Source: Candidatus Levybacteria bacterium RIFCSPHIGHO2_01_FULL_38_26
GTDB lineage: Bacteria > Patescibacteriota > Microgenomatia > Levybacterales > UBA12049
DNA: 60,856 nt
NCBI GenBank assembly: GCA_001782075.1
Contig: MFNO01000004.1
Location: 1-60,856, forward strand
Direction of reading: 5' to 3'
In this document: in pieces, positions 1 to 60,856 of the stretch
Layout of the letters: every line of letters starts with the position of its first letter
How positions within the stretch are numbered: position 1 is the stretch's first letter
The notes under the pieces: generated by a model
Told to the model about the DNA's origin: nothing
The model's database searches: none
The model's input: the letters and a program-made list of their open reading frames with translations, nothing else
Program-made: the position numbers and the translations under genes

Positions 1-528
1 CAAGAGCAGGAGAATAAGCCAAGAGATAAAAACGAGCTTTTTGAAGTATTATCCAAAGATGAAGAGATCATGCTTCAGTCAGAAGAACTTTGGGAAAGTT
101 TAGAAAACTCCGAAAAAAACACACTTAAAAAGCTTATAAAAAATGAGAAGATTAGTCAGGAGGAGAGGGAAAGATCAAAATATTTGTGGGATACTGGTTT
201 CTTGCTTGAGGATAGTAGCAAGTCTACTATTTTTAGCCCACTTTTCGAGCATTATATAAAAGAAGCAGAGAAGAAATCATCAAATAACATAACCGAATTT
301 ACGAAAAAAGAGAACCTCCTTTTTAACTTTCTTAATTCGAATTTAAATACAGTCTGTGAACGCGAACAGATTATTGAGAAGGTTTGGTCTGAGGTTGAGG
401 CTTTGGGGGTTTCAGATTGGGCAATTGATAGATTGGTAGCCAGAGTAAGAAGTAAGCTTAAGCTTCAAAAAAACAATCTTGAAATTCAGACCGTTAGAAC
501 AAGAGGTTACAAGCTGGTTTCTTCATAA
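1..528 (+). CDS. Winged helix-turn-helix (OmpR/PhoB-type C-terminal domain) protein, 5'-partial
   Basis: Frame open from base 1; C-terminal REQIIEKVW...DWAIDRLVARVRSKL...IQTVRTRGYKL matches the trans_reg_C pattern. Confidence 0.75.
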   Translation, partial: QEQENKPRDKNELFEVLSKDEEIMLQSEELWESLENSEKNTLKKLIKNEKISQEERERSKYLWDTGFLLEDSSKSTIFSPLFEHYIKEAEKKSSNNITEFTKKENLLFNFLNSNLNTVCEREQIIEKVWSEVEALGVSDWAIDRLVARVRSKLKLQKNNLEIQTVRTRGYKLVSS

Positions 529-576
529 TAGGTGTCCTTCGGTTAAAAATCGGTAATTTATCGGGAAATATAATAT

Positions 577-3069
577 ATGGATAAAGTTTACAACCATAAA
601 GATGTTGAGGAGAGAATTTATAGCGAGTGGGAGAAAAAGGGATACTTTAAGCCTGAGATAAATCCAAAAGGAAAGCCATATTGCGTAATCTTGCCGCCTC
701 CAAACGCAAACGGCGCTCTTCATTTCGGCCACGCGATGTTTACAATTGAAGATATATTGATTCGTTATCATCGAATGCGTGGATTTTCCGCTCTTTGGCT
801 TCCTGGAACAGATCACGCGGGCATTGAGACTCAATTCGTTTTTGAGAAGAAGTTGAAAGCCGAAGGGAAGTCAAGACTGGATTTTGACCGCGATACTCTT
901 TATAAAATGATCAGAGAATACGTAGATGAGCATAGGGGAGGGATAGAGTCTCAACTGAAGCGTCTTGGATTCTCTCTTGATTGGAGCAGGGAAAAATACA
1001 CTCTTGATCCGGGTATTGTAAGGCTTGTCTATAAAACATTTAAAAAAATGCATGACGAGGGGCTTGTTTATAGGGGTTACAGACTGGTTAATTATTGCAC
1101 TTTTGATGGCACGAGTTTTTCTGATTTGGAAGTTGTTAATACAGAAGCAGAGGGTCTCCTTTACTATATTAAATTTCCTATAAAAACTGGAGGTTATATT
1201 ACCATCGCGACAACAAGACCAGAGACAATGGTTGGCGACGTGGCTGTGATGGTTAATCCAAAAGACAAGAGATATAAAGAATTTGTTGGAAAAACAGCAA
1301 TACTGCCTATGGTTGATAGAGAAATTCCCGTAATCGGGGATGAGTATGTAGATATGAAATTCGGCACAGGTGCCGTAAAGGTTACTCCTTCTCATGATTT
1401 TAATGATTTTGAAATAGCGAAGAGGCACAATCTTAACTTTCCTCCGATCATTGGAATGGATGGGAAAATGCAAAACGCGGGTGTTTTAGATGGTCTTTAT
1501 GTAAAGCAGGCAAGATTAAAAACTTTGGAAATTTTGAGAGAAAAAAACCTGCTTGAAAAAGAAGAAAAGCACAAGATGGTTTTAAGAACTTGTTATAAAT
1601 GTAAAAATGTTTTGGAGCCGCTGCCGCTTGAACAGTGGTTTGTAAAAGTGGACGGCTTGAGGAAAAAAGCGATAGATGTAATAAAGAAGGGAAAAATAAA
1701 AGCTTACCCCAAAAATTTTGAGAATCAGTATTTTCAATGGCTTGAAAATTTAGAGGATTGGAATATCTCAAGGCAGATTGTTTGGGGAATACGAATTCCT
1801 GCCTGGAAGTGCTCGCATTGTCATCGTGACAAAAACGAGTGGATTGTAACTGATGGTAGCAAACCTGAAAAATGTCCAAATTGTGGTTCAAAAAAACTAG
1901 AACAAGATACAGACACCTTTGACACGTGGTTTTCTTCAGCTCAATGGCCGTTTGCGACTTTAACGCCACTGACCATGGGATTCCATGAAGATGTGGTTCC
2001 TCAGGTGCTTAAAGGTAAAACAAAGACTTATAGATTAAGAGATTACGGATTTAAAGCAGGAGACAAGGTATTGTTTGAAAACACACAGTCTCAAAAACTA
2101 TTCGGTTATGGTGTTATAAAGCAAGTCGAAGAGACAACAGTTGAGAAGATTGACTACAAAGATAAAACTCATTTTAAAACTTATGAATCACTTGGCGAGC
2201 TCATTGTTGCATTTAAGCTTAGAAATCCAGATAAAATAGTGACCCCTCAATCTAAAGCCTACCTTTATACATACGAATCTCACCCATTAAAAGAATTAGA
2301 GAATTTTCCGAATGATTATAAAAAGTTTTATCCAACAGATGTTATGGAAACAGGTTATGACATCCTTAAAGCTTGGGTTTCGAGAATGGTTATGGTAGGA
2401 CTGTACATAACAGGTGATGTACCCTTTAAGCATATTCTATTGCATGGGCTCGTGAACGATCCTTATGGAAAAAAGATGAGTAAGTCAAAGGGGAATGTGA
2501 TAAATCCCTTGGAGCTGGTTGATAAGTATGGTGCAGATTCTGTTAGGTTTGCTTTGGTTTACGGAAACGCGACCGGAAATGATCAGAGTCTTTCTTTTCC
2601 AAAATTGGAAGCAGCAAGGAAATTTACCAATAAGTTGTGGAATATGGCAAGGTTTATTGACATGAAACGTAAAGATGTAATCCTGAACGAAGTGAAGGAT
2701 CTAGATTCTTCATCCGTCAGTCGACGGACTCAGAATGACATCCTAAGGGTAGTCCAGAATAAAAAAGATAAAGAGATGATTGAAGAAACACAAAAATTGG
2801 CGGAAGAAGTAACTCAAGATTTAGAAAAATATAATTTTAATTTCGCAGCGGAAAAATTGTATGAGTTTGCTTGGCACACATTTGCCGATAAATACATTGA
2901 AGACGTAAAAAATAGAATTGACGAAAATTCATTCTTAGTTCTTAGCTTTTTGTTCTTGGTTCAGCTTAAGCTTCTTCATCCATTCATGCCTTTTGTCACA
3001 GAAGAGATATATCAAAGGTTTAATTTTGGCAAATCTATTATGATAGATACGTGGCCCGCCTTCGCATAA
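577..3069 (+). CDS. valS: Valine--tRNA ligase, with an internal ASCH-like insertion and no C-terminal coiled-coil arm
   Basis: PPPNANGALHFGH (HIGH), GTDHAGIETQ, ATTRPET, DWNISRQ, KMSKS. Confidence 0.97.
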   Translation: MDKVYNHKDVEERIYSEWEKKGYFKPEINPKGKPYCVILPPPNANGALHFGHAMFTIEDILIRYHRMRGFSALWLPGTDHAGIETQFVFEKKLKAEGKSRLDFDRDTLYKMIREYVDEHRGGIESQLKRLGFSLDWSREKYTLDPGIVRLVYKTFKKMHDEGLVYRGYRLVNYCTFDGTSFSDLEVVNTEAEGLLYYIKFPIKTGGYITIATTRPETMVGDVAVMVNPKDKRYKEFVGKTAILPMVDREIPVIGDEYVDMKFGTGAVKVTPSHDFNDFEIAKRHNLNFPPIIGMDGKMQNAGVLDGLYVKQARLKTLEILREKNLLEKEEKHKMVLRTCYKCKNVLEPLPLEQWFVKVDGLRKKAIDVIKKGKIKAYPKNFENQYFQWLENLEDWNISRQIVWGIRIPAWKCSHCHRDKNEWIVTDGSKPEKCPNCGSKKLEQDTDTFDTWFSSAQWPFATLTPLTMGFHEDVVPQVLKGKTKTYRLRDYGFKAGDKVLFENTQSQKLFGYGVIKQVEETTVEKIDYKDKTHFKTYESLGELIVAFKLRNPDKIVTPQSKAYLYTYESHPLKELENFPNDYKKFYPTDVMETGYDILKAWVSRMVMVGLYITGDVPFKHILLHGLVNDPYGKKMSKSKGNVINPLELVDKYGADSVRFALVYGNATGNDQSLSFPKLEAARKFTNKLWNMARFIDMKRKDVILNEVKDLDSSSVSRRTQNDILRVVQNKKDKEMIEETQKLAEEVTQDLEKYNFNFAAEKLYEFAWHTFADKYIEDVKNRIDENSFLVLSFLFLVQLKLLHPFMPFVTEEIYQRFNFGKSIMIDTWPAFA
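2676..2740. repeat. TGTCAT...ATGACA-type palindromic element, in frame within valS
   Basis: tgtaatcctgaacgaagtgaaggatct...cagaatgaca, similar to the copy at 28291-28356. Confidence 0.85.
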
Positions 3070-3094
3070 AGCTTGTGTAGGGCAAGCCGTATTT

Positions 3095-3541
3095 ATGAAA
3101 AAGAAGGTTTATAAAAAAGTCGCACCGAAATTGCGTTTTTTTACAAAAAAAAAGAAAGCTACTTCTGCTCAAAAAAACAAAAAAACCTTAGAATTCCCGA
3201 ATATTCTCCGAACTTTTACCGAAAAACATTTTTTCGCTCTTGTTATTTCGCTTTTTCTGTTAACTGCAGTAATTTTTTCCGGGTTTAATTTGTATAAAAG
3301 CAATAGTCAAAAACAGGAAGTAGACAAAGAAAGATGGGAGATAATAAAAGAGGTAACATTTTGGAAATCTGTTGTTGCTAAATACTCCGACTACAGAGAC
3401 GCATATTTTCAGCTTGCTATTTTACATTATAGATTGGGTGATTTTGTCTCGTCAAAATTTTACCTTGAAAAAACTTTGGATATAGATCCCAATTTTGAAA
3501 AGGGGAGGGAGCTGGAGAAGATATTAAAAAGCAAATATTAA
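3095..3541 (+). CDS. Membrane-anchored TPR-repeat protein
   Basis: One TM segment, then YRDAYFQLAILHYRLG...LDIDPNF TPR. Confidence 0.75.
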   Translation: MKKKVYKKVAPKLRFFTKKKKATSAQKNKKTLEFPNILRTFTEKHFFALVISLFLLTAVIFSGFNLYKSNSQKQEVDKERWEIIKEVTFWKSVVAKYSDYRDAYFQLAILHYRLGDFVSSKFYLEKTLDIDPNFEKGRELEKILKSKY

Positions 3542-3542
3542 A

Positions 3543-4289
3543 TTATTTCTGTGGTTTTACATCACCGCCAGCAGTTTTAGGGGCATCGCTGGGTTTTTCT
3601 TCTGTCTTTGTTTCGGTTGTTGCCTTTGCCGCTTCCCCAGGTGCTTCTGTTTTAGCGCCCTCAGGAGCTGCTGTACCTTCTACTTTGGCTTCTTCAGCTG
3701 CTTGTGCTTCGGCTGCTGCTTGTTCTTGCGCCTCTTTGCTGACCAGTTCTCCGATCTTAACAATTACCTGATCGGGGTCGGTTAGAATCTTTACGCCTTT
3801 TGGAGGAGTTATATCTTTGACTATAATTTGATCATCAACAGCAGCAAGTTTCTCTACGTTTACTTCAATATGCTCCGGAAGATCTTCTGGGAGGGCTTCG
3901 ACTTCAAGCTCTGAAAGGGGTTGAAGTATAAGTCCGACTTTGTCAGTTACCGCCTTCGCCTCACCTGCTATTTCAATAGGAACCATTGTCTTTACTTCTT
4001 CTTTAAGATTTACTTGAAAAAAATCTGCGTGTAGAGGATTGCGTAAATAATCGTACTGGACATTGTGTATGAGGGATGGCTTCGTTTCTCCATTTACAGC
4101 AACGTCAACAAGCCCTGTTTCGCCAACATCTTTAAATACATTTTCAAATTCTTTTTGCGGAAGCTGTACAGCAAGAGACTTAATATCCTTGCCATAGATA
4201 TTTGCAGGTAAAATTCCTTCGCGTCGAAGCTTTTTTACACTCTTTCCCAAAATTTTTCTTTTCTCAACTGTTACCTTTGGTCGCTTCAT
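3543..4289 (-). CDS. rplY: 50S ribosomal protein L25/CTC
   Basis: KKLRREGILPANIYG, LHADF, EVEALPEDLPEHIEV; acidic Ala-rich tail. Confidence 0.95.
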   Translation of the reverse strand: MKRPKVTVEKRKILGKSVKKLRREGILPANIYGKDIKSLAVQLPQKEFENVFKDVGETGLVDVAVNGETKPSLIHNVQYDYLRNPLHADFFQVNLKEEVKTMVPIEIAGEAKAVTDKVGLILQPLSELEVEALPEDLPEHIEVNVEKLAAVDDQIIVKDITPPKGVKILTDPDQVIVKIGELVSKEAQEQAAAEAQAAEEAKVEGTAAPEGAKTEAPGEAAKATTETKTEEKPSDAPKTAGGDVKPQK

Positions 4290-4344
4290 TCCTTGTTATT
4301 ATACAATATTTGAAATTAATGTACAATGTTGTAGCATATTTATC

Positions 4345-4872
4345 ATGAAGATTTTGGGGATTGATCCGGGGATTGCGAGGACGGGGTGGGGTGTAATAGA
4401 ATATCAAAAATCAACCCTTCGACCCATTCGACAAGCTCAGGGCTCCGGGCAAGAGTTCAAAGTTCAAAGTTATGGATGTGTGGAGACACCTGCAGGCCTT
4501 GAAGTTGCGGAAAGGCTAAAGTACATTTATCATTCAGTAGAAAAAATTATTCAAGAATATATGCCTTCTGCGATAGCAGTTGAGGAGTTGTTTTTCAACA
4601 CAAATGCCAAAACAGCTTTTGTTGTGGGGCAGGCAAGAGGAGTTGTTTTGTTGGCAGCTGCCGAAAGAAATATTCCCATAGCAATTTACACGCCCCTGCA
4701 GGTAAAAATTGCAGTAAGTGGATACGGAAGAGCAGAGAAAAACCAAGTCGGAGCAATGGTCAAAATAATTCTTAAACTTAAAGAAATTCCAAAGCCCGAT
4801 GATGTTAGCGACGCACTTGCTGTTGCCTTAACTCACGCATTTTCCAGTAAATTCAGCAAGGCAATTGCCTAA
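4345..4872 (+). CDS. ruvC: Holliday junction resolvase RuvC
   Basis: ILGIDPG, AVEELFF, GQARGV, GYGRAEKNQV, DDVSDALAVA. Confidence 0.96.
   Translation: MKILGIDPGIARTGWGVIEYQKSTLRPIRQAQGSGQEFKVQSYGCVETPAGLEVAERLKYIYHSVEKIIQEYMPSAIAVEELFFNTNAKTAFVVGQARGVVLLAAAERNIPIAIYTPLQVKIAVSGYGRAEKNQVGAMVKIILKLKEIPKPDDVSDALAVALTHAFSSKFSKAIA
4401..4470. repeat. Nested TTCGAC hairpin inside a heptamer tract, in frame within ruvC
   Basis: atcaaaaatcaa-cccttcgac-ccattcgacaagctcagg-gctccgggc-aagagttcaaagttcaaag. Confidence 0.8.
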
Positions 4873-5303
4873 GATTTTTTCCAACCTCTGTCTTTTGATT
4901 TTCTTATTTCTTCAGTCTCGTCAGGTCTATTATAATCATCTTCCAGCCGATAAGTCGTGCCTATTTCTGGCGTTGAAACTTCCAAAATATCACAATCTGT
5001 TATTCCAGCCAAACGATGCCTTTGTCCTATTGCTGTCGTATATCCTTTGCCTAATTCGAGCTCTGTTTCTATTAGTTCTCCCTCTGGATTGTCCCAGATA
5101 ACTTTTCCGCGGCCTTTGACAAGCCACCAGCTTTCTGTTTTTTGGTCATGATACTGAAGCGACAATCTTTTGCCCGCCTCGATGTGCAGCAACTTTCCCA
5201 TATATGGTTGATATTCTGGCACAAAATGAATCTCATATCCCCAGGGTTTATCAACACGTTTTACAAAAGAAATGATTGAAGGGCTTTTTTTGCCAGCGTT
5301 CAT
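4869..5303 (-). CDS. Cupin protein (mannose-6-phosphate isomerase C-terminal-like)
   Basis: KPWG, RLSLQYH..KTESW, GQRHRL, LEVSTP, RLEDDYNR. Confidence 0.85.
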   Translation of the reverse strand: MNAGKKSPSIISFVKRVDKPWGYEIHFVPEYQPYMGKLLHIEAGKRLSLQYHDQKTESWWLVKGRGKVIWDNPEGELIETELELGKGYTTAIGQRHRLAGITDCDILEVSTPEIGTTYRLEDDYNRPDETEEIRKSKDRGWKKS

Positions 5304-5345
5304 TCAATCTATTTTAAATAATTCCTATGTTATAATCAAGACGAT

Positions 5346-5921
5346 ATGATTGGGTTTATTAGCGGTGAGGTTGTTGCTTATGATAATCCGCATGTTGTGG
5401 TTAATGTAGGAGGTGTTGGATACAGAGTTTTGGTCACAAGTAGTGTCTTATCTGCAATCTCTGTAGGTTCAAATTTGAAGCTTTTTACCCATACTCATGT
5501 CAGAGAAGACGCGATTCAGCTTTTCGGCTTTTTGGATTTATTGGATTTAAAGTTATTCGAAAAACTTATTAGTGTTTCTGGAATAGGACCTAAGACGGCA
5601 ATGGGCGTTTTTACCATAGGAAACAGAGAGGGAATTATTCAAGCAATTATAACAAATGACGTTTCTTTTTTTGTTGCAGTTCCTCGCTTGGGGCGCAAGA
5701 ACGCTCAAAAGATTATTATTGAGCTTAAGTCTAAATTTGGAAGCATTGAAGACCTGGATTTGTCAAAGACTGATGGAAAAGAAAACGGTGAAGTGATTAC
5801 AGCGCTTAAGCAGTTTGGATTTAGCAGTAGGGAAGCTTTAGAAGCGATAAAATCTATAAAAGCGGAGGGAAATAGTGTTGAGGAGAAGATAAAGCTGGCG
5901 CTTAAGGAATTAGGGAAATAA
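5346..5921 (+). CDS. ruvA: Holliday junction branch migration protein RuvA
   Basis: GGVGY, THVREDA, LISVSGIGPKTA, IIIELK. Confidence 0.96.
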   Translation: MIGFISGEVVAYDNPHVVVNVGGVGYRVLVTSSVLSAISVGSNLKLFTHTHVREDAIQLFGFLDLLDLKLFEKLISVSGIGPKTAMGVFTIGNREGIIQAIITNDVSFFVAVPRLGRKNAQKIIIELKSKFGSIEDLDLSKTDGKENGEVITALKQFGFSSREALEAIKSIKAEGNSVEEKIKLALKELGK

Positions 5922-5929
5922 TCTAACGG

Positions 5930-5999
5930 TGTCATGCTGAATTTATTTCAGCATCTTGAGTCCTGAAAAAGAAGATCCTGAAACAAGTTCAGGATGACA
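5930..5999. repeat. TGTCAT...ATGACA palindromic element between ruvA and ruvB
   Basis: Both arms identical to the murD copy at 30865-30943. Confidence 0.9.
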
Positions 6000-6002
6000 A
6001 TT

Positions 6003-7052
6003 ATGAAAGACGACCAAAAACAAAAGGCAAAAAGGGAAAAAGAGACTGACAGGACAAATCCCGAAGAAGAGATTCTATTTACTTCTCTAAGGGCCCAGGC
6101 TTGGGAGGAATTTCATGGGCAAAAACAAGTTAAAGAGTCTTTAAAAATTACAATTTCTGCTGCCAAAAAAAGAAAAGAGTCTATAGAGCATATTCTTTTG
6201 TATGGCCCTCCTGGTCTTGGCAAAACCACACTTTCTCATTTAATTGCCAAAGAAATGGGAAGCAACATAAGAGTTACCTCTGGTCCAGCGATTGAGCGGG
6301 CAGGCGATCTTGCTTCAATTCTGACCAATCTTGAAAAAGGAGACTTGCTTTTTATAGACGAGATTCACAGGCTTAACAAGGTAGTTGAGGAGACTCTTTA
6401 CCCGGCAATGGAGGATTATGCCTTAGATATTGTTCTTGGCAAGGGGCCCTCTGCCAGAACTCTTCGGCTGGACCTTGCTCAATTTACTATTATTGGAGCA
6501 ACAACAAGAATAGGACTTTTGTCAGCGCCGCTTCGGGACAGATTTGGCGTTGTTCACAGGCTCAATTTTTATACGCCGGAAGAGTTAGAGGGAATTATCA
6601 TTAGCGCATCCCGCAAGCTTTCAGTGCCTATTGACAAAGAGAGCATAGAAGAGCTTGCAAAAAGAGCACGGGGAACTCCGAGAATTGCTCTAAAACTTCT
6701 TAAACGTGCAAGAGATTTTGTTCAGGTTAAAGGAGAGGGGAAAATAACAAAGGATTTAGTCAGAGAAGCTTTAAAATTGCTGGAAGTTGATAATCTTGGG
6801 CTTGACAACTCTGACAGACGGTTTGTAAAAGCAATTATTGAAAAACACGGTGGAGGACCGGTAGGGGTCGAAACTATTGCCGCAAGTATTTCTGAGGATA
6901 TAGGAACTATAGAAGAGGTTGTCGAGCCATATTTACTTCAGATTGGGTTTTTGAAAAGAACCAATCGAGGTCGAGTCGCCACGAAAGCAGCATACGAACA
7001 TCTTGGACTGAAATTTATTGAGGAAAACAAAAACCAGCAGAAACTGTTGTAG
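6003..7052 (+). CDS. ruvB: Holliday junction helicase RuvB
   Basis: [34 protein letters not shown]; the alternative ATG at 5994 lies inside the repeat. Confidence 0.97.
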
Positions 7053-7059
7053 GTAATTT

Positions 7060-9426
7060 TTAAAACCCAAGGTGGAAGATGTTTTGGAGGGCAGGCGTAA
7101 AGGTTATAACTACTTGAAGAATTATTATAACAAGCACGCCCCATACTAAGAACGGATTGTATTTAAACATTGATTTTCCCCTAACAATAAATGCAATACC
7201 CATATGAGTAAATATTAGCGCGTTAAATACAATGGTTCGGGCGAAAGTTTCAGATCCGCCTAAGGAGAGAATAAGAGAGAATAGGAAAATGAACAATGTT
7301 GAAAGCGCTAAGCCAACCCCAAGCACAAAAATGATCCTGTTTTTGGTTAGAATAGAGGTTTTGGGGTCTCGGGGCTTGTCTTTTATAAGATCAGTATCTT
7401 TGCTGTCGGACGCAAGCGCGAATGCGGGAAGACCATCGGTAACTAAATTTATCCACAATATTTGAGTAGGCAGCAGTGGACTAGGCAAGCCTAAAAGCAC
7501 AGCAAAAATTATCATGGCAAGTTCAGAAATATTGCCAGACAAAAGATAAGTAACTGCTTTTATGATATTATTGTAAATAATGCGTCCTTCTTCAATTGCC
7601 GCAACAAGCGTTGAAAAATTATCATCGGTAAGAACTATATCGCTTGCTTCTTTGGCAACATCAGTACCTGTCTGCCCCATAGCTACTCCTACATCAGCGC
7701 GTTTTAACGCCAGGGAATCATTTACACCGTCGCCCGTTACTCCTATTACATACCCTTTTTGTTTTAGTATATTTACAAGACGAAGCTTGTCTTCAGGTTT
7801 GCTTCTTGCATAAACTCGAGTTCGCTCTGCTATTTCTGATAATTCCTCATCGTTCATTTTTTCAAGTTCATCGCCCGTTACAACGTCTTCGTCCTTTTCC
7901 AGCAATCCGACGTCTTTTGCGATTGAAAGGGCGGTTTTTTCGTTATCGCCGGTAACCATAATCGTTGTAATTCCTGCTTGACGTGCTTTCTCAACAGCTT
8001 GTCTTGCTTCTTCCCGCGGGGGATCATATATGCCAACAAAACCCAAAAAAATTAGGTCTTTTTCCAGTTGGTCTCTTTTGACATGTCTTTCGTGTCGTTC
8101 GTGTTTCATACCAAATGCAATAACCCTGAGGCCTTTTGACGCATATTCTTCATATAGCTTTGTCATTTTGTTTTTTTCGTCTTCTTTAAGTTCGCTGTGT
8201 TTTAGAATTGATTCAGGAGCGCCGCGGACATAGACATATTTTTTATTCTTCTCTTCCCATAATGTTGTGATAGTCTTTTCATCGGGATCAAAAACAAACT
8301 CATCAACAATTTTTCCTCCGTCTTTTAAATCCATCAGATCTTTGACCTGGCTCTTGGCCCATAAAAGAAGCGCGCCATCAGTTTTGTCACCAACAATATC
8401 AAATGATTTAAGTTCGCCTTTTTGAATAAGAGAGGCTGTATTTCCTAAAACGCAAGCTCTAAGAAGAGGAGTAAAAAACTTTTTGTCTTTTATCCAGTGT
8501 TTTCTTACGCGCATTGAATTTTCCGTTAACGTTCCTGTTTTGTCAACCAGAAGAATTTGTACAGATCCAAGTGTTTCAACAGCATGCATTTTTCTGACAA
8601 TCGCGTTTTTCTTCGCCATTCTATTTGTTCCAATGGCAAGAGCAATTGTGACAACTGTTGGTAGACTCTGAGGAATGGCGGCAACAGCAATGCTTATTGC
8701 CAGAAGTATAAGTGGAAAAAGCTCTCTTTCTTGGTAAGCCCCGATTGGAATTATAAGAATTGCTGCGATAAGAACAATAATCGATAGTAATTTGCCAAGC
8801 GCGTCAAGCCTTTTTCTAAGGGGAGTTTTATCGGCAGATAAAGTAGAAAGAGTTTGGGCAATTTGCCCAAAACGAGTATTCATGCCTGTTTTTTCAATTG
8901 TCAGATGACCTTTTCCTTTTACAACAAGGGTGCCGCTAAACGCTTGGGCATTTTTTTCTTTTGCAACGGGCAGAGATTCTCCAGTAAGAATAGACTCATC
9001 AACTTCCAAGTCTTCGTTATGCAGGAATGTTCCGTCTGCCGGCATGCGGTCTCCTTCTGATAAAACTACAATATCACCGGGCACAATTTCTGAGGTTGGG
9101 ATTTGCACTTCGTTTCCATCTCTTAGAACCAGAGAAAGCGGCTTGACATAATCTTTGAGTTTTTCTAAGGATTTTTCAGCATTATATTCCTGAATGAAGC
9201 CAACGATGCCGTTGAGAAGAAGAACTGCAAGAATAAATGTTCCATCCAAAGAGTCGCCGATGAAAAATGAGAAACAGGCTGCTATAAATAGAATGCCGTT
9301 TAGAAACGTTGGAAATTGAGAGGCAAAAATTAATAATGGAGTATTATGAGACTTGGTGTAAATTTCGTTTTTTCCGTATTTAGTAAGCAATAGTGAAGCC
9401 TCTTGTGTAGACAGTCCTTTTTCCAT
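7060..9426 (-). CDS. Cation-transporting P-type ATPase (type II-like)
   Basis: TGES, DKTGTLT, DPPR, TGDN, GDGVND, WINLVTD. Confidence 0.93.
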   Translation of the reverse strand: MEKGLSTQEASLLLTKYGKNEIYTKSHNTPLLIFASQFPTFLNGILFIAACFSFFIGDSLDGTFILAVLLLNGIVGFIQEYNAEKSLEKLKDYVKPLSLVLRDGNEVQIPTSEIVPGDIVVLSEGDRMPADGTFLHNEDLEVDESILTGESLPVAKEKNAQAFSGTLVVKGKGHLTIEKTGMNTRFGQIAQTLSTLSADKTPLRKRLDALGKLLSIIVLIAAILIIPIGAYQERELFPLILLAISIAVAAIPQSLPTVVTIALAIGTNRMAKKNAIVRKMHAVETLGSVQILLVDKTGTLTENSMRVRKHWIKDKKFFTPLLRACVLGNTASLIQKGELKSFDIVGDKTDGALLLWAKSQVKDLMDLKDGGKIVDEFVFDPDEKTITTLWEEKNKKYVYVRGAPESILKHSELKEDEKNKMTKLYEEYASKGLRVIAFGMKHERHERHVKRDQLEKDLIFLGFVGIYDPPREEARQAVEKARQAGITTIMVTGDNEKTALSIAKDVGLLEKDEDVVTGDELEKMNDEELSEIAERTRVYARSKPEDKLRLVNILKQKGYVIGVTGDGVNDSLALKRADVGVAMGQTGTDVAKEASDIVLTDDNFSTLVAAIEEGRIIYNNIIKAVTYLLSGNISELAMIIFAVLLGLPSPLLPTQILWINLVTDGLPAFALASDSKDTDLIKDKPRDPKTSILTKNRIIFVLGVGLALSTLFIFLFSLILSLGGSETFARTIVFNALIFTHMGIAFIVRGKSMFKYNPFLVWGVLVIIILQVVITFTPALQNIFHLGF

Positions 9427-9446
9427 CGTTTTATTGTATCATTTTT

Positions 9447-10313
9447 TTATTTATTCATATTAAAGTCAAAGATTATTTTTGCAATTTTTGCAATTGCGTT
9501 TTTGGTTTCTTCTTCCCTGTTTCCAATATCTGAAGTCATTATTCCTACAAAAAACGCGTTATTGCTTTGTTCTACTATTCCAACGTCGTGGATAATGCCA
9601 ACAGCGTCTCCTGTTTTGTGGTACACAACGGTATCTTCTGGCAGAAGCTTGGGAATTCGATCCTCTATATCTGTATCTTTGAGAAAATCCAAAAGTTCGT
9701 TTGTCAGGGCTTTATTTGCAATTTCTCCGCTGTAAATCTTTTTAAAAAGAATATGCATATCAGTTAGTGTTGTTTTATTATTTTCCATGCTAGTTTGAGT
9801 TAATCCAAAATTCTCAATAACTTCATGGATGTTATCTGTCCCAATTTTTTGGGCAAGAATATGAGCGGCAGTATTGTCAGATTGTTCAAGGGTAAGCTTG
9901 GCTAGAGTTTTGAGAGAATAGCTTCTGCCTGGCTCTTCATAGCGAAGACTGCCTGTTCCGTAATCTTGTATATCATTTTCTTGGACTGTAATTTTCTCAT
10001 CAAGGTTTATTTTGTTTTGGGAAGCTAAATAGTACAAAGTTACAACAATAGGGACTTTATTAACAGATGCGGCAGTATGTATAAAATTTTCATTTATGCC
10101 AAAAGACAAGCGTCCATCATCAACGTTTGAAAAGTAGACAGAGTAGCTGCCCGTTTGCTGCCTGACGACTTCTTGAATTTGTTTTTTTAGAGCAGCAGAT
10201 TCATTTTTAGTGTTTAAAAAAAATGAAAACCGTGGTAAAAAAGTACTATTTCTTCCTATCAGAAGCATTAAGATGGTAAAAGTGATAATAGTAAATATTT
10301 TTCTTCTTGTCAT
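9447..10313 (-). CDS. Class A beta-lactamase-related serine hydrolase (probably cell-wall related)
   Basis: SxxK (ASVNK), SDN and HKTG motifs; N-terminal TM segment. Confidence 0.85.
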   Translation of the reverse strand: MTRRKIFTIITFTILMLLIGRNSTFLPRFSFFLNTKNESAALKKQIQEVVRQQTGSYSVYFSNVDDGRLSFGINENFIHTAASVNKVPIVVTLYYLASQNKINLDEKITVQENDIQDYGTGSLRYEEPGRSYSLKTLAKLTLEQSDNTAAHILAQKIGTDNIHEVIENFGLTQTSMENNKTTLTDMHILFKKIYSGEIANKALTNELLDFLKDTDIEDRIPKLLPEDTVVYHKTGDAVGIIHDVGIVEQSNNAFFVGIMTSDIGNREEETKNAIAKIAKIIFDFNMNK

Positions 10314-10319
10314 GGAAAT

Positions 10320-11855
10320 TTATAAATTTTCTGTCCTTGGTCTGTATTGTAGTGCTTCGGCAATGTGGTTTGATTTTATAACTTTAGATTCTTGAAGGTC
10401 TGCGATGGTACGGGCAAGCTTTATGGTGCGTTGATAAGATCTTGCAGAAAGATTCATTTTGGAAACTGCCAGGTGAAGAAGAGATGTGCATTCTTCTGAC
10501 AGGGTGCAGAATTCTTTTATGTCTTTGTTGGTCATCTCGGAATTGGCTGTAATTTTTTTGTTCTCGAATCTTTTGGTTTGAATATCTCGTGCTTTTTGGA
10601 CCCTTTTTCTAACAGTATCCGAAGGCTCAATTTTTATTTTCTTATCCTCAGTGGTTAGCTTTTCCACTTTCACTGCCGGAACATCCAAATGGATGTCAAT
10701 TCTATCAAGAATAGGACCTGAAATGCGCTTTTGATAACGGGTAAGTTCTGAAGCGCTGCATTTGCATTCACGTCTGTTATCCCCAAGATGCCCGCATGGG
10801 CAGGGGTTTTGCGCAGCAATTAACATAAATTTTGCCGGAAAATTTATTCTACCGGAAGACCGAGAAATAGTAATCATTCCATCTTCCATGGGTTGTCTTA
10901 AAGCTTCCAAGACATGACGGGGAAATTCTGGAAATTCGTCCAAAAATAATACGCCTCTATGAGCAAGTGAAATTTCTCCAGGTTTTGGGCTTGTTCCTCC
11001 TCCAATTAGTCCAATATGAGAGGCAGTGTGGTGAGGCGAGCGAAATGGCCGCTTTACAACAAGAGACTCTTTATTGAGAAGTCCGGAGATGCTGTAGATT
11101 TTTGTCACATCAAGAGCTTCTGAGAGGATCAACTTTGGAAGAATTGAAGGCAGGGTTCTAGCAAGAAGGGTTTTTCCGGCGCCCGGGGGCCCTTTGAGCA
11201 AAATATTGTGAGACCCTGCCGCGGCAATTTCCACTGCTCTTTTTGCTTTTTCTTGTCCTTTAATATCCCTAAGATCAAAATCGAATAATTCTTCTTTGAA
11301 ATAGTCTGTAAAATTTATATATCTTTGTGGTTTTATGATTATTTTTGCTCCCGTAAAATGGTGCATAAGCGCTATAAGGTTTGGAACAGGATAGATTTTA
11401 ATTCCTCTAAGAATCGCAGCCTCCGTTGAGTCAACAGAGGGAAGAAAAATTCTTTTAAGTCTTTTTTCTTTTGCCAAAATTGCCTGGGGCAAAACACCGT
11501 TTGTATGCCTTAGTCTTCCATCAAGAGACAGCTCTCCCATAAAAAGAGCGTCTTGAATATCTGTTTTTAACTGGCCTGATGCAATGAGTATGCCAACTGC
11601 AATTGGAAAATCATAAGATGGGCCTTCTTTTGGCAGATCCGCAGGAGCAAGATTTACAGTAATTCTTTTTGCAGGGAATTCGGCGCCAGTATTTTTAATT
11701 GCAGATCTTACGCGTTCTTTTGCTTCCTCAACAGCTTTGTCAGGAAGTCCTACTATTGCAAAGCTGGGAAGTCCTTGATTGGCAATATCTACTTCTACCT
11801 CAACCGGCACAGCATCCAGCCCAACAACTGCAGAGGAATTAACCCTGGCAAGCAT
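10320..11855 (-). CDS. comM: YifB/ComM family Mg-chelatase-like AAA ATPase
   Basis: IVGLPD, NLAPADLPKEG, GPPGAGKT, FRSPHH, LDEFPEF, NPCPCG. Confidence 0.92.
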   Translation of the reverse strand: MLARVNSSAVVGLDAVPVEVEVDIANQGLPSFAIVGLPDKAVEEAKERVRSAIKNTGAEFPAKRITVNLAPADLPKEGPSYDFPIAVGILIASGQLKTDIQDALFMGELSLDGRLRHTNGVLPQAILAKEKRLKRIFLPSVDSTEAAILRGIKIYPVPNLIALMHHFTGAKIIIKPQRYINFTDYFKEELFDFDLRDIKGQEKAKRAVEIAAAGSHNILLKGPPGAGKTLLARTLPSILPKLILSEALDVTKIYSISGLLNKESLVVKRPFRSPHHTASHIGLIGGGTSPKPGEISLAHRGVLFLDEFPEFPRHVLEALRQPMEDGMITISRSSGRINFPAKFMLIAAQNPCPCGHLGDNRRECKCSASELTRYQKRISGPILDRIDIHLDVPAVKVEKLTTEDKKIKIEPSDTVRKRVQKARDIQTKRFENKKITANSEMTNKDIKEFCTLSEECTSLLHLAVSKMNLSARSYQRTIKLARTIADLQESKVIKSNHIAEALQYRPRTENL

Positions 11856-11905
11856 GAGTCTATAATAGCACAATTATGTGCTAGAATAGTTTAGAGCGAT
11901 AATGC

Positions 11906-12454
11906 ATGTTGAAGCTAGCAGTTATCTCACAAGACAAGATTTCATCTGATCAAAAAGAAGAATTACATAAGCTGTTGGAAGAATGTTTTTCTGATGTCTC
12001 CCAGCAATCCAAGCAAGAAGATTTTTTCGCAAGGGGTTTTGCTAGACTATTTGCTTATTAATATTCAAAGGTTGTTGGCACGCTTGAGTTATACAAAAGA
12101 AGTATTGGTTTTGGCGGGGAAAAAATTGTCATTGGCGGAATGGGGGGCGTCTGTGTAGCAGAAAATATGCGAAGGCATAGTATTGCAACGCAAATGCTTA
12201 AGAAAGGTTTAGAAATACTGAAAAAAGAGAAATGCGATATTGCATGTCTTAACGTTGATTTGAAAAAAGACGTACGCAAACTTTACGAGAAAGCTGGATT
12301 CACTTTGATGGATAGGAAAATATCTTATGAAAACAGCAAGGGAGTGATAAAATTTGACAATGGAACAATGTTTGCTCCTATCTTATCTAAGCAAACCTAC
12401 GATTACATCATGAATTCAACAGAAACTTTTCATTATGGGAAGGGTTATTGGTAG
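11906..12454 (+). pseudogene. GNAT acetyltransferase interrupted by an in-frame TAA (12059-12061)
   Basis: Frame from ATG 11906 continues past one TAA into GGMGGVCVAENMRRHSIATQML...LYEKAGF. Confidence 0.7.
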
Positions 12455-12460
12455 GTAAGG

Positions 12461-13183
12461 ATGAAATTGAAAGTTTTATCATGGAATATCTGGCAAGGAA
12501 ATAAGCTTGATTTAATTATCGAGTTTCTTAAAAACGCGAAGGCAGACATTATTGCCTTGCAGGAGGTCATAGAAAAAGACGATACAAATACAGCAGCTAT
12601 AATAGCGGAGGCTTTAGGGTATAAACTAGTGTATTATCCAGCAATTCAAGAAAATACTTTTGGGGTTCCGCAAGGAAATGCAATATTAAGCAAATACCCA
12701 ATTATAGAAAGTAAGCCTCATCTTTTAAGCGATATTAGTCTTTATGTTAATACCCCGGAATCAGAACCAAGAATTGCGGTGGAAACAACAATAAGGGTAA
12801 ATGGAGTAAGTATAAAAGTATTTAGTGTGCATTTGGCGTATTCGCACGCGTTTGGTCCGTCTCGAATGCGAGACTTACAAATTGATAACCTCCTGAAACT
12901 TTTACCACATAGTAGAACCATTCTTATGGGAGATTTTAATTCTTACCCCGATAGTAAGTCGTTAGAGAAGGTAAGTGATGTTATGAAGAACACGGATACA
13001 AAACTTACCGAGCCAACCTGGACAATTTACCCTTTTGATTATGGAGAATTTCGAGAAACAGAACTCCGACATCGCTTGGACTATATTTATGTAAGCAAAG
13101 ATGTGCATGTAGAAAATTTTAGAGTAGAGCAATCAAGAGGATCAGACCATCTTCCCATATCGGCTATAGCCCATGTAAAATAG
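12461..13183 (+). CDS. Endonuclease/exonuclease/phosphatase family protein
   Basis: SWNI, IALQEV, GNAILSKYP, MGDFN, LDYI, SDHLP. Confidence 0.92.
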   Translation: MKLKVLSWNIWQGNKLDLIIEFLKNAKADIIALQEVIEKDDTNTAAIIAEALGYKLVYYPAIQENTFGVPQGNAILSKYPIIESKPHLLSDISLYVNTPESEPRIAVETTIRVNGVSIKVFSVHLAYSHAFGPSRMRDLQIDNLLKLLPHSRTILMGDFNSYPDSKSLEKVSDVMKNTDTKLTEPTWTIYPFDYGEFRETELRHRLDYIYVSKDVHVENFRVEQSRGSDHLPISAIAHVK

Positions 13184-13208
13184 AGAGACTGGGCTTTACT
13201 ATAAGGTG

Positions 13209-13237
13209 TTGACAAAGAAGGAATAGTGTGGTATAAA
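13209..13237 (+). promoter_or_regulatory. Sigma70-type promoter of rpoB
   Basis: TTGACA-17 bp-TATAAA with extended TG. Confidence 0.7.
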
Positions 13238-13326
13238 ATCCAAGTCCTAGACAATACCCTTAAAAGGGAATGCACTTTGTGCATTTTTTTTGTTGATATA
13301 TAGGGTTTTATCCACTGCATTTTCAA

Positions 13327-16300
13327 ATGCCTAAAAAAAACAGCGAAGCACACAACATTATTAGACAAAATTGGGGAAAAGACCATCCATTCTTGCCAAA
13401 ATTGGATCTTCTGGATGTACAAAAACATTCCTATAAATGGTTTATTGAAAAAGGAATAGGCGAAATTCTCAACGAAGTATCTCCAATAGACGACTTTACA
13501 GAAAAAAATTGGAGATTAATTTTTAAAGATTATCGTATAGGCAAACCAACTAACTCTCCTGATGTGGCTTTGGAAAAAGGACTTGTTTACGATGCTCCCT
13601 TGTATGTAAAAGCTACTCTTGTTAATAAAAAAACAAATTCTGAATTAGATCAAGAAGTTTTCTTGGGCGATATTCCACAGATGACCGAAAGAGGCACATT
13701 TATTATAAATGGGGTTGAACGCGCTGTCGTCAATCAGTTGGTTCGTTCCCCCGGTGTGTTCTTCACAACTTTGCAGGATACAGTTACAGGGAAAACACTT
13801 TACAGTGCCGAAATAAGACCAGTGCATGGGTCATGGCTTGAGTTCTCAACTACTAGACACGATACGATAACAGTAAAAATAGACAGACGCAAAAAATTCC
13901 TGGCAACAACTTTCTTGCGGGCTATTGGATTGTCTTCAAATGATGATATTTCCCGAAAATTTGATTCTTTTGAAAAAGACAGCAAGACTTCTTTTATAGA
14001 CAACACTTTGCAAAAAGATGAAAGCGGAAATACAAAAGATGCAATTATAGAGATATTCAAAAGACTTCATCCAGGAGAGCCAATTGTTTTTGAAAAAGTA
14101 AAAGAGAGTCTTGACGGCATGTTTTTCAACAGTAGGCGTTACGACTTAGGAGAAGTTGGCAGATACAAGATAAATAAGAAGCTAAAGACAATTTCTTCCT
14201 TTACTCCCTCGGAGGGTCGCATTTTGACTATTGATGACATTGTGGGAGCGATCAGCTTTCTTATTAACTTGACTAAAGGAATTGGTGAGGTTGATGATAT
14301 AGATAGCCTTGCCAACAGGCGCGTTAGGCGAGTAGGAGAACTTGTTGCTACGACAGCCTTCAGAGTCGGGGTCCTGCGGCTCGAGAGAAGCATCAAGGAA
14401 AGAATGAGCTTGATAGCAGCAGATACTCCTGTTTCTACCTCCCAGCTTATAAACGCTCGTCCAATCATGGCTTCAATTAATGAATTTTTCAGAACTTCTC
14501 AGCTTTCAACTATTTTGGATCAGACTAACCCTCTTTCTGAAGTTGACAATCTAAATCGTTTGACAGTCATGGGAACTGGTGGAATTTCAAGGGAGAGAGC
14601 CGCTTTCTCGATCCGCGATATCAATAGTTCCCAGTATGGAAGAATTTGCCCTATTAGAAGCCCTGAGGGTCCCAATATTGGATTGGTAACTTATATGTCT
14701 TTATATTCTCGGGTTAACCCGTATGGATTTTTGGAAGCTCCTTACAGAAGAGTTGTAAAGAAGAAAGCTGCAGGCAAAGCGCATGTTAAGGCAACAGATG
14801 AGATTGTTTATTTAGACGCGGATGACGAACGTAGGTATTATATAACTCATGAGGGCGTCTTAAGTTCTGATGAGATTTTGCAGGATCGTGTTCCAGCAAG
14901 ATATAAAGGCGCTTTTACAGAAGTAGAAAAAGAGAAAGTTGATTTTATTGATTTGGTGCCGCGGCAGGTGGTTGGTTCTGCGGCAAGCCTTATACCATTT
15001 GTAAATCACGATGAAGCAAATAGAGCCCTGATGGGAACACACATGCAGTGTCAGGCGGTGCCTCTCGTTAGGCCTAAAAGTCCTATTGTAGGGACAGACA
15101 TGGAGAAAACTGTGGCCGAAGTTATGAATAGAGTCGTATATGCGCCATTTGACGGAACGGTTATGTATGCTGACGCCAGAAAAGTGATAATTAGAGGAAA
15201 AAAAGGAGAGGAGGCAAAATACTATATAGACTCATTTAAGAGAACTTCCCAGGCAACTTCCTATACGCAAAAAACAATGGTTGTCACAGGAGAAAAATTC
15301 AAAAAAGGCGATCTTCTTATTGATGGTCCCGCATCAGACGATGGAGAGTTGGCGCTCGGACAAAACCTCTTGATCGCGTATGCCTCGTTGGATGGACTGG
15401 GTTACGAAGATGCGATTGTAATCTCAGATAGGTTAGTTAAAGAGGATATTTTATCGTCTATTCATATTGAGAAGCATGCGGCATCGGTGGTAGAGACAAA
15501 ACTTGGACCCGAGGAAACAACAAGAGATATTCCAAATGTCTCAGAAGAAGACCTAGCGAATCTTGACGAAGAAGGAATTGTTGTGGTAGGGAGCGACGTT
15601 GAGGCTGGAGATATATTAGTTGGGAAAATTGCTCCAAAGGGAGAAACAGAGTTAACAGCAGAGGAGAGACTGCTTAGAGCTATATTTGGAGAGCAGGCAA
15701 GAGAAGTTCGTGATACTTCTCTTCGTATGCCCCATGGAGAGCGAGGTACGGTTATAAACGTCCAAGTGCTGGATCGGAAAAAAGGAGATGAGTTAGAACC
15801 AGGCACGATCCGCAAAATAATTGTTGAAGTAGCTCAATTTAGACACGTTGTAGTTGGGGATAAACTGGCTGGCAGGCATGGCAACAAAGGAGTAATATCA
15901 AAAATCCTTCCGGAAGCTGATATGCCATATCTTGCGGATGGTACACCAGTTGATATTGTTATTTCTCCAATAAGTGTATTGGCCCGTATGAATTTAGGGC
16001 AACTTTTAGAGGCTCATTTGGGGCTCGCTTGCCGTAGGTTAAATATTAAAGTAGGAACTCCGGTATTTGAAGAAATCAAAGAGGCAAGAATTCTTTCGAC
16101 TCTAAGAGAGGCAGGACTTCCTGAAAATGGGAAGATTCAGCTTTTTGATGGAAGAACAGGAGAGCCATATCAAAATCCAGTTGTCGTTGGGATCGAATAT
16201 ATGATGAAATTGATTCATATGGTTGAGGACAAAACACACGCAAGAAGTACCGGTCCATACTCTTTGGTTACGCAGCAGCCATTGGGTGGAAAAGCGCAAA

Positions 16301-16701
16301 TGGGAGGACAGCGTTTGGGAGAGATGGAGGTTTGGGCTCTTGATGCTCATAGAGCAAGATATACATTGCAGGAGATGTTGACAATTAAATCGGACGATGT
16401 TGTGGGTCGAGCTAAGGCATTTGAGGCAATAGTTAAAGGAGTAGATATTCCAACGCCAAGAGTTCCAGAATCATTCAAGGTTTTGATTAAAGAGTTGGCT
16501 TCTCTGGGACTAAATATTATTCCTGAAGGCTTAACAGTTGCCAAAGAAGAAATAGTAACGCCTCCGCTTTCGACTGTTTTGGAGGCCTCAGAAAATCAGG
16601 CTTCTAAAAACGTGGCTAAAACTGAGTCTATAGATAAAACATCATCAGACGTTGCAAAAGAGCTTCAGCAAGAGCTGGGAGGTAAAACAGTAAATGAATA
16701 G
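13327..16701 (+). CDS. rpoB: RNA polymerase beta subunit
   Basis: GTFIING, PEGPNIGL, GDKLAGRHGNKG, GGQRLGEMEVWAL. Confidence 0.99.
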   Translation: MPKKNSEAHNIIRQNWGKDHPFLPKLDLLDVQKHSYKWFIEKGIGEILNEVSPIDDFTEKNWRLIFKDYRIGKPTNSPDVALEKGLVYDAPLYVKATLVNKKTNSELDQEVFLGDIPQMTERGTFIINGVERAVVNQLVRSPGVFFTTLQDTVTGKTLYSAEIRPVHGSWLEFSTTRHDTITVKIDRRKKFLATTFLRAIGLSSNDDISRKFDSFEKDSKTSFIDNTLQKDESGNTKDAIIEIFKRLHPGEPIVFEKVKESLDGMFFNSRRYDLGEVGRYKINKKLKTISSFTPSEGRILTIDDIVGAISFLINLTKGIGEVDDIDSLANRRVRRVGELVATTAFRVGVLRLERSIKERMSLIAADTPVSTSQLINARPIMASINEFFRTSQLSTILDQTNPLSEVDNLNRLTVMGTGGISRERAAFSIRDINSSQYGRICPIRSPEGPNIGLVTYMSLYSRVNPYGFLEAPYRRVVKKKAAGKAHVKATDEIVYLDADDERRYYITHEGVLSSDEILQDRVPARYKGAFTEVEKEKVDFIDLVPRQVVGSAASLIPFVNHDEANRALMGTHMQCQAVPLVRPKSPIVGTDMEKTVAEVMNRVVYAPFDGTVMYADARKVIIRGKKGEEAKYYIDSFKRTSQATSYTQKTMVVTGEKFKKGDLLIDGPASDDGELALGQNLLIAYASLDGLGYEDAIVISDRLVKEDILSSIHIEKHAASVVETKLGPEETTRDIPNVSEEDLANLDEEGIVVVGSDVEAGDILVGKIAPKGETELTAEERLLRAIFGEQAREVRDTSLRMPHGERGTVINVQVLDRKKGDELEPGTIRKIIVEVAQFRHVVVGDKLAGRHGNKGVISKILPEADMPYLADGTPVDIVISPISVLARMNLGQLLEAHLGLACRRLNIKVGTPVFEEIKEARILSTLREAGLPENGKIQLFDGRTGEPYQNPVVVGIEYMMKLIHMVEDKTHARSTGPYSLVTQQPLGGKAQMGGQRLGEMEVWALDAHRARYTLQEMLTIKSDDVVGRAKAFEAIVKGVDIPTPRVPESFKVLIKELASLGLNIIPEGLTVAKEEIVTPPLSTVLEASENQASKNVAKTESIDKTSSDVAKELQQELGGKTVNE

Positions 16702-19700
16702 CAACAGAAAAATGAAAGATATAGCAATTTTGGACTTTAAGAGTCTTAAGATTTTATTGGCAAGCAAAGACGATATATTGTCTTGGTCTTATGGCGAGGT
16801 GACAAAACCTGAAACGATTAATTACAGGACGCTTAGACCCGAAAAAGATGGGCTTTTTGATGAGCGAATTTTTGGTCCTACAAAAGATTGGGAGTGTTAT
16901 TGCGGAAAATATAAAAGAATCAGATACAGAGGAATAATATGTGATAAATGTGGTGTTGAGGTAACCTTATCAAGGGTAAGAAGGGAAAGAATGGGACATG
17001 TGGCTCTTGCCACTCCTATATCGCACGTGTGGTTTTTCAAGAGCTCTTCTTCTCCGTTGTCTCTTGTTTTGGATATATCCCAGAAAAATCTAGAATCTGT
17101 TATATATTATGTTTCTTACCTTGTGGTTGAGATTGATGATAAAAAGAAGAAAGAAGCATTTGAATTGTTTGAAAAAAAAGTAGAAGATAAAAAGCTGCAA
17201 CACAAAGAGGAGATGAAGCGTGAGGAGAAAGAGATTTCTCAGGATATAGAGAGGAGAAAGAAGGAAGTTAAAGCGCGCAAGAGCCCGCGTGAGCAACAGG
17301 CTCTTATCGAACAAGAATTAGAGCTTTTGAAAAGACAAAAGCTAGCCAGTCTTTCAGAGCGCTATGCCATAGAAAACAAAAGACAAGAAGAAGTGTTCGA
17401 CGTAATACTGAGGCTTTTGAAAAGCCTAAGGGTTGGAACTGTTATTTCTGAGGATGAATATTTTAAAATCTTGGAGTATGAAATTCCTGAATTCTTTACA
17501 ATCAAAGCCGGAACAGAGGGAATACTGGACTTATTAAACAAAATAGATCTCTCCTCGCTGATTATTGCTCTTCGAAAAGAGACTGAAAGAGCAAAGGGGC
17601 AGAAGTATCTAAAAATACTTAAAAGACTTCGGCTAGTCGAGTCGATGAGAAGGGCAAATATTAGCCCGTCTCACATGGTTTTTTCTGTTTTGCCAGTTAT
17701 TCCTCCAGATCTTCGTCCAATGGTGCAGTTGTCTGGAGGTCGTTTTGCAACATCTGATCTAAACGACTTGTATAGAAGAGTTATCAACAGGAACAACAGG
17801 CTAAAACATTTGGTTTCGCTTGGCGCTCCTGAAATAATCCTCAAGAACGAGAGAAGAATGCTTCAGGAGGCAGTTGATTCTCTTATAGATAGTTCTCAAA
17901 GAGGTGGGCAGATGGTATCATCGCCGCTTCGCTCTCTCTCAGATATGCTAAAAGGCAAACAGGGACGATTTAGGCAAAACCTTTTGGGAAAAAGAGTAGA
18001 TTATTCTGGTCGTTCTGTTATAGTCGTTGGTCCTCAGCTAAGTCTTTCTCAATGTGGGCTTCCAAAAGAAATGGCTCTTGAGATGTTTAAGCCTTTTGTT
18101 TTGCGAGAGGTTATTATTAGAGGTTTTGCTCCCAATATAAAATCTGCGAAGAGATTTATAGAAAAGAAATCTCCGGAAGTGTTCGATATCTTAGAAGAAA
18201 TTACAAGAAATCACCCAGTTCTTTTGAATCGAGCCCCAACTCTTCACAAGCTTGGTATTCAAGCGTTTTATCCGGTATTGATTGAAGGATCAGCGATTCA
18301 GCTTCATCCGTGTGTATGTGCTGGATATAACGCGGATTTTGACGGAGATCAGATGGCTGTTCATATTCCGTTGTCTTCAAAGGCTCAGGAGGAGGCAATT
18401 AATCTTATGATGCCAAAACATAATCTTTTAAAGCCCGCTGACGGTAGTGTTATAACCCTGCCAAATAAAGAAATGGCGGTTGGAATATATTATCTGACAA
18501 GCATTGATGAGTCCTCTGCGAAAAAAGATCTTCCATACTTTAAGGATACAAAAGAAGCTCTTTTAGCACATGCCCTTTCTTTTATCAAGCTTAGAGAGCC
18601 GATATACGTTCGTATAGCAAATGAGAATATAAAGACTTCTGTTGGTAGAGTTATTCTCAACGAGTATTTACCAGAGAGCCTTGGTTTTATAAATAAATCC
18701 ATTAACGCAACGGGAATTAAGAACATTATTACAGAAGCCATTGCTACTGTTTCTGCCGATGAAATAGAAAAGCTTACGGACTCAATAAAATCGATAGGAT
18801 TCTATGGTGCGACAGTTTCGGGAATATCTATTTCTGTTTTTGACAATCAAATGATTGGCGACCGTAACAAGTTTATAGCAGAGGCTGAAAAAAAGGTATT
18901 AGAAATTGAGAATGACTTCCAAAAAGGTCTTATAACAAATGATGAAAAGAAACGTCTGTCTAATGATGTATGGCTTAAAACTACGGATCGAGTCGCAGAT
19001 CTTACATGGGACGGGTTGGAGTCTGAAAATGCTATTAAAATTATCATTGATTCAGAAGGGGCTCGAGCAGGAAAAGAGCAGTTGAAGCAACTAAGCGCAA
19101 TAAGGGGTCTAATACTTGATCCGTTGGGCAAAATTGTTGAGTTGCCAATTAAGGGAAATTTTAGAGAGGGACTTTCTATTTTTGAGTATGTTGCATCAGC
19201 TAGAGGGTCAAGAAAAGGACTAACTGATTCTGCTCTGAAGACTGCAAATGCAGGGTATTTAACAAGGCGACTTGTGGATGCCTCTCATGATGTAATCGTA
19301 AGAGGGCAGGATTGCGGTACAAAAGATGGGATTATTATAAAAAGGCACGAGAAAGAAAGAACAACTTCGTTTAGAGAAAGAATCTTGGGTCGAGTTGCCG
19401 CTTCAAGCATAACATCTAAAAAAACTAAAAAAGTAATTGTAAAAGCAAATGAAGAGATCATCGGTGAGGTTGCCACAAAGATTGTTGAAAACGGCGTTGA
19501 AGAGATTAATGTAAGATCTCCCATAACCTGTGAGCTTTTACACGGTGTTTGTATATTGTGTTATGGTTGGGACTTTTCTGTGAGAAAAATGGTAGAGGTT
19601 GGGGTGCCTGTGGGAGTTATTGCCGCTCAATCCATTGGAGAACCTGGCACTCAATTGACCATGAGAGTTAGACATTTTGGCGGAGTTGTTATGGCAGATG

Positions 19701-20428
19701 TTACTCAAGGATTGCCAAGAGTGGAGGAGCTGTTTGAGATGAGGACTCCCAAGAATCTATCTCCCATATCTGAGGTATCGGGAAAAGCAGAGGTTGCGAC
19801 AACAGACGGGGGATACATTGTAAAAGTTAAAAATCCAAAAATAAAACTTGATTCAGAAAGAGAATATTTCGTGCCGTTGTCCGCGCGCTTGGCTATTTCA
19901 GATGGCGATGAGTTAAGTCTTGGGAAACAGTTGGCAGAAGGATATCTTGATCCAAAGGAAGTGCTTAAGGTAAAAGGCGTAGTTGATGCGCAGCGCTACA
20001 TTATTACTGAGGCTCAAAAGGTTTACGAATCTCAAGGAATTTCTATTAACGACAAGCATTTTGAGGTAATTTTGCGCAAAATGTCGGACAAAGTAGCTAT
20101 AGAAACAGTAGGTGATACTTCGTTAATTCCTGGCGCCTTTATAACAAAGACAAAATTTGAAACAATTAATGCAGAGGTTCTTTCGCAAGGCGGGGAACCT
20201 GCCACCGGCAGGCGGGCGATCCTGGGGATCACAAAATCTGCTTTATATTCTGATTCTTGGCTTTCTGCGGCATCCTTTCAAGAGACCACAAAAGTATTAA
20301 CCGACGCGGCGTTGGAGGGCAGAAAAGACGATCTGGTAGGACTAAAAGAGAATGTCATTATTGGAAGACTCATTCCTGTTGACTCCGATCAAATCGGGGT
20401 TGAAGGCAATGCCCCAGATGAGGTATAA
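16694..20428 (+). CDS. rpoC: RNA polymerase beta' subunit
   Basis: KPETINYRT, Zn finger, [27 protein letters not shown]. Confidence 0.99.
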
Positions 20429-20439
20429 TAAGTACTCTT

Positions 20440-20907
20440 ATGCCTACTTTGTCACAGCTCACAAAAAAAGGAAGGTCAAAAAAAATTAAGAAGAGCAGAT
20501 CGACAGCTTTGCGTCGGCTTTTTAATGCAAGGGAGAGAAAATATAAAAATATTGTATCTCCTCAAAAAAGAGGAGTAGTTACTTTGGTAAAAACTATGAC
20601 TCCCAAAAAGCCAAACTCGGCGCTTAGAAAAGTTGCCAGAGTTAGGCTTTCTAACAAAATGGAAGTTACTGCCTATATTCAAGGAGTAGGTCATTCTCTT
20701 TCAGAACACGGGATAGTTCTAGTGAGAGGGGGAAGAGTAAAGGATTTGCCGGGAGTAAAATACCATATAGTTCGCGGCAAGTTTGATCTTTTGGGCGTTG
20801 AAGGAAGAAAGACATCTAGAAGTAAGTACGGAGCGAAAAAAGGTGGGGCGGCAGCGCCAAGAGTTGTAGCAGGAGCTACTACTACTGCGGCAGCGCCAGC
20901 AGCATAA
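20440..20907 (+). CDS. rpsL: 30S ribosomal protein S12 with Ala-rich C-terminal extension
   Basis: [19 protein letters not shown]. Confidence 0.98.
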
Positions 20908-20911
20908 AATT

Positions 20912-21385
20912 ATGAGGCATAAAAAGACGAAAAAAAGAATTATTGAGCCTGACGCAATTTACAAGAATAGGTTAGTTACGCAATTTGTTAACTACTTGAT
21001 GAAAAGCGGCAAAAAAACAGTTGCCGAGAATCTAGTTTATAAATCGTTCGATATCTTATCAAAAGACAGCAAGGACCCTATTGCTGTTTTTGAACAAGCG
21101 CTTCAGAATGTTGGTCCGAAACAGGAAGTGAAAGCACGAAGAGTAGGTGGAGCGTCTTATCAGATACCAGTTGAGATAAGGGGAGAGAGAAGAATGTCTC
21201 TTGCAATGCGTTGGATAATACAAGCCGCAAGATCAAGATCCAATAAAGAATTTCATAGTTTTTCAGATAAACTTGCAATAGAGCTTATGGAGGCTTCGGA
21301 TAACAGAGGAGAAGCAATTAAAAAACGGGATATTGCTCATAGAATGGCGCAAGCCAACAAAGCTTTCGCGCACTTCAGGTGGTAG
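20912..21385 (+). CDS. rpsG: 30S ribosomal protein S7
   Basis: RRVGGASYQIPVE, HRMAQANKAFAHFRW. Confidence 0.98.
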   Translation: MRHKKTKKRIIEPDAIYKNRLVTQFVNYLMKSGKKTVAENLVYKSFDILSKDSKDPIAVFEQALQNVGPKQEVKARRVGGASYQIPVEIRGERRMSLAMRWIIQAARSRSNKEFHSFSDKLAIELMEASDNRGEAIKKRDIAHRMAQANKAFAHFRW

Positions 21386-21432
21386 TCTCCTCAATTGATG
21401 TTTTCTTCTTTTTTTCCTATACTTAGTGCCTT

Positions 21433-22365
21433 ATGACAACAGAACGCGACATGCGTCATTTTGAGAACGAGAGGAGTAGATTTGGAAACGTACTTTGGAA
21501 AGGCCCCCCTCTGGAGATAATAAGACCTTTAAAAATCAACGCTTTAGAAATGAAGAAGTTAGAATTTAGATTGAAGCCTGAACATCTTCCTTTTGATGGT
21601 GATATTTCTTTGGAATCTTTACCCCAGCTTGAAGCACATGTAAGAAGTAGATACGCACATATTGGTTTAGACGTAATAGGCGTTTGGCAGGATATTTCTG
21701 AAAGAGTTTATAAAGAGGGACGTTCTGTTTTTGATAATCCAATAGAAGCTACTGTTATTAACCACAGCGGCCGACCAATCGAGTTTGTGCCAAATGCAAA
21801 ACTTTTTCATCTTTTTCATGCTCCAGAAGCGTCTTATATCCATGGGGAAGAATTAGAGAGCATAATTGGAACTGAAAAAGACATGCCTGTTTGTATTAAA
21901 GGAGAAGAAGGGAAAGATTGGATTATTGCAAGGGAGACCTCTCCAGCTACAGGCAGAGAAGAAGCAAGAGGAGTTTTTTTAAGGATTAGCGTGGAGAGGT
22001 ATTGGATTCCTCCTTCGAACGTTCCTGTAAGAGTAACAGAAGAAGGAAGTTTTCATAGGGTTAGGGAGGATCTTTTTACATATATACTAAAAAAAACAGA
22101 TGACCCAAATTATCCTATGGCAAGAGATTCTTTTTGGGTAGGGAAAAGTTCTCATTTGGAGTTGGCAGATGATATATATGTTAAATTAGATCATGAAGCA
22201 TACGCATTGACAAATGGATCTTTCGAGAAAGTAGGATTGCAAACCCATTCACCTCTTGTTGAGGGCGGGAGAACTCGTCATTCTCTTCATTCTGAAAATA
22301 AAGGAGATGTAGATTGGATTCGAGTAACTGTCGTTAGAAATGGAGAGCCTGCAAGGCAGGGTTAA
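21433..22365 (+). CDS. Hypothetical protein, possibly a divergent dCTP deaminase/dUTPase fold
   Basis: 310-aa ORF; IEATVINHSGRPIEF...KLFHLF and QTHSPLVEGG weakly resemble Dcd segments. Confidence 0.5.
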   Translation: MTTERDMRHFENERSRFGNVLWKGPPLEIIRPLKINALEMKKLEFRLKPEHLPFDGDISLESLPQLEAHVRSRYAHIGLDVIGVWQDISERVYKEGRSVFDNPIEATVINHSGRPIEFVPNAKLFHLFHAPEASYIHGEELESIIGTEKDMPVCIKGEEGKDWIIARETSPATGREEARGVFLRISVERYWIPPSNVPVRVTEEGSFHRVREDLFTYILKKTDDPNYPMARDSFWVGKSSHLELADDIYVKLDHEAYALTNGSFEKVGLQTHSPLVEGGRTRHSLHSENKGDVDWIRVTVVRNGEPARQG

Positions 22366-22430
22366 TTATTTGTTCAAAAACTTATAGAATATGTACTAAA
22401 AATGTGGTATACTTTATGCCAAGCTTAGAG

Positions 22431-22531
22431 CTCAAAGTGCAAAGCGAAAAGCAACAGCGCAAAGCTTAAGGCTTTTTTTATAGTTTTTAGTTTTGAGTTG
22501 TTTTTTTGATTTTTGCGCTTTGCGCTTTGAG
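22431..22531. repeat. Inverted heptamer array in the fusA leader
   Basis: ctcaaag-tgcaaag-cgaaaag ... gcgcttt-gcgcttt-gag. Confidence 0.75.
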
Positions 22532-22541
22532 TTTTTTTATT

Positions 22542-24650
22542 ATGGCAGAACAAAAGAAAATTACTGATTTAAGTAAGATTAGAAATATTGGCATTATTGC
22601 TCATATTGATGCTGGCAAAACTACCACCACAGAGCGTATTCTTTACTACACCGGCAGAACTTATAAAATAGGTGATATTGATGAGGGAACGACTGTTATG
22701 GATTGGATGGAAGAGGAGAGGAAGCGTGGTATTACTATTGTTTCTGCGGCAACTACTGCTTATTGGGATGATCATAGGATAAACATTATAGATACTCCAG
22801 GTCATGTTGATTTTACAGCCGAGGTTGAGAGGTCTTTGCGTGTTCTTGACGGAGGCATTACGGTTTTGGATGCAGAAGAAGGTGTCCAATCACAGTCTGA
22901 AACTGTTTGGAGACAGGCAGATAAATACAAGGTGCCAAGAATATGCTTTGTCAACAAAATGGATAAAATAGGAGCTAATTTTTTTGCGACAATCAAAAGC
23001 ATTGAAGAAAGGCTTGGCGCCCATCCCGCAATAATGGTCTTGCCTATTGGCTCCGAGTCAAGCTTTAAAGGGGTAGTAGATTTGCTTTCAAAGAAATCTT
23101 TAATTTGGGGCGGGGATGAACTTGGGGCAAAATATGAAGCATCAGATGAAATACCCTCTGAAATGAAAGATGACGCTGAGAAATACCGCCATTTGCTAAT
23201 AGAAAAAATAGCCGAGACTGACGATGTGCTTTTGGAAAAATACCTTAACGGCCAAGAAATATCAATTGAGGAGCTAAAGAAAGCTTTAAGACAGGCTGTA
23301 ATTGATTACAAATTAGTGCCGATTTTCGCCGGCTCATCGCTTCGCAACAAAGGCGTTCAGCCGCTTCTTGATGCGGTAGTTGATTATCTACCTTCCCCGG
23401 TTGATCTTAAAGAGGTAAAAGGAATAAATCCAAAGACAAACAAAGAAGAAATGAGGAAGTTAATAGTAGATGAGTCTTTTTCTGGACTTGCTTTTAAAAT
23501 TCAGAATGATCCTCACGTTGGAAAACTAACGTATTTCAGAGTTTATTCGGGAAAGATTGAGGCTGGATCATATGTTTATAACAGCACTAAAGACAAACAG
23601 GAACGCGTAGGAAGACTTCTTCTTATGCATGCAAATCAAAGAGTGGAGATAAAAGAAGCTTTAGCTGGAGAAATTATAGCAGTTGTGGGGCTTAAAGAGA
23701 CTACGACAGGAGATACTCTTTGTAATCAATCAAGTCCAATTATTCTTGAAAAGATTTCCTTTCCGGAACCAGTCATCTCCCTGGCTATTGAGCCCAAAAC
23801 TACTTCAGATCAGGAAAAATTAGGTTTAGCGTTGAAGCGGCTGATGGAAGAGGATCCTACATTTTATGTTAAGACAAACCACGAAACAGGCCAGACAATA
23901 ATTTCTGGCGTTGGGGAGCTGCAGCTTGAAGTAAAAGTAAACACAATGAAATCTGACTTTGGAGTTGATGCCAATGTTGGCGCGCCTCAAGTTGCCTATA
24001 AAGAAACAATAGCAAGATTGGCTGAGGGAGAAGGTAAATATATTCGTCAATCCGGAGGAAGAGGTCAGTATGGTCATTGTTTCCTGCGTATAGAGCCAAA
24101 GCCAAGAGGCGAGGGGTTTGAATTTGTCAATGCGATAAAAGGAGGAGCAATTCCAGCTGAGTTTGTCACTTCGATAGAAAAGGGCGTCAAAGAGACAATG
24201 GAAAATGGAATTCTTTTGGGATATCCAATGGTAGATATGAAAGTGACTGTTTATGACGGAAGTTACCATGAAGTTGATTCTTCAGACATTGCTTTTAAGA
24301 TTGCGGCAAGCCAGGCCTTACAAGCGGGGTCTAAAAAAGCAGGGTTAACCCTTCTTGAGCCTATTATGAAAGTAGAAGTTACAACTCCTTCTGAGTTTTT
24401 AGGAGACGTTATAGGTGATCTTTCCGCAAAGAGGGCGCAGATTTTAGGAACAGAGGAGAGAAGCCGCGCGACAATAATTCTTGCAATGGTACCACTAGAA
24501 GAACTATCAGGCTATGCAACTATCTTGAGGAGCATGTCGCAGGGTAGGGCATCGTATTACATGGAGCCATCACACTACGAAGAAGTTCCAAAAAATATCC
24601 AAGAACAAATGCTTGCTAAGTCTACGTTTACAGGGAGGGTGGAGAGGTAG
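22542..24650 (+). CDS. fusA: Elongation factor G
   Basis: [34 protein letters not shown]. Confidence 0.99.
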
Positions 24651-24662
24651 GGAAATAGAGTC

Positions 24663-25523
24663 TTATAGCTCCGATAAAACTGCGGTTTCTTTGCCCCGGT
24701 CTTTAATGAATTCAAGGTATCTTTCTGTTGTTGAGAGTCTTTTATGCCCCAACAACTTTGATATAAGCACTAAAGACACGCCATGTTTTAGATGGTGCGC
24801 AACAAATGTATGTCTAAGATCATTCACTTTTGCATTTTTTATCTCGGCAAGCCTAAGGTACCTCTCTACAGCAGTTCTGATATTTCTTATCAAAAACGGC
24901 CTGCCGGATTTGGTTATAAAAAGGTGATCTGTTTGTGACTTAGGTCTTATTTCTATATATTTACCCAGAGCTTCTTTTGCTCGTTTGTTAAGAGGTACTG
25001 TTCTTTCTTCGTGTTTTTCAACTGGTCGTATATAAAGTTTGTCTTCTTTAACATCAGGCATTCTAAGAGCAGCCAATTCTCCAATCCTAATTCCAGCTTG
25101 AAGCAAGAGTTCAATAATTGCAGACATACGTGCGTCATTTCTGGCAGCGTCTCTTAAAGCTCTGTATTCCATAGGCGTCAGTATTCGAGGAGGAGCAAGT
25201 TGATAGCGAGGATGCGCAACTAAAAGAGACGGATCGTCTGTGACATATTCGTTGACTTTTAGGAATCTATAGAAAGTACGAGTTGAGTTGAGTTTTCGCG
25301 AGATTGATTTTGGAGTATACCCGTCTTTCCCCATTTTGGCCAAAAAAGCTTCGATTTCTTCTTTTGTGACCTCATGCACAAAGTTTTTTTTAAGATTCTT
25401 TAGAAAATCAACAAGCTGATTAATGTCTTTTCCATATGCTATAATCGTAGAACTCGAGTGCTTGTTGGTTTTTAGATAATCCCTGAAGTTATCGTAAGCA
25501 TCACCTAATTTAGTCGGTTTCAT
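24663..25523 (-). CDS. XerC/D-like tyrosine recombinase
   Basis: N-terminal SAM-like domain; GIRIGEL, NDLRHTF, LLGH, TTERY. Confidence 0.9.
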   Translation of the reverse strand: MKPTKLGDAYDNFRDYLKTNKHSSSTIIAYGKDINQLVDFLKNLKKNFVHEVTKEEIEAFLAKMGKDGYTPKSISRKLNSTRTFYRFLKVNEYVTDDPSLLVAHPRYQLAPPRILTPMEYRALRDAARNDARMSAIIELLLQAGIRIGELAALRMPDVKEDKLYIRPVEKHEERTVPLNKRAKEALGKYIEIRPKSQTDHLFITKSGRPFLIRNIRTAVERYLRLAEIKNAKVNDLRHTFVAHHLKHGVSLVLISKLLGHKRLSTTERYLEFIKDRGKETAVLSEL

Positions 25524-25581
25524 ACTATGAGACCTATAATATCAATAATCTACATCCAAGTCAAGCCCATGAGGTTATAAT

Positions 25582-25926
25582 ATGAAGAAAATTTTATTTT
25601 TTGCCACTGTTTTAATATCATTTTTTGTTATCAATAATCTGGCCCGTTCAATATATGACATTTGGCAAAAACGAGATTTGGTAGTTGAGGCAGAGCTAGA
25701 GCTGGCAAAACAAAAACAAGAAAACCAAAGCCTCCAGAGCGAGTTGGTTTATGTTGAAAGTGAAGAGTTTGTTGAGGAGACAGCAAGAAACAAGCTTCTT
25801 TTGGTAAAACCGGGAGAACAGGAAGTGTTGATCCATCAGGATTTGATTAAGGAAGTCAGTTCTTCTTCGGCAAATATACAAAAAGTTGATCCAAGTTGGA
25901 AAAAGTGGTGGAAACTATTCTTTTAA
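25582..25926 (+). CDS. Septum formation initiator (FtsB/DivIC family)
   Basis: TM segment plus coiled coil, FVEETARNKLLLVKPGE. Confidence 0.85.
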   Translation: MKKILFFATVLISFFVINNLARSIYDIWQKRDLVVEAELELAKQKQENQSLQSELVYVESEEFVEETARNKLLLVKPGEQEVLIHQDLIKEVSSSSANIQKVDPSWKKWWKLFF

Positions 25927-26708
25927 AAGAGAATAGATCCAGACGTAATTCCAAATTCTTTTGCCGCGCTTTTTCCTTGAATTACTAGTTCAAGAAGTTG
26001 TTTAGTGCCGAATCCGGAGCTACCCACAATGATACCTGGTTTATGATTAGGGACATCTTTTAGCCTAGGATAGCACTGAAATTCACCTAGTTTGGTTTTT
26101 AATATTTTACCTGGTTTAAACCCTATATCTTTGGGTAAAACAGTAGTCTTGCAATTGCCGAAATTATCCACCCACCAGATTGTTTTTGGGATATCTTTCA
26201 CATTTTCAAGTGGATATTTTTCGCTTGCTACTTCAATTTTATCTACTATTAGTTTGGCTGCGCGAGGCGCAAAATCATAGCTTCTAAATTGGCTGTTGAC
26301 AATTAGATCGTGAAATTCACTCTTGACATAACCATGCTTGATCATAAGATTAACTGTTTTGGGTAAATCGAATACTTTAACAGAATCGATAAGACTAAAT
26401 TTCTTGATAAGAGATAAGCAATAGCCATCTATAGTTGACACAACTAGAGTATCTTTAAAGAAAAAGTATCCGAATGGCGTCCCATTTTCCCATTTTTTTC
26501 CTCCTCCGTGTCTTGGCGCGACATTGGCAATAATTAGGCCTTTTTTTCCTTCCGAGGCATCAAGAACGTCAATTAGATTACCTGCTGTTTGAAGATCGTC
26601 CTCAACTCCTATTATGGATACGCCGTATCCAAAAAGAGTTAAAGCTCTTGTTGCCTGTCTTGCTAGTGCATTTTGATCTCTGCAGTCATTTATGATAGTT
26701 GTAAACAT
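25923..26708 (-). CDS. SAM hydroxide adenosyltransferase/halogenase family (DUF62-like) protein
   Basis: NVAPR, QFRSYDF, WVDNFGNCKT, GSSG..LELV. Confidence 0.7.
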   Translation of the reverse strand: MFTTIINDCRDQNALARQATRALTLFGYGVSIIGVEDDLQTAGNLIDVLDASEGKKGLIIANVAPRHGGGKKWENGTPFGYFFFKDTLVVSTIDGYCLSLIKKFSLIDSVKVFDLPKTVNLMIKHGYVKSEFHDLIVNSQFRSYDFAPRAAKLIVDKIEVASEKYPLENVKDIPKTIWWVDNFGNCKTTVLPKDIGFKPGKILKTKLGEFQCYPRLKDVPNHKPGIIVGSSGFGTKQLLELVIQGKSAAKEFGITSGSILF

Positions 26709-26830
26709 AAACTTAAAAGAAAAAACGAGACCCCTCGTAGTCTCGATTAATCATATAATATCACTCTTGAAGTTCTATTTGCAAATAAAGATCTTTTGAC
26801 ACAAAGTCTATATTCTGGTTTGGAAGAATT

Positions 26831-27076
26831 CTAAATCTTCAATCTTAAAATATCTATTTTGTTTTGCCTGCTCCAGTTTTTAATTTGTGACTCGCGTTTT
26901 AATGCCGCTGATTTTGATTCAAGCTGTTCGGTATGCAAAAGTTTTACAGGCTTGTGAGAACGGGTATATCTTCCGCCTTTGCCGTTTTTATGGTCGATAA
27001 ATCTAACTTTAGGATTGCTTGACGACCCTGTATAAAGACTGCCGTCGGAACAGAGGAGAATATAAACAAACCACAT
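26831..27076 (-). CDS. Small GIY-YIG nuclease (UPF0213-like)
   Basis: FVYIL..DGSLYTG...R..DH..GKGGRYT...ALKRESQIK. Confidence 0.92.
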   Translation of the reverse strand: MWFVYILLCSDGSLYTGSSSNPKVRFIDHKNGKGGRYTRSHKPVKLLHTEQLESKSAALKRESQIKNWSRQNKIDILRLKI

Positions 27077-27082
27077 ATTTAA

Positions 27083-27155
27083 GTCCTTCGACTTGGCTTC
27101 GGTAAACTCAGCCTCCCTCAGGACACTTCTCCTTTGCTTCGCGCAGTCGAAGTGT
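27083..27155. repeat. Two palindromic hairpins between the tRNA 3' end and the GIY-YIG gene
   Basis: gtccttcgac...ctcaggac (with nested ggcttcgg...cagcc) and acacttc...gaagtgt. Confidence 0.7.
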
Positions 27156-27417
27156 TGCGGGGCTGGTATCGAAACCAGACTATGAGATTATGCATTTGTT
27201 TCTCCAATTACTTGGAGTGTCGGACTATATCTTCTCCGATGTTACATCGGAGCTCAGCGTGTAGTCTCTACGGTGTCCCCGATTAAATCGAGGTTCCCTC
27301 GGTATTGTCCTTCGCGACATCTCAGGAGTTCACCGATATAGCTGAGTACTATTCTCAATATTTCTATCAAGATGGCCCATTTTGTTAAGCCTCATGTGCG
27401 CCTTACACTACCCCGCG
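27155..27417 (-). tRNA. tRNA-Met(CAT), initiator-type, split by a group I intron (exons 27417-27388 and 27192-27155)
   Basis: Spliced CGCGGGG...TGAGG-CT^CATAA-TCTCA...CCCCGCA-A folds as a cloverleaf with a C1:A72 mismatch; CCA not encoded. Confidence 0.88.
27193..27387 (-). ncRNA. Group I self-splicing intron, 195 nt, no ORF
   Basis: P1 GGCU/GGCC with U-G pair, P3 CTCAGC/GCTGAG, P7 GACTA/TAGTC, J8/7 AAGATA, GNRA loops on P2 and P9, terminal G. Confidence 0.92.
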
Positions 27418-27427
27418 CGTAATTTAC

Positions 27428-27497
27428 ATACTAACAAAAACACTCTCATTAGTCAATAAAATTGGTAATTGACAAATAAATCGAACCTATTTATAGT
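27428..27497. promoter_or_regulatory. Back-to-back sigma70 promoters (tRNA on - strand, ORF 27530 on + strand)
   Basis: - strand TTGACT-17-TAGTAT (27456-27428); + strand TTGACA-17-TATAGT (27469-27497). Confidence 0.7.
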
Positions 27498-27529
27498 ATT
27501 AGTACTAACGTATATCGTAGGTTCATTTT

Positions 27530-28213
27530 ATGGCTAAATCATTACTTAGGCTAGAGGCTCGTAAGCTACGTAAAAAAGGACTGAGTGTTAAAAGAATTGC
27601 TCAATATCTAAAAATTGCCAAGAGCTCAGCAAGCATCTGGACTAGAGATATTATTTTAACTGTAGAACAACTAGAGAATCTAAGAAAATCGAGCTTAGAA
27701 GGCGCAGAACGCGGACGCATCAAAAATGCCTTGCTTCAGAAAGAAAGATGGAAAAGAAAGATGGAAACTTTCAAGAAATCAGGAATAAAGAGTATAGGAA
27801 AATTAACTGATAGGGAATTTCTGATTGCGGGACTTGCTCTGTATTGGGGTGAGGGATACAAAAAAGGAAGAAGACTCCAGTTATGCAATTCAGATCCAAA
27901 AATGATAAAATTTTTGCTACTTTGGTTACAACGATGTTTTTCTATAAGTAGCTTGGACATACGATGTCGAGTAGGAATAAATTACATACATATTAAGAGG
28001 GAAAATATTGTTAAGGAATACTGGTCAAGAATTACAAGTGTTCCCCTAGCCCAATTCACAAGAACAAGCTTTAAGAAAGTAGAAAATAAGAAGCTATATG
28101 ATAATTTTAATGATCATTATGGTACGCTGTCAGTCGAGATTGTACAGCCTTCCCGCTTTTATGGTAAAATCATAGGACTTATTGACGGTTTACATGCAAA
28201 TATGCCAGGGTAG
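27530..28213 (+). CDS. HTH plus degenerate LAGLIDADG-like domain protein (tRNA-adjacent)
   Basis: ARKLRKKGLSVKRIAQYLKIAKSSASIW (HTH); IAGLALYWGEG...NSDPKMIKF; stop codon lies inside the next tRNA. Confidence 0.7.
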   Translation: MAKSLLRLEARKLRKKGLSVKRIAQYLKIAKSSASIWTRDIILTVEQLENLRKSSLEGAERGRIKNALLQKERWKRKMETFKKSGIKSIGKLTDREFLIAGLALYWGEGYKKGRRLQLCNSDPKMIKFLLLWLQRCFSISSLDIRCRVGINYIHIKRENIVKEYWSRITSVPLAQFTRTSFKKVENKKLYDNFNDHYGTLSVEIVQPSRFYGKIIGLIDGLHANMPG

Positions 28214-28276
28214 CTCAGTGGTAGTAGCAACAGTATCATAAACTGTAGGTCGTGGGTTCGATCCCCACCCCTGGTA
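28204..28276 (+). tRNA. tRNA with CAT anticodon (elongator Met or Ile2)
   Basis: GCCAGGG/CCCTGGT acceptor, ACAGT-ATCATAA-ACTGT anticodon arm, GTGGG-TTCGATC-CCCAC T arm. Confidence 0.92.
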
Positions 28277-28290
28277 CAAAAGAAATTAAA

Positions 28291-28356
28291 TGTCATCCTG
28301 AGCGAAGCGAAGGATCTTGTGAGATTCTTCAGTTGCTTTGCTCCTTCAGAATGACA
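28291..28356. repeat. TGTCAT...ATGACA palindromic element downstream of the tRNA
   Basis: tgtcatcctgagcgaagcgaaggatct...agattcttc...cagaatgaca. Confidence 0.88.
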
Positions 28357-28370
28357 CTTCCTTTAATTTT

Positions 28371-29198
28371 ATGAATAATCAGCCATACCTGCCGGCAGAC
28401 AGGTCGATTGGAGTTTTTGATTCAGGCGTTGGCGGGCTTTCGATCCTCACGGCAGTAAAAGAATTATTACCCAATGAATCCTTTGTATATCTTGCCGATC
28501 AAAAAAATAATCCTTATGGAGGAAGATCGGTCAGCGAAATTAAAAAACTGTCCTCAAAAGTAATAGAGTTTTTGATTGATAAGAAGGTAAAGCTTGTAAT
28601 TGTCGCCTGTAATACGGTGAGCGTAAACGCGATTGATTATTTACGTTCCAAATTTAGTATTCCTATTATAGCCGTTGTTCCTGTTGTGAAGACTATATCT
28701 GAAAAAACGAAAACGGGTGAGGTGTTGGTACTCTCGACTCCTGCAACAGCAAAAAGCCAATACTTAAAAAACTTAATTAAAAAATTTTCAAATGGAAAAA
28801 AAGTGCATGTTGTAGGTACAAGTAGACTAGAGCACTTGGCTGAGAAGGGGATAATTACTGGTCCGAAAGTTAAGTCTGCTATTAAGGCTTCGTTGTCTAT
28901 TATTAAGAATAGTAATATTGATTCAATTGCCTTAGGTTGCACTCATTATCCTTTTTTAACAAAAGAAATTCAGAAATTCGTTGGGCCAAATGTTTACATA
29001 TACGACTCCGGAGGAGCTATTGCAAGAAGGACAAAAGTGGTTCTTGAGAATGAAAAGTTGTTATCTGAAAAGAGTAATGAAGATGTTTTATATACTACAG
29101 GAGATGATAAAGAGTTTGAGAGGGTATTGAAAAAGATTTTGGGAAAAGATTTCGACCGATTGATAAAAAAGATAAAAAAAGCTAACTTGGAATCATGA
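28371..29198 (+). CDS. murI: Glutamate racemase
   Basis: FDSGVGGLS, VACNT, LGCTHYP. Confidence 0.96.
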   Translation: MNNQPYLPADRSIGVFDSGVGGLSILTAVKELLPNESFVYLADQKNNPYGGRSVSEIKKLSSKVIEFLIDKKVKLVIVACNTVSVNAIDYLRSKFSIPIIAVVPVVKTISEKTKTGEVLVLSTPATAKSQYLKNLIKKFSNGKKVHVVGTSRLEHLAEKGIITGPKVKSAIKASLSIIKNSNIDSIALGCTHYPFLTKEIQKFVGPNVYIYDSGGAIARRTKVVLENEKLLSEKSNEDVLYTTGDDKEFERVLKKILGKDFDRLIKKIKKANLES

Positions 29199-30724
29199 GC
29201 GAATCATCAGATCAAGCGGAAATAACAAAAAAGGAGGACGGCGGAAATCCAGAATCTTTCATTGATAAAAAACTGAATGAGAAAATGGGAAGAAGAAAGT
29301 TTTTAGGTCGATTGGCTAAAGGTGCTGCTGTTGTGGGGGGTGCGATTGTTGTATCACAAATTCCAGATGTCAGAAGGTCACCAAGTATTGCAGAATCGCA
29401 ATTCGAACACATGTCAGTTAATGGTGTTAATGTTGCCCTTGACAAAGAAGGCATTCCTGTATTTTACACAACAGCAGATGGGAAAAAAGTAGGATTTGAT
29501 AGAGAGGAAATGAGGCGCATCAGGGCTAAAGCGATTGAAGGCAAGGAGGCAGAAGTAATTACTGTAATTCGAAGCGAGCAGGAAGAAAATTATAAGTTTA
29601 GACCTACGAAAGAGCGACAAGAAACAAAAAGACTCCCCAAAGACACTGTCTCTTCTGAAGAGCTTGAAAGAAGAGGGATTAAAATCATCCAGCCTCCACA
29701 AAATCCAGATAATGAAAAGCCAATGAATCTGCATATTAGAGAAGGAGCTTTTGAAGAGGGAGCTCCTCTTCATATATATAAAAATCAAAAAGACAGTGGA
29801 ATTAACGCAAAACTGACTATAGCCCTAATTGATGCTCCATTTGTTGCACAAAGATTTCTTCAAGATACAAGATATGATGAGGTTAAGGGTGAGCTACCCG
29901 AAGAAGATTCCGAGAAATTGATTGATGAATATAGAAAATCAGCGATTAGCAACTTACAAAGCACCTCCTATAGCAGTAATCAGGCTTCTTATAGGGCACA
30001 GTTGTTGGTTTTGGAAAAAGGGATTCTTTCAAAAGAAGAAATTTTAAAACGTATAAAACCAACTAAAACCCAAGAAAAATATATGGCTGATCAAAAAATA
30101 GTCAAAGGGCTTCATTTAGGTACAGTCTCAATTCCTATTGGCTATGATAGATCTGGTATGGAAAAAGAAGGACAAAATTCATCAATGCAAGGAAACCTTA
30201 TATCACCCCCTGTAAAAGAAGCTTCAACAACAATATTTATAAGCATAGGGAAGTCTAATGAAAACTATTTTGACGAAATTACTGATTTAAGTCATATGTA
30301 TTTTAACTCAGATGGGGAATTTAAGTTTCGCAAGTTATATATTACCCATCCATTGAATACTATGGGAGGTATGGAGATAAGGGGTAGCCAGACACATCCT
30401 AGCCCCTCGGATTTTAAGTTAAATTCTTCAGCGTCTCAAGAAAACGATGAGTATCCTTATGGAGCACAAACCCCAGGTATTTTAGTAAGACATGAAGTCC
30501 AGCACAACGTGTTAACTACCCAAAGAATACTTAAAGGTGAAGAATCTAACGAAAGTGAGTTTGATGCAGACATGGCAGCAATGGAGAGTATAATAGAGGC
30601 CCGAGATAAATGGGAGAGCTCTGGATTTAAAGACAATAGCGGATATTATTTTGTTTTTAGTCTGCCTGAGGGTGGGTATATTCTAACAGGGAATCAGCCT
30701 ACTGCTTCGAGTGTAAAGACTTAG
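29195..30724 (+). CDS. Hypothetical protein with RRxFL/TM N-terminus and HExxH motif
   Basis: GRRKFLGRLAKGAAVVGG; RHEVQH...EFDAD. Confidence 0.6.
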   Translation: MSESSDQAEITKKEDGGNPESFIDKKLNEKMGRRKFLGRLAKGAAVVGGAIVVSQIPDVRRSPSIAESQFEHMSVNGVNVALDKEGIPVFYTTADGKKVGFDREEMRRIRAKAIEGKEAEVITVIRSEQEENYKFRPTKERQETKRLPKDTVSSEELERRGIKIIQPPQNPDNEKPMNLHIREGAFEEGAPLHIYKNQKDSGINAKLTIALIDAPFVAQRFLQDTRYDEVKGELPEEDSEKLIDEYRKSAISNLQSTSYSSNQASYRAQLLVLEKGILSKEEILKRIKPTKTQEKYMADQKIVKGLHLGTVSIPIGYDRSGMEKEGQNSSMQGNLISPPVKEASTTIFISIGKSNENYFDEITDLSHMYFNSDGEFKFRKLYITHPLNTMGGMEIRGSQTHPSPSDFKLNSSASQENDEYPYGAQTPGILVRHEVQHNVLTTQRILKGEESNESEFDADMAAMESIIEARDKWESSGFKDNSGYYFVFSLPEGGYILTGNQPTASSVKT

Positions 30725-30726
30725 TT

Positions 30727-32208
30727 ATGAAAAATTGGAAAAATAAAAGGGTTGCGGTTTTGGGGTTGGGGATTGAAGGATTGTCGAGTGTAAAGTTTTT
30801 GATTAAGCATGAAGCGCAGGTGACGATTCTTGACAGGAAGAAAGAGGAAGAACTACGTAGTATCTGTCATGCTGAATTTATTTCAGCATCTAATAATCTG
30901 TCAAGTGTAAAAAGCGAGATCCTGAAACAAGTTCAGGATGACAATGGTAAAGGCATCAAGATAATTGGTGGTAAGGATTACTTAAATAACCTTGATAAGT
31001 TTGACGTAATAGTAAGAAGTCCAGGAGTAAAAAGAAACCTTCCGGAAATTATTTATGCCGAGAAAAATGGTGTTGAAATTACTTCTCAAACCAAGATTTT
31101 TTTTGATCTTTGTCCCTGTCCAATCATAGGAATTACGGGAACAAAAGGAAAAGGAACAACAGCAACCCTTGTTTACGAAATGCTAAAAAAACAAGGATTA
31201 GATGCGTATTTGGGAGGAAATATAGGAAAGCCTCCATTTGATTTTCTGGATAAATTAACTCCTCAATCGCTGGTAGTCCTAGAGTTGTCAAGTTTTCAGC
31301 TCCAAGACCTAAAAAAGAGTCCTGCCTGGCCGGCCGGCAGGCCTCATATTGCCGTAGTACTTATGATTACAAGTGAGCATTTAGACTATCACAAAGATAC
31401 AAATGAATATGTTGACGCTAAAAGAAATTTAGTCAGACATCAAGGCGCGGAGGATTTCGCGATCATAAACAGGGATTATTTGGCAAGTCTTGAATCAGAC
31501 ATTCACACGGATGCCAAGATTTTTCAGGTCAGCCGCGAGAGAGACTCGTACGATCAGGGTTGTTTTATCAAAGATAATAAGGTTTTGGTAAATAAAGACG
31601 GAGAAGAAAAAGAAATAATTTCAGCAAAAGAAATACTTTTGCCCGGGAAACATAATTTGGAAAATGTTTGCGCGGCAGTAATGGCTGCAACAATTGCAGG
31701 TGTATCAAAAGAGGATATTGTAAAAGTGTTAAAAACATTCAAAGGACTCGAGCACAGGCTGGAGCTGGTAAGTGAAATAAATGGCATCAGATATTATGAT
31801 GATTCATTTTCTACGACTCCCGAAACTGCAATTGCCGCTATTGAGGCATTCAAAAATCCAGAAATACTAATTTTAGGAGGCTCCAGCAAGGGAAGTGATT
31901 TTAGCGAATTGGGAAAAGTTATTTCAAATGCCAAAAATATCAAAGCGATTATTGGGATTGGTAAGGAATGGGGGCGCATAAAAGCGAAATTTAGAATTCC
32001 CTCCAATTCGGCGAGCAGGCATAATTCAGAATTCATAATTGTTGAGGGGGCTAAGGATATGAAGACAATTGTAGTTGCGGCTTCAAAGATTGCCGTTGCA
32101 GGAGATGTTGTTCTTCTTTCTCCAGCCTGTGCTAGTTTTGATATGTTTAAAAACTACAAGGACCGCGGAGAGCAATTTAAAATAGAAGTTAACAGTTTAA
32201 AACCATAA
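30727..32208 (+). CDS. murD: UDP-MurNAc-L-Ala--D-Glu ligase
   Basis: RSPGV, GITGTKGKGTT, GGNIG, ELSSFQL, HLDYH, LSPACASFD. Confidence 0.97.
   Translation: MKNWKNKRVAVLGLGIEGLSSVKFLIKHEAQVTILDRKKEEELRSICHAEFISASNNLSSVKSEILKQVQDDNGKGIKIIGGKDYLNNLDKFDVIVRSPGVKRNLPEIIYAEKNGVEITSQTKIFFDLCPCPIIGITGTKGKGTTATLVYEMLKKQGLDAYLGGNIGKPPFDFLDKLTPQSLVVLELSSFQLQDLKKSPAWPAGRPHIAVVLMITSEHLDYHKDTNEYVDAKRNLVRHQGAEDFAIINRDYLASLESDIHTDAKIFQVSRERDSYDQGCFIKDNKVLVNKDGEEKEIISAKEILLPGKHNLENVCAAVMAATIAGVSKEDIVKVLKTFKGLEHRLELVSEINGIRYYDDSFSTTPETAIAAIEAFKNPEILILGGSSKGSDFSELGKVISNAKNIKAIIGIGKEWGRIKAKFRIPSNSASRHNSEFIIVEGAKDMKTIVVAASKIAVAGDVVLLSPACASFDMFKNYKDRGEQFKIEVNSLKP
30865..30943. repeat. TGTCAT...ATGACA palindromic element, in frame within murD
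   Basis: Encodes CHAEFISAS...EILKQVQDD; arms identical to 5930-5999. Confidence 0.92.
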
Positions 32209-32263
32209 TTTTTATAATACCTAATTTTGACTTATAGTATTTTTGTGATATACTTTTAATACT

Positions 32264-33193
32264 ATGAGAGAAAGGCAGCCGAGAGAAAAATATTCAGGCA
32301 CACTGGCAAGTAGTTTTAGAGCCATTGGTGCAGCGGCAGTGCTTAATGCTGGCATAGCCTGTGGTAATTTAGGAGGAGCTGTAAGTATACCTTCATCAGT
32401 AAGAGAGACTTCTGTTTCGTCTGAAGAGCAAACACGACTTTTGGAGAACGGTCTTCATCTGAACGGAGATGGATTTATATCTATTCGTGATATAACTCTC
32501 CCAGATGATGTTTCCGTAGAGCTTTTACTAACGCCAGATTCTCTTTCAAGAGCAAAAAATGTTGCCGTAGTTACCCTGGTGGATAATAATGGCAATATTT
32601 TAGGTATCGAAAGCAGGTATCGACTCCTCGACACCGATTACTTTAATTTATATATGCGAGTAATGCAAGATTTGGATGACTCAATTAATTATTCTTATTT
32701 TGCAAAATTTGTTGACAGGAAGAATTCTAGCTCAAATAACAGCTGTCCTGTTAAATCCGGCTATAGCATGGGCAAAAAGGTGTCTATGCAGGAATTTAAA
32801 AGCGCAAAAGAAATTAAACTTGAAATTCGCGACGGAGATCTTATAGTTTCTGAAAATGGAAAAAATACAAATATGAGAATAAGGCCGGAAGAGTATGTGG
32901 TTAGGTCGCTTCCCGATGATAACAACTATCTTGTCGATGAATATAAAATACCAGTCGTGGAACCTTGTAGTCCTGGCAGCGGAAAAATCAGCATTGGGGG
33001 AGCAATGCGAAACGATGGTAGATTGTCTGAACCATTTAACGGAGAGGTATATGGTGGAAAAATTAGCGATCTTACAAATGGCGATGGACAGAATAGCAGA
33101 GCATTAGTAGAATTTGAAGCTACGCATGGCCTGCTTGTAGATTTAACAAAGAATGGCAATATTGCCTTAGTAGGGAATATTTCTGATAAGTAA
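32264..33193 (+). CDS. Hypothetical exported protein/lipoprotein, possible LamG/ConA-like fold
   Basis: Hydrophobic N-terminus with GIAC; ISIGG...PFNGEV. Confidence 0.5.
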   Translation: MRERQPREKYSGTLASSFRAIGAAAVLNAGIACGNLGGAVSIPSSVRETSVSSEEQTRLLENGLHLNGDGFISIRDITLPDDVSVELLLTPDSLSRAKNVAVVTLVDNNGNILGIESRYRLLDTDYFNLYMRVMQDLDDSINYSYFAKFVDRKNSSSNNSCPVKSGYSMGKKVSMQEFKSAKEIKLEIRDGDLIVSENGKNTNMRIRPEEYVVRSLPDDNNYLVDEYKIPVVEPCSPGSGKISIGGAMRNDGRLSEPFNGEVYGGKISDLTNGDGQNSRALVEFEATHGLLVDLTKNGNIALVGNISDK

Positions 33194-33246
33194 ATGCAAT
33201 AGATTATTGACAAACTGTGATATAATATTTGTTGACAATTTAAAAA

Positions 33247-33559
33247 GAAGCGCTGATCCGGAATTTTGGAACCGGGGAGGGAGGCACAAGACTGCGCTTC
33301 CCGCGCTTAGCAAAATTAATAATGCACTGAGGCGAAACAGTAAAAGTCAGCAACATGTGTCGTAGTAACGGAGCATGTCATGAATAAGGTTAACTTATTC
33401 CATCTGACTATATCCCTGGCGACAGGGATTTTTAATGGTTAAGTTAACAAAGCAGGGTGGCACCATGGTTCGACAGACTCACCATAAACGGGTCTGACAA
33501 CCGTCCTTGTAAGATTTCAATCTTAATTTGAGATTGAGTTTTACAAGGGCGGTTTTTTT
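33247..33559 (+). promoter_or_regulatory. T-box riboswitch leader, probably Trp-specific
   Basis: AGGG-TGGCACC bulge with downstream CCGTCCTT; overlapping terminator; GATCCGG...TGGAA-CCGGGGAG short Stem I; lies upstream of trp genes. Confidence 0.75.
33499..33559 (+). terminator. Intrinsic terminator of the T-box leader
   Basis: ccgtccttgtaa...ttacaagggcgg followed by T7. Confidence 0.85.
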
Positions 33560-33660
33560 GTGCACCATTGGTAGATTTATAAACAGTGTGCAATCCGCCA
33601 TAAAGCGCTCCATGAGCCGCGTTGCGAATAGTAGGTAAGGCGAATGGGAAGCTTAGGAGG

Positions 33661-33993
33661 ATGTTAGAGCAGATTATGAAAGAAAGAAGAAGTTATCAAA
33701 ATGAACTAGCCTTTAGAGCTGGCGATGCTTTGCCTTTTAATGTTAAGGATCCAAATAAAGATCAGAATATTGTTAAAGGCGCAGTAAGAGTAGTTTTGGA
33801 TGATATGTGTCAAATACAAAGTAGGAGAGGGACAATAATTTACCCTCATCAATTGTCTGAGCGCGAGGTAAATATATTACGTAGACAGCTCTTTAGACAT
33901 GGATTAGGGAAAAGAGTTGAGGCCATTGTTCCAGTTAGACTCGAAGAAGGCATGGGAACAGAAATTTTGATAGCGAAGAAGAAAAGGGGGTGA
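33661..33993 (+). CDS. Hypothetical protein
   Basis: AGGAGG directly before ATG 33661 (alternative start 33676); first ORF after the T-box. Confidence 0.55.
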   Translation: MLEQIMKERRSYQNELAFRAGDALPFNVKDPNKDQNIVKGAVRVVLDDMCQIQSRRGTIIYPHQLSEREVNILRRQLFRHGLGKRVEAIVPVRLEEGMGTEILIAKKKRG

Positions 33994-33999
33994 AAATAT

Positions 34000-34308
34000 A
34001 TGAGCATAGAATATGCGGGATTACCCAGGGAAACAATTTTAAGACTCATATATCCAGATTATGCTGGACATTTAAGAAGAACAAAAATACATAATAATGG
34101 ACAGCATAAATCCGAAAGAAATAAACAGCGTGTTATAGAACATAAGCTTAAGCGAAAAAGAGACATTTCAAGCTCTAATCATAGAATCGTTGATTCAACA
34201 TTACGACCAGTTACCCTTGAAGGCTTAAGAGAATGTTTGCCAAAAGTAGGAGTTATTTTTTGTATCAAAACCAGTACAAATGATAATGTTGATCCTTTAG
34301 GTAGATAA
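34000..34308 (+). CDS. Hypothetical basic protein
   Basis: ORF packed between neighbours with a GGGGTG SD-like sequence; no recognised motif. Confidence 0.45.
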   Translation: MSIEYAGLPRETILRLIYPDYAGHLRRTKIHNNGQHKSERNKQRVIEHKLKRKRDISSSNHRIVDSTLRPVTLEGLRECLPKVGVIFCIKTSTNDNVDPLGR

Positions 34309-34317
34309 GGAACTTAT

Positions 34318-35172
34318 ATGAAAAATAGATTAACAGTTTTTGGAACAATTGAATTTGGGAGAGCAAGATTTATCAATAAGACTTATTCAGAGACGTATAT
34401 AGGCGGTAATGGCGTTCTTGCAAGTCTTGCTGCAGCTAAGTATGCAAAAGTTGATTTAGTAGGGATAATCGGTAGCGATATGAATATTAAAAAACTGGCA
34501 AAATCACTAGGAAAAAACATAGGCATAAAGAATGTACAACAGTTAAAAGGCAAAAGCTTTAATTATGGGGCAATTTATGATCCTGTAAATTTTGATTTGG
34601 TTGATGAGGAAATAGAATTTGGAGTTTATGGATCGTATGTTCCTCATGTTTTGAATCGTGAAGCTCAACTATCAAGATATGTTCTTTTCAGCGGTTCGAA
34701 TCCGCGTTTTAGTCTTGGCATATTAAAACAAATTGAAAAACCTGAATACGTGGCAGTTAGTACTCTTTTTTATCACTTAAAAAATAATTTTACGCATGCT
34801 TTAGATTTAATAGAGTCAGCAACATATTTATTTACCAACTCTAAAGAATACGACTACCTAGTTAGCAAAATTGAAAAAAATTTATTCAGTCGTTTTAAGA
34901 GACTTAAATATATCTTTAAGACGAAAGGCGTAAATGGGGTCGAGGTGATATCTGCTAATGACTCGCGTAATTTCAAACTTTCTAAAAAAGTTAATCCCAA
35001 AGATCCAACAAACGCAGGGGACGTTTTTGTGGGAGCTGTTATGGGAATGATTGCTGCAGGTTTTGACATAGAAAAAGACATTAAAAAAATTATTGATTCA
35101 GCTCAACGTGAGGCGACAAAGGTTATTGTAAATGATAAATATTATCGCTTAAAAGCAAAAGGAAATATATGA
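34318..35172 (+). CDS. PfkB/ribokinase family kinase
   Basis: GGNG, VGIIGSD, FTNSKE, TKGVNG, DPTNAGDVF. Confidence 0.88.
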   Translation: MKNRLTVFGTIEFGRARFINKTYSETYIGGNGVLASLAAAKYAKVDLVGIIGSDMNIKKLAKSLGKNIGIKNVQQLKGKSFNYGAIYDPVNFDLVDEEIEFGVYGSYVPHVLNREAQLSRYVLFSGSNPRFSLGILKQIEKPEYVAVSTLFYHLKNNFTHALDLIESATYLFTNSKEYDYLVSKIEKNLFSRFKRLKYIFKTKGVNGVEVISANDSRNFKLSKKVNPKDPTNAGDVFVGAVMGMIAAGFDIEKDIKKIIDSAQREATKVIVNDKYYRLKAKGNI

Positions 35173-35957
35173 AAAAAACAACAACTATATTGGATAAAAT
35201 AATAAAAAATAAAAAACTAGAATTGACAGCTGCAAAGAAAGAAGTTCCTTTAAAGTATCTTAAAAACTCAATAAAAAAGAGAAATATAAGAAGTTTTAGC
35301 AATGCAATAGGGAAAAAGAATAAGCTTAATTTAATTGCCGAAATTAAAAAATCATCTCCGTCAGGTGGTTTGATAAGAAAAGATTTTAATCATGTTTCAA
35401 TAGCAACAGAATATCAACATTCTGGTTTGGTAGATGCAATTTCTGTGCTGACAGAAAAAAGATATTTTCAGGGAGATATTAAGTTTATAAAGGATATTAA
35501 AAAAATTACTCCAATTCCAATATTAAGAAAAGATTTTATTTTTGATGAGTATCAAATATATGAATCATATCTTGCAGAAGCAGATGCATTATTACTTATA
35601 GTTGCAGTTTTAGACCCATCGGAGTTAAAGCGCTTACTTAGCCTTACTCATAAATTAGGCATGGATGCTTTAGTAGAGATTCATTCAGAAAAAGAAATAG
35701 AGATTGCATTAAAAGCAGGAACTAGAATTATTGGAATTAATGCGCGAGATTTGAAAACATTCAAAGTTAACAATGCTTTGTTTGGGAGATTGTCTAGATA
35801 CATTCCTAAGGGAATTATTAAAGTTGCTGAGTCCGGCTTAGGACAAAGAAGAGATTTGGAAAATGTCTATAGGGCAGGAGCAAATGCAGCTTTGATTGGA
35901 ACATCTATTTTAGAAGCAAAAGATATAAAAATTAAGTTGAGAGAATTAGCGGGTTAA
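35169..35957 (+). CDS. trpC: Indole-3-glycerol phosphate synthase
   Basis: IAEIKKSSPS, ISVLTE, LRKDF, LVEIH, GINARDL, VAESG. Confidence 0.96.
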   Translation: MKKTTTILDKIIKNKKLELTAAKKEVPLKYLKNSIKKRNIRSFSNAIGKKNKLNLIAEIKKSSPSGGLIRKDFNHVSIATEYQHSGLVDAISVLTEKRYFQGDIKFIKDIKKITPIPILRKDFIFDEYQIYESYLAEADALLLIVAVLDPSELKRLLSLTHKLGMDALVEIHSEKEIEIALKAGTRIIGINARDLKTFKVNNALFGRLSRYIPKGIIKVAESGLGQRRDLENVYRAGANAALIGTSILEAKDIKIKLRELAG

Positions 35958-35961
35958 GACT

Positions 35962-36786
35962 ATGAATGAGTTGTTAAAAAGATATAGGGTAGAGGCGCAA
36001 AATGAGAATAGCCTAAGAGAAGTAAGGGAGATGATTATTGCCCCTGATACTCTTACCGTATTTGATTTTGACCATACAATGTTTAAGACTAGCATCTTTC
36101 ATAGAATGTCGTTTCAGGGAGTGCTTCATGCGTTGGGAAGATCGTTAGAAATTACGCCCGAATTAGGAGCAAAACTTAAAGGGGGAGGAGACGAGGAGAT
36201 ATTTGAAATATTGCTTGATGCTTCAGGGGGAACGGATAAGAATTTGCTCTTACGAGCAATTAATGAAAGAAAAAAGATCTTAATACAAGCAGTTAAAGCA
36301 GACGGAGACCTAGCTGCCTATTTTATGCCAGGCATACCAGATGCTATAAGAAGTTTAAGAGCTTGTGGTAAGAAAGTAGGTATTGCAAGCGCAAGTCCAG
36401 ATGGTTTTGTTCAAGAATTTGTTGCAAGAGTCAGTGTAGACGGAGTTAACATAAACGATGTATTTATATCAGATGCTATTATTGGTGGTACAACAGTTAG
36501 GTCAGTTCACAATTCTCTTTCAGTTGATAGTGATTCGCCGTCCTCTCTTAATAAACCTAACCCTTTCTCTATTAGATATTCAGCAAATAAAATAAGCGGA
36601 GAACAGGGATTTCCAATTTTATACATTGGCGATGGAAGAGTAGATGCCTTGAGTGTCCGCGGAAATCAAAATATGGTTGGGTTGATAGTCAATGCGGAAG
36701 AACATGATTCATTGCGTAAAGAATTTGAGAGAGATGAAAATATTATAGTAGTAGGATCAATAGGGGAGGTTTTGAATGCAAAATAA
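35962..36786 (+). CDS. HAD-superfamily phosphatase
   Basis: VFDFDHT (motif I), IASAS (II), KPNP (III), YIGDGRVD (IV). Confidence 0.85.
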
Positions 36787-38005
36787 AGGGCATTTTGGAC
36801 AATTTGGGGGAAGATATGTGCCAGAAATGTTGATTCCAGCTCTTGAGGAATTGGAGAAGTCGTATTTTAAGGCAAAAAAAGATAAGGAGTTTCAGAAAAA
36901 GTTTAGTTATCATCTTAAAACCTATGCTGGTCGTCCAACTCCTTTGACATTTGCCAAAAATCTTACAGAAAAACTCGGAGGAGCAAAGATTTATCTTAAA
37001 AATGAAGGATTAAATCTAACAGGCGCGCATAAAATCACTCACTGTATTGGACAGGCACTCCTTGCAAAAAGAATGGGTAAGACAAGACTCATTGCAGAAA
37101 CAGGAGCAGGACAGCATGGCCTAGCAACGGCAACTGTTGCGGCAAAATTTGGATTTTCATGCACTATTTATATGGGAGAAGTAGATATTGTAAGGCAAAG
37201 GCCAAATGTTTTTCTCATGGAACAGCTTGGAGCAAAAGTAATTCCTGTTTCTTTTGGCAATAAAACTTTAAAAGACGCGGTTAATGCTGCTTTAAAAGAT
37301 TGGATTGAAAATGTAGATACAACGCATTATCTCTTGGGATCGGTTGTTGGTCCGCATCCATATCCTACTATGACTCGAGACTTTCAATCAGTTGTGGGAA
37401 GAGAAGTAAAAAGGCAAATTAAAAATGAAACTGGTAAATTGCCTGATTACATTATAGCTTGCGTTGGAGGAGGGAGTAATGCGATGGGTATTTTTACTGA
37501 ATTTATCAAAGAGAAAAATGTAGAGTTGATCGGGGTGGAAGCAGGCGGTAAAGGTAAGGCAGTAGGAGAAAATGCTATCAGATTCAATGGCGGGTCAATT
37601 GGAGTAGTAGAGGGGTATAAATCATATTTTTTACAAGACAGCGATGGACAAATTCAAAAAACTCACAGCATTTCGGCAGGATTAGATTATGCTGGAATAG
37701 GACCAGAGCTTGCATACTTAAAAGAAAAAGGAAGAGTAAAATTTACATCCGCTACAGATGCAGAGGCTTTAGGCGCATTTGATATTTTGGCAAAGACAGA
37801 AGGTATTATTCCTGCCTTAGAATCTTCTCATGCGGTAGCAGAAGCTATAAAACTTGCTCCAAAACTGAAAAAAAGTGACGTAATTGTCGTAAATCTTTCA
37901 GGTCGTGGAGACAAGGATTTGTTTATCTTGGCAAAAGCTTTGGGAGATGATAAGTTTATGGATTTTTTGAAAAGTTATATTAATGATGATGAACAAAATA
38001 GATAA
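36776..38005 (+). CDS. trpB: Tryptophan synthase beta chain
   Basis: [47 protein letters not shown]. Confidence 0.98.
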
Positions 38006-38783
38006 GCGATTGCAGAAAACAAAAAAGGAGAAAAGACTAGGATTGATGACGCATGTTGTTGTCGGCTATCCTTCTTTGGCTAAAACATTTGATATTGTAA
38101 AAATTATGGAAAAAAATGGAGTAGATTTTGTTGAGCTTCAGATACCATTCTCTGATCCGTTAGCTGATGGTACAACTATTATGAAGGCTTGTGAGAGTGC
38201 GTTAAAAAATGGCACAAAAGTTAAAGATGCTTTTGATGTTGTGGAAAAGTTGTCTGGGGAAGTGAAGATTCCGCTTCTTTTCATGGCGTACTATAATACT
38301 GTGTTTAAATACGGAACAGAAAAGTTTTGCAAAGGCGCAAGTGCGGTTGGGATAGCAGGGCTTATTGTTCCTGATATGCCGATTGAAGAGGAACAGTGTG
38401 AACATTTTGACAAATATTGTAGAAAATATAATTTGAAGAATATCAAAGTTCTATCGCCATCTTCTACGGATGAACGTTTGGAAAAAAATGAAAAGGTTGC
38501 GAGTGGTTTTGTTTATTTTACCGCAAGACAGGGAATAACTGGAGCAAAAGATACATTGGATCCAAAAATCCAGATCTATCTTAAAAAAGTAAAAAAATAT
38601 TTTTCTATTCCAGTTGCAGTTGGATTTGGTATCTCAAAGAGGGAGCACATGAGAGCATTGCAACAGCATGCTGATATAGCAGTTGTTGGAAGTGCAATTA
38701 TTGAAGTAATCAATAAGTCTAAGGATCAGGACATAGAGAAAAATGTTAGGAGTTTTATAAAGAACTTAAAAATGGTAAACTAG
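37983..38783 (+). CDS. trpA: Tryptophan synthase alpha chain
   Basis: [39 protein letters not shown]. Confidence 0.97.
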
Positions 38784-38795
38784 GGGAGACTTTAT

Positions 38796-39776
38796 ATGAA
38801 AAAGCGAGTTTATTCTGGTATACGTGCTACAGGACGATTGCATCTGGGGAATTATTTGGGAGCGGTCAAGGGGATGCTTGCTTTGCAGGACGAGTATGAC
38901 TGCATTTTTTCTGTGGTTGACTCCCATACTATTACTGTTCCCTACGATCCAAAAACACTCAAGCAATCGGTCCGTGAGATAATATTGGATTATTTAGCAG
39001 CCGGACTTGATCCTAAGAAGTGTCATTTGGAGATTCAGTCAATGGTGCCGCAGCATATAGAGCTTTCCTATTATCTTGCAACTATTTATCCTGTTTCACG
39101 TCTTGAAGATTTGCCTACATACAAAGACAAAAAAGCTCAGTACCCAAAGTATGTGAACATGGGGCTTTTGTATTATCCGGTTCTTATGGCGGCAGACGTA
39201 TTGTTGTATAAGGGAGAATTGGTGCCCGTTGGGATAGACCAGGAGCCGCATCTTGAAGTAATGCGGGAAATCGCACGAAAGTTTAATGGTATGTTTGGGC
39301 AAACATTTCCTGAGCCGCAAAGATTTAAAACAGAAGGTGAATATGTGCCCTCGTTAGCAGGCGGGGGAAAGATGAGTAAGTCTGTTGAGGGGAGTTATAT
39401 TACTTTAACTGATGATTTGGAGACAATTAGAAAGCGTTTGGCAGCTGCTCCAACAGATAGCGGACAAATCGGCGGAGAGCTTCCAAAAGAGGGTGGAGTT
39501 GCGAACTTATTTAAACTGTTAAAACTACTAAAACTTGATGTTGAGTATAAAAAATTTGAACAGGATTACAGAGATAAAAAAATTCGCTACACAGAGCTGA
39601 AAGAGGTTTTGGCGAAGGCAATTTACGAAGAACTGCAGCCGTTTCAGGAGAAAAGAAAAATCTTCAAAGAAGATCCTAAACTTGTTGATGACATCATTGA
39701 TGAAGGTAACAGAAAGTGTCTTCAAATGGCAGATAGGACGATGGGGGAAGTGAAAAAGAAGATGGGGTTGATTTAG
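38796..39776 (+). CDS. trpS: Tryptophan--tRNA ligase
   Basis: TGRLHLGNYLG, YPVLMAAD, VPVGIDQ, KMSKS. Confidence 0.97.
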   Translation: MKKRVYSGIRATGRLHLGNYLGAVKGMLALQDEYDCIFSVVDSHTITVPYDPKTLKQSVREIILDYLAAGLDPKKCHLEIQSMVPQHIELSYYLATIYPVSRLEDLPTYKDKKAQYPKYVNMGLLYYPVLMAADVLLYKGELVPVGIDQEPHLEVMREIARKFNGMFGQTFPEPQRFKTEGEYVPSLAGGGKMSKSVEGSYITLTDDLETIRKRLAAAPTDSGQIGGELPKEGGVANLFKLLKLLKLDVEYKKFEQDYRDKKIRYTELKEVLAKAIYEELQPFQEKRKIFKEDPKLVDDIIDEGNRKCLQMADRTMGEVKKKMGLI

Positions 39777-39779
39777 GAA

Positions 39780-40016
39780 GTGAAAAATTTTGTTCTCTGG
39801 TTTATCCGTTTCTATCAAAAAACCTCTTTTTTCCATAAGACGATTTTTAGAGCTCTTTTTATCTCAGACTCTGTTTGCAGATACGAGCCGACCTGCTCCA
39901 ATTACACATATCAGGCGATTGAGAAATACGGAGTATTTAAGGGTTTGTTTTTTGGCTTAAAAAGAATCATCCGTTGTCATCCGTGGGCAAAGGGAGGACA
40001 TGATCCTCTGAAGTAA
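39780..40016 (+). CDS. yidD: Membrane protein insertion efficiency factor YidD
   Basis: [10 protein letters not shown]...[13 protein letters not shown]. Confidence 0.93.
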
Positions 40017-40045
40017 ATTTATGGTATAATAATTAAATAAATTTT

Positions 40046-41908
40046 ATGAGCACAAACGGAAAAAAACACAATAAAAAACCAAAAATTTTAAAATTTAAGA
40101 TAAATACTTCCTGGAAAAATATTTTTCTTTATGGATTTCTCATATTATTTATGACGTTTATTTTCATGGGGATTAATCAACAGTCTTTTGACCAAACAAA
40201 AACCGTTCCCATATCACAGGTTATTTCTGATGTAAAAGCTGGGAGAGTTTCAGAAATCGAGATTACAGACAACAAGCTTGCAGTAAAAAAAGGGGATGAG
40301 ACTATCCATGCTTTTAAAGAATCGGGAGCAAATGTCTATCAGATGTTTAGAGACGCTGGTATTTCAGATAAAGATTTAGATAAAACAAAGATTGTAGTTA
40401 ATGATCAGACAGGCGTTGGGAGCTGGTTAATTGTTCTTTCTAATATCCTTCCGATACTTTTGATGGTTGCTTTTTTCTACTTTATTTTCCGTCAGGCAAG
40501 AGGAGCTCAGGAGAATATTTTTTCTTTTGGTAGATCCAGGGCAAAGTTATTCAGCAAAGATACCCCAAGGATTGGGTTTGCCGATGTTGCTGGAGTAGAT
40601 GAGGCAAAGCAAGAGCTAACGGAAATTGTAGATTTTTTGAAAAATCCCCAAAAATACAAAGCAGTTGGAGCCAGGACTCCAAAGGGGGTTTTGATGGTTG
40701 GTCCAAGCGGGACTGGAAAGACACTTCTTGCCCGGGCAACGGCAGGCGAGGCAAGCGTACCGTTTTTCTCCATGGCAGGATCTGAGTTTATGGAGATGCT
40801 TGTTGGAGTCGGAGCAAGCAGAGTCCGTGACCTATTTGATACTGCGAAAAAAGCCCAGCCCGCGATTATTTTTATAGACGAGATAGATGCCATTGGAAGA
40901 CAAAGAGGCATTGGCGTGATGGCTGGACATGATGAGAGAGAACAAACGCTAAATCAGATATTGGTTGAGATGGACGGATTTGCGCCAACTGAACAGCTGG
41001 TTGTTATTGCAGCAACCAATAGGCCTGACGTTTTGGACCCGGCGTTAATTCGACCAGGACGTTTTGATCGAAGGGTTATCTTGGATATGCCAGATATTGT
41101 GGGCAGAAAATCGATTTTGGCAATTCACGCCAAAGGCAAGCCTTTCGCAAAAGATGTGGATTGGGAAAAAGTAGCCAAACGAACAGTTGGATTCTCAGGG
41201 GCAGACCTTGAGAATATGCTTAACGAATCTGCTATTTTAACAGCCAGGCTCAATAAGCAGGCAATTGATATGAAGGATATTGAAGAAGCAGCAACAAAAG
41301 TAAAGCTTGGTCCTGAGAAGAGAAGGCTTCAGTCAGATGAAGATAGAAAAATGACAGCGTATCACGAGGCGGGACACGCTCTTGTTTCTTGGCATATGCC
41401 TAATATGGACCCTGTTCATAGAATTTCTATTGTTAGTCGTGGAGTTTCTCTAGGACATACCATGATGGAGCCCACAGAACATGTGCATGAAACAAAAACT
41501 CGTCTTTTGGAGCAGATTAGTGTCATGCTTGGAGGAAGAGCGGCAGAGAGTTTGGTATTTGAAGAAATGACAACAGGAGCATCAGATGATATAGCCAAAG
41601 CCACAGAGGTGGCAAGAACTATGGTTACAGAATATGGAATGAGCAAACTTGGTCCTATGAATTTGGATGGGGAGAGAAAACGTTTCTATGAACAAGCTAA
41701 CGTGTCCCCTGATATGGCGGCAAAAATAGATGAAGAGGTTAGAAAAATTACAGATGTTGCCTATAAAACAGCAACTACAATTTTAGTAAAACTGCGAGTC
41801 AAGCTTGATTTGTTGGCAGAGGAGCTTTTGAAGAAAGAGACGATTGAAGCGGAAAGCTTTATAGATCTTCTTGGTCCCAAAAAAGCTATTGTGCCGGTAA
41901 AGAGTTAG
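40046..41908 (+). CDS. ftsH: ATP-dependent zinc metalloprotease FtsH
   Basis: Two TM segments, [25 protein letters not shown]. Confidence 0.98.
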
Positions 41909-43096
41909 CTATAGGCTTAATGCTTCTTTCCAGCTCTTCCATGTTATTCTTATGTTCTCTTTTGCATTTTTATTGTAAGGCTTATCGAAGAGAATATGTT
42001 TCCATACAGGTTTCCTCAGGCCTTTGTGTTTAGGCCGATCATCGATGAGGATGTCTCCGTGAATTAGAGTTTTATCTTTTGTAACAATTATTTTTTTCGT
42101 CCACTCATATCCCAGATGTTTTTCTACCCAATTGTATTTTTCAAGCACGCAGTTTTCGTATCGGTCAATAGGCTTTGTGCATATAAAAACTTCGTGTCCC
42201 AACCTCTGAATTTCTTCGAGTCCTTCTTTTGCGCCTTCTATCTCAGGAAGATTTTGAAAAAAACCGGCTTCTCTTGCGATTTTACCAACGTCGTCTCTTA
42301 AATTATTTGGATAATCATCAAAAACAGAGAATGTTTTTCTATCTTTAAGCGGAATATGCGGGTGAGTTGGAAATTTTCTTTGCCAAGAATCAAGAAAGCC
42401 TTTTTCAAAATCAGCCAACACTCCGTCCATGTCAACAAGAATTATTTTTCTGCTTGTAATAAAGTTTAGAATGCTTTCAGCTTCTTGGGGAATATTCATG
42501 TTGTCAGTATTAAGATAGGTAACCGGAACCCCTTTTTCCTCTAGAAAATTTTTTACTTTTTCATAAGCTTCATGAACTCGGGTCCTGTTTTCAAAACCCA
42601 TTTTTTTTGAATCTATGGTAAACTTTCCGCTCATAAACTTTCCGTCCTTCTCCTCTAATGATGGTTTTCTTAATTTTTCTCTTCGTATTGCCTCCTTTAC
42701 ACTGCAGTTAGTAATAACCACAAGGCTGGGAAGAGGTATGTTTTGGTTTCTGTGCATATCCCACACATTTTGCATAGTCAGCTCGTTATTTAGAGTTTGA
42801 TAGGCAAGCGTTGTTGTCTCCCCGCGGTTTGCTATTACAATCTTTTTTAATAGTGTAGGCATAACTATTTCTTGGTAGAGCTTTTTTCGCTGGTTAATTA
42901 TCACACTTGCCGCTTCTTTATCTCCTTTTTCCTTTGCAAGTAATATTTTTTCCCGATCGTAATTTTTCTCTTTTGTTTCTTCTATAGAGTCAGCTTTTAA
43001 GTTTAATTTCTCTAAATCTTTTAGGAGTTGATTGATAATGCTGTCTTTGCCAGATGCGCTTGGACCGTCAACGAGAATAAATAACCCTTTTTTCAT
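41909..43096 (-). CDS. Fusion of a thymidylate kinase-like domain and a 5'(3')-deoxyribonucleotidase (NT5C/HAD) domain
   Basis: DGPSASGKDS P-loop, NRGETTTLAYQ; then LVDMDGVLADF, EKYNWVEKH, DILIDD. Confidence 0.85.
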   Translation of the reverse strand: MKKGLFILVDGPSASGKDSIINQLLKDLEKLNLKADSIEETKEKNYDREKILLAKEKGDKEAASVIINQRKKLYQEIVMPTLLKKIVIANRGETTTLAYQTLNNELTMQNVWDMHRNQNIPLPSLVVITNCSVKEAIRREKLRKPSLEEKDGKFMSGKFTIDSKKMGFENRTRVHEAYEKVKNFLEEKGVPVTYLNTDNMNIPQEAESILNFITSRKIILVDMDGVLADFEKGFLDSWQRKFPTHPHIPLKDRKTFSVFDDYPNNLRDDVGKIAREAGFFQNLPEIEGAKEGLEEIQRLGHEVFICTKPIDRYENCVLEKYNWVEKHLGYEWTKKIIVTKDKTLIHGDILIDDRPKHKGLRKPVWKHILFDKPYNKNAKENIRITWKSWKEALSL

Positions 43097-43164
43097 TCAC
43101 AATGTATTATACTCTAATCTTTTCTAATTACCATACGTCTTTAGAATGGTATAATTAGAGGGGA

Positions 43165-43779
43165 ATGAGAATAAAAAAGCATAAAAAATATTCCAAAGAA
43201 GATCTTATTGAAAGGATGAGAAAAATTACTCTTTTGCATTCCACAGGAAGCAAGAATTCTGTTTATGTTTACAAAAACGCGAATATTGAAGTTGACTATA
43301 TCGCTGTGTCAAAAATAGTTCCTTCCCAATTTTATTATCTGGAAAAAGTCTTATCAAAAATCGGAGAGGTTGAAAAAGCCTTGAGAAATCTGAAAATTGA
43401 TTTGTTTGATCTTGAAGGCCATATAAGCTATCAAACAAATGAGAGTGATTATCGGTTTAGCCTTCTTCCGGTAATAGTTGAGTATCAGAGGGAAGAAGAT
43501 GGAACCATAAGCCCTATGATACTTGACGGGTTACATAGAGTACTGTTGGCAAGAAAAAAGAATCTCAAAAAAATAAAGGCAGTTAAGATTTCAAATGTCG
43601 ATCTGGAGCATCCGGTATTTGGACACCCTAATCCTGGGGGATGGGAAGATGTGAAATCAGTAAAAACCGTACCTGATAAAAAAAACAAAAGGCTTTGGAG
43701 ATTTCCGGTTGATGAGGCTTATAAATACTACAGAGATTTTAACAGCGCTTTTGGTAATGTAGGGAAACCTAGGAAATAG
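43165..43779 (+). CDS. Hypothetical protein with ParB/sulfiredoxin-like motif
   Basis: IVPSQ, PVIV, ILDGLHRV. Confidence 0.6.
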   Translation: MRIKKHKKYSKEDLIERMRKITLLHSTGSKNSVYVYKNANIEVDYIAVSKIVPSQFYYLEKVLSKIGEVEKALRNLKIDLFDLEGHISYQTNESDYRFSLLPVIVEYQREEDGTISPMILDGLHRVLLARKKNLKKIKAVKISNVDLEHPVFGHPNPGGWEDVKSVKTVPDKKNKRLWRFPVDEAYKYYRDFNSAFGNVGKPRK

Positions 43780-43782
43780 ATT

Positions 43783-44739
43783 ATGAAAAAACTTATATTA
43801 ATTGATGGTAATGCAATATTGCACAGGGCTTTTCATGCTTTGCCTCCTCTTACAAAAAATGGAGAGATTATAAATGCAGTTTATGGTTTTTTCTCTATGT
43901 TTATAAAAATATTGGAAGACCAGAAGCCTACGCATATTGTGGTTTGTTTTGACAGGGCGGCACCTACTTTTAGAAAAGAAATGTATGTCGGGTATCAGTC
44001 AAAAAGACCTAAGGTGTCTGATGATCTTGTCCCGCAAATAAAAAAAGTCCACGATATTCTGGGGAATGCAAAAATTAGCATTTTTGAAATTGATGGATAT
44101 GAGGCCGATGATATGATCGGGACAATTTCAGTACAGGCGGTTTCGGGAAAGCTTGACGGACAAATGGAGGTTGTAATAGTTTCAGGCGACCGTGATCTTT
44201 TGCAGCTTGTCAACTCTCATGTCAAAATGATTGCTCCTGTGACTGGTCTTACAAATATGATTGTTTATGACTCCGCAAAGGTTGAGGAAAAGTTTGGAAT
44301 AAAGCCGTCGCAGATCGTTGACTACAAAGCATTGATAGGTGACTCTTCAGATAATTATCCTGGAATTACCGGAATAGGTCCAAAAACAGCCGCAAATCTT
44401 CTGAGAGAATATGGAAGCTTTGAAAATATGTATAAGAAAATTGACTCACTTCCTCCAAAGATCGCTGAAAAACTCGTCACCGACGCAGAGCAAGCAGCTC
44501 TTGCTAAAAAACTTGCGACTATCGTTATAGATGCTCCAATAAAACTGAGCCTGGAGGAGTGTTCGTTTTCAGATTCGAACTTTCAAGCATTGAAAAATGA
44601 ATTTGAAAGATTAGATTTTAAGAGTCTTTTGAAAAGACTTGAGCCAAATGGCTCAAAGGAGAAAAAGGAGCCAAAAGAGCCAGAGGAGACAGAGGAAAAA
44701 AAGAAGAAAGGAAAGAATCATCAGCTGGGATTCTTATAG
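43783..44739 (+). CDS. Stand-alone 5'-3' exonuclease/flap endonuclease (Pol I N-terminal-like)
   Basis: LIDGN..HRAFHA, YEADD, SGDRD, GDSSDNYPG..GIGPKTA; no polymerase domain. Confidence 0.92.
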   Translation: MKKLILIDGNAILHRAFHALPPLTKNGEIINAVYGFFSMFIKILEDQKPTHIVVCFDRAAPTFRKEMYVGYQSKRPKVSDDLVPQIKKVHDILGNAKISIFEIDGYEADDMIGTISVQAVSGKLDGQMEVVIVSGDRDLLQLVNSHVKMIAPVTGLTNMIVYDSAKVEEKFGIKPSQIVDYKALIGDSSDNYPGITGIGPKTAANLLREYGSFENMYKKIDSLPPKIAEKLVTDAEQAALAKKLATIVIDAPIKLSLEECSFSDSNFQALKNEFERLDFKSLLKRLEPNGSKEKKEPKEPEETEEKKKKGKNHQLGFL

Positions 44740-44771
44740 TGCTTCCCTTTGTTATCCCGATCGTGCCCTTC

Positions 44772-45338
44772 TTAAGCGGGGTGAGTGGAGGAATCAAGGT
44801 TTGGGTCGAACCTAAAAACAAGTCTTTTCAAGTTCTGGGGTGAAGCATTTATTATAACAAAATCTTCAGAAGTTGGATTTTCTTTAGTTGAAAATGAGTC
44901 AAACCAGGCGCCATTTTCAAGATCTTCTTTTAAAAATAAATTTTTAGCGCGTAATTCCAGATCGCCTGCTTTGACTGTGCAGATTATGTCTGGTTGAGTT
45001 TTAATAGTTCCTGAAAATTCATTTATACTCGCTGCAATATAAGCTAATGGGTATTCTAATTTAGTTAGCTGAACAGATTCATTTGAAAAATTTAATAAAT
45101 TAGAGTTGCCAAGAATAAACCAACCGTCTGTTGTCGTTAAACCTACCACTTTTAAGGCTGCCCTACCATGACCGATTCCCTCCACATAAAAAGGCTCTGA
45201 AGCAAAAGAATCTTCAAGGCCTTCTCCTGTCCCTAATTCGTCCAGGGTCTTTATATCGCGAAAAGGTGCAAAGTCCTGTCCTAAGCTAACCCGAATCGGC
45301 TCTTGATTTGTGAGGTCTTGCTCTCTTTCATTTTTCAT
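44772..45338 (-). CDS. Hypothetical protein
   Basis: 188-aa ORF with AAGGA SD-like sequence; no motif. Confidence 0.55.
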   Translation of the reverse strand: MKNEREQDLTNQEPIRVSLGQDFAPFRDIKTLDELGTGEGLEDSFASEPFYVEGIGHGRAALKVVGLTTTDGWFILGNSNLLNFSNESVQLTKLEYPLAYIAASINEFSGTIKTQPDIICTVKAGDLELRAKNLFLKEDLENGAWFDSFSTKENPTSEDFVIINASPQNLKRLVFRFDPNLDSSTHPA

Positions 45339-45424
45339 AAATGTCCTTTATTAATTCAATGTTGGAGCAATAATATATCAATAAAGTTGGTAAAAAGCAA
45401 ATAAAAAAGATATAATCAAGCTTA

Positions 45425-46555
45425 GTGAAGGTGGCTATTATTCATGATTACATTAAGGAATATGGGGGGGCGGAAAGGGTTTTGGAGGCTTTGCATGAGA
45501 TCTGGCCGGATGCTCCCGTCTATACAACAGTTTATCTCCCTAAGTTTTTAGGTCCGCATAGAGAAAGATTTGAGAAATGGGACGTAAGAACTTCTTTTTT
45601 GCAATACATTCCATTTAAGGAGAAACTTATAAGTCCATTTCGTATCCTAGTACCGTTTATGTTCAAAACTTTTAATTTTTCAAATTATGATGTAGTTATC
45701 GTATCTGCAACAGGTGCTTATAATCCGAATATTATAAACAAAAAATCATCTACACTTTTTTGCTACTGTCATACCCCTCCGAGGTATTTGTACGGGTTTG
45801 CGACAGCAAGAGAATGGAAAAAAAATATTTTTTTTAGGGCGATTGGAGAAATAGCAAATCATTTCCTAAGGCTTGTTGATTTTAGAAGTTCTCAAAACGT
45901 CGATTATTTTATTGCTAATTCTAAAAATGTGGCAGGAAGAATTGAGAAGTTTTACAAAAAAGAATCTGTTGTAATTTATCCACCTGTTGACATTGATAGT
46001 AGCAAGTATCATGTACCAAGTAGTAAGTATAAAAAAAATACAAAATGCTATTTAGCAGGGGGTAGACTTGCAAGGCCGAAGAATATAGATTTGATAATTG
46101 ATGCATGCAGGGAAAATAAAATACCTTTAAAGGTTTTCGGAAGAGGATTTGCCGGGTATGAAAATGAGTTAAGAGAGAAAATAAAAGACTCGAGTATAGA
46201 GTTTGTCGGTGAAGTAAGCGATGAAGAGAAAATGGAGTTTATGAGAAACGCGAAAGCTTATCTTTTCGCATCTGAGGATGAGGATTTTGGGATAACGCCG
46301 GTTGAGGCGATGAGCGTTGGCACTCCAGTTATTGCTTATAAATCAGGTGGCGTAGTAGAATCAGTTATTGATCGTAAAACAGGGGTATTTTTTAGTGACT
46401 TAACAGAGGAAAGTTTAAAAAGAGCAATTAAACAATTTAACAATTTAACAATTGACCCTAATGATTGTATAAAACAAGCAAAAAAGTTTTCTAAAGAAAG
46501 ATTTAAAAGAGAAATTAAAAAATTTGTAGAGGAAAAGGCAATACATGTATCTTAA
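45425..46555 (+). CDS. Glycosyltransferase family 4
   Basis: GGAERVL, YCHTPPRY, EDFGITPVEAM. Confidence 0.93.
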   Translation: MKVAIIHDYIKEYGGAERVLEALHEIWPDAPVYTTVYLPKFLGPHRERFEKWDVRTSFLQYIPFKEKLISPFRILVPFMFKTFNFSNYDVVIVSATGAYNPNIINKKSSTLFCYCHTPPRYLYGFATAREWKKNIFFRAIGEIANHFLRLVDFRSSQNVDYFIANSKNVAGRIEKFYKKESVVIYPPVDIDSSKYHVPSSKYKKNTKCYLAGGRLARPKNIDLIIDACRENKIPLKVFGRGFAGYENELREKIKDSSIEFVGEVSDEEKMEFMRNAKAYLFASEDEDFGITPVEAMSVGTPVIAYKSGGVVESVIDRKTGVFFSDLTEESLKRAIKQFNNLTIDPNDCIKQAKKFSKERFKREIKKFVEEKAIHVS

Positions 46556-47093
46556 CAGGTATAGTAAAAAAAATATTATTTTTTTAACAGGAATGGCTAC
46601 TTTTTTCTTTGGATTTGGGGCTGGGGCAATTCTCAACATCTTTCTTTTGGCAATAAACTCTCCTCTTGTTTTGCAATTTAGAACTTCTTTAATGTATATT
46701 TCTTCAATTTTGGGAGATGGGATAATATTGCCTGTTGTTAATATGATTGCCGTGTCTTTTCTATTCAAAAATCAAATATTACTGGGAAAATCAGCAGTAA
46801 TATTAGGTTTGTTTTTTGGCTTTTTGGTCACTAGCTATTTTCATGTTTCCCAAGCGCTTCAGGGTCTTGTTAATTGGTCCATGCCAAAGCCTTGGGAGTG
46901 GAATTTTTTGGGAGCATGGCATGCTTTTTATATGTTTTCGGTTGCAAGTCTTCTTAGTGTTTTTTATATCGTTTTGATTTTGGTTTTTAAAAAACAAAAA
47001 AAGCTTGCTAGAGAAGCATTTTTTGTTACAGCCGGGATAATATTTTTTCTTATTCTTCTCAAGCTGGATTATATAGGCGCCAGACTAATATGA
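46545..47093 (+). CDS. Hypothetical multi-pass membrane protein
   Basis: About five hydrophobic segments; overlaps both neighbours. Confidence 0.7.
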   Translation: MYLNRYSKKNIIFLTGMATFFFGFGAGAILNIFLLAINSPLVLQFRTSLMYISSILGDGIILPVVNMIAVSFLFKNQILLGKSAVILGLFFGFLVTSYFHVSQALQGLVNWSMPKPWEWNFLGAWHAFYMFSVASLLSVFYIVLILVFKKQKKLAREAFFVTAGIIFFLILLKLDYIGARLI

Positions 47094-48343
47094 TACTTTC
47101 GAACAAGCAGTTTTTACGACTTTGGCTCAATCAAATATTTCTTCAGGTTGGGTTTAATTTGTGTAATTACACAGTTTTACTGCTTTTGGCAGACAGGACC
47201 CACTCTCCTTTTATCCAGGCTCAATTTTTTATATCTTTGATACTACCTGCTTTTGTTTTTGGTCTATTTGCGGGTTCGATAGTTGATCTGGTTCCCCGTA
47301 AGCCGCTTCTTCTTGTTGCGGATATTCTTCTTTCGGTTTTGTTCTTTTTATATATATTTGCAGGAAACAGTCTTTTTATTTTTATGCTTATCGCTTTTCT
47401 TACCGCGTCCTGCGCTCGTTTTTTTATTCCAGCACAAGCTGCAACTATACCTTTGATAGTAGAGCGAGACAAGCTAAATGTCGCCAACGCACTTTTTATC
47501 TTTACTCTTATGGGTTCGGTGATTTTGGGCTACATCATAGCAAGCCCAATTGTTGAGCTTTTTGGAGGGCTGGGAACAAAAGGGGAGCTAGCGCCTTTTA
47601 TATTGAGCAGTATTTTTGTTTTAATCGGCTTTGTGCTACTTCTTGGTTTTAAAGAGGTTAAGATTTCAAAACCAAATACTCCCGCAGGAACGATTTTTAA
47701 AAAAACATTTTATCTTTTCTGGCAAACGGTTAGGGAAATAAAGATAAATAGAAATGTTTCTTTGCCGATTTCTCTTTTGATATTTGTAGAGCTAAATGTA
47801 GGAATTTTGAGCATTATATTTTTGGAATATGTTAGGCGGTATCTTTATCTGCCTTTAACTTCAGTTAGTATTGTTCTTATGGTTCCCTTGGTTTTAGGAT
47901 TGGTAGGGGGCGTTGCCATGCTTCCGAAAATTCAAAAAGGCTTAGGCTACAGGCGATCAATATATTGGGCAGTTTTGGGGATTGGTTTTTTGTTTTTGAT
48001 CTTGGGTTTTCTTCCCGTTTTGGGCAGATGGGATTTTGGAGTGCCCTTAATAAGGTTTTTTTCGGTTGTCGCAGCTTTTGTTACTGGAGTATTAGCGGTA
48101 ATTATTGCTGTTCAATCAAGAACGATTTTACAGACAAATTCAGACATCCACATGCAGGGTAGAATTTTTTCGTTTCTTGACATAATGATTGCGCTTGTGA
48201 CGCCTCTTCCGGTTTTGTTTATCGGTTTTACTGCGGATAAGGTCAGCATACCGGGAACTTTTGTTTTTATTGGAATAATGATTATTTCGATGCTGGTTTT
48301 GGGAGAGAGAATATTATTCCGAAGAGAAACTGTAGGTACGTAA
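47090..48343 (+). CDS. MFS transporter
   Basis: About 12 TM segments; FAGSIVD, FFIPAQAATIP, MQGRIFS. Confidence 0.9.
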   Translation: MILSNKQFLRLWLNQIFLQVGFNLCNYTVLLLLADRTHSPFIQAQFFISLILPAFVFGLFAGSIVDLVPRKPLLLVADILLSVLFFLYIFAGNSLFIFMLIAFLTASCARFFIPAQAATIPLIVERDKLNVANALFIFTLMGSVILGYIIASPIVELFGGLGTKGELAPFILSSIFVLIGFVLLLGFKEVKISKPNTPAGTIFKKTFYLFWQTVREIKINRNVSLPISLLIFVELNVGILSIIFLEYVRRYLYLPLTSVSIVLMVPLVLGLVGGVAMLPKIQKGLGYRRSIYWAVLGIGFLFLILGFLPVLGRWDFGVPLIRFFSVVAAFVTGVLAVIIAVQSRTILQTNSDIHMQGRIFSFLDIMIALVTPLPVLFIGFTADKVSIPGTFVFIGIMIISMLVLGERILFRRETVGT

Positions 48344-48389
48344 AACAATATTTGATTCCCCAAGCTCGTTCTCCTATAATACGTATTTC

Positions 48390-49424
48390 ATGGGAAAAGA
48401 ACAGGAGCAGGGTCAGTCCAGGATTGGGCGTGTAGTCGAGTATTATAAAGACGGTTTTCCTTTTTTGCCGGGAAGCGGTTATTATATTCCAAATCCGGAA
48501 ATACCAAATAATGACCGTGAAGAAATTGAGCAAGAGATTTTTTCTTTAAGTCAAGAATCGCAGGATATTGAGAATGACAAAACAACTCCTAAAAAAGAGA
48601 AGGAGAAAAAACAGGATAGACATGAGCCGTTTGTTAATCCACCTGAATATGATAGAGAAAATCTGTTTGTAAACAACTATGCAGGAGCATATTCCCAAAG
48701 GATGGAATTGAATAGGGACAAAGTTGAGAGAGCTCTTCAGACAGCGCATCTTGAAGGTAAGGTTTTTCTTAGCACACTTTCTCCGTCTCGTTCACGATCA
48801 GAAGCCCAAGGGAATGAGTTGGCTGCAAAAAGATTTGTTATTTTCGAAAAGAAAACCCAAAAAGCCGAAGAAGAAAATCCATATAAAAGAGTTGTGTCAA
48901 CTCCCGAAGGATGGAATATTCAGATAAATGACCAGAGAATGGTAGAGGAGCTATCAGAAAGAAGACTGTCTTTGGTAGAACATCAAAAAGTATTTATCAG
49001 AGAGTTTAACAGCTTTGTAAAATCTGGAATCCGAGAGTCTGTTTGGAGAGAAAAGTGTTCGAGCGAAAAAGACCCATATTTTAGAGATAAGTTTATGTGG
49101 AGCGTATTGCATGGTGGAGTTCTCCCTTTGCCAAATATAATAATAAATCCATCTTTTACGCCTGTCGTTTTAGGGGTAATCTTTGCTACGTATGGTTTAA
49201 TGAATATCTTTAACGAACTAAACTACCGAAAAATTAGGAGTATTGAAGAGATTCTGAAAGTTGTTAATTCAAGCTTTATACCTCCTAGTTTTTCCCGACA
49301 TAGAAACATTGATCATCCTCTGGAATATTTTATGCCATATGTTGAAATAGACAAAGTAGCGCGAACTTATTCATATCTTGCGGGGAAGGGGAGAAGATTG
49401 GTCAGGGAAGCGGAAGATAAATAA
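48390..49424 (+). CDS. Hypothetical protein with C-terminal hydrophobic segments
   Basis: 344-aa ORF with TATAAT upstream. Confidence 0.6.
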   Translation: MGKEQEQGQSRIGRVVEYYKDGFPFLPGSGYYIPNPEIPNNDREEIEQEIFSLSQESQDIENDKTTPKKEKEKKQDRHEPFVNPPEYDRENLFVNNYAGAYSQRMELNRDKVERALQTAHLEGKVFLSTLSPSRSRSEAQGNELAAKRFVIFEKKTQKAEEENPYKRVVSTPEGWNIQINDQRMVEELSERRLSLVEHQKVFIREFNSFVKSGIRESVWREKCSSEKDPYFRDKFMWSVLHGGVLPLPNIIINPSFTPVVLGVIFATYGLMNIFNELNYRKIRSIEEILKVVNSSFIPPSFSRHRNIDHPLEYFMPYVEIDKVARTYSYLAGKGRRLVREAEDK

Positions 49425-49442
49425 AAGTTGTATTATTGAATC

Positions 49443-50282
49443 ATGCCGGAACTTCCAGAAGTTGAGACTATACGATTAGGACTTCAAAAATATATTGTTG
49501 GTAAAACTATAAAGGATGTTGAGGTGAGGCTTAAGAAGATTGTTAGCGGTGACCCCAAAGATATTATCGGCGCAAAAGTTGTTGATGTCAGAAGATTTGG
49601 GAAGGGGTTAGTGATTGATCTGGACAATGGTTATTCGATCACATCCCACATTAAATTAACCGGACAGTTTGTCTACAGAGATTCTAAAACCGCGAAATTT
49701 AAAATTTCTCCGAAAGTTGGTAAGGAAATTCCAAATAAGTTTACCCATGTTATTTTTAAACTCGATAATGGAATTGTATATTACAATGATGTCAGGCAGT
49801 TTGGGTGGATTAAAATAATTCAAAGTTCAAAATTGAAAGATCAAAGTTTTTTTAATGAATTAGGCCCGGAATTTTTTAAAGACCTGACTTTTGACAAATT
49901 TTTAGAGACAATTAGTCGCGCTAAAGGACCAATAAAACCTCTGCTTATGGATCAAAAAAAGATGAGCGGAGTTGGAAATATTTATGCAAACGATGCTTTA
50001 TTTGATGCAAAAATTGATCCAAGAAGATCTGCAAAGCAGATTTCGGATGAAGAAATAAAGAAGCTATATAATGCAATTTTAAAAGTTCTTAAAAAAGGAT
50101 TAGAACAGGGGGGAGCTTCAGAGCTTAATTATGTAAATGTTTTGGGGCAAGAGGGAGGATATCAGAATCATTTTTTGGTTTACGGACGGGAAAAAGAGCC
50201 GTGCCGAGTCTGTAAAACTCCTATTCAGAAAATAAAACTCGGCGGCCGAGGCACATATTTTTGCAGTAAATGTCAAAAATAG
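49443..50282 (+). CDS. mutM: Formamidopyrimidine-DNA glycosylase
   Basis: MPELPEVE, DVRQFG, GVGNIYA, C4 zinc finger. Confidence 0.97.
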   Translation: MPELPEVETIRLGLQKYIVGKTIKDVEVRLKKIVSGDPKDIIGAKVVDVRRFGKGLVIDLDNGYSITSHIKLTGQFVYRDSKTAKFKISPKVGKEIPNKFTHVIFKLDNGIVYYNDVRQFGWIKIIQSSKLKDQSFFNELGPEFFKDLTFDKFLETISRAKGPIKPLLMDQKKMSGVGNIYANDALFDAKIDPRRSAKQISDEEIKKLYNAILKVLKKGLEQGGASELNYVNVLGQEGGYQNHFLVYGREKEPCRVCKTPIQKIKLGGRGTYFCSKCQK

Positions 50283-50353
50283 ACCTGGATTTTTCGCGGT
50301 TGCTTTTTAGGGAGTCCTTGTGCTAAAATTCATATTTGGGGCTTACCTCTTTT

Positions 50354-51061
50354 ATGACTGCAAATAGCTATAAAGAGACGGTTGTTATTAAGCTTGGGGG
50401 ATCGCTTATTGTCCCAAATGGAGGACTCGATATTCCCTACATCAAGAAATTTTATACATTTATAAGAAAACAAGTCGCCGAAGAAAAACGGCGATTTTTT
50501 ATATTGATAGGAGGAGGAGTATTGTCTCGCCACTATAGAGACGCAGGAGCCGAAGTTACCGGGCGAGAGCTTCCGCCTGAGGATTTGGATTGGCTGGGAA
50601 TTCACGCGACAAGATTAAACGCCCATCTTTTTCGAACAATCTTTAGGGACTTGGCGCATCCTCGTATCATCAAACACTACGAATTTGTCCAAAAACCGGA
50701 AAAACCAATTGTAATTGCTGCCGGATGGAAACCGGGATGGTCTACGGATTATGACGCGGCTATTTTAGCACAGGACTACGGTATAAAAACAATTATAAAA
50801 ATGAGCAATACTGATTATGTGTACGATAAAGATCCGAACGAATATAAAGACGCAAAGCCACTGCCTCAAGTTTCTTGGAAAGATTACCGCTTGATGGTAG
50901 GAGACACATGGAGACCAGGACAACACGAGCCGTTTGATCCGATTGCCGCAAAGCTTGCTTCAGAACTAGGGTTAAAAGTTTTTTATCTGGATGGAAGAGA
51001 TCTTGAAAATGTACATAAGGCAATAGAGGGAGAGAAGTTTAAGGGAACGATAATTGATTGA
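50354..51061 (+). CDS. pyrH: UMP kinase (archaeal-type)
   Basis: VIKLGGS, GGG, DWLGIHATRLNA, GWKPGWSTD, VYDKDP, PFDPIA. Confidence 0.92.
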   Translation: MTANSYKETVVIKLGGSLIVPNGGLDIPYIKKFYTFIRKQVAEEKRRFFILIGGGVLSRHYRDAGAEVTGRELPPEDLDWLGIHATRLNAHLFRTIFRDLAHPRIIKHYEFVQKPEKPIVIAAGWKPGWSTDYDAAILAQDYGIKTIIKMSNTDYVYDKDPNEYKDAKPLPQVSWKDYRLMVGDTWRPGQHEPFDPIAAKLASELGLKVFYLDGRDLENVHKAIEGEKFKGTIID

Positions 51062-51117
51062 TTGTTTGATTGTTTCATTGTTGAATATTAACAATGTAGC
51101 AATGTAACAATTTAGCA
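51052..51117. repeat. Inverted octamer array upstream of recF
   Basis: tgattgtt/tcattgtt units followed by aacaatgt/agcaatgt/aacaattt units. Confidence 0.75.
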
Positions 51118-52185
51118 ATGTTTTTAAAGTCCATTTCTCTTCAGAATTTCAGAAACTACACAAAATCAGAATTTAACTTTGATAAAAATACCACTCTTAT
51201 CATCGGTCCAAATGCCTCTGGCAAGACTAATTTTTTAGAAGCTATTTTTTTCCTGTCAAGAGGAGGGAGTCTTAAAACAGAAAAAGATGAACAAGTAGTG
51301 CGGTTTGGTGAAGAAATAGCCCGTCTTTCTGGCTTGATTGGCGAAGTCGGGCTTGAGGTTATAATAGCCAAAGCTGGAGGAGAAAGAAGTATAAATCAAA
51401 AGAAGTACAAGGTTAATGGAGTTAGTAAAAAAAGAATTGATTTTGTAGGTAATCTTCTTGCCGTGGTTTTTTCTCCCTTGGATTTGGATATGGTCGTTGG
51501 CTCACCTTCTTTGAGGAGAAATTTTCTAAACAGTGTATTGGAACAGACAGATATCGATTACAGAAAAAATCTTCTGGAATTTACCAAGGCTTTGCGGCAG
51601 AGAAATGCTTTGCTTGAGAGAGTGAGAGAAAGTGGAGTCAGAGATGAGAGGCAGTTTGAGTATTGGGATAGTATTTTGATAAAAACAGGCACAGTTATTA
51701 CTAAAAAGAGGGAAGAGCTTATAAACTTTTTTAATAACTCCAAAAAGGACATTTTTGACTTTACGATCTTTTACGACAAAAGCATAATCTCAAAGGATAG
51801 ACTCTCGCAGTATAAAAATGCAGAATTGGGAGCAGGGGTAACTTTGGTTGGTCCACACAGAGATGATTTTTCGCTGCACATGTTTAACAACGAGATACAG
51901 ACTACCCATGATGTGAAATTCTTTGGATCGCGCGGGCAGCAAAGACTGGTGGTTTTACAGTTAAAACTTTTCGAGCTAGAGTTTATTGAAAAAAAACTTT
52001 CCGAGCGGCCAATTTTACTACTTGATGATATTTTTTCTGAGCTTGACAGGGAGCATATTAATTTAGTCCTTGAAATGCTAGGCAAACAACAGACGATTAT
52101 CACAACGACACATAGAGATCTGGCAGAAGGTGGATTCTTGAAGGAGGCAAGTGTGGTAGAATTGGTTAGTGATGGAAAAATTTAA
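51118..52185 (+). CDS. recF: DNA replication/repair protein RecF
   Basis: NFRNY, GPNASGKTN, GPHRDD, SRGQQR, LLLDDIFSELD. Confidence 0.96.
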   Translation: MFLKSISLQNFRNYTKSEFNFDKNTTLIIGPNASGKTNFLEAIFFLSRGGSLKTEKDEQVVRFGEEIARLSGLIGEVGLEVIIAKAGGERSINQKKYKVNGVSKKRIDFVGNLLAVVFSPLDLDMVVGSPSLRRNFLNSVLEQTDIDYRKNLLEFTKALRQRNALLERVRESGVRDERQFEYWDSILIKTGTVITKKREELINFFNNSKKDIFDFTIFYDKSIISKDRLSQYKNAELGAGVTLVGPHRDDFSLHMFNNEIQTTHDVKFFGSRGQQRLVVLQLKLFELEFIEKKLSERPILLLDDIFSELDREHINLVLEMLGKQQTIITTTHRDLAEGGFLKEASVVELVSDGKI

Positions 52186-53008
52186 CCCCAGTTTGTTAAA
52201 AGAACTATACGAGCCATCAGCGGGTTCTCACAAAGGACAAAACGGGAAACTTTTGGTAATTGGCGGATCAAAGCTTTTTCATGCCGCGTCTTTGTGGGCG
52301 CTTAAGATATCCTCGAGAATTGTTGATATGGTTTTTTATTCTTCAGTTACCGAAAACAACGAAATTGTACAAAAAGCAAAGCGTGAGTTTGGAGATGGAA
52401 TTGTAGTAAAACGAAGCCAAATAGACTCGTACGCAGAAGAAGCGGATTGTATTTTGATTGGCCCTGGTCTTCCAAGATTTGAAGGACAAGAAGAGGGTGA
52501 TGATGATACAAAAACACTCACTGAAAGTTTATTAAAGAAGTATCCGCATAAAAAATGGGTTATCGATGGCGGAAGCCTTCAGACGATTGATCCTAAGTTT
52601 ATTCCCAAAAATGCCATACTTACGCCTCATAGAAAAGAGTTCGAGAAGCTCTTCAAAGTCAAAAGTCAAAAGTCAAAAGTTGACGAAGAATATGTTCAGG
52701 AGATGGCGAAGAAGTACAACTGCATTATTCTTTTGAAAGGCAAGGAAGATATTGTTTGTTCGCCAACTGAATGTGTAAGAATAATTGGTGGCAATGCGGG
52801 GATGACAAAAGGAGGAACAGGAGACGTACTAGCTGGTTTGGTGGCAGCCTTGTATTGCAAAAATGATGCATTTTTGAGCGCGTGCGCGGGATCATATATA
52901 AATAAAAAAGCAGGGGAGAAGCTTTTTGAAAAAGTCGGGTATTACTTTAATTCTTCAGATTTGGCGGATGAGATACCAAAAGTGATGAGACATCTGATAA
53001 TAAAATAA
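52172..53008 (+). CDS. nnrD: ADP/ATP-dependent NAD(P)H-hydrate dehydratase
   Basis: SHKGQNG, IGPGL, ILTPH..EF, GGTGDVLAG. Confidence 0.9.
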   Translation: MEKFNPSLLKELYEPSAGSHKGQNGKLLVIGGSKLFHAASLWALKISSRIVDMVFYSSVTENNEIVQKAKREFGDGIVVKRSQIDSYAEEADCILIGPGLPRFEGQEEGDDDTKTLTESLLKKYPHKKWVIDGGSLQTIDPKFIPKNAILTPHRKEFEKLFKVKSQKSKVDEEYVQEMAKKYNCIILLKGKEDIVCSPTECVRIIGGNAGMTKGGTGDVLAGLVAALYCKNDAFLSACAGSYINKKAGEKLFEKVGYYFNSSDLADEIPKVMRHLIIK

Positions 53009-53026
53009 AACGGCCATGGAGCTGGT

Positions 53027-53710
53027 ATGGAAAATAACAAAAACTTTAGAGATAAAATTCCAGAGATACTTATAATTACGCTAGTCATTGGTTTTTATCT
53101 CGCTTTCTTCGCTTTTGTAAAAGGAAAAGTTCCTGACGCAGAAACATTAATTTCCATTGCCAAGAATTTGTATGGAGCATACGGGTATTACATTATTTTT
53201 TTAGGAGCTCTTTTGGAAGGGACATTTATTGTGGGTTTGTATTTGCCTGGGGCAACGGTAGTGCTTCTTGGAGCAGCTCTATCAAAGACGGGCGTTATTC
53301 AGTTTCCCATTGCTTTGGGAATTGGAATAGCAGGTTTTATGAGCGGATATATCATCAATTATTTTTTGGGGAAATATGGCTGGTATCGCGTCTTGAATCA
53401 TATGGGTCTTAAAAAAGGGATCGATATCGCAAAGGCAAAGCTTGAAAACAACGAGACAAGAACAATTCTTTTGGGATATTTTCACCCAGGCAGCGCTTCT
53501 TTTTTATCTACTGCTGCAGGCGTTATGAAGATCCCTATAAAGAGGTTTTTGGTTCTTAGTTTTATTGCGCAGTTATTTTGGAGTTTGGTATGGGGAAGCA
53601 TCGCTTATCTTTTTGGAGTGACCCTGGTTGAGTTGTTTCTCAAGTATTTTGGCTTCGTGGTGATTGGAGCTGTCGGTATTTGGCTACTCAGAAAATATTT
53701 AAAAAAGTAA
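53027..53710 (+). CDS. DedA family membrane protein
   Basis: LEG...GLYLPG, NYFLGKYG, AGVMKIP..RF. Confidence 0.88.
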   Translation: MENNKNFRDKIPEILIITLVIGFYLAFFAFVKGKVPDAETLISIAKNLYGAYGYYIIFLGALLEGTFIVGLYLPGATVVLLGAALSKTGVIQFPIALGIGIAGFMSGYIINYFLGKYGWYRVLNHMGLKKGIDIAKAKLENNETRTILLGYFHPGSASFLSTAAGVMKIPIKRFLVLSFIAQLFWSLVWGSIAYLFGVTLVELFLKYFGFVVIGAVGIWLLRKYLKK

Positions 53711-53712
53711 AA

Positions 53713-53898
53713 CTATCCCTTAGGAAGCTTGAAGCCAAAGTAGGAAAAGATTACTGTAGAAAGGAAGGCAACTCCCATTACGGTCGCAACGTCAAGTTCT
53801 TCTGCATATATGATAATAAATGCAGTTGCAAGCCATTGTATTACGATTACTATCGCGACCCAAGGATACTTGCTGTAAAAGTTCAGAAATTTATCCAT
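53713..53898 (-). CDS. Small two-TM membrane protein
   Basis: 61 aa, YPWV...WLA...FGF; directly downstream of the ABC1 kinase. Confidence 0.75.
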   Translation of the reverse strand: MDKFLNFYSKYPWVAIVIVIQWLATAFIIIYAEELDVATVMGVAFLSTVIFSYFGFKLPKG

Positions 53899-53903
53899 TG
53901 AGA

Positions 53904-55406
53904 TTACTTGTCTATTGCATTATATTCTTTAAACTTTTCTTTGACAAGTTGATATAATTCGGGATCTATCTCAACTAAATAGGCCAGCCAGTTATTCAGC
54001 TTTTCTATGGCCTTTTCCCTATTGATTCTTTTAAACAGAGGGACATAATCGTCATCATTTAATAATGTTTCTTCAGGATGAATTATAAGAAACTTTTTCA
54101 TCTCTTCAGCCAACATATAATCAAAATTTAACTCTTTGGATAAAAACCCGGTTATACTGAGAGTTCTGATAAATAATACAGCCTCTTTTGGAAGCTTTAC
54201 TTTATATTTTTGTCCAGCCTTTATGATTTGTAAATAAAATACTGTATAGTCTTTTGTCATGTTTTCCAATTCTTTTCTGCCAACAGCAACCAATTTGTTT
54301 ACTGTTTTTGAAAAATGATGAGAGAGAAGGTAAAATATCTCCTCAAATCTTTTTTCTGAGGCATCAGCAGGGAGGGCGCTTCCTATGATGCTTTTTAGTT
54401 CTTCGCTTGAAAAATTTGCAAAATGAAATATTGATTCATGTTGATTTTTAAAATCTTTGGGTTTTAACGAACTAGTGATTGATTTTACAAATGCGGCTTT
54501 GTTGTATTTAATAGTATTGCCAACAATGCCAAAATCGATTAGGGCAATTTTATTGTTTTGAAGAAGCAGAATGTTTCCGGGATGTGGATCGGCATGAAAG
54601 ACGTCATCCATAAAAAACTGTCTTAGAAATTCTTGAGTAAAAATACTTGGTATTTTTTTGATATCTATACCTCTTTTTTTTAGTTTTTCAGGAGTTAGCC
54701 TTCCGTCTTTTAGACCCAGATATACTCGGCTCAGAGGAATACCTTCTATATAGTCTTCAACCAAAATTCTTTTAGTTGAGATTTTTGGATATGTCTTTGG
54801 TATCACAATATTTTTATTGACTGAGGCATTCTTGCGAATTTTTTCCATGTTGTTAGCTTCAATTTGGTAGTCAAGTTCATTTTTTGTCCAACGTCTGAAT
54901 TCCCCAGCGAATTCTTTCCAGGGAAGTGCGTCAATTTTGAAGAATATGTCTGCAAAGACAGCAAAAATATAAATCAGCAAGAAATCTATTGCGACCATTT
55001 CCTCAATTCCTGGTCTTAGTATCTTGACTATCACTATGTGGTCATCTTCGAGTTTTGCTCCGTGTACTTGACCGAATGAGGCTGAGGCAAATGCTTTTTT
55101 CTGAAAATCTTTGAATATTTTTTGAGGAGTTGCTCCAAGTTCTTCAAGGAAAATTCTTTCAACATCCTCATAGGGAAAAGGTTTTACATTGTCAAAAAGG
55201 GCGATCATCTCAAGCGAATATTCTTTCGGCAGCACATCGACCCTAAGGGCCAATAGTTGTCCGAATTTAATAAATGATCCTCCTGCTTCTTCGAAGAAGT
55301 TCCGAAAAAGTTTTTCCTTTGGTTTTGAATAAAGATTTAGCTTTATTAGAATGTAAATAAAGGAGTATTTGGTTAGAACGCCTATGATATAGATAAATCT
55401 GAACAT
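53904..55406 (-). CDS. ABC1/UbiB family atypical kinase
   Basis: FIKFGQ, ASASFGQVH, VKILRP, ELDY..EA, FHADPHPGNI, IDFG. Confidence 0.93.
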   Translation of the reverse strand: MFRFIYIIGVLTKYSFIYILIKLNLYSKPKEKLFRNFFEEAGGSFIKFGQLLALRVDVLPKEYSLEMIALFDNVKPFPYEDVERIFLEELGATPQKIFKDFQKKAFASASFGQVHGAKLEDDHIVIVKILRPGIEEMVAIDFLLIYIFAVFADIFFKIDALPWKEFAGEFRRWTKNELDYQIEANNMEKIRKNASVNKNIVIPKTYPKISTKRILVEDYIEGIPLSRVYLGLKDGRLTPEKLKKRGIDIKKIPSIFTQEFLRQFFMDDVFHADPHPGNILLLQNNKIALIDFGIVGNTIKYNKAAFVKSITSSLKPKDFKNQHESIFHFANFSSEELKSIIGSALPADASEKRFEEIFYLLSHHFSKTVNKLVAVGRKELENMTKDYTVFYLQIIKAGQKYKVKLPKEAVLFIRTLSITGFLSKELNFDYMLAEEMKKFLIIHPEETLLNDDDYVPLFKRINREKAIEKLNNWLAYLVEIDPELYQLVKEKFKEYNAIDK

Positions 55407-55451
55407 AGATCCTCCAGGAGTCTCAGGATGAAAATGGACTTAAATCCATTT

Positions 55452-55604
55452 TCAGTTTCTCGCAAAGCCCAAAAAGAAGATAATAAGAACCGTAACAGAA
55501 GCATACAAATATAAAGTTGTAGAATCAACGATTTTAAAACCAATTACCAATAGCGATGCTAGCCAGACACCGCAGATTGATAGGCAGACCCAAGGATACC
55601 GCAT
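55452..55604 (-). CDS. Small two-TM membrane protein (50 aa, not in the ORF track), paralog of 53713-53898
   Basis: Hand translation MRYPWVCLSICGVWLASLLVIGFKIVDSTTLYLYASVTVLIIFFLGFARN*. Confidence 0.75.
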   Translation of the reverse strand: MRYPWVCLSICGVWLASLLVIGFKIVDSTTLYLYASVTVLIIFFLGFARN

Positions 55605-55654
55605 ATGGTTTCAGTATATGAAATTAAAATTTCAAAAGCAAACGTAGGCGTATG

Positions 55655-55936
55655 CTATTGTCTATTTTCCAGTCTTTTTAGGACTCTTGAGAGCTGGATG
55701 GTTATAAAGACCGCAAGAGCTGTAATGATTATCGCGTAGATTAAGAGCGAGATAATGCCGCTTTCCTGAGGGAGCCACTTCTTAATATAATTATTGACAA
55801 ATTCTTGAATCACGCTGTTCCATGCAAGAGCCGCAACCAACCCAAAACCGCTGGTTGTTAACGTCAGCATTTGCCTGACTACTTCAATGTGAAGTCTTTT
55901 TTGCGCAGCAGTGGTTTTTTGAGTTTCTTCCGGCAT
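55655..55936 (-). CDS. Small membrane protein (DUF5654-like)
   Basis: TSGFGLVAALAWN...LIYAIIIT. Confidence 0.8.
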   Translation of the reverse strand: MPEETQKTTAAQKRLHIEVVRQMLTLTTSGFGLVAALAWNSVIQEFVNNYIKKWLPQESGIISLLIYAIIITALAVFITIQLSRVLKRLENRQ

Positions 55937-55959
55937 GAATGTATAATACTATGTAACAA

Positions 55960-56058
55960 GTCAAAAATCAAAAAATAAAAAATCAAAACCAAGTTCAAAG
56001 CTAAAAGTTTTTAAACTTTAAACTAGACTTTGATCTTTGCGCTTTGACCTTTGAGCTT
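55960..56058. repeat. Inverted heptamer array in the Fic gene leader
   Basis: tcaaaaa/ttcaaag units followed by ctttgat/ctttgcg/ctttgac/ctttgag units. Confidence 0.78.
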
Positions 56059-56061
56059 TTT

Positions 56062-57120
56062 ATGTATCAGCCTAAGTTTACCATTACTAACAAAATCCTA
56101 AAAAATATAGGCATTATCGAAGCCTGTCGTGAAGTTATAGACAATGCGCCGCTTTTGCCCTACTACGAAAAACAATTTCGAGAAAATGCATTGGTAAGAA
56201 CTGTTCATTATGGCACGCATATCGAGGGAAATGAGCTGAATCTTATCCAGGCAGAGCAGGTTATGCAGGGGGAAGAAGTAGTTGCAAGAGATCGTGATAT
56301 ACAAGAGGTAATTAACTACAGAAAAGCAATGGAATATATTGATAAATCTCAAGTCGATAACTCAAAGCTCAAAGATCAGATTGACGAAAATTTAATAAAG
56401 CATCTGCACATATTGACAGTTGATAGAATTCTCGATCCAAAAAAATGTGGGGAATATAGAAAAACACAGGTCGTGGTTAAGAATAACAGAACCCTGGAAG
56501 TAGCATTTCGTCCGCCTGGCTCAGAATCGGTGTCAAGACAAATTAAGGAACTTATTGCATTTATAAATGCGTCCCAAAACAAGGATATTCATCCCGTTTT
56601 GAAAAGCGGAATTGTTCATTATGAATTAGTAAGAATTCACCCTTTTGTTGATGGAAATGGGCGGGTTGCCAGAGCTTTGTCGACCCTAATTTTGTTTTTG
56701 GAAGGATATGATATTCGAAAATTCTTTTCTCTTGAAGAATATTTTGACTTTAACTCTTCGGATTATTATTCGGCGCTGCAGAGCGTTGAGAAAAATCAGG
56801 GGGATTTGACTAATTGGCTTGAGTATTTTACAGAAGGATTAGCAATTGAGCTTTCTAAAATAAAAGAAAGGGTGGAGAGGATATCTGTAGACGGGAAGAT
56901 TAAAGAGAAACTTGGGGGGAAACCTCTTCTCCTAACGGATCGCCAGCTTAAAATTATTGAATATATCCAGCAGGCAGGTTACTTGCAAAATAAATCTTTT
57001 GAGCAATTATTTCCAATGGTGTCTGAGGACACGATACTAAATGAATTAAAAGTTTTGTTAAAAAACGGCATTGTAAAGAAGCAGGGAGTAACCAAAGGCG
57101 CAAAATACGTGATGGCTTAG
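56062..57120 (+). CDS. Fic family protein with C-terminal wHTH
   Basis: Canonical HPFVDGNGRVAR; THIEGN. Confidence 0.93.
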   Translation: MYQPKFTITNKILKNIGIIEACREVIDNAPLLPYYEKQFRENALVRTVHYGTHIEGNELNLIQAEQVMQGEEVVARDRDIQEVINYRKAMEYIDKSQVDNSKLKDQIDENLIKHLHILTVDRILDPKKCGEYRKTQVVVKNNRTLEVAFRPPGSESVSRQIKELIAFINASQNKDIHPVLKSGIVHYELVRIHPFVDGNGRVARALSTLILFLEGYDIRKFFSLEEYFDFNSSDYYSALQSVEKNQGDLTNWLEYFTEGLAIELSKIKERVERISVDGKIKEKLGGKPLLLTDRQLKIIEYIQQAGYLQNKSFEQLFPMVSEDTILNELKVLLKNGIVKKQGVTKGAKYVMA

Positions 57121-57125
57121 AGTTT

Positions 57126-57740
57126 TTATTGCGTATTAGGTCGGGTTATTGGGGTAATGGTGGTATCCCCAGAAACATCTTTTGAAATTTTTAGCTGATA
57201 ATCTGCAGTTTGTATGGGACGCAGCTCATTATAGGCAGCCTGAAATCTTGAAAGTATTTGATTTGCGCTTTCTCTTGTATTTTCATCTTGAGCTCCAAGG
57301 CTGATCATTTCAGAATGTCCCCGAAGAGGACCAAGCGCGTTGTTAAAGTTATGCTGCAGGGCATTGTTGAGCTCGTTAAGCGTTGGGGTAGTAGAGTCGT
57401 TGATAATAATTTCGGATTGGGGAATTTCTTCCTCTTCTTGTCTCTCTTCCGAGAAAACGAAATCAGACCCGCCTATACGTGGAATAATTTTTACCTCTTC
57501 AGAATATCGAAGGTTTGATATTAAATCAAGTACTCTCGTGATAGATTCTTCCATTGCATTTACATCGTCATCTTTTACCTGTGGGTTATTCTTGAGATTA
57601 TTAACATATGGCTTAATCTGTTCAAGCTGCCCACCCATAAGTTTTCTTAATCCAGCGCCCAACGCACGAGCGGTTTCTCTTGGCATTAGTATTTCTTGTT
57701 GCTTTATGTTCTCGGGTTTTGATTCTGGCGTTGGATCCAT
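57126..57740 (-). CDS. Hypothetical protein with a HisKA/DHp-like segment
   Basis: ALQHNFNNALGPLRGHSEMI resembles an H-box; no ATPase domain. Confidence 0.55.
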   Translation of the reverse strand: MDPTPESKPENIKQQEILMPRETARALGAGLRKLMGGQLEQIKPYVNNLKNNPQVKDDDVNAMEESITRVLDLISNLRYSEEVKIIPRIGGSDFVFSEERQEEEEIPQSEIIINDSTTPTLNELNNALQHNFNNALGPLRGHSEMISLGAQDENTRESANQILSRFQAAYNELRPIQTADYQLKISKDVSGDTTITPITRPNTQ

Positions 57741-57784
57741 GTTTAAACAGTTTAACAAAAAAATTATTGTGATACAATAGTTGC

Positions 57785-59572
57785 GTGACATTTGCAATCC
57801 TTTCTTCCTATTTCGAAAAGCTGGAAGAGACTTCTTCGAGACTTGCTTTGATTGATATTTTATCCGATCTTTTCAAAGAATCTTCGAAAGACGAGATAGA
57901 TAAAATTGTTTATCTGACGCAGGGACGAATTGCTCCGTTTTTTGAACCTATTGAGATAGGTATGGCGGAGAAGACAGTCGCTCAGGCATTGGCGAAAGCA
58001 TATAGTTCTACCAAAGAAGAAGTTCTGATATTGTACGGTAAGGTTGGTGATATGGGTTTAGTAGCTGAGCAACTGTCTAAAAATCAAAAATCAATCCTTC
58101 GACAAGCTCGGGACAAAAATCAAAAATTATCTGTAAGCGAAGTGTTTGAAATATTGACAAAAATAGCCAAGACTTCGGGAGAGGGGACGGTTGAGAAAAG
58201 ACAAACTCTATTATCAGATCTTTTAAAGAAACTCGACCCAGTTTCAGCAAAACATCTGGTAAGAATTCCCCTTGGCAACATACGCCTGGGCATTGGAGAT
58301 CCGACTGTCTTGGATGGTTTGGCAAAGGCCGCGTCAAACGCGGCTGGCGCAAAATTTGATAGAACCATGGCTAGAAAACCCCTTGAAGGCGCATATAATA
58401 GAACTTCGGACTTGGGTCTTATTGCCAAAACTTTGTGGGAAGAAGGTTTGGATTCTGTTCAAAAATTAAAAGTACAGATTGGTAAACCAATTAGGTCAGA
58501 ACTTTGCGAACGATTGCCAAATCCAGAAAAAGTTTTTGAGAAGATGGGGGAGAGAATCCACGCGACTCCTAAATATGACGGATTCAGAGTGCAAATTCAC
58601 AAAGATGGCAACAAGGTCTCTATGTTTTCCAGAAATCTTGAAAATATGACGCATATGTTTCCGGAGCTGATAGAAGGGGCCCTAAAACAGGTAAGAGCAA
58701 AGACGGCAATTTTGGATACGGAGGCCTTGGCGTACCAAAAAGAATCTGAAGAATTTTTGCCTTTCCAGGAGACAACAAAAAGAAGAAGAAAACACAATAT
58801 ATTGGAGATGGCAAAAAGTCTACCCTTGAGAGCTTTTGTATTTGATATTTTGTATGTTGATGGGAAGTCTCTTATAGATACAGCGCTTGTTGAGCGGATG
58901 GAGATATTAAAAAAGACAGTTAAACAAGACGATATTCTTATTCCTTCCCCAGGCAAGATTCTTGATGATCCAAAAGATTTGCAGCTTATGCTTGAAGACT
59001 CGATATCAAAAGGTCTTGAGGGAGTAGTAGTTAAAAAAACAGAATCTCCTTATGAAGCAGGAGGGAGGAGTTTTAATTGGGTGAAGCTCAAGAGACACTC
59101 TGCCGGAGAGCTGCAGGACACAATAGACTGTGTGATTTTGGGCTATATTTCAGGGAAAGGGAAAAGAACAGCATTCGGAGCAGGAGCGCTTTTAGTCGGG
59201 CTTTATGATGATGATAAAGATGAGTTCGTGACGGTCTCGAAAATTGGAACAGGCTTGACAGACGAGGAATGGAGAGAGATCCACAAAAGAGCGGATAAAG
59301 TAAAAGTGGATCATAAGCCGGCAAGAGTTAATTCATTGACTATCCCTTCTGTTTGGATTCGTCCTTCAATTGTGATAGAGGTATTGGCTGATGAGATCAC
59401 GCGTTCTCCTGTTCATACGGCAGGAGCTATTATTAATGATGGAGTGAAGGAGCCTGGCTATGCGCTTCGGTTTCCGCGTTTGGTGTCCTTCAGAGGAGGA
59501 GATAAGCGCGCCGAGGATGCGACAACGGTTAAGGAATTAATTAGTATGTACAATCAACAGGGAAAGAAATAA
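57785..59572 (+). CDS. lig: ATP-dependent DNA ligase (archaeal/eukaryotic type)
   Basis: KYDGFR, FSRNLE, FDIL, EGVVVK, WVKLK, LRFPR. Confidence 0.95.
   Translation: MTFAILSSYFEKLEETSSRLALIDILSDLFKESSKDEIDKIVYLTQGRIAPFFEPIEIGMAEKTVAQALAKAYSSTKEEVLILYGKVGDMGLVAEQLSKNQKSILRQARDKNQKLSVSEVFEILTKIAKTSGEGTVEKRQTLLSDLLKKLDPVSAKHLVRIPLGNIRLGIGDPTVLDGLAKAASNAAGAKFDRTMARKPLEGAYNRTSDLGLIAKTLWEEGLDSVQKLKVQIGKPIRSELCERLPNPEKVFEKMGERIHATPKYDGFRVQIHKDGNKVSMFSRNLENMTHMFPELIEGALKQVRAKTAILDTEALAYQKESEEFLPFQETTKRRRKHNILEMAKSLPLRAFVFDILYVDGKSLIDTALVERMEILKKTVKQDDILIPSPGKILDDPKDLQLMLEDSISKGLEGVVVKKTESPYEAGGRSFNWVKLKRHSAGELQDTIDCVILGYISGKGKRTAFGAGALLVGLYDDDKDEFVTVSKIGTGLTDEEWREIHKRADKVKVDHKPARVNSLTIPSVWIRPSIVIEVLADEITRSPVHTAGAIINDGVKEPGYALRFPRLVSFRGGDKRAEDATTVKELISMYNQQGKK
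58080..58128. repeat. TTCGAC hairpin inside a TCAAAAA tract, in frame within lig
   Basis: aaaatcaaaaatcaa-tccttcgacaagctcggga-caaaaatcaaaaatt. Confidence 0.8.
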
Positions 59573-59576
59573 GCAT

Positions 59577-60155
59577 TTAGTCAATGCCTAATCTTTTCAT
59601 CCATTGATTTTCTGCATAATTATGTAGAAGTTCGTAGGTGTAGATATAGCCAATTATTTTATCGGTTTTTGTTAAATTCATTGTAGGATTAGGGCGATTG
59701 CTTTGGCCTAGTTGATATGATTCGTATGTATGTTTAATATTATTCATTAATAAAGGGTTTTCTGCATGAAACCTTTCCAACAATGAATTTATATTTTTCT
59801 TTTCGATGAAAGTAATAGTATCTTCTGTTTCAACTCTGTTTAAGTTTCTTGGATCTCGAGTAAATATAGGCGTGTCCATGGAGTATTCTTGTATATATTC
59901 AGAGGATGGACGTTGTAATTCTTTTCCCATCTTCTGAGCTTCTCTAGCCAGAAGAATATATACTTCTTGCCCTCCTAAGCTCGTTAAAGGATTGGGTAGG
60001 TTTGATAAAAAATTTCGCAGTGGATCTTCTGTTGGTATGCCTGTCTTTACAAATGATTCTGGGTCTGTTTCTAGCCTGGCTCGTCTCAAATCGTCAATTG
60101 TATCTCTTTTTACTTGAGGCAGCAACACGTGTGGTATATGTTCTCGTGTTTCCAT
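59577..60155 (-). CDS. Hypothetical protein
   Basis: ORF with TATAAT shortly upstream of ATG 60155. Confidence 0.55.
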   Translation of the reverse strand: METREHIPHVLLPQVKRDTIDDLRRARLETDPESFVKTGIPTEDPLRNFLSNLPNPLTSLGGQEVYILLAREAQKMGKELQRPSSEYIQEYSMDTPIFTRDPRNLNRVETEDTITFIEKKNINSLLERFHAENPLLMNNIKHTYESYQLGQSNRPNPTMNLTKTDKIIGYIYTYELLHNYAENQWMKRLGID

Positions 60156-60219
60156 TTGACGATGATTATACATCATATATTTCAGATTGTAAAACAATTC
60201 ATTAATCCTAACTATTGAG

Positions 60220-60714
60220 CTACACTGCTTGTCTTCGTAGTTTCAATCTTAGGGCGTTTTGGATTTCAGAAAGTCCTGTTTGGGGAGACACTTTTATTAT
60301 AGAACATAACACAACTAATTCTTTTCTTGATCCAGGTTGCCTTGCAAAAACAAGCACCTCTGATGGAAATCCTTCGCTTGAAGCTTTTCTCTCCACCGCT
60401 CTTTTAAGCCTCGGGTTATCTTCCTCCCAATCTTGTATTCTTGGCGGAACTACCAGGCCAAATATTTTCCTACGATAAAGGTTTAGGTTTAACCTTGGGT
60501 CGTTGCTAAATTCCAGAAGATCGCTTCTAGAAGGTTGGTTTGGGTTGGAAAAATATGCCACATATAACTTAGGAATTGCTTTGCCAAGATTAGGATCAAA
60601 TCGTCCGCTAATAGGGAATCTATTAATATTGCCTTCGATTCCTGATTCTAGAAACTGATTGACGTGATTTTGTTTTCTAATTAATTCATTGCTCCGGTTT
60701 TCATTTTCATTCAT
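60220..60714 (-). CDS. Hypothetical protein
   Basis: 164-aa ORF, TATAAT 6 nt before the ATG. Confidence 0.55.
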   Translation of the reverse strand: MNENENRSNELIRKQNHVNQFLESGIEGNINRFPISGRFDPNLGKAIPKLYVAYFSNPNQPSRSDLLEFSNDPRLNLNLYRRKIFGLVVPPRIQDWEEDNPRLKRAVERKASSEGFPSEVLVFARQPGSRKELVVLCSIIKVSPQTGLSEIQNALRLKLRRQAV

Positions 60715-60761
60715 GCCTGAATTATACCACCGATGGGCAAGTTTTATGTTAAAATAAATTT

Positions 60762-60856
60762 ATGCATTACGTTGCCGATCTTCATTTGCACTCCAAGTAT
60801 TCCCGCGCGGTTTCACAAAATATGATTCTGCCAGTGATGGCTGAGTGGGGGAGAAA
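60762..60856 (+). CDS. PHP-fold endonuclease Q family protein, 3'-partial
   Basis: MHYVADLHLHSKYSRAVS motif. Confidence 0.8.
   Translation, partial: MHYVADLHLHSKYSRAVSQNMILPVMAEWGR

Follow-up and report, generated by a model that had tools for sequence, protein, structure and literature searches.

What does a bacterium gain from the last three enzymes of tryptophan synthesis when the enzymes that would ordinarily lead up to them are missing? The question is raised by an operon within the window (the whole stretch of 60,856 nucleotides that was analysed), in which trpC, trpB and trpA are joined by genes for a kinase and a phosphatase-like protein. The source genome is a 38-contig draft of 1.13 Mb, 98.5% complete with 0.29% contamination.

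Organization of the operon

The operon occupies positions 33246-39776 of the forward strand, in the order leader, orfX1, orfX2, kinase, trpC, HAD-IA gene, trpB, trpA and trpS:

33218..33226 (+): putative extended promoter element, -10-like, TGnTATAAT, read from the sequence, directly 5' of the leader
33246..33561 (+): divergent Trp T-box leader (Rfam T-box 15.7 bits, terminator fold, homologous leaders)
33622..33993 (+): orfX1, 123 aa from TTG or 110 aa from ATG 33661; no family assigned
34000..34308 (+): orfX2, 102 aa; no family assigned
34318..35172 (+): PfkB/ribokinase-family kinase, module-specific (PF00294 34.6 bits, cut-off 25.8)
35169..35957 (+): trpC, indole-3-glycerol-phosphate synthase (NF001377 296.7 bits, cut-off 260; IGPS 264.7 bits)
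35962..36786 (+): HAD-IA (C1-cap) phosphatase-like gene, module-specific (HAD_2 33.1 bits, cut-off 23.8; also HAD and Hydrolase families)
36776..38005 (+): trpB, tryptophan synthase beta, TrpB1 type (TIGR00263 610 bits, cut-off 392)
37983..38783 (+): trpA, tryptophan synthase alpha (TIGR00262 247.7 bits, cut-off 102)
38796..39776 (+): trpS, tryptophanyl-tRNA synthetase (TIGR00233 296 bits), the sole copy in the genome by tblastn

The promoter-like element did not appear in the list from a consensus scan because it has no -35 element at canonical spacing. An earlier note on this DNA had described the gene set from kinase to trpS, and the reading frames and profile searches agree with that description. 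They likewise bear out the overlaps it had claimed, namely an ATGA shared by kinase and trpC, evident in both coordinates and letters, and an 11-nt overlap in which trpB starts inside the end of the HAD gene; trpA in turn starts 23 nt inside trpB. The shared ATGA predicts that trpC is translationally coupled to the kinase.

The same note placed two uncharacterized frames at the head of the unit. Both are present, and neither matches anything in Pfam, NCBIfam, PHROGs or PADLOC or has a paralogue in the genome (orfX1 also gave no usable Atlas match). They do not belong to the conserved module, however: at the related loci L067 and L068 the kinase directly follows the T-box, and orfX1 is absent. 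Thus, orfX1 appears to be a lineage-specific insertion that separates the T-box from the kinase.

A divergent T-box leader

The leader scores only 15.7 bits against the Rfam T-box model (E 0.2-0.8), far below the gathering score of 93, and yet its parts are recognizable. The conserved T-box core AGGGUGGCACCAUGG lies at 33454-33468 with a UGGC bulge, followed at 33499-33561 by a terminator hairpin and U-run (-44 kcal/mol, z -6.1, equalled by 0 of 200 shuffles), and a short stem I hairpin at 33257-33275 carries UGG in its loop at 33267-33269. The homologous leader of L068 reaches 32.4 bits, again sub-threshold, with an E value of 7e-6 for that stretch, and folds into a canonical antiterminator with a 7-nt UGGCACC bulge. 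Core and terminator are common to the leaders of the window, L067 and L068, and the stem I hairpin is kept in L068 with different letters and with UGG once more in the loop. The T-box that had been proposed ahead of the operon is therefore upheld, despite its Rfam score.

This leader resembles the trp and trpS T-box leaders of Firmicutes: its core has a UGGN bulge, its antiterminator and terminator exclude each other, and stem I presents a UGG codon. T-boxes with an ultrashort stem I occur in Actinobacteria; here, in contrast to both groups, stem I has shrunk to a short hairpin whose terminal loop holds the codon. The operon is thus predicted to be regulated by a T-box that senses tRNA-Trp, and the UGG codon together with the presence of trpS ties the unit to tryptophan supply.

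Absence of the early trp genes

The absence of trpE, trpG, trpD and trpF, first remarked for the window, holds throughout the 1.13-Mb genome when it is searched with profiles. No PRAI, Chorismate_bind or TrpG-type protein was found in the genome, nor hisA/priA, nor kynureninase, and its only Glycos_transf_3 protein is of the AMP/thymidine-phosphorylase type. As a control, the same profiles respond in 14 of 14 reference genomes. PRAI, TrpD and TrpE are missing from all four genomes that carry the kinase (G000 and G401-G403), though absence is weaker evidence in G401-G403, whose completeness is not stated. In the 22 other IGPS-positive genomes of the phylum, by comparison, PRAI (trpF) and TrpD were each found in 17. 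The kinase is therefore restricted to genomes without trpD, trpF and trpE (4/4).

A conserved module and its fusions

The earlier note had suggested that synteny be examined, and the association proves to be kept: kinase, trpC, HAD gene, trpB and trpA recur together at other loci. The kinase and trpC genes are adjacent or overlapping in the window, L067 and L004; L002 differs, with the order trpC-HAD-PfkB-trpB-trpA. The archaeal module, in G403, has no HAD gene, and none turned up in G402. At the trpC loci of the other 22 IGPS-bearing genomes, no PfkB or HAD homologue was seen (0/23, within about 10 kb on either side where the contig allows).

Evidence beyond anything the note had proposed comes from gene fusion. 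Four database proteins (P0027, P0028, P0029 and P0164) join PfkB to IGPS in one chain. The fusion at L068 is a single 558-aa reading frame whose DNA has no internal stop; the other three, P0028, P0029 and P0164, are 50-53% identical or much more distant. Six of eight module TrpCs, the archaeal one included, form one clade in a TrpC tree, and the TrpC domain of P0164 falls elsewhere, which suggests that kinase and TrpC were joined independently. Fusions of IGPS to another enzyme of the same pathway are familiar (many TrpD-TrpC, TrpC-TrpF and TrpD-TrpC-TrpF proteins are listed), whereas here the partner is a PfkB kinase, in lineages that lack TrpD or TrpF.

The module TrpCs are themselves ordinary. 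Their catalytic and phosphate-binding motifs are invariant, and those of the window align with solved IGPS structures, including the ESG and GTS loops, so TrpC needs a phosphorylated substrate.

The kinase and the HAD-IA protein

The AF2 model of the kinase is a confident ribokinase fold (pLDDT 93). Two nucleoside kinases, 3kd6 and 2c49, are its nearest solved structures and its sole sequence matches in the PDB, and the best NCBIfam matches are ribokinase and nucleoside kinase. The fold (TM 0.77-0.84) and catalytic motifs are those of the C. tepidum enzyme (3kd6), of M. jannaschii MjNK (2c49) and of the M. tuberculosis adenosine kinase, but identity is only 17-22%, no equivalog cut-off is approached (40 bits where 300 are required, 29 where 450 are), and the trpC-linked enzymes have signatures of their own: GT[IT][EQ], GGNG, NAGD and a C-terminal DxYYR. 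Judged by its motifs the kinase is catalytically complete, since GG, NxxE and DPTNAGD, whose NAGD carries Asp235, are invariant. With a strong match in one of 401 sampled genomes of the phylum and 19 representatives among 1.84 billion at E<=1e-30, it is a very rare, module-specific subfamily.

The HAD protein is equally rare (1/401) and likewise forms a dedicated subfamily, one that was not seen outside this module. Its motifs DFDxT, GIASAS, K198 and GDGxxD are invariant. The AF2 model (pLDDT 86) lies nearest to CbbY, beta-PGM, BT2127, AlnB, HDHD1A and YniC. With the HAD-IA sugar-phosphate phosphatases and mutases CbbY, beta-PGM, YniC, HDHD1A and AlnB it shares the fold, C1 cap and four catalytic motifs, yet it is only 12-24% identical to such relatives and scores below all curated cut-offs.

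A proposed kinase-fed entry at CdRP

These features can be accommodated in a scheme in which the operon couples the sole TrpRS to a shortened tryptophan route, TrpC to TrpA to TrpB, with the dedicated kinase supplying the entry in place of TrpE/G, TrpD and TrpF. The kinase would transfer phosphate from ATP to the terminal (5-) hydroxyl of an anthranilate-pentose adduct, with the Amadori compound 1-(2-carboxyphenylamino)-1-deoxyribulose (CdR) as the leading candidate. The resulting CdRP would be cyclized to IGP by TrpC, and IGP and serine converted to tryptophan by TrpA/TrpB. CdR might be scavenged ready-made, or anthranilate and ribose might be scavenged and react spontaneously to give it. The HAD protein may dephosphorylate a pentose phosphate or a nucleotide, giving free sugar, or alternatively serve as a safety valve that dephosphorylates CdRP or IGP. 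That the kinase makes CdRP from such an unphosphorylated adduct, most likely CdR, without PRPP, TrpD or TrpF, has in our estimate a little less than an even chance.

The kinase is tied to the step before TrpC by the TrpC fusions and by its restriction to genomes without trpD, trpF and trpE. The earlier note had proposed phosphorylation of a dephospho-intermediate, either CdR for TrpC or indole-glycerol for TrpA. Fusion and co-distribution favor the former (or the ribosyl-anthranilate form), and indole-glycerol is disfavored because it would make TrpC unnecessary. Of the checks that the note had put forward, those open to computation all turned out as it had predicted, and its interpretation is supported in part. 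The chemistry seems plausible by analogy, as kinases acting on Amadori compounds exist, an example being fructoselysine 6-kinase FrlD (cited in PMC3781023). The proposed reaction resembles that of FrlD and other fructosamine kinases, in which ATP likewise serves to phosphorylate a 1-amino-1-deoxy-ketose at its terminal hydroxyl, a likeness of the "works like" and not the "member of" kind. No FrlD-type model is among the NCBIfam matches of the kinase, although FrlD is a PfkB-family member and so of the same superfamily. FrlD also differs in that it begins a catabolic route, with the deglycase FrlB next, whereas the module kinase would produce a biosynthetic intermediate. Doy and Gibson reportedly found in 1959 that trpC mutants excrete CdR.

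Several points count against CdR. The nearest solved relatives of the kinase act on furanosides (nucleosides, ribose), while CdR is a 1-amino-1-deoxy-ketose; we know of no natural CdR pool; and the operon encodes no transporter. Spontaneous formation of the adduct is weakened as a source because anthranilate and ribose 5-phosphate in the cell would give CdRP without a kinase. The scheme has no necessary role for the HAD protein, even though that protein looks dedicated to the module. Finally, trp-pathway fusions do not always join consecutive steps (TrpG-TrpD, for instance).

Alternative explanations

The kinship to nucleoside kinases in structure, PDB sequence and NCBIfam matches would sit well with a different substrate, N-ribosylanthranilate, a nucleoside-like furanoside ribosylamine. 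Its phosphorylation would give PRA, and the Amadori step to CdRP would be spontaneous or be carried out by TrpC or by the HAD protein, so that two dedicated enzymes would stand for the two missing ones, TrpD and TrpF. Nevertheless, we consider this quite unlikely: PRA is very labile, neither PRAI nor a HisA/PriA-like isomerase is present in the genome, the TrpCs of the module are in sequence like any other IGPS, and we know of no Amadori isomerase with a HAD fold. Moreover, the canonical N-terminal Asp with which ribokinase-type enzymes bind the ribose cis-diol is not apparent in this clade, where GT[IT][EQ] stands instead. The HAD protein would gain a job if it, the kinase or both produced a pentose phosphate in activated form, such as ribose 1-phosphate, ribose 1,5-bisphosphate or ribulose 1,5-bisphosphate. 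Condensation of this compound with anthranilate, either unaided or by way of the AMP-phosphorylase homologue, would then replace TrpD, and possibly TrpF, without PRPP. Ribose 1-phosphate and, at C1, ketose phosphates are known substrates of PfkB-family kinases, the phosphorylase-type protein has the TrpD fold, and the best structural matches of the HAD protein include CbbY, a pentulose-1,5-bisphosphate phosphatase, and beta-phosphoglucomutases. This too seems unlikely, in that the kinase is fused to TrpC and to no transferase, the phosphorylase gene lies on another contig unlinked to the module, the archaeal version lacks the HAD gene, and the HAD protein scores 22 bits where the beta-PGM cut-off is 189.

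A further reading would have indole salvaged by TrpBA only, as chlamydiae do with trpBA alone. TrpC would then be a relic, and the kinase and HAD protein would serve some other end, such as the salvage of a cofactor (pyridoxal), the provision of serine, or the metabolism of sugars or nucleosides in general. In vitamin salvage, a kinase of the ribokinase superfamily is repeatedly paired with a HAD phosphatase, and neither PdxS nor a clear PdxK was found in the genome. Against this, TrpC keeps all catalytic motifs in every module copy and is the kinase's fusion partner in four proteins, and the 400 remaining genomes sampled from the phylum need PLP and serine as well but lack both subfamilies. 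The Phos_pyr_kin profile gives no match to the kinase, and the genome has no Aminotran_5 protein above cut-off, the family to which SerC belongs, so there would be no phosphoserine for a phosphoserine phosphatase. We regard salvage of this kind as rather unlikely. That the pathway is complete after all, with trpD, trpF and trpE in assembly gaps or replaced by unrecognizable analogues elsewhere in the genome, appears very improbable; the draft state of the assembly and the unstated completeness of G401-G403 leave some room for it, but against it stand the high completeness and low contamination of the genome, the responsive profile controls, and the same absence in all four kinase-bearing genomes and in few other IGPS-bearing ones.

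Relation to other partial trp pathways

A kinase-fed entry at CdRP would have its closest parallel in the partial trp operons of chlamydiae (trpRBA for indole; kynU-prsA-trpDCFBA for kynurenine), which also retain distal tryptophan steps in a reduced genome and need an outside precursor. Those chlamydial operons that include trpC, however, keep trpD, trpF and PRPP synthesis and enter by way of kynureninase. The present genome lacks all three of trpD, trpF and kynU; their place is taken by a kinase and a HAD protein, both novel, and a T-box instead of TrpR exerts control. The earlier note had not recognized the pathway as a described one, and a literature search found no published account of a short trp pathway fed by a kinase. 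If the proposal is correct, this tiny-genome CPR bacterium, whose tryptophan synthesis is cut down to the final three steps, would use a previously undescribed salvage entry into the pathway.

The tryptophan operon and its leader

The operon, called from a list of ORFs together with two profile libraries, holds the following genes.

Genes of the operon (window coordinates, strand, assignment and profile score)
33622 (or 33661)-33993, +, orfX1, 123 aa, basic, no family
34000-34308, +, orfX2, 102 aa, basic, no family
34318-35172, +, PfkB-family kinase, PF00294, 34.6 bits (cut-off 25.8)
35169-35957, +, trpC, NF001377, 296.7 bits (cut-off 260)
35962-36786, +, HAD hydrolase, HAD_2, 33.1 bits
36776-38005, +, trpB (TrpB1), TIGR00263, 610.3 bits (cut-off 392.45)
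37983-38783, +, trpA, TIGR00262, 247.7 bits (cut-off 102.35)
38796-39776, +, trpS, TIGR00233, 296.2 bits (cut-off 176.75)

The gene overlaps described in the earlier note are present: the stop codon of the kinase gene and the start codon of trpC lie within a shared ATGA, and the HAD and trpB genes overlap by 11 nt. The trpB and trpA genes overlap by 23 nt. By tblastn, the genome (G000) has no TrpRS gene other than trpS, which is followed by yidD and ftsH. The G+C contents of the kinase gene (0.33) and trpC (0.30) are markedly below those of their neighbors and of the window (0.38), consistent with acquisition of the two genes as a pair. Scans for sigma-70 and terminator consensus sequences gave sites no more numerous than in shuffled sequence, and the ends of the operon are not defined by them. 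The two ORFs that the earlier note placed at the head of the unit are indeed there and belong to no family (four libraries, with no paralogue in the genome), but they stand between leader and kinase in the window only. The leader abuts the kinase gene in L067 and L068, two metagenomic loci with a related kinase, and orfX1 and orfX2 are therefore best read as a lineage-specific insertion. Neither ORF, nor a 309-aa ORF upstream, has a match in PHROGs or PADLOC, and an ESM Atlas search with orfX1 gave nothing usable. In L068 the T-box is instead preceded by a PIN-domain gene together with a small ORF on the other strand.

The leader had been described as a T-box, and we accept this from its sequence features and its counterpart in L068, reading it as a divergent Trp T-box in which stem I appears to be much reduced. 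The Rfam match at 33318-33511 was obtained under relaxed thresholds (E 0.2-0.8), its 15.7 bits falling below the gathering threshold of 93 for RF00230. The acceptance is based on a conserved T-box core, AGGGUGGCACCAUGG, at 33454-33468, on a terminator at 33499-33561 made up of a long hairpin and a U-run (-44 kcal/mol, z -6.1, 0/200 shuffles as good), and on a short hairpin at 33257-33275, 5' of the Rfam alignment, which is flanked by UGA and GAG and carries UGG at 33267-33269 in its loop, AAUUUUGGAA. The same arrangement is found in L068, where the leader lies directly 5' of the kinase gene, scores 32.4 bits (also below 93; E 0.0011 when 36 kb were searched and 7e-6 for this stretch by itself) and folds as a textbook antiterminator, with a 7-nt UGGCACC bulge between two stems. 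The core and terminator are also common to the L067 leader. The UGGC of the bulge presumably matches the G73 discriminator of tRNA-Trp. In the window and L068, the two sequences compared, UGG plus a purine stands in the hairpin loop between UGA and GAG while the stem letters differ, and the stem I hairpin energies are no better than those of shuffles (z -0.5 and -1.0). Such a reduced stem I would have a parallel in the ultrashort stem I elements of Actinobacteria, and it is ordinary for trp and trpS genes to be under the control of a T-box. The module copy in L002, from a Kaiserbacteria record, has no T-box match at E<=0.1. Its trpC is preceded by a hairpin and U-run resembling a terminator (4950-5125), and this copy may use a different attenuator.

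Elsewhere in the window, the anticodon loop of a minus-strand tRNA gene (27140-27417, anticodon CAU) appears to be interrupted by a group I intron (RF00028, 68.6 bits, 27201-27397). The exon ends around the intron resemble acceptor, anticodon and T arms, and the gene is not called by ARAGORN. An intact tRNA-Met(CAT) gene lies at 28204-28277 (+).

The missing upstream pathway

The genome comprises 1.13 Mb in 38 contigs, the window being contig C4, and is rated 98.5% complete. The rest of it was searched for trpE, trpG, trpD and trpF, as the earlier note had proposed, and none was found over cut-off in the whole of G000: PF00425, TIGR00566, TIGR01245 and PF00697 gave no such match, and PF00591 matched only a protein of the AMP/thymidine-phosphorylase type. 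Six-frame profile searches also found no PRAI (TrpF family), Chorismate_bind, TrpG (over cut-off), HisA/PriA-type isomerase or kynureninase in G000; as positive controls, these searches succeeded in 14/14 reference genomes (10/14 for kynureninase). The single Glycos_transf_3/TrpD-fold protein, on contig G000:C26 (L001 1246-2544, +), is the AMP/thymidine-phosphorylase-type protein, with 463 bits for NF003338, 430 for AMP_phos (below the cut-off of 535) and 38 for trpD. A PRPP synthetase is present. The TrpC motifs AEIKKSSPS, LRKDF, VEIH, GINARDL, ESG and IGTS align with those of solved IGPS enzymes and are invariant in 5/5 module copies. Since these motifs include the catalytic Lys, Glu, Asn and Arg residues and the phosphate-binding loops, TrpC needs the usual substrate, CdRP.

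How unusual this gene complement is can be judged from draft genomes and a sample of the phylum (n=401). IGPS matches occur in 31 of the 401 sampled genomes and are strong in 23, the window's genome included. Among the other 22, PRAI is found in 17 and TrpD in 17, and three lack both; the 23 trpC loci of these 22 genomes have no homologue of the module kinase or HAD within up to about 10 kb on either side (less at contig ends). PRAI, TrpD and Chorismate_bind are absent from all four kinase-bearing genomes (G000, G401, G402 and G403), completeness being stated for G000 only. Solitary trpC genes, with no trpB or trpA within about 10 kb, were seen in small genomes of family f48 (L055, L058, L059, L060 and L066, in G042, G067, G091 and G172) and in G072 (L048); TrpD was not found in these genomes, and some are also without PRAI.

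The kinase and the HAD protein

Score, ribokinase fold and motifs all place the kinase in PF00294. The motifs GG (G29-G30), NxxE (N-S-K-E177) and DPTNAGD (N232-A-G-D235) are invariant or nearly so, and by the ribokinase-family motif definitions we take D235 to be the catalytic Asp. The nearest solved structure to the confident predicted model (pLDDT 93) is the nucleoside kinase 3kd6 (E 2.7e-20, TM 0.84, 22% identity), followed by the nucleoside kinases MjNK (2c49) and M. tuberculosis adenosine kinase and then by ribokinases; 3kd6 and 2c49 are also the only PDB sequence matches to the family profile. The protein falls far below all NCBIfam equivalog cut-offs, including those for ribokinase (TIGR02152, 40.4 vs 299.65) and nucleoside kinase (NF041164, 29.3 vs 450), and the ESM Atlas returned generic PfkB clusters only.

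The kinase subfamily is extremely rare, with 17 proteins in a word-indexed search of 5.8 billion and 19 representatives at E<=1e-30 among 1.84 billion, and its one strong match in the 401 sampled genomes is in the window's own genome. Generic PfkB genes in eight other sampled genomes score 73-98 bits at 24-27% identity and have no adjoining trp genes (loci of about 3.7 kb). The wider TrpC-linked kinase clade is marked by GT[IT][EQ] near the N-terminus, GGNG, NAGD rather than GAGD, and, at the C-terminal end, a DxYYR that immediately precedes the TrpC domain, signatures that the generic relatives lack. A distant relative, P0199 (578 aa), is fused to an HD domain (YfbR-like 5'-deoxynucleotidase), another pairing of a kinase with a phosphohydrolase. 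Assignment as a pyridoxal kinase is not supported: the genome-wide matches to PF08543 (Phos_pyr_kin) are two frames other than 34318-35172, one of them a weak match at 52169-53008 (+) that is an NAD(P)H-hydrate dehydratase. G000 encodes the PLP-dependent TrpB, yet neither PdxS nor a clear pyridoxal kinase turned up in it.

The HAD protein has motifs I-IV, with D35-F-D37-x-T39, S143, K198 and G223-D224...D228 invariant in 10/10 sequences, and every one of its best fold matches is a HAD-IA enzyme with a C1 cap, which places it in subfamily IA. The predicted model (C1 cap, pLDDT 86) lies nearest to CbbY, beta-phosphoglucomutases, the pyrophosphatase BT2127, AlnB, HDHD1A and YniC, so that its predicted shape is that of a generic HAD-IA sugar-phosphate phosphatase. 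Scores are below the curated cut-offs for beta-phosphoglucomutase (TIGR01990, 22.3 vs 189.4) and SerB (TIGR00338, 16.2 vs 144.15). This subfamily, too, is extremely rare: it counts nine proteins in the word-indexed search of 5.8 billion, and the one match in the 401 sampled genomes is that of the window's own genome. A role as phosphoserine phosphatase is unlikely, because G000 has no Aminotran_5 (SerC-type) protein and the HAD is confined to the module.

Linkage, fusion and probable transfer of the module

Conservation of the pfkB-trpC-HAD-trpBA synteny had been raised as a check, and the association does recur in L067, L068 and L002, with a different order in the last.

Gene order at loci with a related kinase
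L002, Kaiserbacteria record: trpC-HAD-PfkB-trpB-trpA
L067, metagenome: T-box-PfkB-trpC-HAD-trpB...
L068, metagenome: T-box-[PfkB::IGPS]-HAD-trpB-trpA-trpS, preceded by a murD-like gene, as in the window
L004, record titled Micrarchaeota, with archaeal-type neighbors: PfkB-trpC
L003, Patescibacteria record: sequence starts inside the kinase, the upstream side lying beyond the record

The genome that holds L004 (G403) has archaeal-type neighbors (an aIF5B-like GTPase, AMMECR1 and Ham1) and carries trpB-trpA on another contig (L073); no HAD was found in it. In L068 the kinase and IGPS form one ORF of 558 aa, with no stop in the DNA between the domains. The L068 protein shares 50-53% identity with two fusions from other sources, P0028 (552 aa) and P0029 (537 aa), in which the motifs of both domains are kept. 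A further fusion of this kind, P0164 (546 aa), is related much more distantly and scores 116 bits against the kinase profile. TrpC is commonly found fused to TrpD or TrpF, whereas here its partner is a PfkB kinase. The main text of a survey of archaeal fusions names TrpGD, TrpDC, TrpFB and TrpFC, and no PfkB-TrpC (PMC11237513).

In a TrpC tree of 31 rows, none left out and with locus rows taken as tblastn segments, six of the eight kinase-linked TrpCs form one clade (support 89/89). The archaeal TrpC of G403 nests within this otherwise bacterial clade, which suggests transfer between domains; the L002 TrpC falls outside it, as does the TrpC domain of P0164, which pairs with an ordinary TrpC (98/94). 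The kinase-linked label requires 3 changes on the tree, compared with a shuffle mean of 7.2 (0/500 shuffles as low). We read these placements as horizontal movement of the module, between domains too, and the kinase seems to have joined TrpC more than once.

A possible route to CdRP and its alternatives

Because TrpD and TrpF are missing and TrpC has the kinase coupled or fused to it, the simplest scheme is one in which the kinase would phosphorylate CdR, the dephospho form of CdRP, and so feed TrpC. Anthranilate and ribose give CdR as their Amadori product, CdR is excreted by trp mutants, and kinases of Amadori compounds exist, such as FrlD, itself a PfkB-family member. In culture medium, anthranilate is reported to combine spontaneously with glucose and xylose into glycosyl adducts or Amadori products (PMC10832554). 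CdR excretion, spontaneous adduct formation and the precedent of such kinases make CdR a plausible substrate. The anthranilate would be taken from outside the cell, as a genome with neither TrpE nor kynureninase must have an external source.

The CdR scheme has weak points, and there are alternatives to it. The nearest kinases act on furanosides, and the enzyme might instead be a ribosylanthranilate kinase, although no PRAI or HisA/PriA-type isomerase turned up in the genome. The dedicated HAD is left with no required step; an activated-pentose route could instead run through the HAD and the AMP-phosphorylase homologue, although the latter is encoded on a different contig from the operon. Ribose 5-phosphate, by the same spontaneous chemistry, would yield CdRP with no kinase at all, and to our knowledge CdR is not a known environmental metabolite. 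Finally, the operon could serve indole salvage alone; truncated trp operons for salvage are known from chlamydiae, although the module here retains a TrpC with intact motifs and a kinase joined to it. We give somewhat less than an even chance to the most far-reaching proposal, that horizontal transfer has provided CPR bacteria and at least one DPANN archaeon with a common entry to Trp synthesis independent of PRPP, TrpD and TrpF, in which a dedicated CdR 5-kinase, at times fused to TrpC, and a dedicated HAD turn scavenged anthranilate plus pentose, or scavenged CdR, into CdRP.

Implications

Full-text searches of the literature turned up no account of CdR salvage, nor of a trp cluster in which a kinase or a HAD is present. 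The PfkB::IGPS fusion is new, as is the presence of the module in both CPR bacteria and a DPANN-type archaeon; the use of a dedicated PfkB kinase and a dedicated HAD in place of TrpD and TrpF, also new, is a prediction in its biochemical part. If the kinase acts on CdR or on ribosylanthranilate, its activity would be new among enzymes and would open a textbook pathway to a new point of entry, and a PRPP-independent module of this kind might find use in engineering. The proposal, if true, would also provide a simple marker for correcting pathway predictions, namely a PfkB protein with NAGD and DxYYR adjoining or fused to trpC. Because their pathways look incomplete, CPR and DPANN organisms are generally classed as auxotrophs for amino acids. 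The "incomplete" trp pathway considered here is accompanied by a tRNA-Trp sensor and by two dedicated enzymes that lack annotation, which argues that the organism is probably able to produce tryptophan for itself, starting from a scavenged precursor late in the pathway. Should the kinase indeed act on CdR or ribosylanthranilate, anthranilate or CdR could be named as a specific metabolite obtained by these episymbionts from their hosts or neighbors.
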